Below the pieces are notes generated by a model, which searched no databases, was not told the origin of the DNA, and saw nothing but the letters and a program-made list of their open reading frames with translations. Below, piece after piece: positions 1-64,000 of a DNA stretch of 64,000 bases; within the stretch, counting starts at the first letter, position 1; each line of letters begins with the position of its first letter. Both the position numbers and the translations under genes were made by a program. This DNA is from Octopus vulgaris (Eukaryota): positions 155,434,001 to 155,498,000 of the forward strand of contig OX597815.1 of the NCBI GenBank assembly GCA_951406725.2, given 5' to 3'.

Positions 1-229
1 TTTTACTGAAATCTTTTTTGAGTGTACATACTTCTGTGAGATACTGTATATATATATATATATATATATATATTCGTTTGTCCCCTCTGTGTTTAGCCCC
101 TTGTGGGTAGTAAAGAAATATATATATATATATACATATAAATCAGTAAATGGTGGGGTTGTGTTGACCGCACGTGGAGAAATGATAGGAGAGGGAAAAT
201 CATAATAAAGCAGAATGTTAAATTGAAAG

Positions 230-1220
230 CAAATTTTAATAAAGATGGGTGTATGGAAAATTAAAAAAAAAAAAATAATAAATCATACCGATTTTCATTG
301 CAAAGCAAATTTTCAAGATTTGTAAGTGGAAAAGAATTTTTTTTTAATTGAGAAAGGGGAAAAAAAAGAAATTTACAATGTTTTTTTTAAAAAAAATAAT
401 AATACATATATACAAAAATTAATAAATAAGTATACCAATACATTGTAGAGTCTTTATGCTTTTAGAGTTCAATAATAGTCCTTGGAAAAACTTCTTTGAA
501 GGATTAGGATCCTTGTGTTTAAATGTAGTGCTTAGTTTAAAGCGTTGGGTGAATGTGTGTCAAAACAGGAAATGGGATAAGAGTTATCCAGTTCCTGTGA
601 GTAAGGGGAGACAATTCTGTGGATTTTATGCTCTTTAATTAGAAAGATGGATTTTTGTCAAACAGGATGCTTATATCAATTTTTTGTCAGATAGGATGCT
701 AGAAAAAGGAGTATGGTCATCGTGGAGTTTGCATATTAAGATGCGTTTGGAATTTTTCAATAAAAAGATTCTCCTTGTTGATTCTTTCTTGTGTAGAGAT
801 TCCGTCTTTACATTGGTAGAAAGGGAATATGTGAAATTTGGGATTTTTATCTCTAGCGCAAGAGTCTATGTGGCTACTTAGTGGAATTTGACGGTATTGT
901 GGGAGATTTATCTGTTCTTTATGAACCGCTACTCTTCTTCGTTTGTCCAACATAATTGTGTTGGCAACCGGCGCATGTGAGAACGTAGATGAGGTTCTCA
1001 GAGGAACAGGAGATTTTAAACTTTGTTCCTTGTTTGAAAGTATATTCAGAGCCTTCAAGTAGGAAGGGGCAGGTACCACAGTTATGGCCTGCACAATTTT
1101 TAACTGATGGGGGTGGATGTAGTGTCTGAAGTTTGGCATTTGTTAAGAGTTTTTTCAAAGATTTATGTTGCCTTTTGCATTTAAGGATTTTATGTGTATT
1201 GATAATATTATTCATTTTTA
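230..1220 (-). mobile_element. Penelope-like element 3' remnant (GIY-YIG endonuclease) with degenerate 3' HHR
   Basis: ORF 919..1215 reads C..C..CP...FKISCSSENLIYVLTCAGCQHNYVGQT, and the next frame gives R.AVHKEQI...RINKENLFIEKFQ. A decayed HHR-like motif lies at ~280-321. Confidence 0.85.
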
Positions 1221-1674
1221 TTCAGACCCAAAAACATTGGTGGCGCAGAGAGGGGAAGCCGGTATGCATGGACGACTGCTGGTCTTCCATAAACAACCTT
1301 GCCCGGACTTGTGCCTCGGAGGGTAACCTTCTAGGTGCAATCCCATGGTCAGTTATGACCGAAGGGGGTCTCAGCATATATATATATATATATATATGCA
1401 CACAAGCATGTGCGTGTGCATGCATGTGTGTGCATATGTATGTGTGTTTGTGCCACCTCGTCTTAATATTGTATGACAATTATAAACATGTGTTATTATC
1501 GTGCAAGCAGTGTCATTCATTTTCAATCTTTCATGAAAACATGTCTGATCATGGAGAAATATTATCTTGCTTAGAAACAAGTGACAGCCGGCAACAAAAA
1601 CAGCATCTGGCTGCATTATAATTTGTCTCAATTAATACCACTAACCCATGCAAGCATGGAAAAGTGAACATTAA

Positions 1675-1694
1675 AATAATAATGATGATGATAG

Positions 1695-1726
<32 letters not shown>

Positions 1727-1910
1727 GGTAATGGTGATGGTGATGATATCAGTGTCAGTGATGATGATGGTGATTTTTATGATGAGGAGGAGGACAACGA
1801 GGACGATGAGGACAAAGTAGGCAAGGAGGATGAGGAGGACAAGTACAAGGTCAAGGAGGAGGAGGATGTGGACAAGAGGATGAGGAAGAGGAGGTTGAAG
1901 TGGAGGAATT
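1675..1910. repeat. (GAT)n/(GAG)n trinucleotide low-complexity tract
   Basis: Direct inspection. Confidence 0.9.
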
Positions 1911-3223
1911 AAAGTTGTTACAAACTGCAGCCATATCAAATGTAGGCAAAAATTTTCTAAGGATAACTCACAGTTTTGCATATCCACTAAACCAATGAGA
2001 TAACATGGAAAACATTTTGTTAAAAATGATGCGGTTGATATTTCTTTGTCCAAAGTTTCATAGATTGCTATTTGGGTTGGAGAGTTCTAAGTAACTTACA
2101 GTGAAGATGTAAGCAACAGTATTGTTTGTAGCTAAGAAATTGTTCAGGACACACAGTGCAGAAAATCAGTGAACCATCAACCAGCAGACATATCGTAATT
2201 ATCTTCTTCTATTGATTCAAGCCAGTGGTATTGTGACTTAAAATAAATTTACTGTCCAAAATAAACAAGTTTCTACTTATGTAATGAGCAAAAATTGATC
2301 TTATTACAGTAATTGTCTAATCTCATTACAGCATGGAAAATAACCAACAACCAACAAATTGAGGGAGCTTTTATGTGGTCACTCGACTTACTAGAAATAA
2401 CAGTCAAAAGTCCTTTAAATCATATTGTAGCCTTATAAATAAGCAGCATATAATGCAGTCCCAGATTCTCTGTACAAAGGGGAAAAAAAGGGAGGATGGT
2501 CACTGCCGGAATGTCTGATCATAGGTCTGTTTCATCAAAGCTGACTTGGAACTAAACAACTAAGAAAGTAAGATGAGCCAATAACAGAGTTCAGTCTGTT
2601 TGCAACAGCAGTCAAATATCCCTCAAATTGCATCCTGTTATAGACAAGAACATATTTGAATACTGTGGCATTGGGTAGATTGAGCCTGGGAAAACATGGC
2701 ATACACATGAGCAGTTCAGTTAAAATTAACCTTGGGCTAGATAACACTAACAATAAAAATAATCACCAAGCACAGGAGGTCTACCTGCTAGTAATAGCTG
2801 CCTCATCACCCTCAAATTACACTATCTATATACGGAATTATCTAGTTCTAGATATATAATAAAAATATAGGGGGTTGGGGTTAAATTTGGCAGTTTCCAT
2901 AAAAGGAAAAGAAGTAATATCCAAAAGTAAAGATATTTTTAAAAATCAAAAAATATCAATGAAATTATGACAGGGACTCAAAGTAGATGCTCTCAGGTTC
3001 TGCCACAACCTCAAGACATCTCTGGAACCTGGTGCATGCATTCCTCACTGCTTTCCTGGGAAGATCTCTGAACATTTTTCTCATATTGGCCACCAGCTTG
3101 GCTTTGGTGTTACAGGTAGAGTAGTGGATGTCTTTTTCAATCATGCCTCACACATATAATCAGAATTAGGAGACCAAAAATTGAGGCTGCTGAAGAGATA
3201 CAAAACTCTCCTAGCACAAGCCA

Positions 3224-3834
3224 CCTTATTTGGTGGTTTGAGTTTTCTACTGCTCTTTCTAGCACAAGGCTTTCCTATTTGGAAGCTTCTTATTGTATTT
3301 CTATGTGAAATATAAATAGTCTAATGACTAATTCGTTTTTGTACTAGGTCACTGGTAATTATAATTTCTTATTACCCTATTGTTATTTATTATGTTTAAA
3401 TATTCTTTGATAAATTTGTTTGAAATTTTTACCGGCATCTTCTCTGTCTCCGGGTATAATCTGCGTCTGCACAGTGGTCTGAAAAGTTAGGATATACAGG
3501 CAGTTAGTTTTACATGTGGATCTGGCTGTGCGTATATTTGAAATCGAAAGGCTGTCCCACTGATGAAACTGGGCTTCAGCAAATATTTTTTTGCTGGAAA
3601 TAGTTAGAAACCATGGTCTGAGAAATAATTGAGATGGTAAACGTTTTTAATTGTCATTCCTTTCGAGAATTTATCCTTATTTGGTGGTTTGAGTTTTCTA
3701 CTGTTCTTTCTAGCACAAGGCTTTCCTATTTGGAAGCCTCTTATTGTATTTCTATGTGAATTATATATTGTCTAATGACTAATTCGTTTCTGTGCTAGGC
3801 CACTGACAATAATAATTTCTTAATACCCTATTGT
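3224..3834 (+). mobile_element. 451-bp-period partial tandem non-coding element with one HHR per unit (retrozyme / PLE-derived)
   Basis: 3224-3383 is repeated at 3675-3834 with few differences, and the HHR lies between the two copies. Confidence 0.7.
3555..3623 (+). ncRNA. type-I hammerhead ribozyme motif, long stem II
   Basis: UCCCA CUGAUGA AACUG..UUCAGCAAA-loop-UUUGCUGGA..UAGUU A GAAA CCAUGG UC^UGAGA; palindromic stem III ACCAUGGU, GUC site. Confidence 0.8.
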
Positions 3835-4219
3835 GGCTGTGTGGTAAGTAGCTTGCTAACCAACCACATGGTTCCGGGTTCAGTCCCACTGCGTGGCATT
3901 TTGGGCAAGTGTCTTCTGCTATAGCCCCGGGCCGACCAATGCCTTGTGAGTGGATTTGGTAGACGGAAACTGAAAAGAAGCCCGTCGTATATATGTATAT
4001 ATATATGTATGTGTGTGTTTGTGTGTCTGTGTTTGTCCCCCTAGCATTGCTTGACAACCGATGCTGGTGTGTTTACATCCCCGTCATTTAGCGGTTCGGC
4101 AAAAGAGACCGATAGAATAAGTACTGGGCTTACAAAGAATAAGTCCCGGGGTCGATTTGCTCGACTAAAAGGTGGTGCTCCAGCATGGCCGCAGTCAAAT
4201 GACTGAAACAAGTAAAAGA

Positions 4220-4220
<1 letters not shown>
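3833..4220 (+). mobile_element. tRNA-derived SINE family A (internal TA/TG microsatellite, gaaacaagtaaaagag tail)
   Basis: A box tggctgtgtgg and B box ggttcagtcc. Many other copies: 4795-5200, 5335-5690, 8815-8965, 10480-10684, 12790-12992, 23962-24095 (+); 25640-25937, 28510-28640, 31019-31705, 36960-37410, 44860-45246, 60497-60897 (-). Confidence 0.85.
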
Positions 4221-4256
<36 letters not shown>

Positions 4257-4499
4257 TTGAGAGAGAGAGAGAGAGTGGGGGTGGAGATTGAAGCATTAAT
4301 ACCAAAAGGTAAAATATTCACCCCTTAAAAGTGTATACTGCATTAAAACACACAAATACTGTGATATTTACCAAACGAGAAAAGCTTCCATATGGATTTT
4401 CAGTGCATAAAAGCACATAATAGCTATCACCAGTGGCAGACACTTATTTCCAATGCCAGGACTACCAGATCACGTGATTTCAGCCTCTTTTAGTCATAC

Positions 4500-4790
4500 A
4501 CACTCATGCACACAATTATTGGCACCCCTAGTCAAAAATGGGTTTTTATTGAATTTCTCACTAAAATTAGTGTCTACATAAATGATTTACGGTCAATGTA
4601 TGCAAAATTGTTTAAAGAACAAACAAAAATTAAATTTTCAAAACTATTTTTAATGAGTAAAAGAAAAACAAAGTAATTGGATTGTTCAAAATTATTGGCA
4701 CCTCTACAAAATTCAATAATTAAAAATCAATACTGTCTCCTTTATGCTTAATAACTTCCTTCAAGCTATGAGGATAATTTTCAATTAACT
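4500..4790. mobile_element. Tc1-like terminal fragment (IR-DR type)
   Basis: Repeated aattattggcacc transposase-binding-like motif at ~4514 and ~4689, beginning at TACA. Confidence 0.55.
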
Positions 4791-4944
4791 TCAAGGTGCA
4801 GGAGTGGCTGTGTGGTAAGTAGCTTTCTTACCAACCACATCGTTCTGGGTTCAGTCCCACTGCATGGCATCTTCTACTATAGCCTCAGGCTGACCAAAGC
4901 TTTGTGAGTGGATTTAGTAGGCGGGAACTGAAAGAAGTCCGTCG

Positions 4945-5006
<62 letters not shown>

Positions 5007-5890
5007 CTGCAACATCGCTTGACAACTGAAGCTGGTGTGTTTACGTCCCTGTAACTTAGCGGTTTGGCAAAAGAGACCGATACAATAAGTACTAGGCTTA
5101 CAAAGAATAAGTTTGGGGGTCAATTTGCTCGACTAAAGGTGGTGCTCCAGCATGGCCACAGTCAAATGAGTGAAACAAGTAAAAGAGAGTAAAAGAGTAA
5201 ACAAGATTAGGAATGGTTATGCAGTTAAGAAACTTGAATACTTGGACAAATATCTACTATAAGTACAGGCCAACTTAGTGACTAAATTTAGTAGATGGAA
5301 ACTAAGAGCCCATTGTTTGTGTGTATAATCTACAGGCACAGGTGTGGCTGTGTGGTAAGATACTTGTTTACCAACCACATCATCCCAGGTTCAGTCCCAC
5401 TGTGTGGCACCATAGCTTTGAGTAGATTTGGTAAATAACAACTGAAAGAAATCTGTTGTGTGTGCGGGGAGGGGGTGTTTCCCACTATTGTTTGACAATC
5501 AGTGTCACTGTGTTTATGTCCCTGTAACTTAGCAGTTCAGCAAAAGAGACTGATAGAATAAGTACCAGGCTTTACACAAAAAAAAAAAAAAAATTAGTAC
5601 TAGGGCCAATTTGTTTGACTAAAAATTCTTCAAGGCAGTACCCCAGCATGGCCACAGTCTAATGACTGGGACAAGTAAATAGATAAAAGATAAGCAAGTG
5701 AAATTTGAGAATAATAAGTAAAAGAAAGGGAAAAGGAAAAATATCTTTAAAGCTTTTATAAAAGAGAAAGAGAGAGACAAAGAAATTTTGAAGAGTGATC
5801 TTTATTATTGTTAAGATTTCAAATAGGAATCAAAAAATAGATCGAGAAAAATAATCTTATTAGAATTAATACAAGGAAATCAAATATTTC

Positions 5891-5896
5891 TTTATT
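5891..5896 (-). terminator. polyadenylation signal AATAAA of the aminopeptidase gene
   Basis: tttatt on + lies 27 nt past the stop codon. A second copy is at 5801-5806. Confidence 0.55.
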
Positions 5897-5923
5897 GTAT
5901 TTCATTTTGTTTTGGAATGATTT

Positions 5924-6058
5924 TCAGATACGAGGGAGAACGTAGTGACTGGATAGAGCCAAAACAGGAGCTCCGGTAGGGACACCTGGAAATGGTCCGC
6001 TGGAACCAGCAACATCAATGTGAGAGTAAGGAATTGGAGTGTTGGAATCAATACCATG
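5924..6058 (-). CDS. aminopeptidase terminal exon 16 (HGIDSNTPIPYSHIDVAGSSGPFPGVPTGAPVLALSSHYVLPRI*)
   Basis: ttttag|...ATC TGA, 135 nt, HIDxAG motif. Confidence 0.96.
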   Translation of the reverse strand, partial: HGIDSNTPIPYSHIDVAGSSGPFPGVPTGAPVLALSSHYVLPRI

Positions 6059-9000
6059 CTAAAAGAAAAATGAGCAGAAAACAAATATCAGTTCTGTTTC
6101 AAATGGCACAAGTTGTTATCAGTTTTCACTGAATTAGACATATGCAAAGAATATATAGAAATATTACACAAACACACACACACAAATACATAGAAATGCA
6201 CACATACACACACAAATACATACACACACACACAAATGCACATACACACACACACATACAAATGCACATACACACACACATACAAATGCACATACACACA
6301 CACATACAAATGCACATACACACACACACACATACAAATGCACATACACACATACAAATGCACATACACACACATACAAATGCACATACACACACACATA
6401 CAAATGCACATACACATACAAATGCACATACACATACAAATGCACATACACATACAAATGCACACACACACAAATGCACATACACACACATACAAATGCA
6501 CATACACAGAAATGCACACACACACACAAATACATACACACATGCACACACAAATACATACATACAAATGCACACATACACACACAAAAACATATACATA
6601 AAACTGCACACATACACACAGATACATACATATACACACAAATACATACTCACATACACAAATACATACAAATGCACACATATGCACACAAATACATACA
6701 AATGCACATACACACATACATGCACACACACATACAAATGCACATACACACACACATGCAAATGCACATACATACACAGAAATGTGCACATAGACACAAA
6801 TGCATACACAAATACATACATACAAATGCACATACACATACATACAAATGCACATACACACATACAAATGCACATACACACATACAAATGCACATACACA
6901 CATACAAATGCACGTACACATACATACAAATGCACTTACACACATACATACAAATGCACTTACACACACATACAAATGCACTTACACACACATACAAATG
7001 CACATACACACATACAAATGCACATACATACAAATGCACGTACACACACATACATACAAATGTACATACAGACACACACATACATAGAAATGCATGTACA
7101 CACACACATACATACAAATGCACATACACACACACACACACACATACAAAACATCCCTATAGATCTGGGTTTTTTTTCATTTATCATCATTATTATCGAG
7201 GGGGGTCAATAAATTAAGTACCAGTTGAACACCAGTGTCAATCTTATTGACTTAGCCCCTCCCTTCTATCCAAATTAGTTTTTGAACCCAATATTTTCAT
7301 GCTATTATTTATAGCTTGATTTGTGCTTCAAGATCCACTATTCCAAAAGAGAATTATTTCACATTATCTAAGTTTATTAATTCTTACAGCTATTATTATT
7401 CTTATTTTTATTTTTACCACTTTGAAACAAAGCTACATATTTCAAGTATTGAAAGCCAATTTCAAAACACTGAGCTTTATACAAGAGACAACTAAGGATA
7501 GAGATATCTGGTGCATTGCTGTACAGAAGAAGACCTGTCCACCACAGTAGAATTGATACTGGTGCTGGTGCCACATAAAAAGCACTCATGCTGGGCTCAT
7601 ACTGAAAACATCCACTACACTCTGAAGTGGTTTGCATTAGGAAAAGCATCCACATACAGAAACGATGTCAGAAAAGACAACTGGAGCTTGGTGCAACCCA
7701 TGGCTTTAACAGCTCCAGTCAAACCGTCAAACCCATGCTAGCATAGAAAGCAGTCATTAAATGATGGTGATGTTGAGACTGAATAACACAGTTGCCCATT
7801 ATTAAAAACTGAAGTAGTAACAAACAGATATAATTAAACCAATTGGCTTTATGATAATTGTAACTATTTTACAGAAAAAGTGTTGAGAGTATTCAGGCTC
7901 CTTGGGGCTGCAGATGACAAGCCATCACAGAGAAAATCATTAAACAAAACTAAAGGATATGTTTTTAAGTGACTAAGTGGATTAAGGTCTATTATATTTA
8001 TAAACTGTTATAATGATGGTTTCTAATTTTGGCATAACAGCCAAAATTTGTAGGTGAACTATATAATCAATGGAATCTAATACTTGATGGGTACAAGAAA
8101 AGGCTGACCTTCATAAAATTTGAACTGATAACCTAGATTAACGGATGTAAATGGAATTAAGGAGGAAGGATGGATGGACGGACTGACAGTCAGGCACATA
8201 AAAAGGCAGGCAGGCAGACAGAGACAGAGACAGACAGACAGACAGAGAGGCAGAAATATAGACAGTTACTGATAAGTGGGCTCAATAATATATATGGCCA
8301 CAAACAAACAGACAAAAACAACAGCAGTAAATAAAGAAACAAAGAAATTTAAGCCACTGCCAATTATTTCAGACTTAAAGCGATAATTAAGAAAACAGCT
8401 TAATTTCTTTGTAGTAAAAAATAAAATAAACAAAATCAACATGAAATAAATTTGAACTGGCAAGATGTTCAATATTATTGATGCTAACTTACTTTGTCCA
8501 TTCCTGATGCTAAAATAAGGAATGCAGCTGGTGTCTGGTGACCTCTTGGTGTCTGAGAAGATGGTAAATTGTTACACTGAAGAACATCTTCATATTCAGA
8601 TTTACCGGCATGGAAGCTATAATCCTGGTAATGGAAACAAATGAAATATAGCATCAAAAGACTTTTCTTGGGCTACTTTTTTTTTCATTTTTATTTTTGG
8701 TTTGTTTTGCATTTTTATTTGCTGGGTCTGGAAGAGGGGTTATACCCATGGCTATCAGTTTCCCATGTATAATAGTGAGACTGAAATCATTAGCCCTTTT
8801 TTTTTTTTAACCAAAAGCTATGTGGTAAGAAGTTGCTTCCCAACCACATGGATCTGGTTTCAGTCCCACTGTGTGACGACTTGGGCAAGTGTCTTCTACT
8901 ATAGCCTCGGGCCGACCAAAGCCTTGTGAGTGGATTTGGTAGACAGAAACTGATGTCTACCAAATATATGTATGTATATATATGTATTTATATATATATA

Positions 9001-9729
9001 TATATATATATAAATGGCGGTGCCCCAGCATGGCCACAGCTCATGAGCTGAAACTAGAATCAATCAATCAATCAATCAATCATATCATCATCATCATGTT
9101 GTTTAACGTCCGTTTTCCATTCTAGCATGGGTTGGACGGTTCGACCGGGGTCTGGGAAGCTAGGAGGCTGCACCAGGCTCCAGTCCGACTGGCAGTGTTT
9201 CTACAGCTGGATGCCCTTCCTAACGCCAGCCCCTCCATGAGTGTAGTGGGTGCTTTTTATATGCAACTGGCACAGGTGCCAGGGGAGGCTGGCAACGGCT
9301 ACAATCGGTTAGTGCATTTTATGTGCCACCAGCACAGAAGCCACTCAAGGTGGCGCTGGCATAGAACACACATGGATGGTGCTTTTTACGTGCCACTGGC
9401 ACAGGTGCCAGGGGAGGCTGGCAACAGCCACAATCGGTTGGTGGTTTTTACGTGTCACCGACACGGAAGCTGGCATCGGCCACAGAAGGATGGTGGTTTT
9501 TAGGTGCAACAGGCACAGGTGCAAGGGTAGGCCGGCAACGGCCATGATTGGTTGGTGCTTAAAACCACCTTTTATCAATTCAATAAAGGAAAATGAAATT
9601 ATACCATCTAGAAAAAACATCTTATAGAAAGATTAAATATAAGATAAAATATATAACAATGATTATGTAATGTGCAAAATAATAAATATATTATATACGT
9701 TTTATATATGATATATATATATACATATA

Positions 9730-9765
<36 letters not shown>

Positions 9766-10436
9766 TAGAAAAAAAACACCTTCTATCAATTCAATAATGA
9801 AAAATGAAATTATACCATCTAGAAAAATTACATCTTATAGAAAGATTAAATATAAGATAAAATATATAACAATGATTATGTAATGTGCAAAATGATAAAT
9901 ATATTATATACGTTATATTTATTATTTTGCACATTACTTAATCATTGTTATATATTTTATCTTATATTTAATTTTTCTATAAGATGTAATTTTTCTAGAT
10001 GGTATAATTTCATTTTTCATTATTGAATTGATAGGTGTTTTTTTTCTAATTTATATATATAGCCCTTCTTATCTTGTTCTCCTTGTCCTGTCTCTCACTG
10101 TTATATATTTATTTTTCCACTGTTTATATATATATTTTTTATGTTTATATTTTGTAAGTTTGGAATAATATTCCCTCATTATTATTATTATTGCTTTTAT
10201 ATATATATATATATATATATATCGCCATGTTGATTCGACTAGCTTCTGCATTGTCCTGTATTTTTTTGCTTGTCTTCTCCTTGTTTCTTTTCTGTGTATC
10301 TTTCTGTTGAAGAGCGTAGTAGGTACGTAAACATAAAAGACTTGTTTTATTTATATTCCTGAGCGCCATACTAATACAATTTTGTTTGTTTAATATTCCA
10401 CCTGTAAATTTGAATAATATCCCTTCATATTATTAT

Positions 10437-10480
<44 letters not shown>

Positions 10481-12741
10481 TGTCTGTGTTTGTCCCCCCC
10501 AACATCGCTTGACAACCGAGGCTGGTGTGTTTACGTCCCCGTAACTTAGTGGTTCGGCAAAAGATACTGATGCAATAAGTACTAGGCTTACAAAGAATAA
10601 GTCCTGGGGTCGATTTGCTCAACTAAAGGTGGTGTTCCTGCATGGCCACAGTCAAATGACTGAAACAAGTAAAAGTAAAAGAGTATATAATGTGGTTGGC
10701 ATTTGGAAGGGCATCCAGTTATACAAACCATGCCAAAGCTGACCTCGCCTGTGTGAGTGCCACATGAAAAGCACTCAGCCCACTCTGCTGGGTGGTTGGA
10801 ATCAGGAAGGGCATCAACCCATAAAAACCATGCCAAAATAGACACTGAAGCAAGGTGCAGGCACCTGCCTGACCAGCTCCTGTCAAACCATACATGGAAG
10901 GAGGACATTAAATGATGATGGTTCTAATGCGCTTAGCTTAGATCTTCCTTGGGGCTGGCCAGATTGGAGCAATCTCAAGATTAATCAGCCAAAATTGCAA
11001 GGATGATCCAGTTCTTGACTGAAGATTGAAGGCTTCGAACGTCCCGTCCGTGTTTTTTGTATCGTCTTCTAAATGTTTTGCGTTCTTGTCCCAGTTTGTA
11101 TTTTTTTTACACACACATATATATACATATATATATATATAATATATATATATACATATATATAGTCAGTAAATCATAAATTCGAAAAAGCAGGGCTGAC
11201 CCAATAGTCCAGCCATATCTATCTATCTGTATATAATTTCCTAGATGTTACTTTAGACCTGGGCTCTAAAGCATACAGGCCCTATCACAAGTCAAACAAG
11301 AAGCTGTCTTATGTTAACACACCCTCCTGCCACCCCTTATAATCATCAAGAACCTAGTGAAGGGTGTAAGCAAGAGGACCTTGAATCTATCATTTAGCCA
11401 AAATATCTTCAACACCACTACCCACTACAGCAAAGAGGGTTTAAGGACTGCATCTCTGCATGCCAGGCCCTAACACCCAGAAAAGGAAGTGCTGCAAAAA
11501 GATCATTTGGTTTGCCCCACCCTTCTCACTTAACATCAAGACTTGTGTAAGAAGGATTTTCCTTAGATTAATGGATAAGCATTTTACACACACACACATA
11601 GATATACAGGCATTTATTTTACAGGCACAACCTAGGATTCTCCTTTAGTTGTGCACCTAACATAAAAAGCATTTTAACAAGCACCCACAAAACAAGAGAG
11701 GAGGCCGATGAGAGGCTGAAGGAGTCATCTGTGAAGCTACAGTGACACCTAGATCTGGTATCTGCATTACCAGCAATATACCATCTAACAGCAACAGTAG
11801 CAGATTAACTAGCTCTTATACCAGTACAATCGCCACAGCCAGAGATGATGACCAGTCCAGGATCAACAACACAGAGCAGGTAACTGATGACACTAGAACC
11901 ACCATCACAGATGATGAAGAGACTGGTCCTGCACCATACGTTACCACCAGCCACAGCTACACTAACACCAGCAGCATCATTGCCAACCATATGACCAGAA
12001 ATGATAACCACGGAGATAACACTTCTGGATCATTGCATCATAACAACATCAGCAATGGTGTTACCAACAACATCACCACATCCAAAGACTAACAGAGATA
12101 TACCAGGAGTGCAAATATAGCCACCTCCCAAGTTTCTAAATATATCTGATCAACCAGTACATCTTTCATACAACACTTCTGCAACCACCAGTCATCCTTC
12201 AGAGTCCTAGAAAGACGTTTTATCACATCCCTAGTCAGCCATATATGGCACCTCAAAAATCAAGAGACCTCATGTGATATCAGGTGGAAAATAATAGAAC
12301 ATCAAGGTGGGAGTGGCCGTTACAAAATCTGCATCACAGAGAGAACCAAAATTCTTAAGGACTATGCTAAAGCTGGTGCATTAAATAGTTGTAAAGAAAT
12401 TTGTTCTAAACCTGTTCATTTCAGGTGCTACTTACTGGAAAACTGGACCTCTCCATTTTGCTGGTTAAGCTTTTAAGAGTTTGTAAAGGGCTTTTAGCCT
12501 CTTGTCCAGGGGAGATAACTCGTCCTCTTAAACGTTTTTATATATCTTAGCTGTTAAATCTCATTATCCTAGTGTTTTGTCATGTCTGTAAGATTAGAAA
12601 CTTAAATTTTGTCTTTGAACAGAGTCTGATGAGCTGTCCACAAGGCTGTGAAACCATTGGTAACACTACGACCAGAACTTAACTTTTTGTTTGTTTGACA
12701 GAGAGAGACAGACAGAGATAGAGAGAGAAAGAGAGAGAGAG

Positions 12742-12772
<31 letters not shown>

Positions 12773-15700
12773 CTCTCTCTCTCTCTTTCTGCCACTATTT
12801 GTCACACCACCACTGTTTGACAACTGGTGTTGGTGTGTTTGCATCCCCATAACTTAGCACTTCGGTAAAAGAGACCCACAGAATAAGTACTAGGCTTTAA
12901 AAATAAGTACTGGGGCCAATTCATTCGACTAAAATTCCAAAAGCCAGTGCCCCAGCATGGCTGCAATCTAATGATTGAAACAGATAAAAGATATATTTCT
13001 ACTGAAATATTCTGCCTTGTTTTCAAATAATTTTTAAAACAAGGAAAACATTCATAAAATTATTTTGTCATTATTAAGATGATATTTGGAACAAAATTAC
13101 ATGAAATTTTGTTGAAAGATTTTAATTTAGATAACTTTAGCATTTCATCATTTAGATAGGAATGATCAATAACTATTTGCCAATATAATAGACTAAACCC
13201 CATGACAAAATTTCTAACAAGGTGTTTATCTTATAAACCATTATTATAATTAATAATAAGGTGGCAAGCTGGTAGAGTTGTTAGCACACTGGACGAAATG
13301 CTTTGCGGTATTTTGCCTATTGCTACATTCCAAGTTCAAGTTCTAAAGAGATCGACTTTGTTTTTCATCCTTTCAGAGTTGATAAGCTACCAGTTGCCCT
13401 CTCCCCACAAAATTTCAGGCCTTGTGCCTAGAGTAGAAAAGATTATCATCATTATTATTATTAATAATAATAAGGCGGCAAGCTGGCAGAATTGTTAGCC
13501 TGCAAGACAAAATGCTTAGCGGCGAGCTGGCAGAAACGTTAGCACGCCGGGTGAAATGCGTAGCCGTATTTCGTCTGCTGTTACGTTCTGAGTTCAAATT
13601 CCGCCGAGGTTGACTTTGCCTTTCATCCTTTCAGGGTTGATTAAATAAGTACCAGTTACGTACTGGGGTCGATGTAATTGACTTAATCCATTTGTCTGTC
13701 CTTGTTTGTCCCCTCTGTGTTTAGCGCCTTGTGGGTAGTAAAGAAATAGGTATTTTGCCTGTTGTTACATTCCAAGTTCAAATTCTGCAGAGGTCGACTT
13801 TGCCTTTCATAACTGGTACTTATTTAATCGACCCCGAAAGGATGAAAGGCAAAGTCGACCTCTGCAGAATTTGAACTTGGAATGTAGCAACAGGCAAAAT
13901 ACCTATTTCTTTATTACTCCTCCCACCAACTTTCTGACCTTGTGCCAAAATTTGAAACCATTATTATTATCATAGGTGGTGGACTGGCAAAATCATTAGA
14001 GTCACACAAAATGGTTAGTGGTATTTCTTCCTGATCTTTATATTCTAAGTTCTAATACCACTGAAATTAATTTTGACTTTCACTCCACCAAGATTGGTAA
14101 AACAAAATACCATTCTATCACAGGAGTCAATGGCAACAACTTGTCTTCAAAATTGTTGTCCTTGTGCCTAATTCAGAAGCATTATTTAGTCTGAGGACAT
14201 CAAAAGTTTTCACAGGTTTTGCAGGCCTTTTCAGATGGCAGGTCTATCCCCATCAAAATATAAATCTGTCAATAGGAGGAGGTTTGTTTGTACTCTCTGC
14301 AGACTAACATTCAAGGTCACCAATCCAAGCAAATAAAATACTCTAAAATTATATATTTTTCCCATTATTTAGCACAGTGAGCTGGATCCAATTCATTGTA
14401 CCAATTGATGGCTATACTTTTGAACTTGGAACTTGCAGCTTGTAGTTCTTAACAGAAAGGTACATGCAAAAGCATGCATTTTGAATCTTTTGAATTAAGC
14501 ATTTTATTAGGAACCAGTACTAGAATTTCAGAGTAAGTTCTGATGCTTCAGAATCCAAAAAGATAAATATTGTGCCCATGATCCCCAAGGGATTAATGAA
14601 AATATTAGAGCAACAAATCGAACTAAACAAAATACACTGATATTTATTTTGCTGACAAAACAACCTTTGCATACTTCATGGCACTGTTTTGTGCAATTTT
14701 GTGACTGGCCACAGAGGCTTAAATTTAAAAGAGATAAAATTATTTGGGGTAACAAAGCTGATACCAAATCACAAACTTCTGATCTTTGATCAAAGAGAAC
14801 AGAAAAAGGAAAACAACAATGTTAAGTTACGAAATCAAATATTTCTAAAGTGTCACATTTTTCTAGCTTAGAGTTGTGGAGGCATATGGCCTAGTGGTTA
14901 GAGCAACGGACTCGCAGTCGAGGGTTCAAATCTCAGACCGGGCGATGTGTGTGGTTATGAACGAAACACCTAAGCTCCACGCGGCTCCAGTAGAAGGTAA
15001 TGGTGAACTTCTACTGACTCTTTCACCACAACTTTCTCTCACTCTTTCCTCCTGCATCTTGCAGATCACCTGCGATGGATCGGCGTCCCATCCAGATGGG
15101 GAACCTATACGCCAAGGAAACCAGCCCTTATAAGACAGGCGTGGTTCGAGAAGGAACAAACAAAAAGCTTAGAGTTGAGTAACTAAGGCAGAAACTGGAC
15201 CCATCAATAACCATCACTAAAAATCTTATTTGAAGCAACATCTTTGCCTTTTCATGCTTTTCATTCTTCCTGAATGAGTAAACTAAATGTACCAGTCTAG
15301 TTTAGAGAGTAGGCAGTGATTAGATAGCCTAGACGAAACCCAAAATTCATGGGTTCTTGTGACTGTGAAATTATTCAAATTATTTCAATACAGAATTCTT
15401 TATACAACGTAGACAGTCTACATCACACATGCTTCCTGGTTCAACGCCTCTACTTGATCTTTGGGTGCCTTTAACAGTATACTCTAATCTAGCATTTGAA
15501 CAAGACACTGGTTCCCACTCTATTCACAGCTTTCCTATAGAACAGCACATAACAGATATTCAAGTTAAGTAGCGACTGCAACAGTTTTAGCAATTTGAGA
15601 GGATGTATAAGAGTGATGAACACCACTCCTGTCCACCAAGACTAACTTATGAAAAAAAAAAAAAACTAAAAACAACTGAAGTCTAAAAGGAGCACTGTGG

Positions 15701-18700
15701 AAACTGAAAGGTTTTTGTTAGGTTTTCTTCTTTTAGCTGAAATAGGAGAAGAGTGCTGATACCATTTTTTTTTGGCCCCAGTGGAAGGAACGAAGATGAT
15801 AAGATGGATAAAATTTTACCTCACGGCGGATGTTCGAAATTTCGAATAAATCTCCAATTGAATGTCCAACATCCTGGAGAGTTTGAGACATCTTCTTCTT
15901 CTTGGCTGGGCCATTATCCATGACCGCCTGCAGAGATAAAAAACATAAAAGTGGAGTAACTTTCAAAGTGTTGAAGGGTAAAAAATAGAGAAAACAAAGC
16001 AGTAACTATTGAATCAGAAAATGTGTTTCTTTCAATACAATGTAAAGCTTTTATAAAAGCAAGACATGGTTGCCCAGACTGATTTCAGTATCTTACATGT
16101 ACTTCTTTTATTTGAGCAGGGAGCAATTAAAAGTAAAAGTAAATTGAAGTCAAAATTAAACATCCAAAGAAGGTGGCAACAACCAGGTAGAGCCGAGAGG
16201 TTTTTTTGGGGGATTTTCACTGATCTTTACAATTTGTATCGCCATGTTATATCATTAACTTGATACAACTTGTCTAATTAGAGCCATTTTATACTATCTT
16301 ATATAACTAAGACAAGCTAGGTGACAAGTGTACATAACTTGAAGAGAAGCGAAATGCAGGTTTGTTAGTGTTCTGCAATGAGAGTAACTGGAGTGGAAAG
16401 TATTTTGGATTGTGAAGCAGTATGTCAAGGCAAATCTAGATGTAGTTGGGAAATAGCACACTTAACCTTACTAATGCTGATGAAGAAGAGGATTTAAAAT
16501 GTTATAAGAAACTGTGGCATGCAGAAAATATAAGTGAGGGAAAAATGAAAATACTGCTAAGAGTACTTACAGAAGGATTAGCAATTGAATCGGACAGCTT
16601 TATGGTTAAAATGGCCATAAAGGATATGCTTGGGTTGACATAAATATATTTATTTAAAACCTAATATATCTTGACTTCAACATTTAAGTTTGATATGTCA
16701 AAATATTTTCGTCGCTATAAGACCGCGAACTGTTCACTGACAAAAATCCGTGCTGTTGCACGGATTTTTGTCAGTGAACAGGTCACAGTCTTATAGCGAC
16801 GAAAATATTTTGACATATTAAATTTAAATGTTGAAGTGAATCGAATGGCTTTTGTGTGTTTCTTAAATGGCTTACAAACACCTTCCACACTGCAATTGTT
16901 TTTGTTTCAGCACACGATCTCAGATCAAACCACTTGCTATGCAAATACATCTCCCTAATATATCTTAAAGCTAAAGAAAAATCACATTTAACTTACAGTG
17001 TAATCAGGTCCCATGGCTAGTATAGCATGGCCTGTGAGGGTAGCAATTGTGAAAATATGAGCATTTTTCACACCTTTAGCCTGTACAGAGAAAGAAATAG
17101 AAACACATTTAAGCAACAATTATTCACACATTTAAATAACAAAATAGTTAGCCACACATTTTGAATATATTTTGATATATAGTATAAGACGCTAGGCACA
17201 TACATGACCTGGAATAGACACTATTTCTCGTTTTGCAGTTTGATGCATTGGTGTAAAGATGTCTGCTTGGCTCAAAATGTAATCATGCACCATAGAACTG
17301 ACCAGGAGAGAAACGTGGACTTATCAATTCAAATAGAGCAATGTAAAGGAATGGTCTCAAACTTGATGATGGTCATACAAAGGACATTGTCACTGGAAAC
17401 TGAAGGGGCTTCAAATGAAACAGTAAAGCTGATGTCATGAATGAAAATCACTTCTCCCTTGATAGAACCAGTCATAATGATGGCTTCAATCACATAGAGC
17501 ATAAGAGCTTTGATTATAGCTTTGTACCATTATAGAGTTTGGGGGCATCCAAATTTCATAATGTGCGTGCTCCTACTTTCAGTTGCTGATTGTGAGGTTA
17601 AATGCTTGTGGGTTGAAAAGAACTGAGAACTTATATTGGATAGCAAACATCATTCATCATATCAATTACATTTCGAACTCAATTGTACTATCAACCAGGC
17701 AAGTATCTGTTAAACGACAGTGACATGAATATCCTTCACAATATCATTTTTGGGAGCCGGGACACCACATTGACAAAGCCACTTGTGTTTATTATAATTC
17801 TGTGAGAGGATAGGAAACTTTCAGTAGCATTTCTTCAGATGTGTCAATGACTGATCAACAATATCTCGGTATTTTGACATCTCATGGTTCAGTGGTTAGA
17901 GTGTCAGACTATTAGTCATGAAGTTGTTGGTTCGATTCCCAGACCAGGCAGTGTGTTCTTGAGCAAGACACTTTATTTCATGTTGCTCCAGTTCACCCAA
18001 CTGTAGAAATGAGTTGCAATGTCACTGGTACCAAGCTGTATCAGTCTATGCCTTTCTCTTGGACAACATCAGTGGCATGGAAAGGGGAGGCTGGTATGCA
18101 TGGGTGACTGTTGGTCTTCCATAAACAACCCTGCCCAGACTTGTGCACCTTCTAGGTGCAATCCCATGGTCATTTGTGACTGAAGGGATTCTTTAACCTT
18201 TTGACATTTCTACTGACTTAATAATATGTTATAGTTCCTGAGTGTTCTAATTTCATTTTGTGGTATCACAAGTTCCTTCAGGAAAGGCATGACAATCCCT
18301 TTCATAAACATCATACTTTCAAGAACAACACATTTAAAACCATCATACATCTTAATCTTTTTGACACCAGACCACCACTGGTTCTATGATACAAAACTGT
18401 ACTTTCATGGTAACACTATATAACACAAGGCCAAAAGAGCAATTTCCTTTCCTTTTTTCATTAATTTTCTTTTTTTAAGCTTATAAACATTTCAGCCCTA
18501 AACAAGTGATCTTATTATAAATGATGCAAGCTCAATCAACACAAAACAATTACAGATTTGGAGCTATGCTCTCAATATGTTCACCAGCATTCTGGTCTAC
18601 AATCAAAACAAGAATAATTACATACCTGTTCTTTCATGTAACACAACAAATCAGCCATCACCATTCTTCCTTCGGCATCAGTGTTACCAACACGAACCCG

Positions 18701-21700
18701 GACATTGGAGCGAGAGGTAACGATCTCATCGGCAACATAGCCATCTATAAAAGAATTCAATGAATAAATTAGGAAAATAACCAATAAAACAGTTATGAGC
18801 ATCATTATCATCAACATTTAATACCCATTTTCAATGCTGGAATGGGTTAGATGGTTTGACTGGAGCTGGCAAGCCAGAGTGCTGCACCAAGACCCAGTCA
18901 TCTGTTTTGGCTTCGTTTCTACAGCTGGATGCCCTTCCTAATGCAAACCACATTACAGAGTGTACTGGGTGCTATTTACAAGTCACCAGCACTGGCCACA
19001 ATTTCACTTAGCTTGATGCATCTTCCCAAACACAGTGTCGCCGGAAGCCTTGGTCATTTGTCACCACCTCCATGAAACTTGCAATATATATATATATAAA
19101 TATATATATATTAAATAAATGCAAATTTGTTACACTTCGTTATACTCATAAAACAGGCATGTATGGCTATGTAGTTGTAGATCCACCAAATTTCCCTTAA
19201 ACTATACAATGAAACCACAGGTCTTTAATCCTAAAAGATAGATACTCTCCAACAAAAAAAAATGTCATATTACAGATCAGTGAAGAAGTATTCAAATAAT
19301 TGCCTTACTGTCTTAGAAGCAGACATTGAATAATGTAGTCCTAGAAACACTATGTGGGAATAAAAGATGGATGGTCATAACTGAACAATATTTGATTAAA
19401 CAGAATAAAACAAAAAAAGACAATAGAATTAAGAAAATTGATCAGAAAACCTTAATAAAAAAAAAGCACTAAAATTCAATGTAATAATAATAATCTTTAA
19501 ATTTGTAATGTTATTTTAAATACTGCATGTCTATCTTTTTGTCTATGTTTCCTATGAATTATATTTTAAAGGGTAAGAAATTGTTTCACAATTAGATGCT
19601 CTTCCAAATAAAATGGGAGATTATTAGGAAGGTTAAATAACTGTAGCAGATAAATTGAACCTCACTAAACGAGGCAACAAACTGAATTTGGTTGGACAAT
19701 GTGATCAGATGCCTAACAGTTCACCATCATTTAATGTCCACTGTCCATGCTGGAGTTTGATTTAGCATGGTTTCTATTGGTGGATGCCTTCCTAATGCCA
19801 ACCAGTCTGAGGGTGTAATGGGTGCTTGTCATGTACCACTGGCATGGGTGTCATTTACATACCAGCAACAGCATGACTACAATTTCACAGGTACCATTTA
19901 CAGGACACTAGCAACAACCATGACTACGATTTCACCTGGCTTGATGAGTCTTCTCAAGCACAACCATATGTGAGATCTACTTCGAATGGCTTTCACATTC
20001 CCCAGACTTGACTAACCCGAATTTTTTTCTTGTGGAGATACCTGAAAGACAGGGTTTACGTCAACAAACTGGAAACCCTGGTGCAACAAAGAGAACATCA
20101 ATAGAGAAATCATAGAAGTGGGGTCTGAAACTCTTGAGAGTGTTATGGTGTAAGTTTTGGAAAGAGCACAAGCATGCAAAGCCATAAATGGCTGCCATTT
20201 AAGTGATGTCATTTTCTATGTGATGTGGTGATGTTGCAAAATTTGACTTGTGCATATTAATTTCCATTATGTCCTTTATATTGTATCAAATTTTCATACA
20301 TTTATTTGTAAAGTTAAGAAAGTTATTAAAAATTAAAACCCATCAGTGACTTTTGGGACACCCTGTAGAAGCAAAAATAACAGGTAACATTGACCGATAA
20401 AAGTGAGAAACAGACAGACAGCCAACTAGCCAGACAGCTTACCTGGTCCAACACTGTTTCGTACCATAGACATGGATCCAGTTACCTTTATGCCTTTAGG
20501 TTTCAAAATAGATAATACCTGCAATGAAAGACAGATTACACAATTACAAGTAAATTCGATAGGGGAGTTAAAGACACTTATTACACACCACAATCAATCT
20601 TCAAAAGCATTCATTCAGTTTGGTTCAGCTCAGCCAAGGATGATGCTCTACCTGCTTTACCCAAGGGAGTTTGTCCCGAAGTTCACCCAAATGCACACAG
20701 CCCAGATAGGGATACAGCTCACCCAATATCACTCCACACACACACACACACACACAGTGGCCAACCTTAACAGCCACTACAATATCAATGAAAATAAATT
20801 TCTTACCTTAAAGAATCCAGCTACTGCTGCTGCTCCACATTTATCACGGTGCATACCAGCCATATGGCCACCAGCTTTGATATCGTGGCCACCAGTGTCA
20901 TAAGTGATGCCCTGCATAAGCACAAAAATAAAGTTTAAAATATTTGATCACATTAATAATCCTTTCTACAATAGGTACAAGGCCTGAAATTTTACAGGAG
21001 CGGGTAAGTTGATCACATCGACCCCAGTATTTCCCTGGCACTTAATTTTTCAACCCTGAAAAGTTGAAAGGCAAAGTCGACCTCGGTGGAAATTGAACTC
21101 AGAACGTAGCAGCAGACGAAATACCGCTAAGCATTTTGCCTGGCATGCTAACAATTCTGTCAGCTTGCTGCCTTAATAATAATCGAATATTTTATCCAGT
21201 GTCACTTTGATGGCATGCACTGCTTTCTCACTCAATAATAATAATGATTTCTAACATAGAAACAAGACCACAACTTTTGTGGGCCAAGTATACAGCTGAG
21301 TAAATAAAAGCCCATAATTGATTTGTAGGCAGCAAACTATCAGTCAGAGCTCTGAATTCAAATTCCACTTACATTGAATTTCATCCATTCAGGTTTAATC
21401 AACAAAGAGAAAGTACTCATAAAAGGACAAGTAGATTTCTAATATCTAATAAGTACTTTACTATTGGGAGTTCAAATATCACTTAGGTTGTTGGTGGGGA
21501 CTAAATAAAGTCAGTATTAAATTACAATGTTGTAATCAAAATCCCAACAAGGTGATATTTGCATTTTAAATATATTTAAAATGCAATATTAAATTTTAAA
21601 TTTAAAAAAATTTTTAATTTAAACATTTAAAAAAAAATTTTAAATGCAATTTTAAATATATTCAAAATCCCAACAAGGTGATATTTGCATTTTAAAGTCT

Positions 21701-24700
21701 GGTGGGGGGTCAATAGAATTAAGCAGGTCTTTCTTTCTTTGTCAGGGGCTCCTCAGAGTGGTGGAGAAAGGTTTAGTGTGACCATGATGAGGACACTCCC
21801 TTCTTGGTCTTTTCAAGGTTGTTGATTCTGAGAGTAAGAAAGAAAGGAAAAGAGAGAAGTAGCACTAACACTAGTGATACAGATCAAAATGGCTATCAAA
21901 TCTCACATACAACCACAATATATAATGTTGATTTCATCCTCGGGTGTGTATACAGTAATGCCTGGATATTAAAGTTAATTTCTTTCCAGAGACCACTCAT
22001 AAAGCAAAATCTCATAAAATAGACCAATAATTTCTCATAGTAGCAATGTTATAAATCATAATTCATTCCCAGAAAACTATTTTACCAATAAAATCTATAA
22101 CACTCATGAATAAATGACAATAAAACAACAGTAGAATGGAAAGAATATTTTATCTAAAGTAAAAAGAATGTCAAGATCATTTATAATAAAAAACATTATT
22201 ATAATCCAGTTCTATATTTAAGAGATGAGGAATTATGTACATTATTTACATTTGACGGATATTTGTCATCATCTTGTTTGTTGTTAACACATTTTGGCTG
22301 ATATACCCTCCAACCGTCGTCAGGTGTCTTTGGGAAATTTAGAACTTGGGTTCTCATTCCTAAGGTGTTATTATTACTATTATTATTATTAATATTATTG
22401 TTATTATTCAGGTCACTGCTTGGAATTGAACTCAGAATCTTGTGATTAAGAGTGCAGGCTACTAACCCCAAGATTCCAAGTTCGATTCCAAGCAGTGACC
22501 TGAATAAAAACAATGATAATAATAATAATAATAATAATAAGAACCCATACCTTTGAAATTTCCCCAAGACACCTGATGAAGGCTGGAGGGTATATTGGCC
22601 GAAATGTTATGTTAACAACAAACAAGATGAGGACAAATATCCATCAAATGTAAATAATGTATTATTATAATCGTTTTCTGAATCACTTTCACTTGCACTA
22701 GACACCATCACTTGTAGACGTGATCACCAATTCACAAGCACTTGTAAACAGACTAGTAGATTTCTTTTTAAAAACCAGGTCTAGAATTGTTTGCTTAGAA
22801 GCTATTATTCCGTTGCTATGTGCAGCTGTGTAGACACATCAGAACCAGTGTTGCAACATGTTGCAATGTTGCGACACACACACAAAATGGTTGTTTAATC
22901 TTCTTATATCTATTGTAAAATCATCAATCATAATTGCTTAATGTCCGCTTTCCATGCTAGCATGGGTTGGACGATTTGGCTGAGGTCTGGCGAACGAGAT
23001 GGCTGCACCAGGCTCCAATCTGATCTGGCAGAGTTTCTACAGCTGGATACCCTTCCTAACGCCAACCACTCCAAGAGTATAGTGGGTGCTTTTACATACT
23101 ACTGGCACGAGGGCCAGTCAGGCAGTACTGGCAACAGCCACGTTCAGATGGTGCTTTTTATGTGCCACCTGCACAGGAGCCAGTCCAGCGGCACTGGCAA
23201 CGACCTCGCTCAAATGTTTTTTCACATGCCACCATCACAAGTGCCAGTAAGGCGACGCTGGTAACGATCACACTTGAATGGTACTTTTCACATGCCACTG
23301 GCACAGAAGCCAGTTAGCTGCTCTGGCAACGATCACACTCGGATGCTGCTCTTAGCGCTGCACCAGCACAGAAGCCAGTAAGCTGCTCTGGCAACGATCA
23401 CACTCGGATGGTGCTCTTAGCACTCCACTAGCATGGATGCTAGTCATCGAATTTGATTTCAAAACCCAGGGTCTCATACAGTGGGTCCTAGTAAAGTGAA
23501 GTGCTATTGTATGTATCTATTTGTGTATGTATATATATGGTTGGGCAAGAGCATGTGAAGAAGAACAACCTTAATTGAGCAGTCAAATTCAATAATTGTG
23601 GCAACCTACCTCATAGAAACAGCTGTTTTTTATGCTATATTTTGGGGTTTCTTTACATTTTTGTTTAGCTTTTCCTACAAACTTCAACCATAATTTGGGA
23701 GCACTGAAAAGCTTATTTCATAGAAATTTGATACAAATAAATCCCAAACTAAAGTATTCGGCAACACAACTGCTAATAATGAAATAATAAAAATACCTTT
23801 CCAACAAGATAGACATTTTCTTCAGTAGATCCACTGCCAGTGTATTCCAATAAGAGGACTCTTGCTGCATGACGCTCCAAGTCTTAAAATACATAAAAAT
23901 ACTTTTTTAAATGAACATTGGCATAAGAATAGAAACCTTGCAAAAAGAATTTGTACATAAGCACAGGCACGGCTGTGTGGCAGGAAGCTTGCTTCCCAAC
24001 CAAATGTTTCTGGGTTCAGTCCCATTGTGTGGTACCTTGAGCCTCAGGCTGATCAAAACTTTGGATTTGGTAGATGGAAACTGAAAGAAGCCCATCATCA
24101 TCATCATCGTTTAACATCCACTTTCCATGCTGGCATGTGATGGATGGTTTGACTAAGCACTGGCAAGCCAGAAGGCTGTACTAGGCTCCAGTCTGATCTG
24201 GCAAGGTTTCTACAGCTGGATGCCCTTACTAACACCAACCATTCGATGAATGTAGTGGGTGTTTTTTACATGCCACCAGCTCAGGAGACAATTAGGCAGC
24301 ACTGGTAATGACCATGCTCGAATGGTGCTTTTTATATGCTACCGAGATGGGTGCCAGTTAGGCGTTACTGGCGTCGGCCATGACAATAACTTCACTTGAC
24401 TCAACAGGTCTTCACAAGCACAGTTTATTGCCCAATGATTGAATGGTACTCTTAAATGGGCCAGTTATGTTGCACTGGCATAGGCCAGAGTTATGGTCTG
24501 ACTTGGCTTGTTGGGGCTTCTTATGTCCAACTTTTCTCTCAGGGCACTTACACTGTCATCTATGCACACTGACATTACACATCTAGCAGAGCATACTAGC
24601 TTCATTTCTTGCAAGCTTACGCATGTCCTCAGTGGTCAAGGCTAATGTTTCACTGCCATGTAGCATGGCTATTCACACACATGCATCATACAGTCTACCT

Positions 24701-27700
24701 TTTACTCTGGTAGGAGCTCTCTGAACTTTAGCCAAGCTATTCTTATTCTTGCAGCTACACTCTCAGAGCATCCACCCCCAATACTGACTTGGTCACCTAG
24801 GTAACAGAAGCTATCAACTACTTCTAGTTTTTCCCCCTGGCAAACAAACCGTTTTCTGCACATTTTCAGTGTTTATTGCCACTGAGCATTCGCCACACAC
24901 AAAAACTATCTTCCCAGTTTGCCTTCCTTTGATATTGCTGCATCTTTTATGTGTGTCCATAGCTTACACTGGGTACATCTTACGGAGTTTCTACTTACGC
25001 CATTTCTATAGATCGAGCAGGGCCATCTACCTCAAGGGATTTGTGATTTGTCTGCTTTCCTACTTATTAAGACAACCTTGCAAGGCCAAGACAACAAAGC
25101 ACACACACGGTGTGTGTGTGCACGCGCGTATATATATTGGGTTGTCTGAAAAGTTCGTACCAATTTATAGCAGCTTACCTTTCGACTTATTTTAGAACAT
25201 GGTGGAGTCCATAAAATAGTATTTGAGTACACCTCAATTTAGAGCACAGTTTAAGCTATCATTTCATGGAAGAAGAATTATGTTCCTATAACCAGTGTTA
25301 ATTCTGTAACCTTTTGACCTGCTATAGACTGTTGCCAAATTATGTTAAATTCAGACGGAGGACTTAAGAAAAAGAGAAGGATACACTGGATGATGTTTAC
25401 ACTATTTGTATAATAAAAGAAATAGTGGGGAGAGAGAAATATTCATCACTCTCAAGGGTGAAGATCTCTCCGCGTCCCACCCCCTCTCTCTTTTATTATA
25501 CAAGTAGTGTATCAAGAACTACATCATCCAATGTATTCTCTTTATCTTAAGCCCTTGGTCTGAATTTGACATAATTTGGCAACCGTTTACAGCAGGTCAA
25601 GCAACTACGAAGTGGTGCCTTCTATATTTTAATGGTTTTACTCTTTTACTTGTTTCAGTCATTTGACTGCGGCCATACTGGAGCACCGCCATTAGTCAAG
25701 CAAATCGACCCCAGGATTTATTCTTTGTAAGCCAAATACTTATTCTATCGGTCTCAAACACACCAGCATCGGTTGTCAAGCGATGTTGGGGGGGGGGGGG
25801 AACAAACACAGACACACAAACATACACACACACACACGCACACATACATATAACCCAAGGTTCCACACAGTGGAACTGAACCCGAAACCAAATGGTTGGT
25901 AAGCAAGCTACTTACCACACGGCCACTACTATGCCTATAAAACTTAAAACAGACAAAATACAGTTAAGCATTTCACCTGGCGTGCTAACGTTTCTGCCAG
26001 CTCGCCGCCGGTTTATTAAAATATTTGGGAGAAATATTAAACTTTGACCCAACCAGCAATGGAAGACCAGTCAAAGTAAAATACTAAAAATAAACGTAAA
26101 TAACATCAATATAAATTCACACAAACACACAAAGTGTGTGTTTATGTGTATTTATATTGATGTTATTTACGTTTATTTACGTGAGGAAAAGAAAATATTT
26201 GTGTAAGGGAAACAACTCTTACAAGCTATTATCTAAACGTACTGGATATATTGACTTGATATATTGAGTTCAGAGGTAAATGAAATTAAACGATAGTCTT
26301 AAAAACTAAATTAAGAGACCAGACAGCCTGATTATCACATAACAAGGCAATCTTGTGCCAGAGAGAAGGCTAAGCTCTTCAAAAACAAATTTCCTTGTCT
26401 AAATATCAATGGTATTCAGGTTAATTTCAGGTTAAACGAATCTTTTCGGTTTGAACGGCAGTTTTTTCTAGTGGTGTCATATGAAATTGACACCCATAAT
26501 TATGACCCTAGTATCGATCTATTGCATTTCAATCTGTTTTAGGGTTAGAGGTGGGGACAAGGGTATCTTTTTTTCTGCATAAATGTAAATAAACCCAATC
26601 TGTTTCTTAAATGAGGGACATATTCATACGGCACAGAATGTTTTCACCCGAATAGACGTCATTGATTGGTTGAAATTGCAGAAATTGAAGAAAAAAATAA
26701 CATATCTTACAAACCATAGAATTTTCTCTATAAAGCCAAGAGAAAAAGATGTTTTATAAACACATTCTACCAGTATACGAAGTTTAAAAGTGTTTAGTTA
26801 CGTAGAAATTATTTTAAAAAACTGCCGGTCAAACCGAAAAGATCCGTTTAAACTAATCACTCAAGGTGGTTAAACTAATCAACTATTAAAGCTTATTTGT
26901 AAAATAAGAATTCCAATGTAAAGCTCTACTTACTTCTAGTTGCTCTGTTAACAGCTCCAAGGAGTGGATAGCTCTTCTCAAGTTCACCAACATTTGACTG
27001 GACAGTTATCTAGAATATACAGAAAACATATTCATTGGATGAACTGTAAGCAAAGAACTTCATTAAAATTGAGTTACTGTTGATTAATGCATAATTTTAT
27101 TAAATTTTCACAACAAAATAAGAGTTCTTTATGTTTTTATACATCATAACCGAGTTTATTGAAATATTTAAGCTAGGGAAATGTAGAAGTTTGAGTTTGA
27201 TCACAGAAGTACTTGTTTCTAAATGAAGGTAATATTTTCCCATGAATGGACTTAGCAACATTGAAAATTAGAAATGAATGACATTTCTTCCATTTTGGCA
27301 ACACTTGTTTACAGCTACCTTGCAAGGCCAACACAACAAGACACACACATGGGGGACATATATATTGGGTTGTCCGGAAAGTTTGTGCCGATTTATAGTA
27401 GCTTACCTTTTGACTTATTTTAGAATATGGTTGAGTCCATAAAATAGGATTTGACTACACCTCAATTTAGAGCACAGCTTAAGCTATCATTTCGTAGAAG
27501 AATTATGTTCCTATAACCTGTGTTAATTCTGTAACCCTTTAAAATGGATGATAAGAAAGTTCATCTTCGGTGCTTGATGCTTTGGGAACCAGACAAAAAT
27601 TGCTGCAGCTCAGCTGGGATGTGTTACCCCATCCTCCATATTCACCAGATATTGCTCCTTCAGATTTCCACTTATTCAGGTTTCTGCAGAATAGTCTTAA

Positions 27701-28451
27701 TGGTAAAAAATTCAATTCTTTGGATGATGTAAAAAGATACCTTGATGAATTCTTTACTAGGAAACCACTTCAATTCTGGGAAGAGGGTATTTTCAAGTTA
27801 AAGGAAAGATGGAGACGCATTGTGCAACAAAATGGCTCATATTTGATTGATTAAAAATGTAATGGCAAGTATTTATTAACCTTTTTCTTACCTTTAAAAA
27901 TCGGCACAAACTTTCCAGACAACCCAATATATATCTATATAGATACATTGAGAGACTAATAACCTGGTGTAGAACTCAATATATGCATGTTTCAGAACGA
28001 TGTTTTAGACAAGTGTAGAGCAGTAATAAAATGAAATGACAAAGGAATAAATGATTATCTTACAAACTTCATTAGCTTACAGCCATTTCTGCTTTAAGAT
28101 ATTGCACTTCATATTCAAGGCTCTGATGATACTATAAGGTATTACTGAGTCCACTGCATCTTTCATAGAGAAAACAGTTGCAAACTAATGAAATACGTAT
28201 GATAATCATTTATTTCTTTGCCACCTCATTTTCTTACATACACACATGCATGGCTATCTACATATTTCCAGGTTCAAGTCCCACAGTAACACCACATGCT
28301 GTTGGCAATTTCTTTTCCTTCTTTGGACTTTTCCTTTTCGATGAAGGGTTATGGTCGAAATGTCAAACTCTCCTTTTTCAGAGCATCAAGCTAACACACT
28401 CCTTGTGCACACCTTTTTGTTATCCATTAATTTTATTCATTTATCTGAATT

Positions 28452-28502
<51 letters not shown>

Positions 28503-31500
28503 GTATAAGGGTTCCTTTCCATTTCTATCAGCCAAATCTACTCACAAGGCTTTGATCAATCTGAGGTTAGGTACCAAGCAGTGGTGCTGAGCCCAAAACC
28601 ATGTGCTTGAGAAGTTTACTTCTTAACCACACAGCCATGGATGTATTTATGCTGAAGAATATAATCAATAATTATCAAAGTCTATCCGATGTTAATAAGC
28701 TTGAAATTAGTTGTAAATTTAAAGTGAAAATATTGAAATTACCTTAATGTCAGAATTTGAACCACCCAAGACTTTTTTCACATATTCAGCCACTTTTGGT
28801 GCTGCCATCCTCTCTGGGTCAGACCCACCAATGTCTCGAGTGACCACTCTAAAAGTTTAAGAAATTAGAAACAATTCTTTAAAAAAAATTTTAGTTTTAA
28901 TAATTCATTTTACAAAGAAAAGCAGAGAGCCTTTATTGAAAACAAATGCTAATTTTTAGTGATTACTTAATATTATGGAACCCAACAGCAGGATGGTCAC
29001 ATGTGGAATACATTTGATCATAAGTTGCTTGATTGGGTCTTACCTGAGTTACCAGGCAACAATAATAACAAAAAGTATTTCACCCATAATGTAATTGACT
29101 CCTCCCCACCTCACCTAAGCTGCCCTTGTGGCAAAAACTTGAAATAATAATTATTATTATCATTATTAATAGTGATAAATTGAAGGTGGTGTGATGGTAG
29201 AATCATTAGCATGCTAGGAATTTTGGAATTTTGTCTATCTTTACATTATGGGTTCAAATTCTGCCTTGGTTGACTTTGCCTTTCATCCTTTCAGGATTTA
29301 TAAAAATAAGCACCAGTTGAACATTGGGGTCAATTTAATCGCCCACAACTCTCAAAATTGCTGGTTTTGTGTCAAAATTTGAAACCATTATTAGTGGTAA
29401 ATTGCTACAAATTTCTTTTAAAGCATCAGACAAACTGCTTTGCAGTATTTATTTCAGTTCTTTACATTCTGAATTCAAGTCCCACCAAGCGTAACATTGC
29501 CTTTTATTCTTCTGGGGTTCCATAAAATAAAGAATCACTCAAGAATTGAGGTTGATATAAAGGACATTCCTGGCAGAAGGGAAAGGTACTAGATGATAAT
29601 TTTAGTCTATTTTTATTTCCAGCTAGGTTCTTGATGGTCAATTTAGTAGATTTGATTTAAGTTGTTACATTGAAATAACTGTATCAAGAAAATACAAATT
29701 TATGTTGTAAAATGTGAGACTTTAGTAGAATGTAATTTTGGATCTTTTCGGTTTGAACGGCAGTTTTTAACATAATTTCTATGTAACTATAAAAATTTAA
29801 ACTTCGTATACTGGTAGAATGTGTTTATAAAACATTTTTTTCTCTTGGCTTTATTGAGAAAATTTTATAGTTTGTAAGATATTTGTTGTTTTTTTTTTTC
29901 TTCAATTTCTGCAATTTCAACCAATCAGTGAGTTAAAAAGTATTCTGTGCCGTATGAATGTGTCCCTCGTTTAAGAAACAGATTGGGTTTATTTACATTT
30001 GTGAAGAAAAAAAAATACCCTTCCCCCCACCCCTAACTAACCCTAAAAGAGAATGAAATGCAATAGATCGATTCTAGGGTCATAATTATGGGTGACAATT
30101 TCATATGACACCGCTAGAAAAACTGCCATTCAAACCGAAAAGATCCGTAATTTTATCTATTTTGACCAACTTAAATTATAACATACCTTCCTTCTTCTAA
30201 AGCTGTGCATACTAGCAGTTCTTTATCTGCAACAGAAGCATCTGAGAACCAAACTCCAAGTTTTTCGGCTTTAACAGCCCTCTCTGGCACATCCTCTCTT
30301 ATCTCAATTGGCTAAAAATATGAAATACATACAAAACCATGCAGTCAAAATAAACATTTAAGGGTGGAGGGGGTAATCTTGTATATAATAAGGGGGGTGT
30401 CAAATGCCAAGATAAGTTTTCAAGTGAAAGTTACAAATGTTGTACAGCATTTTTAAGTGGTTTCAGTTCCTTTTAAAAAAAATTTTTTTTTTTTCAATTC
30501 AATTTTTATTGGCTCAAAAAGCAAAAGCAAGGCCATGTAGGGGGACAGGGAGTTATGTACAGGGAGGGTGGTCATACAAAGAGTTCAGGCCATTTCTGGT
30601 CAAGAGAGACTTCGAATCAAGCGGTCGTCGGCATCTTCACTATCTCGTCCGGCAGCTTATTCCACGGATCTGCAACCCGGACGGAGAAAGCCCCTCTCCT
30701 TCGATTGAGATGAAATCGTCGTAGATAGATCTTTTCAGAGTGACCTCTATTATATCTAATTACTTCATCTTCATTTATTTAAGCGGAGATGTCGTTTGGC
30801 TGAAGAAATTATTTCAGTTAAAAAAAGAAAAAAACTCTAGCTAGATACACATCTTTGAGTTAGAAATAAAATCGATTATCAGATAAAATCATAACAGAGT
30901 ACTGTCCCTTGATCAGATGCTTTTATAGCATATACTTGTCAAACAACTACGGGAGCCGCCACACAGTCACTTAACCTGCTAAACATAGCAGCCAAATCGC
31001 TTTCAAATTTAAAAAAATTCTTTTACTTGTTTCAGTCATTTAACTGCGGCCATGCTGAAGCACCGCTTTTAGTCGAACAGACTTATTCTTTGTAAGCCTG
31101 GTACTTATTCTATCGGTCGCTTTTGCCAAACCACTAAGTTACGAGGATGTAAACACACCAACATTGGTTGGCAAGTGATGGTGGGGGCAAACACAGATAC
31201 ACAAATATATATATATATATTGCCGGTGGCACGTAAGAGGACCATCCGAACAAGGCCGTTGCCAGCGCCGCCCCGACTGGCCTCGTGCCGGTGGCACGTA
31301 AAAAGCACCATCCGTTCGTGGCCGTTGCCAGCCTCGCCTGGCCCCCATGCCGGTGGCACGTAAAAAGCACCATCCGATCGTGGCCGTTTGCCAGCCTCGT
31401 CTGGCACCTGTGCCGGTGGCACATAAAAAGCGCCCACTACACTCACGGAGTGGTTGGCATTAGGAAGGGCATCCAGCTGTAGAAACATTGCCAGATCAGA

Positions 31501-34500
31501 CTGGGCCTGGTGCAGCCTTCTGGCTTCCCAGACCCCAGTTGAACCGTCCAACCCATGCTAGCATGGAAAGCGGACGCTAAACGATGATGATATATATATA
31601 TATATATATACACGACAGGCTTCTTTCAGTTTCCTTCTACCAGATCCACTCACAAGGCCTTGGTCAGCCCGAGGCTATAGTAAAAGACACTTGCCCAAGG
31701 TGCAAGTACAGCAATTTTGAAGATTTTATTTGAATGCTTTTTAAGATTCGGGAAGATGTAGTGACTATGCTTAGGTATTGTTGAAGGAGACTAGATTGTT
31801 ATATTCTCATTGAAGGAAATTATCAAGATTTCTACTTTGCTAAACTGAGTACTTCTTCACGGTGTATATATCTTCTCTTCAACTGTTGCTTGTTACCAAT
31901 ATTTCACTCTTTATGCAGATATCCAACATATTTTAGTTTTCTTTTTCAAAAGGAGTAAAGCACAGAATGTGGAGGCGCAATGGCCCAGTGGTTAGGGCAG
32001 CAGACTCGCGGTCATAGGATCGCGGTTTCGATTCCCAGACCGGGCGTTGTGTTTATTGAGTGAAAACACCTAAAGCTCCACGAGGCTCCAGCAGGTGATC
32101 CCTGCTGTACTCTTTCACCACAACTTTCTCTCACTCTTTCTTCCTGTTTCTGTTGTACCTGTATTTCAAAAGGCCGGCCTTGTCACTCTCTGTGTCATGC
32201 TGAATATCCCCGAGAACTACATTAAGGGTACACGTGTCTGTGGAGTGTTCAGCCACTTACACGTTAATTTCATGATCAGGCTGTTCCATTGGTCGGATCA
32301 ACCGGAACACTCATCGTCGTAACCGACGGAGTGCTTCCATCCAAAGCACAGAATCTCTTCCAGCCGTTTTTATCCTAACGATAAATTTTACTACTTTCAC
32401 TACCTCGCACCAATAATATCACATAACGTTTTTACTGATATCTTTTGATTACCATACATACAAACAATAATATTGCATAACCATGTTGGCATACAGGCAA
32501 TAATATCACATAACCAAAAGGTTCCAGGATTTTTGATCTTCGTCATTAATTTTTGATAACCAGCTTAACAGTATTTTCAAAGAAACAATACAAAGGCAAT
32601 CTACTTACAACATACAATCCTTGGAGTGCTCCCAGTATGGTAACTCTGTGAGATTGTTCAAAGCTACCCTTTACAACAGGAACCAATAACGGCTTTTTAC
32701 ACTTCAATGCTGTAGACCTTGAAAGAAAGTTTTTAAAAATTCATTAAATAATCATAGAATATATATTTTAAATTTGATAAGCACTGTATATATTCATTAT
32801 AATACTTTGTCGTTGTTTATGCACTGAGTTCAAATCCTGCCATGGTCACTTTGCCTTTCATCCTTTTTAAGAAAAGAAAGTATCAATCCAGAGTGGTGGA
32901 CTGGTATCTCTTAAGGCCAACAAAGGTGAGAGACAATCTGTAGCCTGACTTATTAATACTACCTGGCACATTGGGTACCTTTAACAGTGTCTGGTCTGTA
33001 GCAAGTATTCAGGTCAGACTTCTACTTTGAATAGATCATCCTCCTATCTTTCCACCAGTAAAAAAAAGACTCTAGAAATGGTTATGAGCACTGCCTTCCC
33101 ACCTGATTTAAAAGCTAAATTTAAAGAAGCTGACCTCTGATCAAATGTATCTTAGCTGTGACCACCCAACGTTTTGCATATCTAGGATTACAATGTCCAG
33201 TGACACTTTCTTTAGATGGAAGGGAGTAATTTGAAGGAATTTGGCTGCTATTTCTAACATAATAAATGACCCTTATTAGCTCATCTAATATTATGATGAT
33301 CATAGAGGAGTGGGAATGTGGGTGTAAGGATAACAGAAGATACAACTGGAAGACTCTTGGGGATGAATAAGGTACAAGCATATACTAGTCTCAAATCAAC
33401 TTCAATTACAAATACTTATGATCAAGTTTTCCATACATAATCATCCCGTCTATTCGTATATCAAATACAATATTAATACACAAAATCAATTTCTAAAACG
33501 CATTACGATCATAATAATTAGAGGAGTTAATAAGGAAGCCTCTATGTAGTCACTTGATCTGTTAGAAATAACAGTTAAATTCCTTCAAATTACTCCCTAC
33601 AATCCAAAGAAAGGGTCACAGGACATTGTAACCTTAGATATATAAAACATTGGATGGTCACAGCTAAAATAAAAGTAAATTTTGGCTACTATTTCTATAT
33701 GTAGAGTGACCATAGGGTTCACTTCCTAGCTTGCAGGACGCCAGACTATTTAATGTAAAAATATATTACTGCTCGTTTGACAATATAGTATTGAGGTTGG
33801 ATCATTTCAAAGGAAAAGAGCATGTGAAATCACTCCAGATCTATATTTTCCTTCAGATCTCTATATGAAGGTGTACCTGAAGCTTTCCAATAGATACATG
33901 TAATTCAAAACACAACAACTGTAATATACATATAAAGGAGCCCTTTCAATCATGAATGACCATGAAATTGCACCTAGAAAATTCCCCGCCAAGGCACAAG
34001 TCCAGGCAAGGTTGTTTATGGAAGACCAGCAATCACCCATACGTACCAGCCTCCCCTCTTCGTGCTTCTGGTATTATCCCAAGGGAGAGGCAAAAGCCAA
34101 TACAGCTTGGCATCAGTGACGTCGCAACTTATTTCTACAGTGGATTGAAATGGATTGATGTGAAATAAGGTGTCCAGCTCAAAAACACAACACACAGCTC
34201 GGTCCGGGAATCAAACTCACTACCTCATGATTGTGAGCACGACACTAACCCCTGAGCTACATAACTTAATAAATAAATGATGGTAATGTACCCCAATATA
34301 GCTACAGCTGATTAACAGGCTGTAACGAGCAAAAGAATAACTTCAAAAGATTAAATAATGGCACAACAGGCTGTGATAACAGTTAAAAGATAAAATAGTT
34401 TAGAGGATAAATAACTGTTAGACGTCATCTGCATTGAAAAACAAAAGTTAAGTTAGTGCTAAAGTTTAACCATTTAGCATTTAAACTGGCCATATCCAGC

Positions 34501-37341
34501 CTAAATAGTCTACATGATTTATGTTCAAACTGACCAGATGTGGCATCTCACATCTACCCCACTATGTCATTCTAAAAATATGCAACCACATTATTGGAAT
34601 TTATAAGCTACAAGATAATGCACGTTTAATTTTTTTTTAAATTTGAATAAACAAGCATTGAATTAGATGGAGTAATCTGAATGCTAAAGGGTTAAGACAA
34701 AGAACATTTAAAAAATAGAAATCCAACAAGGAATGTTTCATTCAGTGAAAATCAATTAGTCATGGATTCATTGATTTCAGCAGGTACGGGAGACAACTCT
34801 CGTCATCTTAATATGACCTTGTCAGGAAAGGTAGATTGATTCACAAGGTCAGGACATCGGGAAAAAAAATACCTGGTGATATTTGTTCAAGCACTGGAAT
34901 TGATTTGATTAGTTAATCCCTTCTCCCAAAATTTTTGGCCTTGTGCCTAAATTAGAAATTAAAAGTGGCAAGCTGGAAAAATCATTAGGTTGTCAGGAAA
35001 AACATCTTGCAGTAAAGATATATTTGAAGTTCAAATCTACCAAGATCAACTTTGCCTGTTATCCATCCAGAATCGAAGTAGGAGCACAAGAAGCAATATA
35101 ACTGACTAATCCCCTCCCTTCAAAATTGCTGGTTTTGTTCTTAATATAAAAATTAAATTATAACCTCATCAGTGAAGCATTGTTTTCACTATGCTAATAG
35201 CTAAAGTAGTACTGAGAGAATCCAAATAATGGAAGTTGATTGACACAAAACTAGAATTGTTTAGAAAACAAATTGTTCAGAAGACATACATCATCTCGAA
35301 AGAGTCCAGAAGCTGGCTACCCGCATGGTTCTTGGTCTCAAGCATTTGTCTTATGAAGAAAGGCTGAAGACGCTCGACCTTTGTTCTCTAGAAAAACGAC
35401 GACACCGTGGTGATCTCATTCTTGCTCACAACATCATAAGCGGAAAGTGTAACCTCTCGGAAGAGCTGTTCTTCACTCCTGCTCCAGAGCGTCAGCTGCA
35501 GGGTCACTCCGAAAAGCTCTATCTGCAACGATTTCATCTCAATCGAAGGAGAGGGGCTTTCTCCATCCGGGTTGCGGATCCATGGAAGAAGCTGCCGGAC
35601 AAATGCCAACAACCGCTCGGTTCAAAGTCTCCCTTGACCAGAAATGGTCTGAACTCTTTGCATGAACACCACCCTGTACATAACTCCATGTCCCCCTACA
35701 TGGCCTTGCTTTTTGCTTTTTGAACCAAAAAATTAACTTAACTTAACTTAACTTAACAAATTACTTTGTGTCATTTCTTACATTGACACAACACTACATC
35801 TGCATACAAGGGATGCTGAAAAGTTCTTGGCTTTGGGTAAAAAAAATACAAGAGAATTGGTTAATTATTTTATTCAATATATTCCCCTCTCAGATTAACA
35901 CACTTACTGCAGCAGTCCTTCAGTTTTTCTAAGCCCTGTAAAAGAACTCGGAAGGTTGGGCCTCCAACCAGGCTTTTCACAATAGCCTTAAAACCAGGAA
36001 CTTTTCAGCAACGCTCATAGGAGGAGTACAGTCAATGTGAAGTCATATGGCCAAGTGGTTAGAGTGTTGCACTCACAATCACAAGATTATGGTTTCAATT
36101 CCAGGACTGGATAAAGAACTGTGTTCTTGAGTAAAACACGTAATTTCAAATTATTCTGGTCCATTCAGCTTTAAACAAGTAACCCTGCAAAGAACCAGCA
36201 GTCCATTGAGAGAAAATATTGTGATCTTGGTCAACTACACTCTTGGAGTGGTTGGCGTTAAGAAGGGCATCCAGCTGTAGAAACTCTGCCAGATCAAGAT
36301 TGGAGCCTGGTGCAGCCATCTGGTTCGCCAGCCCTCAATCAAAATCGTCCAACCTATGCTAGCATGGAAAGCGGACATTAAACGATGATGATGATGGTAA
36401 CTTGCACAACATGGAAACCAGATGACTGGGCCATATGAGTCTCAACACTAAAATGTCCTAGAGTTGATGGTGATAATATATAGTCAATTAGATCAATACA
36501 ATTATTTGATTAGTCTTTATTTTATTAAGTCTGGAAGGCTTGATCACAAAACTGACCCTGGTATGATTTGAACTTGCAACATAAAGGGGCATGACTAAAT
36601 ACTGCAAAGCATTATATGGGATACTACCAATTCTGCTTTTCCCCTGCCCTACAAAATAATAAAAAAATTTTACTTTTTGATGCCTTTTTCTGCTGCGTCA
36701 CTCCATCTCCTCACATCATCATAATCTCTATTAATGGGACCAGTTGGACTCCAGATCTAAACAAGTAAACATTTTAGAAAATATCACAGGTAAATAGACA
36801 TCAGAATAATCAAACCAATTACAAAACTACAATTAGCAGTAATTATAACAGCAAGAAAAATGACAACTTACCAAACGTTTTGATGGTAAGGCACTGCAAT
36901 GAAGAACTGTCAATTCTTTCAGGTCTCCAACCTGCAAAAATACAAAAATTAACATTTTATTCTTTTATTTGTTTCAGTCATTTGACTGCGGCCATGCTGG
37001 AGCACTGCCTTTAGTCGAGCAAATCGACCCCCAGGACTTGTTCTTTGTAAGACTAATACTTATTCTATTGGTCTCTTTTGCCGAACCACTAAGTTACAGG
37101 GACGTAAACACACCAGCATCAGTTGTCAAGCGATGTTGGGGGGACAAATACAGACACACACACTGACCGCATGTGTACTGTTGGCGATTTTTTTTCCTCC
37201 GTCTTCCCTTCTTTGGATCTTTCCTTTTCCTATGTTTCTGACGAAGAGCTCCGCTCGAAATGTTAAACCCTCCTTCTTTTCTTAGCGTCCAATAATACTA
37301 TACTTGTTCCACGTCCTCGCGTTGTGTTTTCATGTTTGGAT

Positions 37342-37380
<39 letters not shown>

Positions 37381-40069
37381 CCATGTGGTTGGGAAGCAAG
37401 CTACTTACCACACAGCCACTCCTGCGCCTCATTAAAAATATAATTCTTCAAACAAAAATTAAAGAAAAAAAACCATGTCGGGTTGCTTTTACGCTAACAA
37501 AAATTAGATGGGACTAGAAAGCAAGTTTCCATGTGCTTCAATTTTTTTTTATTAGTTAGAGGTAGTCATGGCTGGAATGTCGTTTGATCACAAGATTTGC
37601 TTGGTCACAACAACGGCTGAACATGTCAAAGATTAGCATTTCGTTCAGTGTGTCGCAATCTTTACATTTACAGTGTCTTGATTTGCTATGAACGAATGCT
37701 CTTCAATTCGAATCTATCACAAACTATAACATTATGGGCCAGATATTTCTTTTAGCATGGAACCAGGACTAACAGTGTAATTTCTCAGATTTGGAACCTT
37801 CTCTAACCTACACCACTTTAAATGAAATCAGGACTATATCAAAGTAACATAGCACACCTATATTAACACACATATATATATTTCACCCCCTCTTTATGTG
37901 TGTGCATGCACACGGGCATATATAAACAGAAAAGTGGATACTTTTTGGTATTTTTCTCCATTACACTTCTTTCATTTGCTAATAGGAATTACAAAGATTT
38001 ACATGTTTATATGGATATATAAGAAACAGCCAAAATTATTTTGAGTTAAAAGTAATTTGAAGGATTATAACTTACTTGGCTGTATTCAGTCAAGGTCTCT
38101 TTCAAACTCGAAAAACCAGGATTGCCGTCAAGATTTTTTATGCAGTTTGTCACAAGTACAACACAATCAAATCTTGAATCAGCCACATCACTTGTGGCCA
38201 AGAGTTCAGGAGTTAATCTGAAAAGTAAAAAAAATGCAAACAGATTTTTAAATTTTCATATTAAAAGTGAGAAAATAAAATAGAGGTCAATAGGGCAATA
38301 GCTGATATTGAAATAATCTAAGACATTATATTCCTAAGGGAATGGTTGTGAATAGCACCAGCATAAACTAGGTTACAGAGACAATATTTAGGTTATCTTT
38401 ATAAAAGATATCTAAAACAGATGAACTTTGCAAAGATCCTCTTTATCCAAATAGTATGACTAGAGTACTATGTACAAACATGACTCAATTATACAGCACT
38501 CTCTCTCTCTACTTTAACAAATGAGATCTTTTCAGCCCAAGGATCAGACATGATTATATGACTTTGGGACAGATTCTAATACAAAGCACTTGGGCAAGTA
38601 TTTTTTATAAAAGCCTTGGATGAATCAAGGTGGAATTTAGTAGACTAACTAGAAGGAAAAAATAAATGAAACACAATCAGCAGGACTATTCCAAGTTTTT
38701 GGTGGCAGACTTAAAACCTCATCCAGTTTTTTATCACCACCTTTCCCTCATGTCCTTAGGAAAGTCCCATCAGTTAGAAGCATTCAGACAAAGTCTCCAA
38801 TCTGAGGATAACTTCACTCAACCATCTTAGAAACCACAGGAAAAGGTCATGAACACTGCAATTCTTCTGAATACACCATTTAAAACTTACTATTTACAGT
38901 TAGGTTGACTGGGCCATTTGGAAGTTAATTGCTTTCTCTGACAACTCAGTTCTGGCAGTAACAAAATGCAACTATTGCACCTCTTAGAGCTGGTTTTAAA
39001 ATAAAAATTGGCACCTGGTCCTTCTTTTGATTAGTCATATACCCAATGAAAACAACAGGCTCTGCTCTTTTTTTTCTTTCTTTTTTTTTGTCTTTTTTTA
39101 ATATTTCAAAATCACTTTAGCAGTTGAAATATTACATTTCTAAATCTCTAAGAGAGATTTATACAGTAGCAGCATGATAAAGTGATGGTATGTTGCCAAC
39201 TTAATGTGGCAATCCCATGAAAAGGAAGAATGTTACTGCTATTTAGCCCTAGGAAACATCGTTTCCATTTGATCATGACACATTTTCTGTGTCCTTATGT
39301 TTTCAAAGGGAAGATAAGCATCTCCACCCAGCAAGACCAGAAACCAGAGACTAGTTTCAGAGTCATTGCTCATCATCAGTCTGGAGTAGCATGGCTTGCT
39401 AGCTGTTGATGCTTATTCACCTATGTAAACATATAGATTTCAAGTGAAATACATTCACTGATTTCAAAAATAGAAGTATTACACATTCTTTGCATTATTT
39501 ACATTTGACGGATATTTGTCCTCATCTTGTTAGTTGCTAACACAACGTTTCAACTAGTATACACTCTAGCCTTCATCAGGTGTCATGGGGAAATTTCAAA
39601 CCTGGGTTCTCATTCCTAAGGTATTTTTCTATATTATTATTGTTGTTATTATTATTATTATTATTCAAGTCACTGCCTGGAATCGAACTCAGAATCATGG
39701 GGTTAGTAGCCTGCACTCTTAACCACTATGCCATAAGCCCACGGGCATATGGCGTAGTGGTTAAGAACACGGGCTACTAACTCAAGATTCCAAGTTTGAT
39801 TCTAGGCAGTGACCTGAATAATAATAATATCAAAAATACCTTAGGAATGAGAACCCAGGTTTGAAATTTCCTCAAGACACCTAATGATGGCTGGAGGGTA
39901 TACCAGCCAAAACGTGTTAACAACTAACAAGATGAGGACAAATATCCGTCAAATGTAAATAGTGCAAATAATGTACATGATTCCTCGTCACTTAAATATA
40001 GAACAGAAATATCTATCTACCAAGAAAGTCAGTCAGTCTCTCTCTCTCTCTCTCACATATCTATTTACA

Positions 40070-40117
<48 letters not shown>

Positions 40118-43100
40118 GCCATGATAGATCGTTAGCCACTACACACATTTTTTTCTCTCCTTGTTTTTTCTGTGTCCCTTTCTGTAGAAGAGCGTAGGCT
40201 CGAAACGTAAAAGACTTTTTCAATTCCCGAGCATTATTCTAATACATCTGTTTGTTTTGTACACCACCTGTCTTCGTCTTTTGTTTCTTTTTCATAAACG
40301 CTCCCTATATATATATATAAATATATACACACACACACATGAGCAAAACATCTACCGTCCAATGGACGGTGCTAAGTTGTCAAACATTTAAACCAAATTT
40401 TCTCAAAACAACTTGTCCGACCACCCCATGGGCCTCCCCTTTGAGAAACACTGATTTAACCTAAATTTGAGACACCAGCAAAATCAGAAATAAAGATAGA
40501 CTTTTTTCTATTCCAAAGAAAAACGATTTTATTCACACAAATATGAAACCGAAGAGTTTAAAGTACCAGTAATGATAAGGCTGTTGACTAGAAGAACACA
40601 AACATGGTTTAAACAGTAAGCTTGGCAGGAAAGAAACGTGCCTTTAAGCAGTACAAAAACAACAAAAAATGGAAGGTGCAGTTATGTACAGGTTGACGGA
40701 AGAAAAGCAGGACAAGAATGGCTTTATCGATAGCATCCTCACCTGGAATTGGTTTTTGTAATTTTTTCAAGACTTATATATGCCCTGATACTGTCAGTAT
40801 CTACATATCAAATTTGAGCGCAATCGGATGTAAGGTGCTCGAGATCCGAGAAGACACACACACACACAGAATGGATTTTATATAAAAGGATTATATACAT
40901 ACAACTAATTTAATGAACAAACAAATCAAAAAACAAAAGAAAGAGAAAAAAAAAAACGAACATATGAGGACATGCAGAAGAATTATTAGTTTGATGCACG
41001 TTGAAAGGAGTTTTTAACATTTTGAGCATGGCTCTTCATCAGAAAGGAGAAAGTCCAGAGAAGAAGGAAAAAGGAAATTCACCAACTGTCCACATGTGGT
41101 TACATTTCTGAAGTATATCTATCTCAAATCTGTTTTGATATCCTGTCTGGTTTGCATGCTGGCATGAGTTTAAAAAGGTTTTATATCCAACAATAGTTTA
41201 AATGCAACTAGTCTGGGAAGGCCTTACAAACGTTGTGATTAATTATTTAACAAAAACCAAATGTAAGTATTTGTTGTATTTCGGAATGGTCATTTTGCCA
41301 GTTTAGCCAATAAAAACACGTACTATAAATTTGGTGTTACTTTGCTTCAGTGTTATTTATTTTTTTACATTAATCTTAATCTTATTTCAGCCAGAGTTCT
41401 TTCATCACACTCCTGTGACCGCATCAGTGGTCCTTTACTTTCTTCTTTGTGTCTCTCTCCTTACTAACCGTCAGCCATTTTATATTTCTATTGTATGTGT
41501 CTTCATTTGTGCATGCGTATATCTCTATGTGCGTCTATGTTTAGTTAGTGGGTGTGTCACAGGAGTGTGACGAAAGAACTCTGGCCGAAATAAGATTAAG
41601 ATTAATGTAAAAAATAAATAACACCGAAGCAAAGTAACACCAAATATATAGTACATGTGTTTTTATTGGCTAAACTGGCAAAATGACCATTCCGAAATAC
41701 AACAATATCTGTTTCAACACACGATTTCACATAAAAAATCTTGCACAACAAATATATAAGCGTAACAAATGTAAGTAGTTGTAACCCCAAGTTAGTGGAA
41801 CATCATTGAGACAAGTGGAGAAGTTTAAGCATCTCGGAATTGTAATCACAACAGGTAGAAGGTAGGAGTCTGAACTGAATGCTGAGATTGCAGGTACTGG
41901 CAGTCATGTGACAACTCCGGTATTCAATCCTCAAAAGGGGAGAGGTTGATGAAAAGAACCCAAACTTGTTATTTCCATTTCAGTTTTCATACCAATCCAG
42001 TCATGGTCATGAATGTCAGGTAATGACTGAACAAATATGGTCCAAATACAAGATGAAATGTAGTTCCTCTGAAGGAGCTATACAGTAATGATCTACTCAA
42101 CAGGGAACATAGCTTCAGAGATTAGGTAGCTGGACGATTTTTTTTTTCCTACAAAATAGTCCAAAATTGGTCGCATATATTTCTGCTTATATTTCACTTT
42201 GGTTGGTCATCAGTTTATATGGTGATTATTCTTCAAGGTTGAATTCGGGATCCATGTTGGTTAGTCACTAATTTTTGTTTATTTGTGGGGTCACCAATTT
42301 ATGTAATACATAGAATTAATATGTTGAATGTAGTTGAATGAAGTAATCTATGCAAGAAAGTTCAGAAATAGCAATGACGTGAATGGCTTTAAGTCTTATC
42401 GACTAAGAAGCAAAGAGCAGGGTAAGCAAGCTATTTTTATTAATGGAATGCTAGACATTCTAGAAACATCCAAGAGAAACACTAAGCTTCTTGAATAATT
42501 AAGAATCATGTCTCATGACACAGATGCTTAGTTTAACTTAGTAAAGGGAGGTTACTCTATAATCCTTCTTGCAGGGGAGATTATTCAACTATCTAGCTAC
42601 CGGTACAATAGCAACAGAAAAAGAGTTGTTAGTTACTTGCTAGCTACTGATTTCTAATGTTCATCCTCCCACTGTTCATTGCATTTGTGGTGTCAGCAAC
42701 TGGCTGTCATCTCTGTTGGCCAACTCCTAGTGTCTGTCAATGCTCTCTGTCTAGTAGTGATGGTGTGTCAAATTTTATACCGACTGATAGGCTCAAGAGA
42801 GATCGTTGCTGGAGCTTATTCAACACAAAGTCATGATTGGTTTGACTTTGTTGATCACATGGGCAATATTCTAGTGAACTGCAACATCGGGCAATTACTG
42901 AATATTCCTACTATACATACTTAGGGGAGAGAGAAAGAACACCCAAGCTATCAGTTGAGAAAGTTACCCGATGAAAGTTGATAATTAGAAGTAAATAAAA
43001 ATTCCATAATAACAAGAAAATTAGATTATATTTATCACTTCAAAAAACTACGCCAATATGAATCACCTCAGAAGTTCATGGAGAGCAACATTTCTTGTCT

Positions 43101-43636
43101 AAATGTAAGACACTAACATGGACTTCTACATCTTCAATCTGTAATTTCAGTGGTCTGAATCCTAACCCAGATCAGGATCATTTCACTGCATACCAGGGAT
43201 ATTATGGTAGACTGCACGCTGAATTAGCATCAAAATTTGTTATGACGGCGTGATGCCGAGTAAATCATGAATTTATGATTAGTAAAACATTATGAGACAA
43301 TGAACTTCTGAATATATTAAAAAAAAAATAGAATAAAAAATATAAAAAACAGAACAACTCCGGCAAATAAGTGGAGACTATTTGAAAATTTGGAAAGATC
43401 TTTATTGTTCTTTGAGTGAAAAAAAATTAAATCAAATGGTAAAGATTAACTCATATGCCACGTCCGCTCCATAGTATTTTTTTTTTTACATTTTCATTTG
43501 GGCAATGTCTCAGAGACAATATATGTAAAGTGATGGTATTTGTTCACCAAATACATGAAGTGATAGTATTTTTCCTTATTTCTTTAATTACACTTCACTT
43601 TTAGCTGAACTGCTTATGTTAATGAATTTGTGTGTG

Positions 43637-43668
<32 letters not shown>

Positions 43669-44075
43669 ATTGGTAGCCATGATAAACTCTGAGTTTCGGA
43701 TGCTGAGATGGAAATCCACACTGCCATCTCTTCAGTTATCCGAGCATCAGAATAATACCAACAGCTTCAATGCTAAAGTGTTGCTCACATACAAAAAGAA
43801 AAATGCATATACAATCACTAGTGCAATTTCCCAAAATAATTTTTTTTAAAAAATGCTCACACTCCTTCTACTGTATTTTTCCGATGACCAGATAACTGAA
43901 TAGATGGCGGCATGGATTACCACCTCGGCATCCAAAACTCGGAGTTTTATCTTGGCTATCGATTAATTGTCACATATTACATTTACAGATAAATTCCTCT
44001 ATTTACATAATATCGAGGTCTCTTTCATTCTTTTGTTGTCTTACCATTTATATATATATATATATATATATACAT

Positions 44076-44111
<36 letters not shown>

Positions 44112-47100
44112 TAGCTGAATTACCCGGTAAAACTTGCAAAAGCGAGGTTATTTCCAGTTCCCGTTACACTGTTTCATGTCCTGTTCAAATTACAAATAGA
44201 TTTACAAACACTAGCAAGTAATACAGTTGAATCATAAAATGGATTGATTGTAATCGTAAGGCAATATCAAAGTTGAATTGGTGGATGGTTGGAATGATGA
44301 GAGGATTGATGATGTGGGACTATGAAACGATTGATGGTTGATTATAATCAATTTTGAAGCTCTTCCCTGTTGCTGTCACATTGTGAAATTTTAAAATTAC
44401 GTCAAAATTTTTTAATTTGGTATATTGAAATAATTTTCCATGTTAAATGTGATTTTGTAAATTTACTTGCTCCAGAAAAATTGCAGTAAAATGTTATTGG
44501 GGTTTAAAGTTTAATCAATTTTACCTAATCAGTAAACAGGACTTTAGAAGGTGACAATTTCTGCATAAGTTGGGAGAACTTCTGAAGTTTTAATAAGTTT
44601 TAATGACTTAGGTCATGTGACATGGTTGAATAAACATGTAAATAATTTAAAAAGGGAAGAGATTGTCATGGGATTTTTTTTTGCAAGAAATAGCACGAAT
44701 CAGTCTTGATAGAGAGGCCTATCTGTCAGGGAAGGCATAGTCTGACATGGAATAAAAAAAAATTTATATAAGACATTCTATCATAAAAATTGTCCAACAA
44801 CGGGATATTCATCTATGGAAGAAAATGAAAGACATTAACAATAGTTTTATTGTTTCAGTACTCTCTTTTACTCTTTTACTTGTTTCAGTCATTTGACTGT
44901 GGCCATGCTGGAGCACCGCCTTTAGTTGAGCAAATCGACCCTGGAACTTATTCTTTGTTAGCCCAGTACTTATTCTATCGGTCTCTTTTGCCAAACCGCT
45001 AAGTGACGGGGACATAAACACACAGCATCGGTTGTCAAGCAATGCTAGGGGGACAAACACACACTCACATATATATATATATATACACGACAGGCTTCTT
45101 TCAGTTTCCGTCTACCAAATCCACCCACAAGGCATTGGTCGGCCCGGGGCTATAGCAGAAGACACTTGCCCAAGATGCCACGCAGTGGGACTGAACCCGG
45201 AACCATGTGGTTGATTAGCAAGCTACTTACCACACAGCCACTCCTGGTAAAGTTTTAATAAATTTTAATATGGTGATTTGAAAACAAATATAAAAACACT
45301 TTACTTTTCACTTATTAGTTTTACATCTGTTGGACATATTGTAAAAGTTTTGACTGAGCATACAACAGTTAATTCACTAAAGTGTATGTGTTAAGTGATA
45401 GGTAAAAATTAAAGATCAAAGTATTAAAATTTGCCGTTCCCTTCAATAAACACATTCTCTCTTTCTCGATCTGTCCCTGTCTTTCATTCTCTCTCTCTCA
45501 CATTTCCAGTCTCTTCCCCTTCCCTGATATTAGCCACCTTCATTATGCCACCACATTTCCCTCAACTTAACACTCTTTTCACCCTTATTTTATCCTATAA
45601 TAGCCCAACCCCGTAAGTGGGGGGGGGGCATTATTCGATTTTTTATTGAAATCCAATTAGCCTATAATTGAACTGGATGTTAGTCTAACATGTATACAAA
45701 GTTTTGAGAAGATTGGTTCACTTGGTATAGTTAGCAAGATGGTAACAGACAGAAATTACCATTTATATAAAAGATGTCTGTGTGTGTGTGGACAAGTATA
45801 TTTGTACACAGACATACACAAAAAAATACATAAACATAAGCGAATCAGCTGAAAAAAAATTAAAGAACTATAAAACGTTTACGGTAATTGCCGAACAAAC
45901 ACTTTCACTTTTCATAAAATTTCTCGGAAAGAGTGCTTTGTATTTCTTCACGCAAGACTCCCGCCCGTCACCCTCCCCCCAAAAAACGCCCTTTTTTAAA
46001 ACTTTTTTTTTTCGACACAACCCCATTCTTTTCAGCTACGGGGAATACGAATCTGCAAAAACATTGGCAAAAATCGACAATTACCACCCCCACCCCCATT
46101 TTTGGCAAAAAAAATCTTAAAGACTGGGATTTGGGGCAAAAAAATTTTTTTTAAATAAACAAATTTGGAAGAAAATTGGGAGGGACGAGCAAAGTCTTTC
46201 CATTTCTTCGAAGTTGGTTAACAATTAAGAGAGAGAGAGACTATTTTTTAAGGTCATATACAGTTCTGTAATTGGCGAAAGTAAAGAATACGTACACCAC
46301 TCGTTTTCGGCGTAACAAACTCGAAACACCGGGTGCGCGTATTATTTACCTTCGCCCCTATAATTATTTACTGAATCCTTAACGTTACCCTACATTAAGT
46401 TTATCAATCCCGAATTTCGCAGTGTGACCGTTAATCTGTTACGTTTCAATCATTATGGAGTTATATACCCTTTTGAACTCTGAATTGTACAGTAATGCGA
46501 GATATTTACTTCAATTCTTTTCTAAAAGGATGGAAGCCTCCTATAAACTTCACAAAGCTTACTCTAAAATTATTATTTACTTCAAAGCTCTTATATGCTT
46601 CATGCGTTGTATATGAGGTTGTCAAGCAGAGGGGAAATAATAAAATGTGGAATTTTGGAGGTGAAAAACGAAAATGGTAAATTAGTGTTAGTGACGCATC
46701 GAACCTTATATACCATATTCGTTTTTTAGCTTCAAAATTCCATATTTTATTATTTTCTGTTTGTCTTTCGAAAGACAAAAAAAAAAAAAAAAACGATAAG
46801 TTTTCAAGTCAGTAAATAACAAGACAATAAAAAAGGAAACAGTTATTCTAATTCAATCTACGCACACGATAAGCATAAGGTATCTCAGTATTGATGTGCC
46901 GGTAAGACGTGCGTAGAGCGAATAAATTGCCTTGCAAAATATACCTTTACAGATGACAAACTAACAAAACCTATTTGTATATATTTGCGTTAAATTGTTT
47001 CGTACGAGCTATTTAGGTGGGGACGTAATAGAAAGAAAATATGAGTGTACACACAATATTGTTTAAAAAAATTACGGAAACAAACACGTATGAAATAATT

Positions 47101-47438
47101 TACATCTTACATTATAAACAACGTAATTCTAAATGATAATTAACGATCCTTAATTTATCGATAGTTATGAGAATATAAATTTACGTTATTTCAACGTGTA
47201 TTTATGTTAACATGGAAAAAAAATACGGAAGACATAAAGCCGGTAAATTTTTTTATCGTACATTTCTGCCTTGTTGAAACGAACCATCACGATTTTCTAT
47301 AGAAATATAAAGCATATAATGGGAGAGTATTCATGTATTTACTTTAGCGGCAAAATCTTATTTGTTATAGACTGGTAATTAATTTAGAATCATTAAAGAA
47401 TAATAAATGAATTCATGATCTCACCTTGTGCTTGCCAT
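5924..47438 (-). CDS. M17-family leucyl (cytosol) aminopeptidase, putative aminopeptidase W07G4.4-like; 16 coding exons, 1560 nt, 519 aa
   Basis: Manually spliced exons (listed separately) all have AG/GT boundaries and compatible phases, and give one open frame from MASTRLTPELL to HYVLPRI*. M17 catalytic and metal-binding motifs are present: LVGK-GITYDTGG-DIK, HRDKCGAAAVAG, VGNTDAEGR, TIATLTGH, YSHIDVAGS. Subfamily motifs RDIGGSDPERM, SPTGPINRDYDDVRR and RGHQTPAAFL are also present. Confidence 0.95.
6165..7150. repeat. ~1-kb compound minisatellite (CACATACAAATG + (CA)n)
   Basis: Dozens of catacaaatgcacatacaca units; source of the spurious HT/CV-rich ORFs. Confidence 0.95.
8493..8624 (-). CDS. 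aminopeptidase exon 15 (DYSFHAGKSEYEDVLQCNNLPSSQTPRGHQTPAAFLILASGMDK)
   Basis: accag|...AAA|gtaag, 132 nt. Confidence 0.96.
9561..10060. repeat. AT-rich ~150-bp unit: direct duplicate plus adjacent inverted copy
   Basis: 9561-9711 matches 9770-9913, and 9914-10060 is the reverse complement of 9754-9903. Confidence 0.85.
11215..12690 (+). mobile_element. Penelope-like (Neptune-type) retroelement 3' fragment, pseudogenised
   Basis: RT C-terminal motifs NFLDVTLDL..YRPYHK..LSYVN..HP and IIWFAPPFSLNIKT..FL.L.DKHF. Endonuclease C-terminus HQSSFR..TSLVSHIWHLK..IRWKII. HHR at the 3' end (12621-12667). Confidence 0.85.
12621..12667 (+). ncRNA. type-I hammerhead ribozyme motif at the PLE 3' end
   Basis: AGAGU CUGAUGA GCUGUC-CACAA-GGCUGU GAAA CCAUUGG UA^ACACU. 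Confidence 0.75.
13472..13915 (+). mobile_element. SINE family B cluster (Nin/Deu-like central domain gcctttcatcctttcggggtcgat.aaataagtacc)
   Basis: tRNA-like head gagctggcagaaacgttag...gagttcaaattcc. Other copies at ~13255, 20960-21175 (-), 29180-29390, 47715-47835, 53480-53810. The domain name is from memory. Confidence 0.75.
15820..15927 (-). CDS. aminopeptidase exon 14 (AVMDNGPAKKKKMSQTLQDVGHSIGDLFEISNIRRE)
   Basis: ctgcag|...GAG|gtaaa, 108 nt. Confidence 0.95.
16696..16742 (-). ncRNA. HHR-like motif with G3/C8 core (mirror arm)
   Basis: UGUCA GUGAACA G UUCGC-GGUCUUAUA-GCGAC GAAA AUAU UU^UGACA. Confidence 0.65.
16769..16815 (+). ncRNA. HHR-like motif with G3/C8 core (GUGAACA)
   Basis: UGUCA GUGAACA G GUCAC-AGUCUUAUA-GCGAC GAAA AUAU UU^UGACA. 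Confidence 0.65.
16997..17080 (-). CDS. aminopeptidase exon 13 (AKGVKNAHIFTIATLTGHAILAMGPDYT)
   Basis: tacag|...ACT|gtaag, 84 nt, ATLTG motif. Confidence 0.96.
17290..17870 (-). mobile_element. Helitron PIF1-like helicase remnant
   Basis: Frameshifted motifs WLC..PAPKNDIV, PKLYNGTKL, VIEAIIMTG..KGEVIFI, LQFPV..MTI.K, SPGQFY. Confidence 0.75.
18626..18744 (-). CDS. aminopeptidase exon 12 (GYVADEIVTSRSNVRVRVGNTDAEGRMVMADLLCYMKEQ)
   Basis: ttatag|...CAG|gtatg, 119 nt, NTDAEGR signature. Confidence 0.97.
19975..20365. mobile_element. Tc1/mariner terminal fragment
   Basis: Ends gacttttgggacaccctg|TA, a typical mariner-type terminus. Confidence 0.5.
20443..20518 (-). CDS. aminopeptidase exon 11 (VLSILKPKGIKVTGSMSMVRNSVGP)
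   Basis: ttgcag|...G|gtaag, 76 nt. Confidence 0.95.
20807..20911 (-). CDS. aminopeptidase exon 10 (GITYDTGGHDIKAGGHMAGMHRDKCGAAAVAGFFK)
   Basis: tgcag|...AAG|gtaag, 105 nt, core M17 motif. Confidence 0.97.
22207..22660. mobile_element. palindromic tRNA-head/(AAT)n/HHR element with 12-bp TSD
   Basis: Head-to-head inverted arms; TSD attattataatc at 22195-22206 and 22661-22672; HHRs at 22286-22328 (-, decayed) and 22568-22613 (+). Confidence 0.82.
22568..22613 (+). ncRNA. minimal type-I HHR motif (slightly decayed)
   Basis: GACAC CUGAUGA A GGCUGG-AGGGUAUA-UUGGCC GAAA UG UU^AUGUU. Confidence 0.7.
23797..23882 (-). CDS. aminopeptidase exon 9 (LERHAARVLLLEYTGSGSTEENVYLVGK)
   Basis: tttaag|...AAG|gtatt, 86 nt, ends in the metal-ligand LVGK. 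Confidence 0.94.
24530..25030 (-). mobile_element. RTE-type LINE RT fragment
   Basis: Minus-strand LEVVDSFCYLGDQ..GGGCSESVAARIRIAW.KFREL, GRLYDACV..AMLHGSETLA. A related fragment lies at ~63560-63770. Confidence 0.7.
25136..25313 (+). mobile_element. truncated left end of the same mariner family
   Basis: Closely similar to 27364-27540 and ends at a fold-back element. Confidence 0.8.
25314..25600. mobile_element. fully palindromic fold-back MITE
   Basis: ttgacctgct...agcaggtcaa with imperfect complementarity along the whole length; no HHR core seen. Confidence 0.75.
26438..26845 (+). mobile_element. MITE with ~28-bp TIR (GGATCTTTTCGGTTTGAACGGCAGTTTT) and 8-bp TSD
   Basis: TIRs at both ends; TSD ggttaaac/gtttaaac (7/8). 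GG termini with an 8-bp TSD are compatible with Merlin- or Mutator-type elements (inference). Confidence 0.85.
26934..27009 (-). CDS. aminopeptidase exon 8 (ITVQSNVGELEKSYPLLGAVNRATR)
   Basis: ttctag|...A|gtaag, 76 nt, YPLL.AVNRA motif. Confidence 0.94.
27364..27928 (+). mobile_element. internally deleted mariner element
   Basis: TIR attgggttgtccggaaagtttgtgccgattt ... aaatcggcacaaactttccagacaacccaat in TA context. ORF 27570..27854 WDVLPHPPYSPDIAPSDFHLFR is a mariner transposase C-terminus. Confidence 0.92.
28743..28848 (-). CDS. aminopeptidase exon 7 (VVTRDIGGSDPERMAAPKVAEYVKKVLGGSNSDIK)
   Basis: ttttag|...AAG|gtaat, 106 nt, RDIGGSDPERM motif. Confidence 0.95.
29740..30146 (-). mobile_element. 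second copy of the same MITE, opposite orientation
   Basis: Same TIRs, exact TSD gtaatttt (29732-29739, 30147-30154), internal sequence is the reverse complement of 26438-26845. Confidence 0.88.
30187..30311 (-). CDS. aminopeptidase exon 6 (PIEIREDVPERAVKAEKLGVWFSDASVADKELLVCTALEEG)
   Basis: ttttag|...AG|gtatg, 125 nt. Confidence 0.93.
30495..30745 (-). mobile_element. CR1/L2-type LINE 3' end, same family, opposite orientation
   Basis: Reverse complement of ~35500-35725 (ggccttgctttttgctttttga). Confidence 0.8.
31221..31591 (+). mobile_element. SINE-like family E (ggaagggcatccagctgtagaaa domain, internal ~60-bp tandem units, (GAT)n tail), nested in a family-A SINE
   Basis: Repeated gccggtggcacgtaaaaagcacc units. 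Other copies at 7555-7770, 9085-9560, 10690-10920, 18805-19080, 22930-23450, 24095-24520, 36237-36397, 49460-49650, 56550-56850, 58790-59105, 60930-61055, 62650-62820. The domain resembles the MetaSINE domain (from memory). Confidence 0.78.
31969..32340 (+). mobile_element. tRNA-derived SINE family D
   Basis: gtggaggcgcaatggcccagtggttag A box, gtttcgattcc B box. Relatives at 14875-15165 and 53220-53470. Confidence 0.8.
32609..32717 (-). CDS. aminopeptidase exon 5 (STALKCKKPLLVPVVKGSFEQSHRVTILGALQGLYV)
   Basis: ttcaag|...GTT|gtaag, 109 nt. Confidence 0.92.
35275..35757 (+). mobile_element. CR1/L2-type LINE 3' end
   Basis: [43 protein letters not shown]; (TAACT)n tail. Confidence 0.88.
35807..36017. 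mobile_element. mariner-type MITE
   Basis: TIR gctgaaaagttc.tgg.ttt / aaaccaggaacttttcagc, TA at both flanks. Confidence 0.7.
36674..36756 (-). CDS. aminopeptidase exon 4 (IWSPTGPINRDYDDVRRWSDAAEKGIK)
   Basis: tttag|...AA|gtaaa, 83 nt, conserved SPTGP..RDYDDVR motif. Confidence 0.93.
36872..36931 (-). CDS. aminopeptidase exon 3 (VGDLKELTVLHCSALPSKRL)
   Basis: tttgcag|...TTG|gtaag, 60 nt. Confidence 0.88.
37234..37268 (+). ncRNA. minimal type-I HHR motif in a ~190-bp repeat (37165-37346)
   Basis: GUUU CUGACGA A GAGC-UCC-GCUC GAAA UG UU^AAAC. Relatives at 28335-28367 (+) and 41013-41045 (-) are decayed. Confidence 0.72.
38076..38217 (-). CDS. aminopeptidase exon 2 (LTPELLATSDVADSRFDCVVLVTNCIKNLDGNPGFSSLKETLTEYSQ)
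   Basis: ttttcag|...CAA|gtaag, 142 nt, open frame. Confidence 0.88.
39344..39384 (-). ncRNA. type-I HHR motif
   Basis: CCAGA CUGAUGA UGAG-CAAUGA-CUCU GAAA CUAG UC^UCUGG; perfect 5-bp stem I, palindromic stem III. Confidence 0.8.
39490..40004. mobile_element. palindromic tRNA-head/(AAT)n/HHR element (same family as 22207-22660, complete centre)
   Basis: Arms diverge from gccc-ac-gggc (39737-39746). Each arm has an A box (TGGCRTAGTGG), a B box (GTTCGATTCC on the minus arm), an (AAT)n tract and then an HHR. Confidence 0.85.
39539..39584 (-). ncRNA. minimal type-I HHR motif, intact
   Basis: GACAC CUGAUGA A GGCUAG-AGUGUAUA-CUAGUU GAAA CG UU^GUGUU. Confidence 0.85.
40178..40213 (+). ncRNA. minimal HHR-like motif with U at core position 6, in a ~190-bp repeat (40115-40305)
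   Basis: CUUU CUGUAGA A GAGC-GUAG-GCUC GAAA CG UA^AAAG. The decayed paralogue at 10299-10340 has CUGUUGA. Confidence 0.6.
41270..41765. mobile_element. fold-back PLE-like element with 12-bp TSD and HHR-like motif
   Basis: Arms 41271-41419 and 41556-41705; TSD caaatgtaagta at 41258-41269 and 41766-41777; minus-strand CCA CUGAUGC G GUCAC-AGGAGU-GUGAU GAAA GAAC UC^UGG (41391-41430). Confidence 0.75.
43667..43965. mobile_element. fold-back element whose ~90-bp arms each contain an HHR motif
   Basis: Minus 43681-43740: GAUAA CUGAAGA GAUG..CAUC C GAAA CUCAGAG UU UAUC. The plus mirror at 43891-43951 has a decayed core but a full UU^UUAUC. Confidence 0.75.
44860..45246 (-). mobile_element. SINE family A, full-length young copy
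   Basis: Reverse complement of 3833-4220 with few differences. Confidence 0.85.
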
Positions 47439-47532
47439 TGTTTGACGTTGTTTTTTACTGAAGCGCTGAGACTATTAAGCGAGCTAAGACTGTCTGCTGA
47501 TTTGCATGTGACAGGATATGTCACAAGATGTG

Positions 47533-47566
<34 letters not shown>

Positions 47567-48460
47567 CGAAAATAAAAGTTTCCACGAAACCTCGCTTCTA
47601 TTAAAAACTTGGATTATATTCACTATTTAACTTGAAACGGTGATATACGATAATTTATCTCTATTAGAAAAATAATCTCTCTTATCTAAGTTTTATTTTA
47701 CAGCTTGTTACTATTTACATTCTCAGTTCAAATGTCACCGGGGTCGACTTTTGCACTTCATCGTTTCGAAGGTAATAAAATAAGTACCAACGCTGGAATT
47801 GACGTAATCAACTAGTCCTCGCCAGTAGAAAAGATTTAGCAATTTTTTTATATTAAGACCCACACAATTTTCACTAAGAAAAAAAAAATAAACTCGGATT
47901 TTTTGCGTTGAATCAAGTACCCTGACCTCCTAATATGCTGCAAATCCCTTATTTTGGTTCGGAAGAAGGGGACATTCCCCCCCCCCCGCCATCTCGGAGT
48001 CATTGGAATTTCTTTTTTTTTTCGTTGAATGAATTCCTGTGACTTCCTAATATGCTACAAAACGGGGTAGGGTGAGGTGAAAGCCTTGGAAATTTCACCC
48101 TCACCTCCATTGATCTTTTCAACCGCATGATTTTCACTAAGGAAAAATAAAAATCGCGCCCAAACTAATTTTTGTGTGTGGGGCGGAGTTGGGAGAAAGA
48201 TGAACGATTTAAAATCAATATAAACGATTTAAAATAAATATATCTTAATTGTTGTGTGAGAAAGTATATATATTCTGATGATAAAATATAGTATCTTTCA
48301 AAAACATTCTAAATTTATAGACTATATCTTGCGCGTTTAAGAAAAAAGACATTTTACAGAAATAAATTTTCCAGAGTGCGAATTACATGATTCGTTATTG
48401 AATATGTAGTTGTCGCCGCCTCCCTTTATTCTGAACCAAAATAAGGGACTTGCAGCATAT
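45830..48460. promoter_or_regulatory. CpG-enriched promoter / first-exon region of the aminopeptidase gene
   Basis: Visibly higher CpG density than the CpG-depleted gene body, and contains exon 1. TATATAAA (minus, 47534-47541) is formed by the edge of a (TA)n tract. ATTTGCAT/CATGTG at 47500-47510 and TATCGATA at 47156-47163. Confidence 0.5.
47425..47438 (-). CDS. aminopeptidase coding exon 1 (MAST+AG)
   Basis: aaacaATGGCAAGCACAAG|gtgag: good start context, in-frame TAG 36 nt upstream, phase 2 matches exon 2, lies in the CpG-rich zone. The exon is short, so less certain. Confidence 0.75.
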
Positions 48461-48553
48461 TAGGAGGTCAGGGTATTTGATTCCAAGCAAAAAATCCAAG
48501 TTTTTGAGGGGTTTTTTATTAGTGAAAATCGTGCGGTTGTTAATATAAAAATT
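47841..48553. mobile_element. MITE with ~120-bp TIRs immediately upstream of exon 1
   Basis: 47841-47962 is the reverse complement of 48429-48553 (ccctgacctcctaatatgctgcaa.. / ..ttgcagcatattaggaggtcaggg), with an internal partial repeat at ~48020-48060. Confidence 0.75.
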
Positions 48554-49657
48554 TATCAAAGATTTTATAGCTTGTTAGCTTTTTATCTTCTTTGATATTG
48601 TATTTGCTAAGCAGGAATTAATGTCGATTATATTTGAGAGTAGCACATGTGTCAGTATTTTCAGCGAAGTTTGGAATAGTTGTGCTTCTAAAACCCATAC
48701 ATCATGGAAAAGGATGAGAAAATGAGAGAAATGTGAAAAAACTGAAATTTATTGTAACAAAGTTTTCAGAATAATAATTTCTATTGTTTCCAAGAGAGAT
48801 ACTTTAAAAAAACAACGGAACTTTTCCACTCTTTTCCTTTCTAATAAGATATGGTTGTTTGAGGGACTGCTATTCCAAAATTCTGTCCCATTTTTTCTTA
48901 AATGTAACAATAAAACTATCTCGTAAAATACTTGAATGTTTACTGTTCACACACTTAATGCATGTAGTGCTCGTTTAGATATTTACACTCACTCGGGCAG
49001 TACTGTCTATAACATGGGCATACGAGGCAGTATAGTAGTAAAAATCGATGACGTCAGACATTTAGGGTTGTTAGACAGAGACGAATTGTAATGGGTAACA
49101 CCTGGAGGAAATTTTGAAAGGATATAGAATAAATATTTGAAGAGAAAAATTTCTAAATGCTGCAATCTTATGAAGTTTTCCTGTCTTGTTAAAAGCACGA
49201 AACAGGAAATAATATCACAGCCGACGACTGAGGAAGGGTTAGACTTCTTTTGGTATTTTGTCCCATACTTATCTCCTGTTGTGTGTTTACGTATTTTCTA
49301 CTCGTTGGTGATGTCCTGTTCTTAATGGTTATTTTTCATTTATTTAATAATTGAATGCCACACAGCCATTGTCAATAGTAAATACATACATACATATATT
49401 TCATTTATTTATATATATATATATATGTGTATACTTCATTTATATATATATGTATACATCCCCGTGCAGGTGACACGTAAAAAGCACCCACTACACTCTC
49501 GGAGTGGTTGGCATTAGGAAGGGCATCCAGCTGTAGAAACTCTGCCAGATCAAGACTGGAGCCTGGTGCCGCCATCTGGTTGCCAGCCCTCAGTCAAAAT
49601 CGTCCAACCCATGCTAGCATGGAAAACGGACGTTAAATGATGATGATGATACATATA

Positions 49658-49702
<45 letters not shown>

Positions 49703-49989
49703 GTATTATGTGTGTGTGTGTGTGTATACAAAAAAGAGAGAGGGAGGGGGAACAGAGAGAATTCACACAAGAAATATCTCAGTATATCAGCAAAGATCTG
49801 TATGTTGTAAGTCAATGTGTGGAGAAAAACAACATGCTGTTAAATTAGTGATCATTTAAACGCATGCACTTTTGGAAAGAGAATGCATTCAAACAACTTT
49901 ATTCTTTTCCTTCAATCATTCAGTAATATCAGAGACTGAGGAGTGGTTGCTGACAACAATCTTAACTGGAGTGCTTACATCAATAATAA

Positions 49990-50570
49990 AGGCGATATGA
50001 CATCCACTAAACTTCCCGTTCCAGAGAATGAGATGTCATAATTCTCCTGTTCTCCTCATTTGTACAGCCACATCTGGAATACTGTTGTCCCATATGGTCT
50101 CCTCATATCAAACAAAACATTACAAGAATTGAGACACCCCAGAGAGTAATCAGCAAAAACACAAAAGGCATATCTGATCTTGATTATTGGGACCGCCTTA
50201 AAACATTGGAATTTTATTCTCTCCAAAGCTGCTATGAGCAACTATGAAATTTACACAGTGTGAAGAATATAACACCAGCATTGCTCAAAAGACCTTAACA
50301 TCAAATTCAGAAATTATCCAAGACTGGGACCACATGCCATTCACTCACAACACAATTCAGGAGCACAACACATAAATACACTGCAACACAATTACTCTTC
50401 CTTAACAGGCCCTGCTCCATTTAATATTATCCCAGAACAAATCCAAGAAGAAAATGATCCCATCACCTTCAAACGATATCTGGACACATTTCTTTGAGAT
50501 ATACCAAACAAACCATTTATACCTGGATGCATCTCAGTCAACAACTCCCTACTTGAATAGCCTATGATAT
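49990..50570 (+). mobile_element. old CR1/L2-like LINE fragment
   Basis: FVQPHLEYCCPIWSPH motif, decayed. Confidence 0.6.
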
Positions 50571-51074
50571 TACAAAATGTGACTTTAAGATAATTTCAGA
50601 TTCTATGAGATGGGCCTTTTTAATGATGCATATTTGCAGTCACATCCTCAGAAAGAGATTTCTCACTTTTGATACAGGAAAAAGTAAATAAAACATGATG
50701 TTTCAAGTAGCTGCTAGGCTGAATAAAAATCTGGTATATGCAATTGAGGCAGTATTAAACTGAAATAGCAATCTATGTATCATACTTAATGTATAGACAC
50801 TGATGATTGGCCAGTTATAGCAGTATTTGTTCTGAGATAATATCTCTTATAGGCATGCTGTATCAAAAACACAAATATCAGAAGATGATAATTCACCCCA
50901 GCAGTCACCAGCAAGAATGTCAGATGTATTTTAGTATTTTTTGTTCTTGTTTTTGGATCATTTCAGTGGCACATGCTCTCAACAGTAACTAAGAGAAAAA
51001 AATATATATTTTTGAATAATGGTAATATTAATTTTAAAAATAGAATAGCCAATTTGAACTTAAAGGGTAAGCTA

Positions 51075-51402
51075 AAGACCCCCTTCGGTCATGAATGACC
51101 ATGGGATTGCACCTAGAAAGTTACCCTCTGAAGCACAAGTCCAGGCAAGGTTGTTTATGGAAGACCAGAAGTCACCCATGCATACCAGCTTTCCCTCTTC
51201 ATGCTGCGGATGTTATCCCAGAGAAAGGCAAAGGTCAATACAGCTTGGCACCAGTGATGTCGCAACTCATTTCTACAGCTGAGTGAACTGGAACAATGTG
51301 AAATAAAGTGTCTTGCTCAAGAATACAACACACAGCCTGGTCTGGGAATCGAATTCACTACCTCATGATTGTGAGCCTGACACTTTAACCACTGAGCCAT
51401 GT
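51075..51402 (-). mobile_element. tRNA-derived SINE family C
   Basis: tggctcagtggttaaag A box, attcgattccc B box, gagcaagacactttatttcac body. Other copies at 17883-18200 (+), 33935-34260 (-), 1225-1372 (+, 3' part). Confidence 0.8.
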
Positions 51403-52219
51403 GAAGTCTACCACATCTCCGAAAAGGAGCATTCCTTTTGACAGGCTTTTACACAACTTCCGTCTACCATGTTCCATTCTCAAAGCTTTGGTCGATTCAT
51501 GATAGAATCACTTGAGCAGGTGATTCATGATAGAAATCCCCTGCTCAAGTTGCTGCAGTTTTTGGCTTAAACCCAAAGCTACACACTTGTGAAGTAAACT
51601 TCTTTATTGCACAGCCACGTCTACAACTGAAACCTTGGTTGTTTTACTTTGTTCTTGAGTACAAAAGATTACTAACACTTAAATGGGATTACCTTAGATT
51701 ATTAAATTAAGTGCTTATATATTTGCAAGCATAGAAAATATATATTAACAAACTATCATTTATATCTTAGTTGTTACAGATAAGTCACTCATCAAACAAA
51801 TTATAATGAAAAGTGATGTTTTATGATAATGACAAAATAATTTAAGTGATATTCATCTAGAATCATGAATAAAGCTTTAAAAGTAGTTTAATAATATTGA
51901 TTCTTACATTAGAAATAAAGGGAGCACAAATGCAGCTGATTGACCTGCTAGAAATACCAGCCAAATCTCTCCCGAATTCCACTCTCCCAATTTACAAATA
52001 ATGGCTATTGAATAATTTCATCTTAAATTTTCTTCATCTGAAAAAAAAAATAAATAAATAAAATGGGATGGTCACTTCTGGAATACTCTTTCCTATTCAT
52101 AGGTCTGATATAGGCTGTAACAAAATCAACAAGCACTTATGTCACTAGTAATCATTTTTATCATTTCTTCAGTGATCTGTGGAACTCAAGAATGTAAAAG
52201 GAAAAAGCTAAATATTGTA

Positions 52220-53140
52220 TGAAGTGGTATCAAAAATTTCCTGGACTAGCTCTGTAGCATGCCAACAGATGGCAGCACATGGTTGTGTGCACAGGGAGAG
52301 TTAACAGTGACCTTCATGAGGAAGTGTGCAGAGTGACATTGCAGTGTTGACTTTGCAAGTTGTGAAAGTTGTGTTTTTGTGATCATGTGTATGCTGTGGT
52401 CTACGATTTTTGTCATGGACAGGAAGTTGGAACAAAGAGCCAACATGAAATTTGGTGTTGAACTTGGGAAATCTACTACAGAGACATTGAGCATGCTTTG
52501 GCAAGCTTACGGTGATGAGGCAATGAGTAGTAAACATTGTTTTGAGTGGCATGGGTGCTTTGAAAGCAGAAGAATATCCACAGAAGAAGATGAGTGATCT
52601 GGAAGTCCCGCCATGACTGTCACTCCTGGAAATGTGGAGAAAAGTCATCTGCTTGTGCAAGAGGATTGTCAGAAGGTCATCAATGATGTTTTGAAGTGTT
52701 TGAGAAAGGATATTCAAGGACAGCAACCAGATCAGTGGCACTTGAAGAATTGGATTCTTCATGATGACAATGCTCCCTGTCTTTGAGCTCTCCTCACTTT
52801 GGGAGTTTCTCACCAAAAACATGGTATTGCTTCTGCACCCACCCTATTCACCAGAGTTAGCACCCGTGGACTCCCATCTCTTCCCCAAAATGAAAATGCA
52901 GCTCAAAGGTCACCATTTTAGCACTGTTGTCAAGATTAAGAGTGAATTGCAGGTCTTTGACTAGCTTATCGAAAACAACTTCCAGGCCTGATTCCAGAAG
53001 TGGCAGGAATGCTAGGACTGGTGTATTGCTGTGCAAGATGACTATTGCAAAGGGGATGATATTAAAACTTAGGTAAATAAGTTTTATTTTTTTTATATTA
53101 TTAAACAGAACTTGTTTGTGAACTTTTTGATACCACTTTG
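52220..53140 (+). mobile_element. degenerate mariner transposon (pseudogenised transposase)
   Basis: TIR gaagtggtatcaaaaa / tttttgataccacttt with TA flanks; HTH KLEQRANMKF..GKSTTETLSML..AYGDEAMS..CFEWH; HDDNAP and HPPYSPELAP motifs; stops and frameshifts. Confidence 0.9.
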
Positions 53141-55561
53141 TATTGTTTTCTGTCCAGTTGCCTTGTATCTGAACCATCTTGTTAATTTTTTTTTTCTTAA
53201 TGTTGGAGAAAATGCCTTGTGTGGCGGTGCATGGTTTAGTGGTTAGGATGTCAGCATCATGATCATAAGAATGTGGTTTCGATTCCTGGACCAGGCAACG
53301 CATTGTGTTCTTGAGCAAAACACTTCATTTCATGTTGCTCTAGTCCACCCAGCTGGCAAAAATGAGTAGGGCTGCGATGGACTGGCGTCCCGTCCAGCTG
53401 GGAAACACATACACCATTGAAACTGGGAAACCAGGCCCATGAGTATGGCTAGGCTTTAAAAGGGCGCAAAAAAAAAAATACCTTGTGGCATTTATTCTAG
53501 TTCTTTGCATTCTCAGTTAAAATTCAACTTAGGTCAATTTTGCCTTTCAACCCAAGTTGATGAACTAGAGTACCATTGAAGAACTGGATTTGATGGCATT
53601 GACTAACCCCTGGCAGAATCATTATCACATTGGATAAAATGTTTAGTGGTATTTCTTCTGGCTCTTTATGTTCTGAGTTCAAATACTACCTAGGTCAGTT
53701 TTGTCTTTTATCATTTTGTAGTTAATAAAATAAAGTACCAGTCAAGTAATGGGATTGATGTAACCAATGCCATTCTCCTACCTCAAGTTTATTGGCCTTG
53801 TGTTAAAATTTGCCAACTTTGACATATGGGGTATCAAAAGATTCAGTAATCTTTCGGCTACCAAATAAACTTTATTTTCATTTACATATTTTCTATGTTA
53901 TCTCAACAACCAGCTATAGTTATTTGAAAGACACTGCTCTACAACGACCAGGTTTCATTAAAATGTGAAAATAGTTTCAAACTTTCAATTTGAACTAAAA
54001 TTACAAAGTGTTGCATTATGAGAGTGATGATGTGTGATTAATGAAAGTAATGTTTCTCCAAATTAGTCACTCATGAAAAGACATCCATTTCTCTATATGT
54101 TATGAGGAAATACAGTCACTCACTCTCTCTCTTACACATGCACATGTACACATACAAAAGAAATGTATGCATATGTATTTATGTACGTGTATATGAAAGA
54201 TAATGTGTGTATGAGAGAGAGAGAAAGTGATTGTCACACATACATGCAAAAAATACATACATGACAATACACACCTTAGCTTGTTCTCTCCCTCCCTCCC
54301 TCCCTCCCTCCCTCCCCCTCTCTCTCTCTTTCTCTCATGCACATGCACACACGTCTATTTCATATACACGTACATACATCTTTCACTTTCACCTCTCTTT
54401 CACTTTCTGCTCTCACTTAAAGCAAATGTCACCTTTTCACTTTCTCCTCTCTTTCAATTTCTGCTCTCTTCAAAGCATTAAGAAATTAAGATTTTTTAAT
54501 GGAAATTAACGAACAGTTATATGATCCCATATGATTGAGCTGACAACTTTGCTGCTTCAAACAAAAGAATACCATAAAATAACTTCCTTTGGCTCACACA
54601 CGCACACACACACACATACATGGTAAAATGTCTGTACGAATTATGTTATTTTTTGTTGTGTGCACGAGCAAACTTGCAGCTCAAATCAAATCAAAATGAC
54701 CTTTTCCTAATCTGTAATTCATGTTTGTAATAACGTATTTACAAACTTGATTTTAGATATAAACTTAAAGGAAAGTTTTCCCAGAAATCTTGTCCTTTAC
54801 CTATTGTTTCTAGCATGTTCAAGGTGACATTTGCACACACACCTCAACCCTAATTTTTTTTCCTAAATTTCTTCTTATTCCTATGTTTTTTATACAGGAG
54901 ATTAAGATTTTGCCCCCCAAAATATGTTCTTAATATTTTAATTTTCTTCCACCCCATCCTGATTTCTTCATTTTTTACTTTTCTTCAATTATTTTTTGTT
55001 GGTAAAAAACAGAGAGTATGAATCTTTAAAAATTTTCTTCTTCCTTTTTTTTTCTTAAAGAAACACTAAAATATCCTTTCTAAACATTCACCCATCCCCT
55101 CACCACTTTCAAAAAGCTGCAAACTCCCAATACTTCACTTTCACCTTTTTTGAAAGCAAAATTTTCTTCAGAAATAATGTCGTTTACCTGTTGTTTCTAG
55201 CATGTTGGGCTTTCTGGTGGTGGTCTGGTATTTTTTTGCATCTGTAATTTCAGTACAATTCTATGCATGCGTGAAACATCAGATGAGTGTGAAACATTGG
55301 GAGCTTTTAGCTTTTTGAAAGCAGGTAGGTAATGGGTGGGCGAGGTGGGGGAAGGAACATTGAGTGTTTCTTTAAGAAAAATTAAACTTTAAAAACAAAC
55401 TATATTTCCCAGATGCATTGCTAGTCTATTAAAGTAAGTAAAACAATTGAGGTTAAAGTCTTTCAATATCTAGAAACATTTTTTTCTTCAATGCCAAGTT
55501 TTAAAATGACTTTTCAAAAGCTTCTCAGATAACACCTGCATATACATAATTGTGTGTATAA

Positions 55562-55622
55562 TGTGTGTGTGTGTGTGTGTGTGTGTATACATATACATAT
55601 ATCTATATATATCTATATCTCT

Positions 55623-55680
<58 letters not shown>

Positions 55681-55702
55681 GTGTGTGTGTGTGTGTGTGT
55701 GT
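55562..55702. repeat. compound (TG)n-(TATC)n-(TG)n microsatellite
   Basis: Direct inspection. Confidence 0.95.
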
Positions 55703-58700
55703 ATAAACTGTGTAGTAATATATAAATGAAATAAGCTGAGTACAGTATTAGGACCACAATAAGAACTGACACAATTTTTAACCTGACACACCTTCACCAT
55801 TCTCTTTCTTTTCCAACAGGGTAATTGTGTCTCTCCCTAGCAACAAGACACCTATTCCTCTATCATGCTTTAATCTCTCATTATCTTGCATAAAACAACC
55901 TCCCTCTATACAACTCTACCACTCAGTTGAAGCATAGTGTCATTCTACACACCTCTGGGTTATGGGTCCAGCACACTTCCACTGTACCACTCTACTCAAT
56001 GAATGATTTAGCAAACATAAAATATATTTTTTTTTATTGTCAGTTTTAGGTCACATTACTTCTGTTACATCAGCCACTTTATGTTTTGCGTGTTATTTGG
56101 TGACTTCACTAGTACCAGTGCCATGTACAAACCACCTAGTGCACTCAGTAAAGTGGTTGGCATTGAGAAAGTCATCCAGCTGTAGAAACTATATCAAAGC
56201 AGGTATTGACACTTTGTTGCAGTCTTCTGGCTCACCTGCTCATTTCAAACTGTCTGACCTGTGCCAGAATGCAAAAATGGCTGTTACATGATGATATAAG
56301 TATTAACCGGTGGCGGCTCGTGTATAGGATCTGCAGAACTGCAGCACCCCCTATTTCCACTCGATATTATCGATAACATTCATTATAATGAATCCTTTTT
56401 TCTTTAATTCTTTCCTTATACTTGTACATTATATAATCCTTAAGCTTAATGTCAGTAGCCATCCCCTATTTTATGAAAAAAATACAAAAATCCTTGTATT
56501 GAACTGTGCGCTTTCCAGTTCCACTTACGTAGTGTTTGTTGTCCGAGAGAGTAGTGGGTGCTTTTATGTGCCACTGGCACAAGGGCCAATCAGGCGGTAC
56601 TGGCAATGGCCATGCTTGAAATGGTGTTTTTTATGTGCCACCTGCACTGGAGTCAGTTCACTGGCACTGGCAACAACCTTGCTCAAATGTTTTGTTCACG
56701 TGCCACTGGCACAAGTGCCAGTAAGGTGACGTTGGTAACCATCATGCTCAAATGGTGCTTTTAATGTGCCACCGGCATGGAAGCCAGTTTGGTTCAATGC
56801 CCTTCCTAATGTAAACCATTTTATAGAGTGCAATGTGTGCTTTTTTCATGGCACCTGCACTAGTAATGATAATCTTATAACTTTCAAAGCTCCCTTAACT
56901 AAGGGAAAACTGAAGAGAGTGAGCAATGATCTTAAGCAAGGAGAGTGGATGGGGGAGTATGGCAAGGAAGAGGGAAAGAATTACAGGATAAGTTTGAGAA
57001 AAGGGAGAGAATAAAGCTGAGCAGGTAGATAGATGTCATAAAATTTTTTCTCTGAACAGTTTTACATTATCTCACTTTTCATGTCCAACTAACTGGGAAA
57101 ATCAGCAAGATTGATATAAGGGAAAATTCTAAAGTGTTATCTTTAATCTGCTTAATGCTCAGGAAACTTAAGAAAAAGCGAAGCAATGTTGTTAAATCTA
57201 TTTTAAGAAAGGATTAACTTCAGTTTTTTAGCCAACTGGAATCTATTCAAAACCAAAGACCATTACCTGTAAAATTAAAATCTATTACTCCTTAGAGTAA
57301 AATAGCTATTCATTTTAAAATGCCAAAAATAGTATAAGTCATTTAGTAAACTTATATACTGAAGATGTATCAGTAAAGCTCTATGTCTTTTGCCAGATAG
57401 GAAAAGAACTTTGTCAAGGATGATGATTGAAATCATAACACTGACTAATTTAATCATCACCATTACTATAACCATTATCCTCATTATTTTTATTTAACAC
57501 CATCAGCACCTGCTCCAACACTACAGAAACCAGCACCTCAATACTAGAAGTTGGCAAGGCAGACCTTTAGCAGTCAGTATACTAGAAATAGGGCTCGAGT
57601 CTCCTTCAAATTCCATTTGCTGTCTTAAAATACATGAATATATTGAATATCTCAGTTTTAGGTATAAAATGCTAGCGAACATCAGTTCTACTCTAGTATC
57701 CCACAACATTATTAATCTCATCCCCTCCACTGTCATTATCATCCCAAACATCACTAAAACTATATATCACCACCAGCTGTGTGTACAACTCATCATCATT
57801 ATCATCACCATTTAAGGTCGGTTTTTCATGCTGGCATGGGTTGGACAGTTTGACAGGAGCTGGTAAGGCCAGGAACAGCACCAGGATCCATATAGTCTTA
57901 ATTATCATTTCCAATAATGGAAATAATTAAGCAAAATGGTTACAAACATTCATATAGTTTTAAATAAATACGCCTTAAACATTGTTTTGTGAGAAAATTA
58001 TTTCTGTTCAATGTTCAAGATGAGAATAACGAGTATCAGTGTTTTTCCCGTGCCATAGATAAATACTATCAATCATGTCATGCTACCTAAAAAGAAAATT
58101 AGAACTTTTACAATATCAAATTATTCTTAACTATGATTGATCTCTGTATGTTATCACTGTGTCATTTTGACACTTCAAATATAGGGCACTTCTTTAGTAG
58201 TCAATAATCATTAATGTTAACTATCTTTATACATAAATACACAAAACACCTTTGCACACTGAAGACATTAATCATACACCTGCACGCATATTTCATTTAT
58301 AAATGCATGCATACATACTGCTTCGTCATTTTACGACTGCATTTCCATATTTGCATGGGTTGTCATGGTCATTTGTCATAAAGCACAAACAGCAACAGAA
58401 AAGAAGTCACCTATATTTTATGTTTGTGTGTATGTGCATACATGTGTGCATGTGTGCATATGCATACATACATATACAAAACCTATGTATACATATTTAT
58501 ATGTATGTATGCACGCATATAACTGTGGCTTCATTTTTCTCTTTCTTTCTATTTGTTAGTTGACAACAACCTTGCTCTCAATATTGATGGTGTAATATAC
58601 TGCGCAAGCATATACAAGTTTCTCGAGATATTATATAATTTTTGTAAACAAAATTAGCTTGTAACCATGCTTAGATTGTATATTTGTTGATGAATTAAAT

Positions 58701-59904
58701 GATTATTACCTTGCTTAGAAACATTGTTTTGCTAGGAAGGCATTTAGTCAAAGAAAATTTGCTTCAACAAATTCTGTCTTTCTCACATCATCATCATCAT
58801 TTAATGAGCAGGGCTGGTAAGCTGAAGGGCTTTGATTTGATTTGGCATGGTTTCTACAGCTCAATGCCCTACTTAAAATGCCAGCTACTCCAAGAGTGTA
58901 TTGGGTGCTTTTATGTGCCACTGGCATAGGGGGCAGCTGCATGACACCATGACTACAATTTCACTTGACTTGCTGGATCTTCTCCTGTATAGCATATTTC
59001 CACAGGTCCCTGTCATTTGTCATTGTCTCCTTGAGGCCCAACACTCAAAAGGTGCTTTTTATGTGCCACTGGCATGGGTACCAGTTACATGACACCAGCA
59101 TCAGTCACATTGCCTATGGCTGATTGGTGAAGAAGTTTTCATTTACAGTCAGGAAATCCCAGGTTCAATCCTATTCCATGGTATTCAGACATGTGTCTTT
59201 TACTGCCAATATTGCCTAAGATTCACGCAACCTCTGTATTTAATATTCGCTATAGAAGCCTGTAAACAAAAGGCACAACATTGTCATGCACCATGTCATA
59301 GTAATTCTATATGAGAATTTCATTAATGGTATACATCTCTACAGAATGCTCAGTTAATTCCAAGCTAGTTCATTTAGCAGGTAATTTAGTTGATTGAACA
59401 ACTGAATCTTCATTGTTAAAAGCAAGATGTCCATTTGATTTTGTCTTTCATCCTTTTGGGATCAATATGATAAATACCAACTGAGTACTGGTGAAGGTAG
59501 TCAACTAGCCTTCTTTCCAAATATTTCAGAGCTTGTGCTTATAGTAGAAAGGATCCTTGTCCTCCTCATCATCCACTTCCTCCTTATTCAACCATGCTGT
59601 CTGCAGTCTTTTGTTTTGCACAGATGACTCATATTGTTTAAATAACTATGTCAGATACTGTATTGGAGCAGACCAAGAAGAATGAAATCTATTTTTGAAA
59701 TATATACTTGAAAGTTCTTGTGTCGGACATGGAAGAAGAGTTCTAAAAATGTGATAAACATATCTCTGATAGGTTTGGTGCTATAGAAACCATGCTGATG
59801 ACTGGAGGAGGGAAAGAGGGTTGGAGGGGGAAGTTGAAGGTTGATGGCAGAGGCAGAGTTATTTTTAATCATTTTCATTATCTATGAGATAACTAAAGTG
59901 TGGA

Positions 59905-60115
59905 TGTTAGATCTCTTGTTAGTTTCCTTGGAGCAGTGATTTTAGTTTCCTTGGAGCAGTGATTTTTGCCAGTGATCTTAGTTTCCTTGGAGCAGTGATT
60001 TTTGCCAGTGATTTTAGTTTCCTTGGAGCAGTGATTTTTGCCAGTAATTTTAGTTTCCTTGGAGCAGTGATTTTTTGTTAGATCTCTTGTTAGTTTCCTT
60101 GGAGCAGTGATTTTT
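59905..60115. repeat. tandem minisatellite, 6 copies of ttagtttccttggagcagtgatt/c
   Basis: Copies at ~59919, 59942, 59978, 60014, 60050, 60090 with near-identical or absent linkers. Confidence 0.9.
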
Positions 60116-60496
60116 GTGCACAGTTACGTTGACTGAGCCATTTGAAAGCTTGATGTTCTTGTAATGACAAGACATGAACCACCCACCTATCAGTTAAACT
60201 TCCCAACTGGCCAACCACTCTTAGATGCTTTTGTCCAATTAATCTTATACAACTTAAAACATATCTAACATTTGACTAAGCACAAGTTTAATCTCAGGAT
60301 GGTGAGAGGAGGAAGCCACAAGCAATATATTTCACTCTAGTATGTTACTGGACACAGATAATTTTTTTATTTCTAAAACACTTTCTCCTTGTGATAAATC
60401 AACTCACTAAATGCATCTTTCTATAGATTAATTTTTCCAATAAAAACACTCACCAATATCCCCATATTTCAAAATTGATCATTTCAAAATTATTGT

Positions 60497-60712
60497 TTAC
60501 TCTTTTACTTGTTTCAGTCATTTGACTGTGGCCATGCTGGAGCACTGCCTTTAGTTGAGCAAATCAACCCCAGGACTTATTCTTTGTAAGCCTAGTACTT
60601 ATTCTATTGGTTTTTTTTGCTGAACCACTAAGTTACGGGGATGTAAACACACCAGCATCGGTTGTCAAGTGAAGTTGGTGGGGGACAAACACAGACACAC
60701 AAACACATACGC

Positions 60713-60743
<31 letters not shown>

Positions 60744-60897
60744 CATATATACAACGGGCTTCTTTCAGTTTCCATTTACCAAATCCACTCACAAGGCTTT
60801 GGTTGGCCCAAGGCTATAATAGAAGACACTTGCCCAAGGTGCCACACAGTGGGACTGAACCTAGAACTATGTGGTTGGTAAGCAAGCTACTTACCAC
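60497..60897 (-). mobile_element. SINE family A copy
   Basis: Same head, microsatellite and tail as the other copies. Confidence 0.8.
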
Positions 60898-63800
60898 TGC
60901 AAAGATGATTATAAGTAAATATTCTAAGCTGTGCCAGTGGCACGTAAAAGCAGTGCTGGTGGCATGTAAAAGCACCCACTACACTCGGAGTGGTTGGTGT
61001 TAGGAAGGGCATCCAGCTGTAGAAACTCTGCCAGATGTTAAATGATGAGGATGATTGAAAGCTATTTAGTCTGACTCTACTACTTCTCCACATAAGTCTT
61101 AAAAATGTCTGTTCAAATTGTCAGTAGTGATCTAGGCCTTCTTTTTTTCTGTTTATGGGCTACATGGAATAGCTGTTGAGCAATAATCTGTCTTTTGCTT
61201 GGTTCTTTTCTGTACAAAATACTCTCACAATCTGATGGCTACCTTATATCTTATTCAGCGGTGAGATTTTACACATTGATATATCATCATTATTTACCTT
61301 TTAGTTTGGCTGGATAGGATGTTACTGCTCTCCCAGACAGGTTAGAGAACCAAAGGCCACTTGTAAGTTTCGTTTTCAGTTTGGTTTTGGTGGTTTGATG
61401 CTCTACCTAATCCTAAGGCCTTGTAGTAGATGGACAAAATGTTAAAGACATTTCTTTTTTTTTTCCCCATTTCTTGAGTTCAAACTAATACCAATTCTGC
61501 TGTATGTAATCACAGTACTATCAGTACTATTCGTTATCACATCATGACTTTTCTTATACGATTCAGTCACTTCTTAGTGTAGTCAGCTGAGGTGACTATA
61601 CATACCTTGCTAATGAGTTTGAATAAGATCAAAACATGTCTTTTCCTTATGCCTATTAGTTTTAAAGACCCGTTCTTCTTTTATTGTATTTATTTGCTGA
61701 AAATTTGGATTAGGAGATATTATTCATCTCCTTTGCTTACTGTTTTGAGATTTGTAACACTCCTTAAGGGAGTGAGTGTTTTCTAATCATATTCTATCTA
61801 AGGTAACTGAAGCTTTTCAACTCACTATATTGCATATGTAAAACTTTAATACACAGACAGACACACACACACCATACATCATGTAGAATAAAGAATGGTA
61901 TTAAATGTGTATGTATTTAATTCTCTTTACCAATATCCTCATCACACTATCTTTCTCTCCCATCATGTTACCTGTATATGTGATATTGCATCATGAGTTG
62001 ATGCCTAGTTCACTCTACATTTACCCTTTCTCTACTACCCACCATCAAACCACTTCTCCCTTACCAAATCTCAAACATCATTCATGGAAAATGAAATTAA
62101 TCAATTGAAACTTTATTCCAAACTGTCAAAAATTGTACCATTTTATAATACTAACTCAAGGTTTACTCATTATTCTATATCATATATCATCCATTATTTA
62201 TTTTTCTTTCCTTGTTTTATCATTCTGCTTGTCACAGTATGTGTTCAAATGTTGAGCTTCAAAAGAATTCAAAAAGTGTTGTTTACCAAGTGGAAAGTGG
62301 GACTGTTTATCTATGCATGAAAGTGTTTGCCAGGATAAAATGCAGATGTTTTTCCTAGCAATGTCAAGAACAAAAAAAGTTCCCTGAGCAAAAAGTGAAA
62401 GACTTTTTTTATATATTTGAAATATAAATAGTAAGCGTTAAACCATAATGGAAGGAATAGATTTATTGAGAGAATGGTAGTGGAGTAACAGAAGAAACAG
62501 TGAAGAAAGGAATAATGGAGGAGACAGGAGAAAGGGAAAGAGCAATTGCTGGGGTTAAAAATGGTTAAGGTAAATGAGATGAGTTAAGTAGTGAGATCCA
62601 GTGTCTGGCTAAGTTGGACTCAGTGTTCTCATATCATATTATCATAGTATCATCATCATCATCTAGTTTCCACTTTCCATGCTGGCATGGGTTAGACGGT
62701 TTAACTGGAAAAGCATCAGGTTTCAGTCTGATTTTAGCTTGTTTCCATGGCTGAATGCCTTTCCTGACGCCAAATATTTCAAGAGTGTAGTGGATGCCTT
62801 TTACATGTCACCCACATAGGTGCATTGTTATCCATGCCTGGCCAGGATCCAAGTCAGTTCTTAGTGGAATTACAAAGTTTATTGTTGAGAAAGGGTTGAA
62901 GGAAATTGATTAAGTTAGTGTTAAAGAAGAAGGTAGTAAAATGGAAGGGGAAAAGGTAGTATGAGAGAGTGAAAGAGTAATAGGGATGGTGGGGAATGTT
63001 GAACAGGAGGTAATATAGTGCAACTCTCTGTTATATATAAGAAGGTAGAATGGGGGATGAAGGAGAGACATGAGGTGATGATGATGAGAAGCAAGTGTAT
63101 CCTCAAGGTAAGTGTATCCTCATGGTAACATGTCCAATGGAGCAAAATGAAATAAGAATTAAGGAGTTGATGGCAGGGTTGCCTGAGTGCAGCCCCTTCC
63201 AACTCAAGCATTATGATTCAGGGGAAAAGAGGAAGGTAGGAAGAGACTGTTGGTGGATTTAAGGAGGAGAAGATATTCAAAATGTATGCATTGAGTACTT
63301 TCTTCTTGATTATAATACAGTAAGGGAAGAGATGATGGAAAGATGAGAGTATAGAGTATATATAATTTGTAGGGAAAGAGATAGTGGGGAGATGTGATAG
63401 TAGAGAATATGAAATAGGTTGCAGGGTGTATGTACGAGGTAATAGATAGTGGGATGCATGCACTACACCAGTATTTTGAATATTTTGCCAATCTTGCATG
63501 GGAAGTCAGATCTGCTGCAGCAACGCATGTTGGCTGTTGACAAATTCCTTTTTCATCTCCTTTGTCGTGTAGCATCTTGCTTTCATTTTTCCCCAAATCA
63601 TACCAAATTTTTCTCAGCCTTCCTCTTCCACTGGTATCATTCACTTTGAGCACCGAGGACTTGCTTATACAACTGTCATCCTCCATCTGCATCACATGCC
63701 AATATGATTGCAGTCTCCTATTTTGCACACTGATTACTCTTATACCTATTTTGTGTCTTAATTCGTTTTATATTTCGTCATGCTTGCACACTACCATGTC

Positions 63801-64000
63801 ACATCCAGCAAATAATACTTACCTCCTTTTTTCTAATCTTTACAAGTCTTTAACATTAAGAGCCTTCATCTTCCTACCAGGCAACATCACACTTCTCTAA
63901 CACTCCAATCCATTCCTACTCAAGTGGTAACACTTTCAGAACTCCCATCCCCATTAATTATGTCCCTTGGTAAAAAAAAAGTAATCCAAGGGAGCCATCC

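Follow-up and report, generated by a model that had tools for sequence, protein, structure and literature searches.

The general state of the hammerhead core is C3-G8. Minimal type I hammerheads have already been published from the pseudo-LTRs (pLTRs) of Penelope-like elements (PLEs), where they form opposite-strand pairs and include a U3-A8 covariation (Cervera and de la Pena 2014, PMC4209133). In mutational studies, only C3G/G8C among the double changes in the CUGA region gave rescue when all pairs were scanned (PMC9901934), G8C alone caused a 10^5-fold loss (PMC8495972), and G3-C8 worked less well with C17 (PMC3884650). The C3G/G8C change also partly rescued the hammerhead of the Penelope element PAc, which needs its protein in order to cut; insertion in vitro was unimpaired in hammerhead mutants (PMC11167929). 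The background given in the initial annotation of the present locus, that a double swap at positions 3 and 8 partly rescues activity, agrees with these reports (PMC9901934, PMC11167929). In the portions of the literature searched, which also covered PMC6466107, PMC6155905, PMC6765202, PMC11014351 and bioRxiv 2026.07.22.740005, we found only engineered cases of G3-C8 and no natural one; Lunse et al. (2017), on small PLE hammerhead variants, lay outside this search and might hold examples.

Here we describe a locus at which G3-C8 is the natural core. The reading we favour, and which the sequence patterns make reasonably probable, is that of a decayed Neptune-like terminal-repeat insertion from a lineage that carries the G3-C8 core throughout, in which the family ribozyme would still cut weakly and the copy at this locus would be inactive.

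The insertion and its hammerhead motifs

The window (the whole stretch of DNA analysed, 64,000 nt) contains a 281-bp insertion (16673-16953) bounded by identical 13-bp direct repeats (Table 1). Its inverted arms (16671-16753 and 16758-16840) form an 83-bp inverted repeat with a 4-nt loop, in which 77/83 positions match, and both the fold-back and the 13-bp target-site duplication (TSD) proposed in the initial annotation are thereby upheld. In organism D, 16661 and 16956 are joined on one contig; this is the empty site with one repeat copy, which the annotation had wished to see verified. Contigs from organisms A, B and C continue into the element. The insertion is a clipped, decayed terminal-repeat end of a Penelope element, consisting of the hammerhead and the first 29 codons; it is one decayed insertion among thousands. 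The target site is AT-rich and intronic.

Table 1. Coordinates of the insertion, its hammerhead motifs and the surrounding host gene (window positions)
Feature	Position	Strand	Basis or remark
Left TSD, 13 bp	16660..16672	.	single copy at empty site of organism D
Inverted short arm of element end (element positions about 7-91)	16673..16753	-	
Minimal type I hammerhead, left arm; G3 (16737) - C8 (16732)	16696..16742	-	descriptor; folding
Head-to-head junction of the two arms, 4-nt loop	16754..16757	.	
Direct arm: 3' end of Penelope-like terminal repeat (element positions 9-204)	16758..16953	+	
Minimal type I hammerhead, right arm; G3 (16774) - C8 (16779)	16769..16815	+	descriptor; folding
First 29 codons of element RT-endonuclease ORF (MAYKHLPH...)	16867..16953	+	translation; L294, L296 continue into ORF
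'Tail' of ~55 nt between internal end (~16896-16901) and full end	inside 16867..16953	+	
Right TSD, 13 bp	16954..16966	.	
Host intron holding the insertion	15927-16996	-	splice joint in contigs of 3/4 probable-RNA runs
Flanking exons of probable M17 leucyl aminopeptidase gene	16997-17084 and 15819-15926	-	

A relaxed hammerhead descriptor was run over both strands of the window and returned four matches. Two are the arms, with core GTGAACA; the third, at 39579, is canonical, and the fourth has an unpaired 3/8 core. Both arms carry a 5-bp stem I (TGTCA/TGACA), an extra G after A9, GAAA, the palindrome AATATT and U17, so that the core, stem I, GAAA, palindrome and spacing first read from the letters were recovered on both arms. 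The literal core C3 U4 G5 A6 N7 G8 A9 is not the one found, the motif having G3 and C8; a Watson-Crick 3/8 pair is present together with the remaining core (U4 G5 A6 A9 G12 A13 A14 A15.1 U16.1 H17). Stem II, which the first reading had placed on both arms, is intact in the family and in neither arm of the window copy: two G>A CpG changes leave 3 bp in the right arm, and the left arm carries G10.1>U. The predicted cuts lie at 16701/16700 in the left arm and at 16810/16811, after U17, in the right arm; the window copy's hammerhead is predicted to be inactive.

In family copies, stems I and II constitute the lowest-energy fold, with correct spacing around the junction. The palindromic minimal stem III AAUAUU is present, as in dimerising minimal motifs, and in cofold prediction AAUAUU dimer pairing was not preferred over strand-swapped stems. 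An Rfam scan of the window gave 47 matches at E<=1, with no hammerhead family among them, and the canonical minimal motif at 39579 was likewise without an Rfam hammerhead match (E<=1). This second minimal hammerhead (39535-39584, minus strand) has a canonical core and a palindromic AACGTT stem III, and lies in an inverted arrangement in a different repeat family. Four further remnants, judged by eye to be mobile-element-like, occur in the window at 717-1221 (-), 12150-12476 (+), 27555-27854 (+) and 35265-35723 (+), and resemble two GIY-YIG-like ends, a mariner-like transposase and a LINE-like end.

The G3-C8 core across the genome and its origin

We searched the 2.8-Gb genome with exact patterns, leaving positions 3 and 8 free for the window copy's subfamily; most patterns fixed the remaining core letters, which the protein-anchored loci carry too. 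The results showed that G3-C8 is the family state over three subfamilies, which differ mainly in loop II and together gave 4,882 exact matches. In the window copy's subfamily, 903 of the 991 exact matches had G3 and C8 and none had C3 and G8, while 25 were without G3 (18 A, 4 T, 3 C) and 64 without C8 (42 G, 18 T, 4 A). The older subfamily gave 1,988 matches, with G3-C8 in 89 of the first 100 listed, and the youngest had C8 in 1,853 of 1,903. Still older relatives (N7 = C or U, with other loop II and stem III) are also G3-C8: the 32 old matches obtained with positions 3 and 8 free comprised 21 G-C, 5 C-G, 2 A-C, 3 G-T and 1 G-A, with 0 G-G and 0 C-C. GTGAACA is thus the family consensus, as the initial annotation had supposed, and stems I-III are kept in it. 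Its statement that CUGA-based searches cannot see the motif was equally sound, since searches anchored on CUGA miss thousands of G3-C8 motifs in this one genome.

Copies with a G3.G8 mismatch made up 42/991 (4.2%) of the window subfamily and 27/1,903 (1.4%) of the youngest, against a background of 0.33% for this transversion, measured at 39 other sites. Such copies (L045-L084) recur in all three subfamilies at 4-13x the background transversion rate and sit on several allele backgrounds; few of them, as of other position-8 variants, lie on the largest contigs.

The genome also contains two sister families whose stems, tail and ORF (about 45% amino-acid identity) are homologous and whose core is C3-G8. 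One is old, with 290 matches to a pattern fixing C3 and G8, and the other is young and was found by protein search. We built a tree on flanking sequence after deletion of the 7 core letters (74 rows, with 3 excluded for short length and 1 unmatched). It placed 18 rows, all canonical, apart from the 56 of the G3-C8 lineage (split 100/100). Of its four state changes, one is basal and the other three are isolated C3-G8 copies within the older subfamily. An ancestral subfamily represented by these three copies was ruled out, as they are single tips inside the older subfamily; only 2 of 33 C3 copies have G8, in line with chance double changes. Judged by this core-free tree, the swap is one old compensatory event on the branch parting the lineage from its canonical sister, G3-C8 being taken as derived because C3-G8 is the general state.

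Comparison of the old relatives with the youngest subfamily shows 32 of 138 majority states altered and the swap kept; G3-C8 stayed through successive subfamilies in which loop II, N7 and stem III changed. In old copies, 5 of 52 cells at positions 3 and 8 are variant, compared with roughly 0.17-0.24 beside them (p 0.10 to 0.007, rough). Because the swap is a single event, the covariation has n=1. The initial annotation had taken the swap to be compensatory and had concluded from it that an active ribozyme was under selection. The first part stands, as a true compensatory swap relative to the homologous C3-G8 sister; the second is weakened by the single event, by the over-representation of G3.G8 and by the amplification of a sister family with A9C. 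From the sequence patterns as a whole, selection for cutting appears likely.

Proposed formation of the fold-back and possible activity of the ribozyme

We compared 70 distinct two-armed insertions (duplicates removed) from L001-L342, a non-random set of loci chosen by several patterns. One full end was combined with one end about 55 nt inside in 52/70 fold-backs, two full ends were present in 1/70, and in 16/70 a TSD of 8-15 bp lay outside microsatellites. The pairing of a full with an internal end matches the tail signature reported for PAc, where it stems from two RT start sites. Penelope-like insertions ordinarily have such an inverted structure, the window copy being atypical for its short left arm. 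The fold-back cannot supply a hammerhead dimer because its arms lie on opposite strands. One fold-back insertion, with identical junction and flank, was observed at five places (L118, L128, L129, L131, L137), apparently carried within another repeat.

In the window subfamily, the arms differed at the loop II A/T site in 8/27 insertions (0.30), compared with 2.8% at invariant sites (p 5e-7) and 49% between insertions. This frequent difference at a family polymorphism suggests two RNA templates for roughly half of the insertions. Both arms could instead derive from one RNA, by fold-back or twin priming, with arm differences added by later ectopic gene conversion, and we hold this to be a serious possibility, if the less probable one. 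The window copy is consistent with one template, since its arms share A>T at element position 67, and the overall discordance lies below the fully independent value of 0.49; however, the discordance far exceeds that at invariant sites and was also present in insertions not picked for G8 (L005, L019, L044, L166). A literature search on twin priming in Penelope returned nothing relevant. One insertion (L109) combined a C3-G8 arm with a G3-C8 arm. Arm-to-arm differences of this kind offer a genomic handle on the making of inverted Penelope insertions.

The RT-endonuclease would nick both strands and prime two cDNAs, one from the full end of the RNA and the second from a point about 55 nt further in; the two cDNAs, often from different RNA molecules, would join at their far ends. 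At the present locus, the end of the element RNA (hammerhead, then ORF start) was copied into the AT-rich intron site as two head-to-head arms flanked by the 13-bp TSD.

Regarding cleavage, 38 copies started exactly at the predicted cut, compared with 11, 11 and 15 at three control positions; a control at element position 64 was discarded, being swamped by an older subfamily that carries a 2-nt insertion. Microhomology in stem I explains the joins of 17/38, and the remaining 21 represented a weak excess (p about 0.03, from rough expectations made before the last of the three controls was added). U17 was present in 22/26 old copies of the G3-C8 lineage, and C17 in 20/23 scored copies of the old canonical family (7/30 unscored), an association that fits weakly with the C17 effect described in PMC3884650. 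In the young canonical sister family, C occupied position 9 in 2,969 of 3,242 exact matches, an uncompensated A9C, and the first 100 non-C position-9 matches listed were 69 A and 31 T. This family (L257-L260, e.g. G000:C15:42992000-43001000) has intact 1,312-aa ORFs, and its older members keep A9.

The A9C burst, the G3.G8 excess and insertion in vitro without cutting make a strict need for cutting doubtful. The motif may have been kept as a structure, that is, as a protein-binding, folding or RNA-dimer element for which cutting is no longer needed, with G3-C8 reached by way of tolerated mismatches and maintained only loosely; we consider this rather unlikely. The same A9C and G3.G8 observations speak for it, together with G8 in both arms of 4/15 insertions, a G3.G8 5' repeat in the long copy L300, the dispensability of cutting for insertion in vitro (PMC11167929) and the near absence of copies that begin at the cut site. 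However, an exact Watson-Crick complement at two non-adjacent positions, with the other core unchanged, would be expected if the active fold were needed, and both the persistence of G3-C8 while 32/138 neighbouring majority states changed and the lack of G-G and C-C among the 32 old matches argue against a purely structural role.

Weak retained activity of the family ribozyme is, on this evidence, fairly probable. G3-C8 would restore the tertiary pair that positions nucleotide 8, and the family RNA would cut after U17 either when dimerised through AAUAUU or when assisted by protein. Such cutting would be slow and confined to a minority of molecules, most inserted copies coming from uncut RNA. 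A bolder proposal, which we regard as improbable, is an active or recently active Penelope lineage in which G3-C8 cuts in vivo and inverted insertions arise from two RNAs, one per nick, held together as a hammerhead dimer; if it were true, the ribozyme's main job would be the pairing of two templates, and this would account for the tolerance of core changes such as A9C in sister families. Because three cores, canonical, G3-C8 and A9C, occur in related young Penelope families with intact ORFs in this one genome, whether Penelope hammerheads need to cut is a directly testable question.

Parent element, host intron and comparison with described systems

Longer copies run upstream through a microsatellite-rich UTR of about 1-1.4 kb into an ORF. 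A protein search of the genome returned many young open frames, and 14 of the 20 fetched belong to the G3-C8 family; by the descriptor, the G3-C8 motif lies about 1 kb downstream of the ORF in 11/14 of these loci, the rest being cut short or altered there. The open frame of one locus (L243) spans 1,025 codons and contains YVDD, a CxxxCxxC linker (CQSNCAVC) and GIY-YIG (PF01541, 25.4 bits vs the Pfam cut-off of 22.6). The Pfam search of this ORF gave no RT domain match, YVDD being seen directly, and there was no Pfam match for 6 decayed family B frames, 3 family A fragments or the 1,312-aa sister ORF. A homologue (P0001) was nearest to HTH_animal/GIY-YIG clusters. In L294 and L296, the 209-nt unit continues into the ORF start as a 5' repeat, and the pLTR with its hammerhead was found on both sides of the ORF, the 5' side in L296 and L300. 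Because this unit enters the ORF start and 16867-16953 encodes the first 29 codons, the window, as judged from sequence, holds the end of a Penelope pseudo-LTR. By its predicted domains, the element is an autonomous EN+ PLE with a single ORF encoding RT and, at its C terminus, GIY-YIG. Many flanks of family copies are (TA)n, and the CX2-5CxxC linker and (TA)n targets fit a Neptune-like assignment, the clade being judged by descriptions of the Neptune group. The initial annotation was right about the motif and the fold-back and missed this autonomous Penelope-like parent.

It is very improbable that the 209-nt unit is a self-contained non-autonomous element (a SINE or tandem retrozyme): most arms do begin within the first 20 nt of the unit (102/140) and one 30-copy tandem array is known, but longer copies reach the ORF upstream, through the UTR, and the ORF start downstream, and the array unit is without the tail and includes host DNA. 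A non-autonomous element or retrozyme had been our first reading and was dropped once longer copies led into the ORF; an open frame spanning the unit, spotted by eye, was in the wrong frame relative to the element ORF. Non-LTR retrozymes are defined by non-coding tandem hammerhead units, and the copies found here are dispersed ends of a coding element. The 30-copy array (L031, G000:C2:17908101-17912953) has a 166-bp unit composed of the tail-less element end and about 19 nt of host target DNA; every unit carries the G3-C8 motif on one strand and, if transcribed, would provide a natural dimer-cleavage substrate.

The host gene is probably an M17 aminopeptidase, the exon adjoining the intron giving a Peptidase_M17 match at E 0.0055, under the curated cut-off. 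The probable-RNA runs are assembled contigs that show splice joints and not RNA ends. The donor at 16996 lies 43 nt from the element end and the left (minus) arm is sense in the host pre-mRNA, the intron being on the minus strand, both as the initial annotation had stated. That the window copy cuts or regulates this pre-mRNA, as such placement would favour, is extremely improbable: cleavage is unlikely because the sense arm is locked in a hairpin (predicted 98% paired with the opposite arm, -149.6 kcal/mol), its stem II is decayed (G10.1>U) and no second sense copy lies near to form a dimer, and normal splicing of the intron in 3 runs and the absence of the insertion from organism D also speak against it.

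The family thus adds natural phylogenetic support for the 3-8 tertiary pair, in a form otherwise found, in the sources seen, only as an engineered rescue. Natural 3-8 covariation is shared with the core variants of Perreault et al. (2011, PMC3088659); those are U3-A8 in bacterial and phage motifs, with no G3-C8 in the sections available. The PLE motifs of PMC4209133 resemble the present ones in the 4-5 bp stem I, the extra nucleotide between 9 and 10.1, G10.1-C11.1, the palindromic minimal stem III, the terminal-repeat location and the prevalence of copies that are solo or close together on opposite strands. They differ in having C3-G8 or U3-A8, whereas the core here is G3-C8 (two transversions), which did not appear in the available part of that paper.

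The Neptune/Nematis EN+ PLEs (Craig et al. 2021, PMC8557442) share the RT, the Zn-finger-like linker and the C-terminal GIY-YIG, as well as an inverted 5'-truncated copy, a tail at one end and microsatellite targets; the likeness to this clade is by description only, and the core variant is not described in the portion consulted. In Poseidon PAc of Anolis (Frangieh et al. 2024, PMC11167929), the hammerhead likewise adjoins the ORF start, two RT start sites give a tail, with the first end about 85-90 nt past the cut, and both strands are nicked and extended, which is here proposed from insertion structure. The tail is about 55 nt here compared with 30-40 nt in PAc, and the CxxC linker and (TA)n bias point instead to a Neptune-like clade. 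G3-C8, a partly active laboratory mutant in PAc, is the natural state in the family described here.
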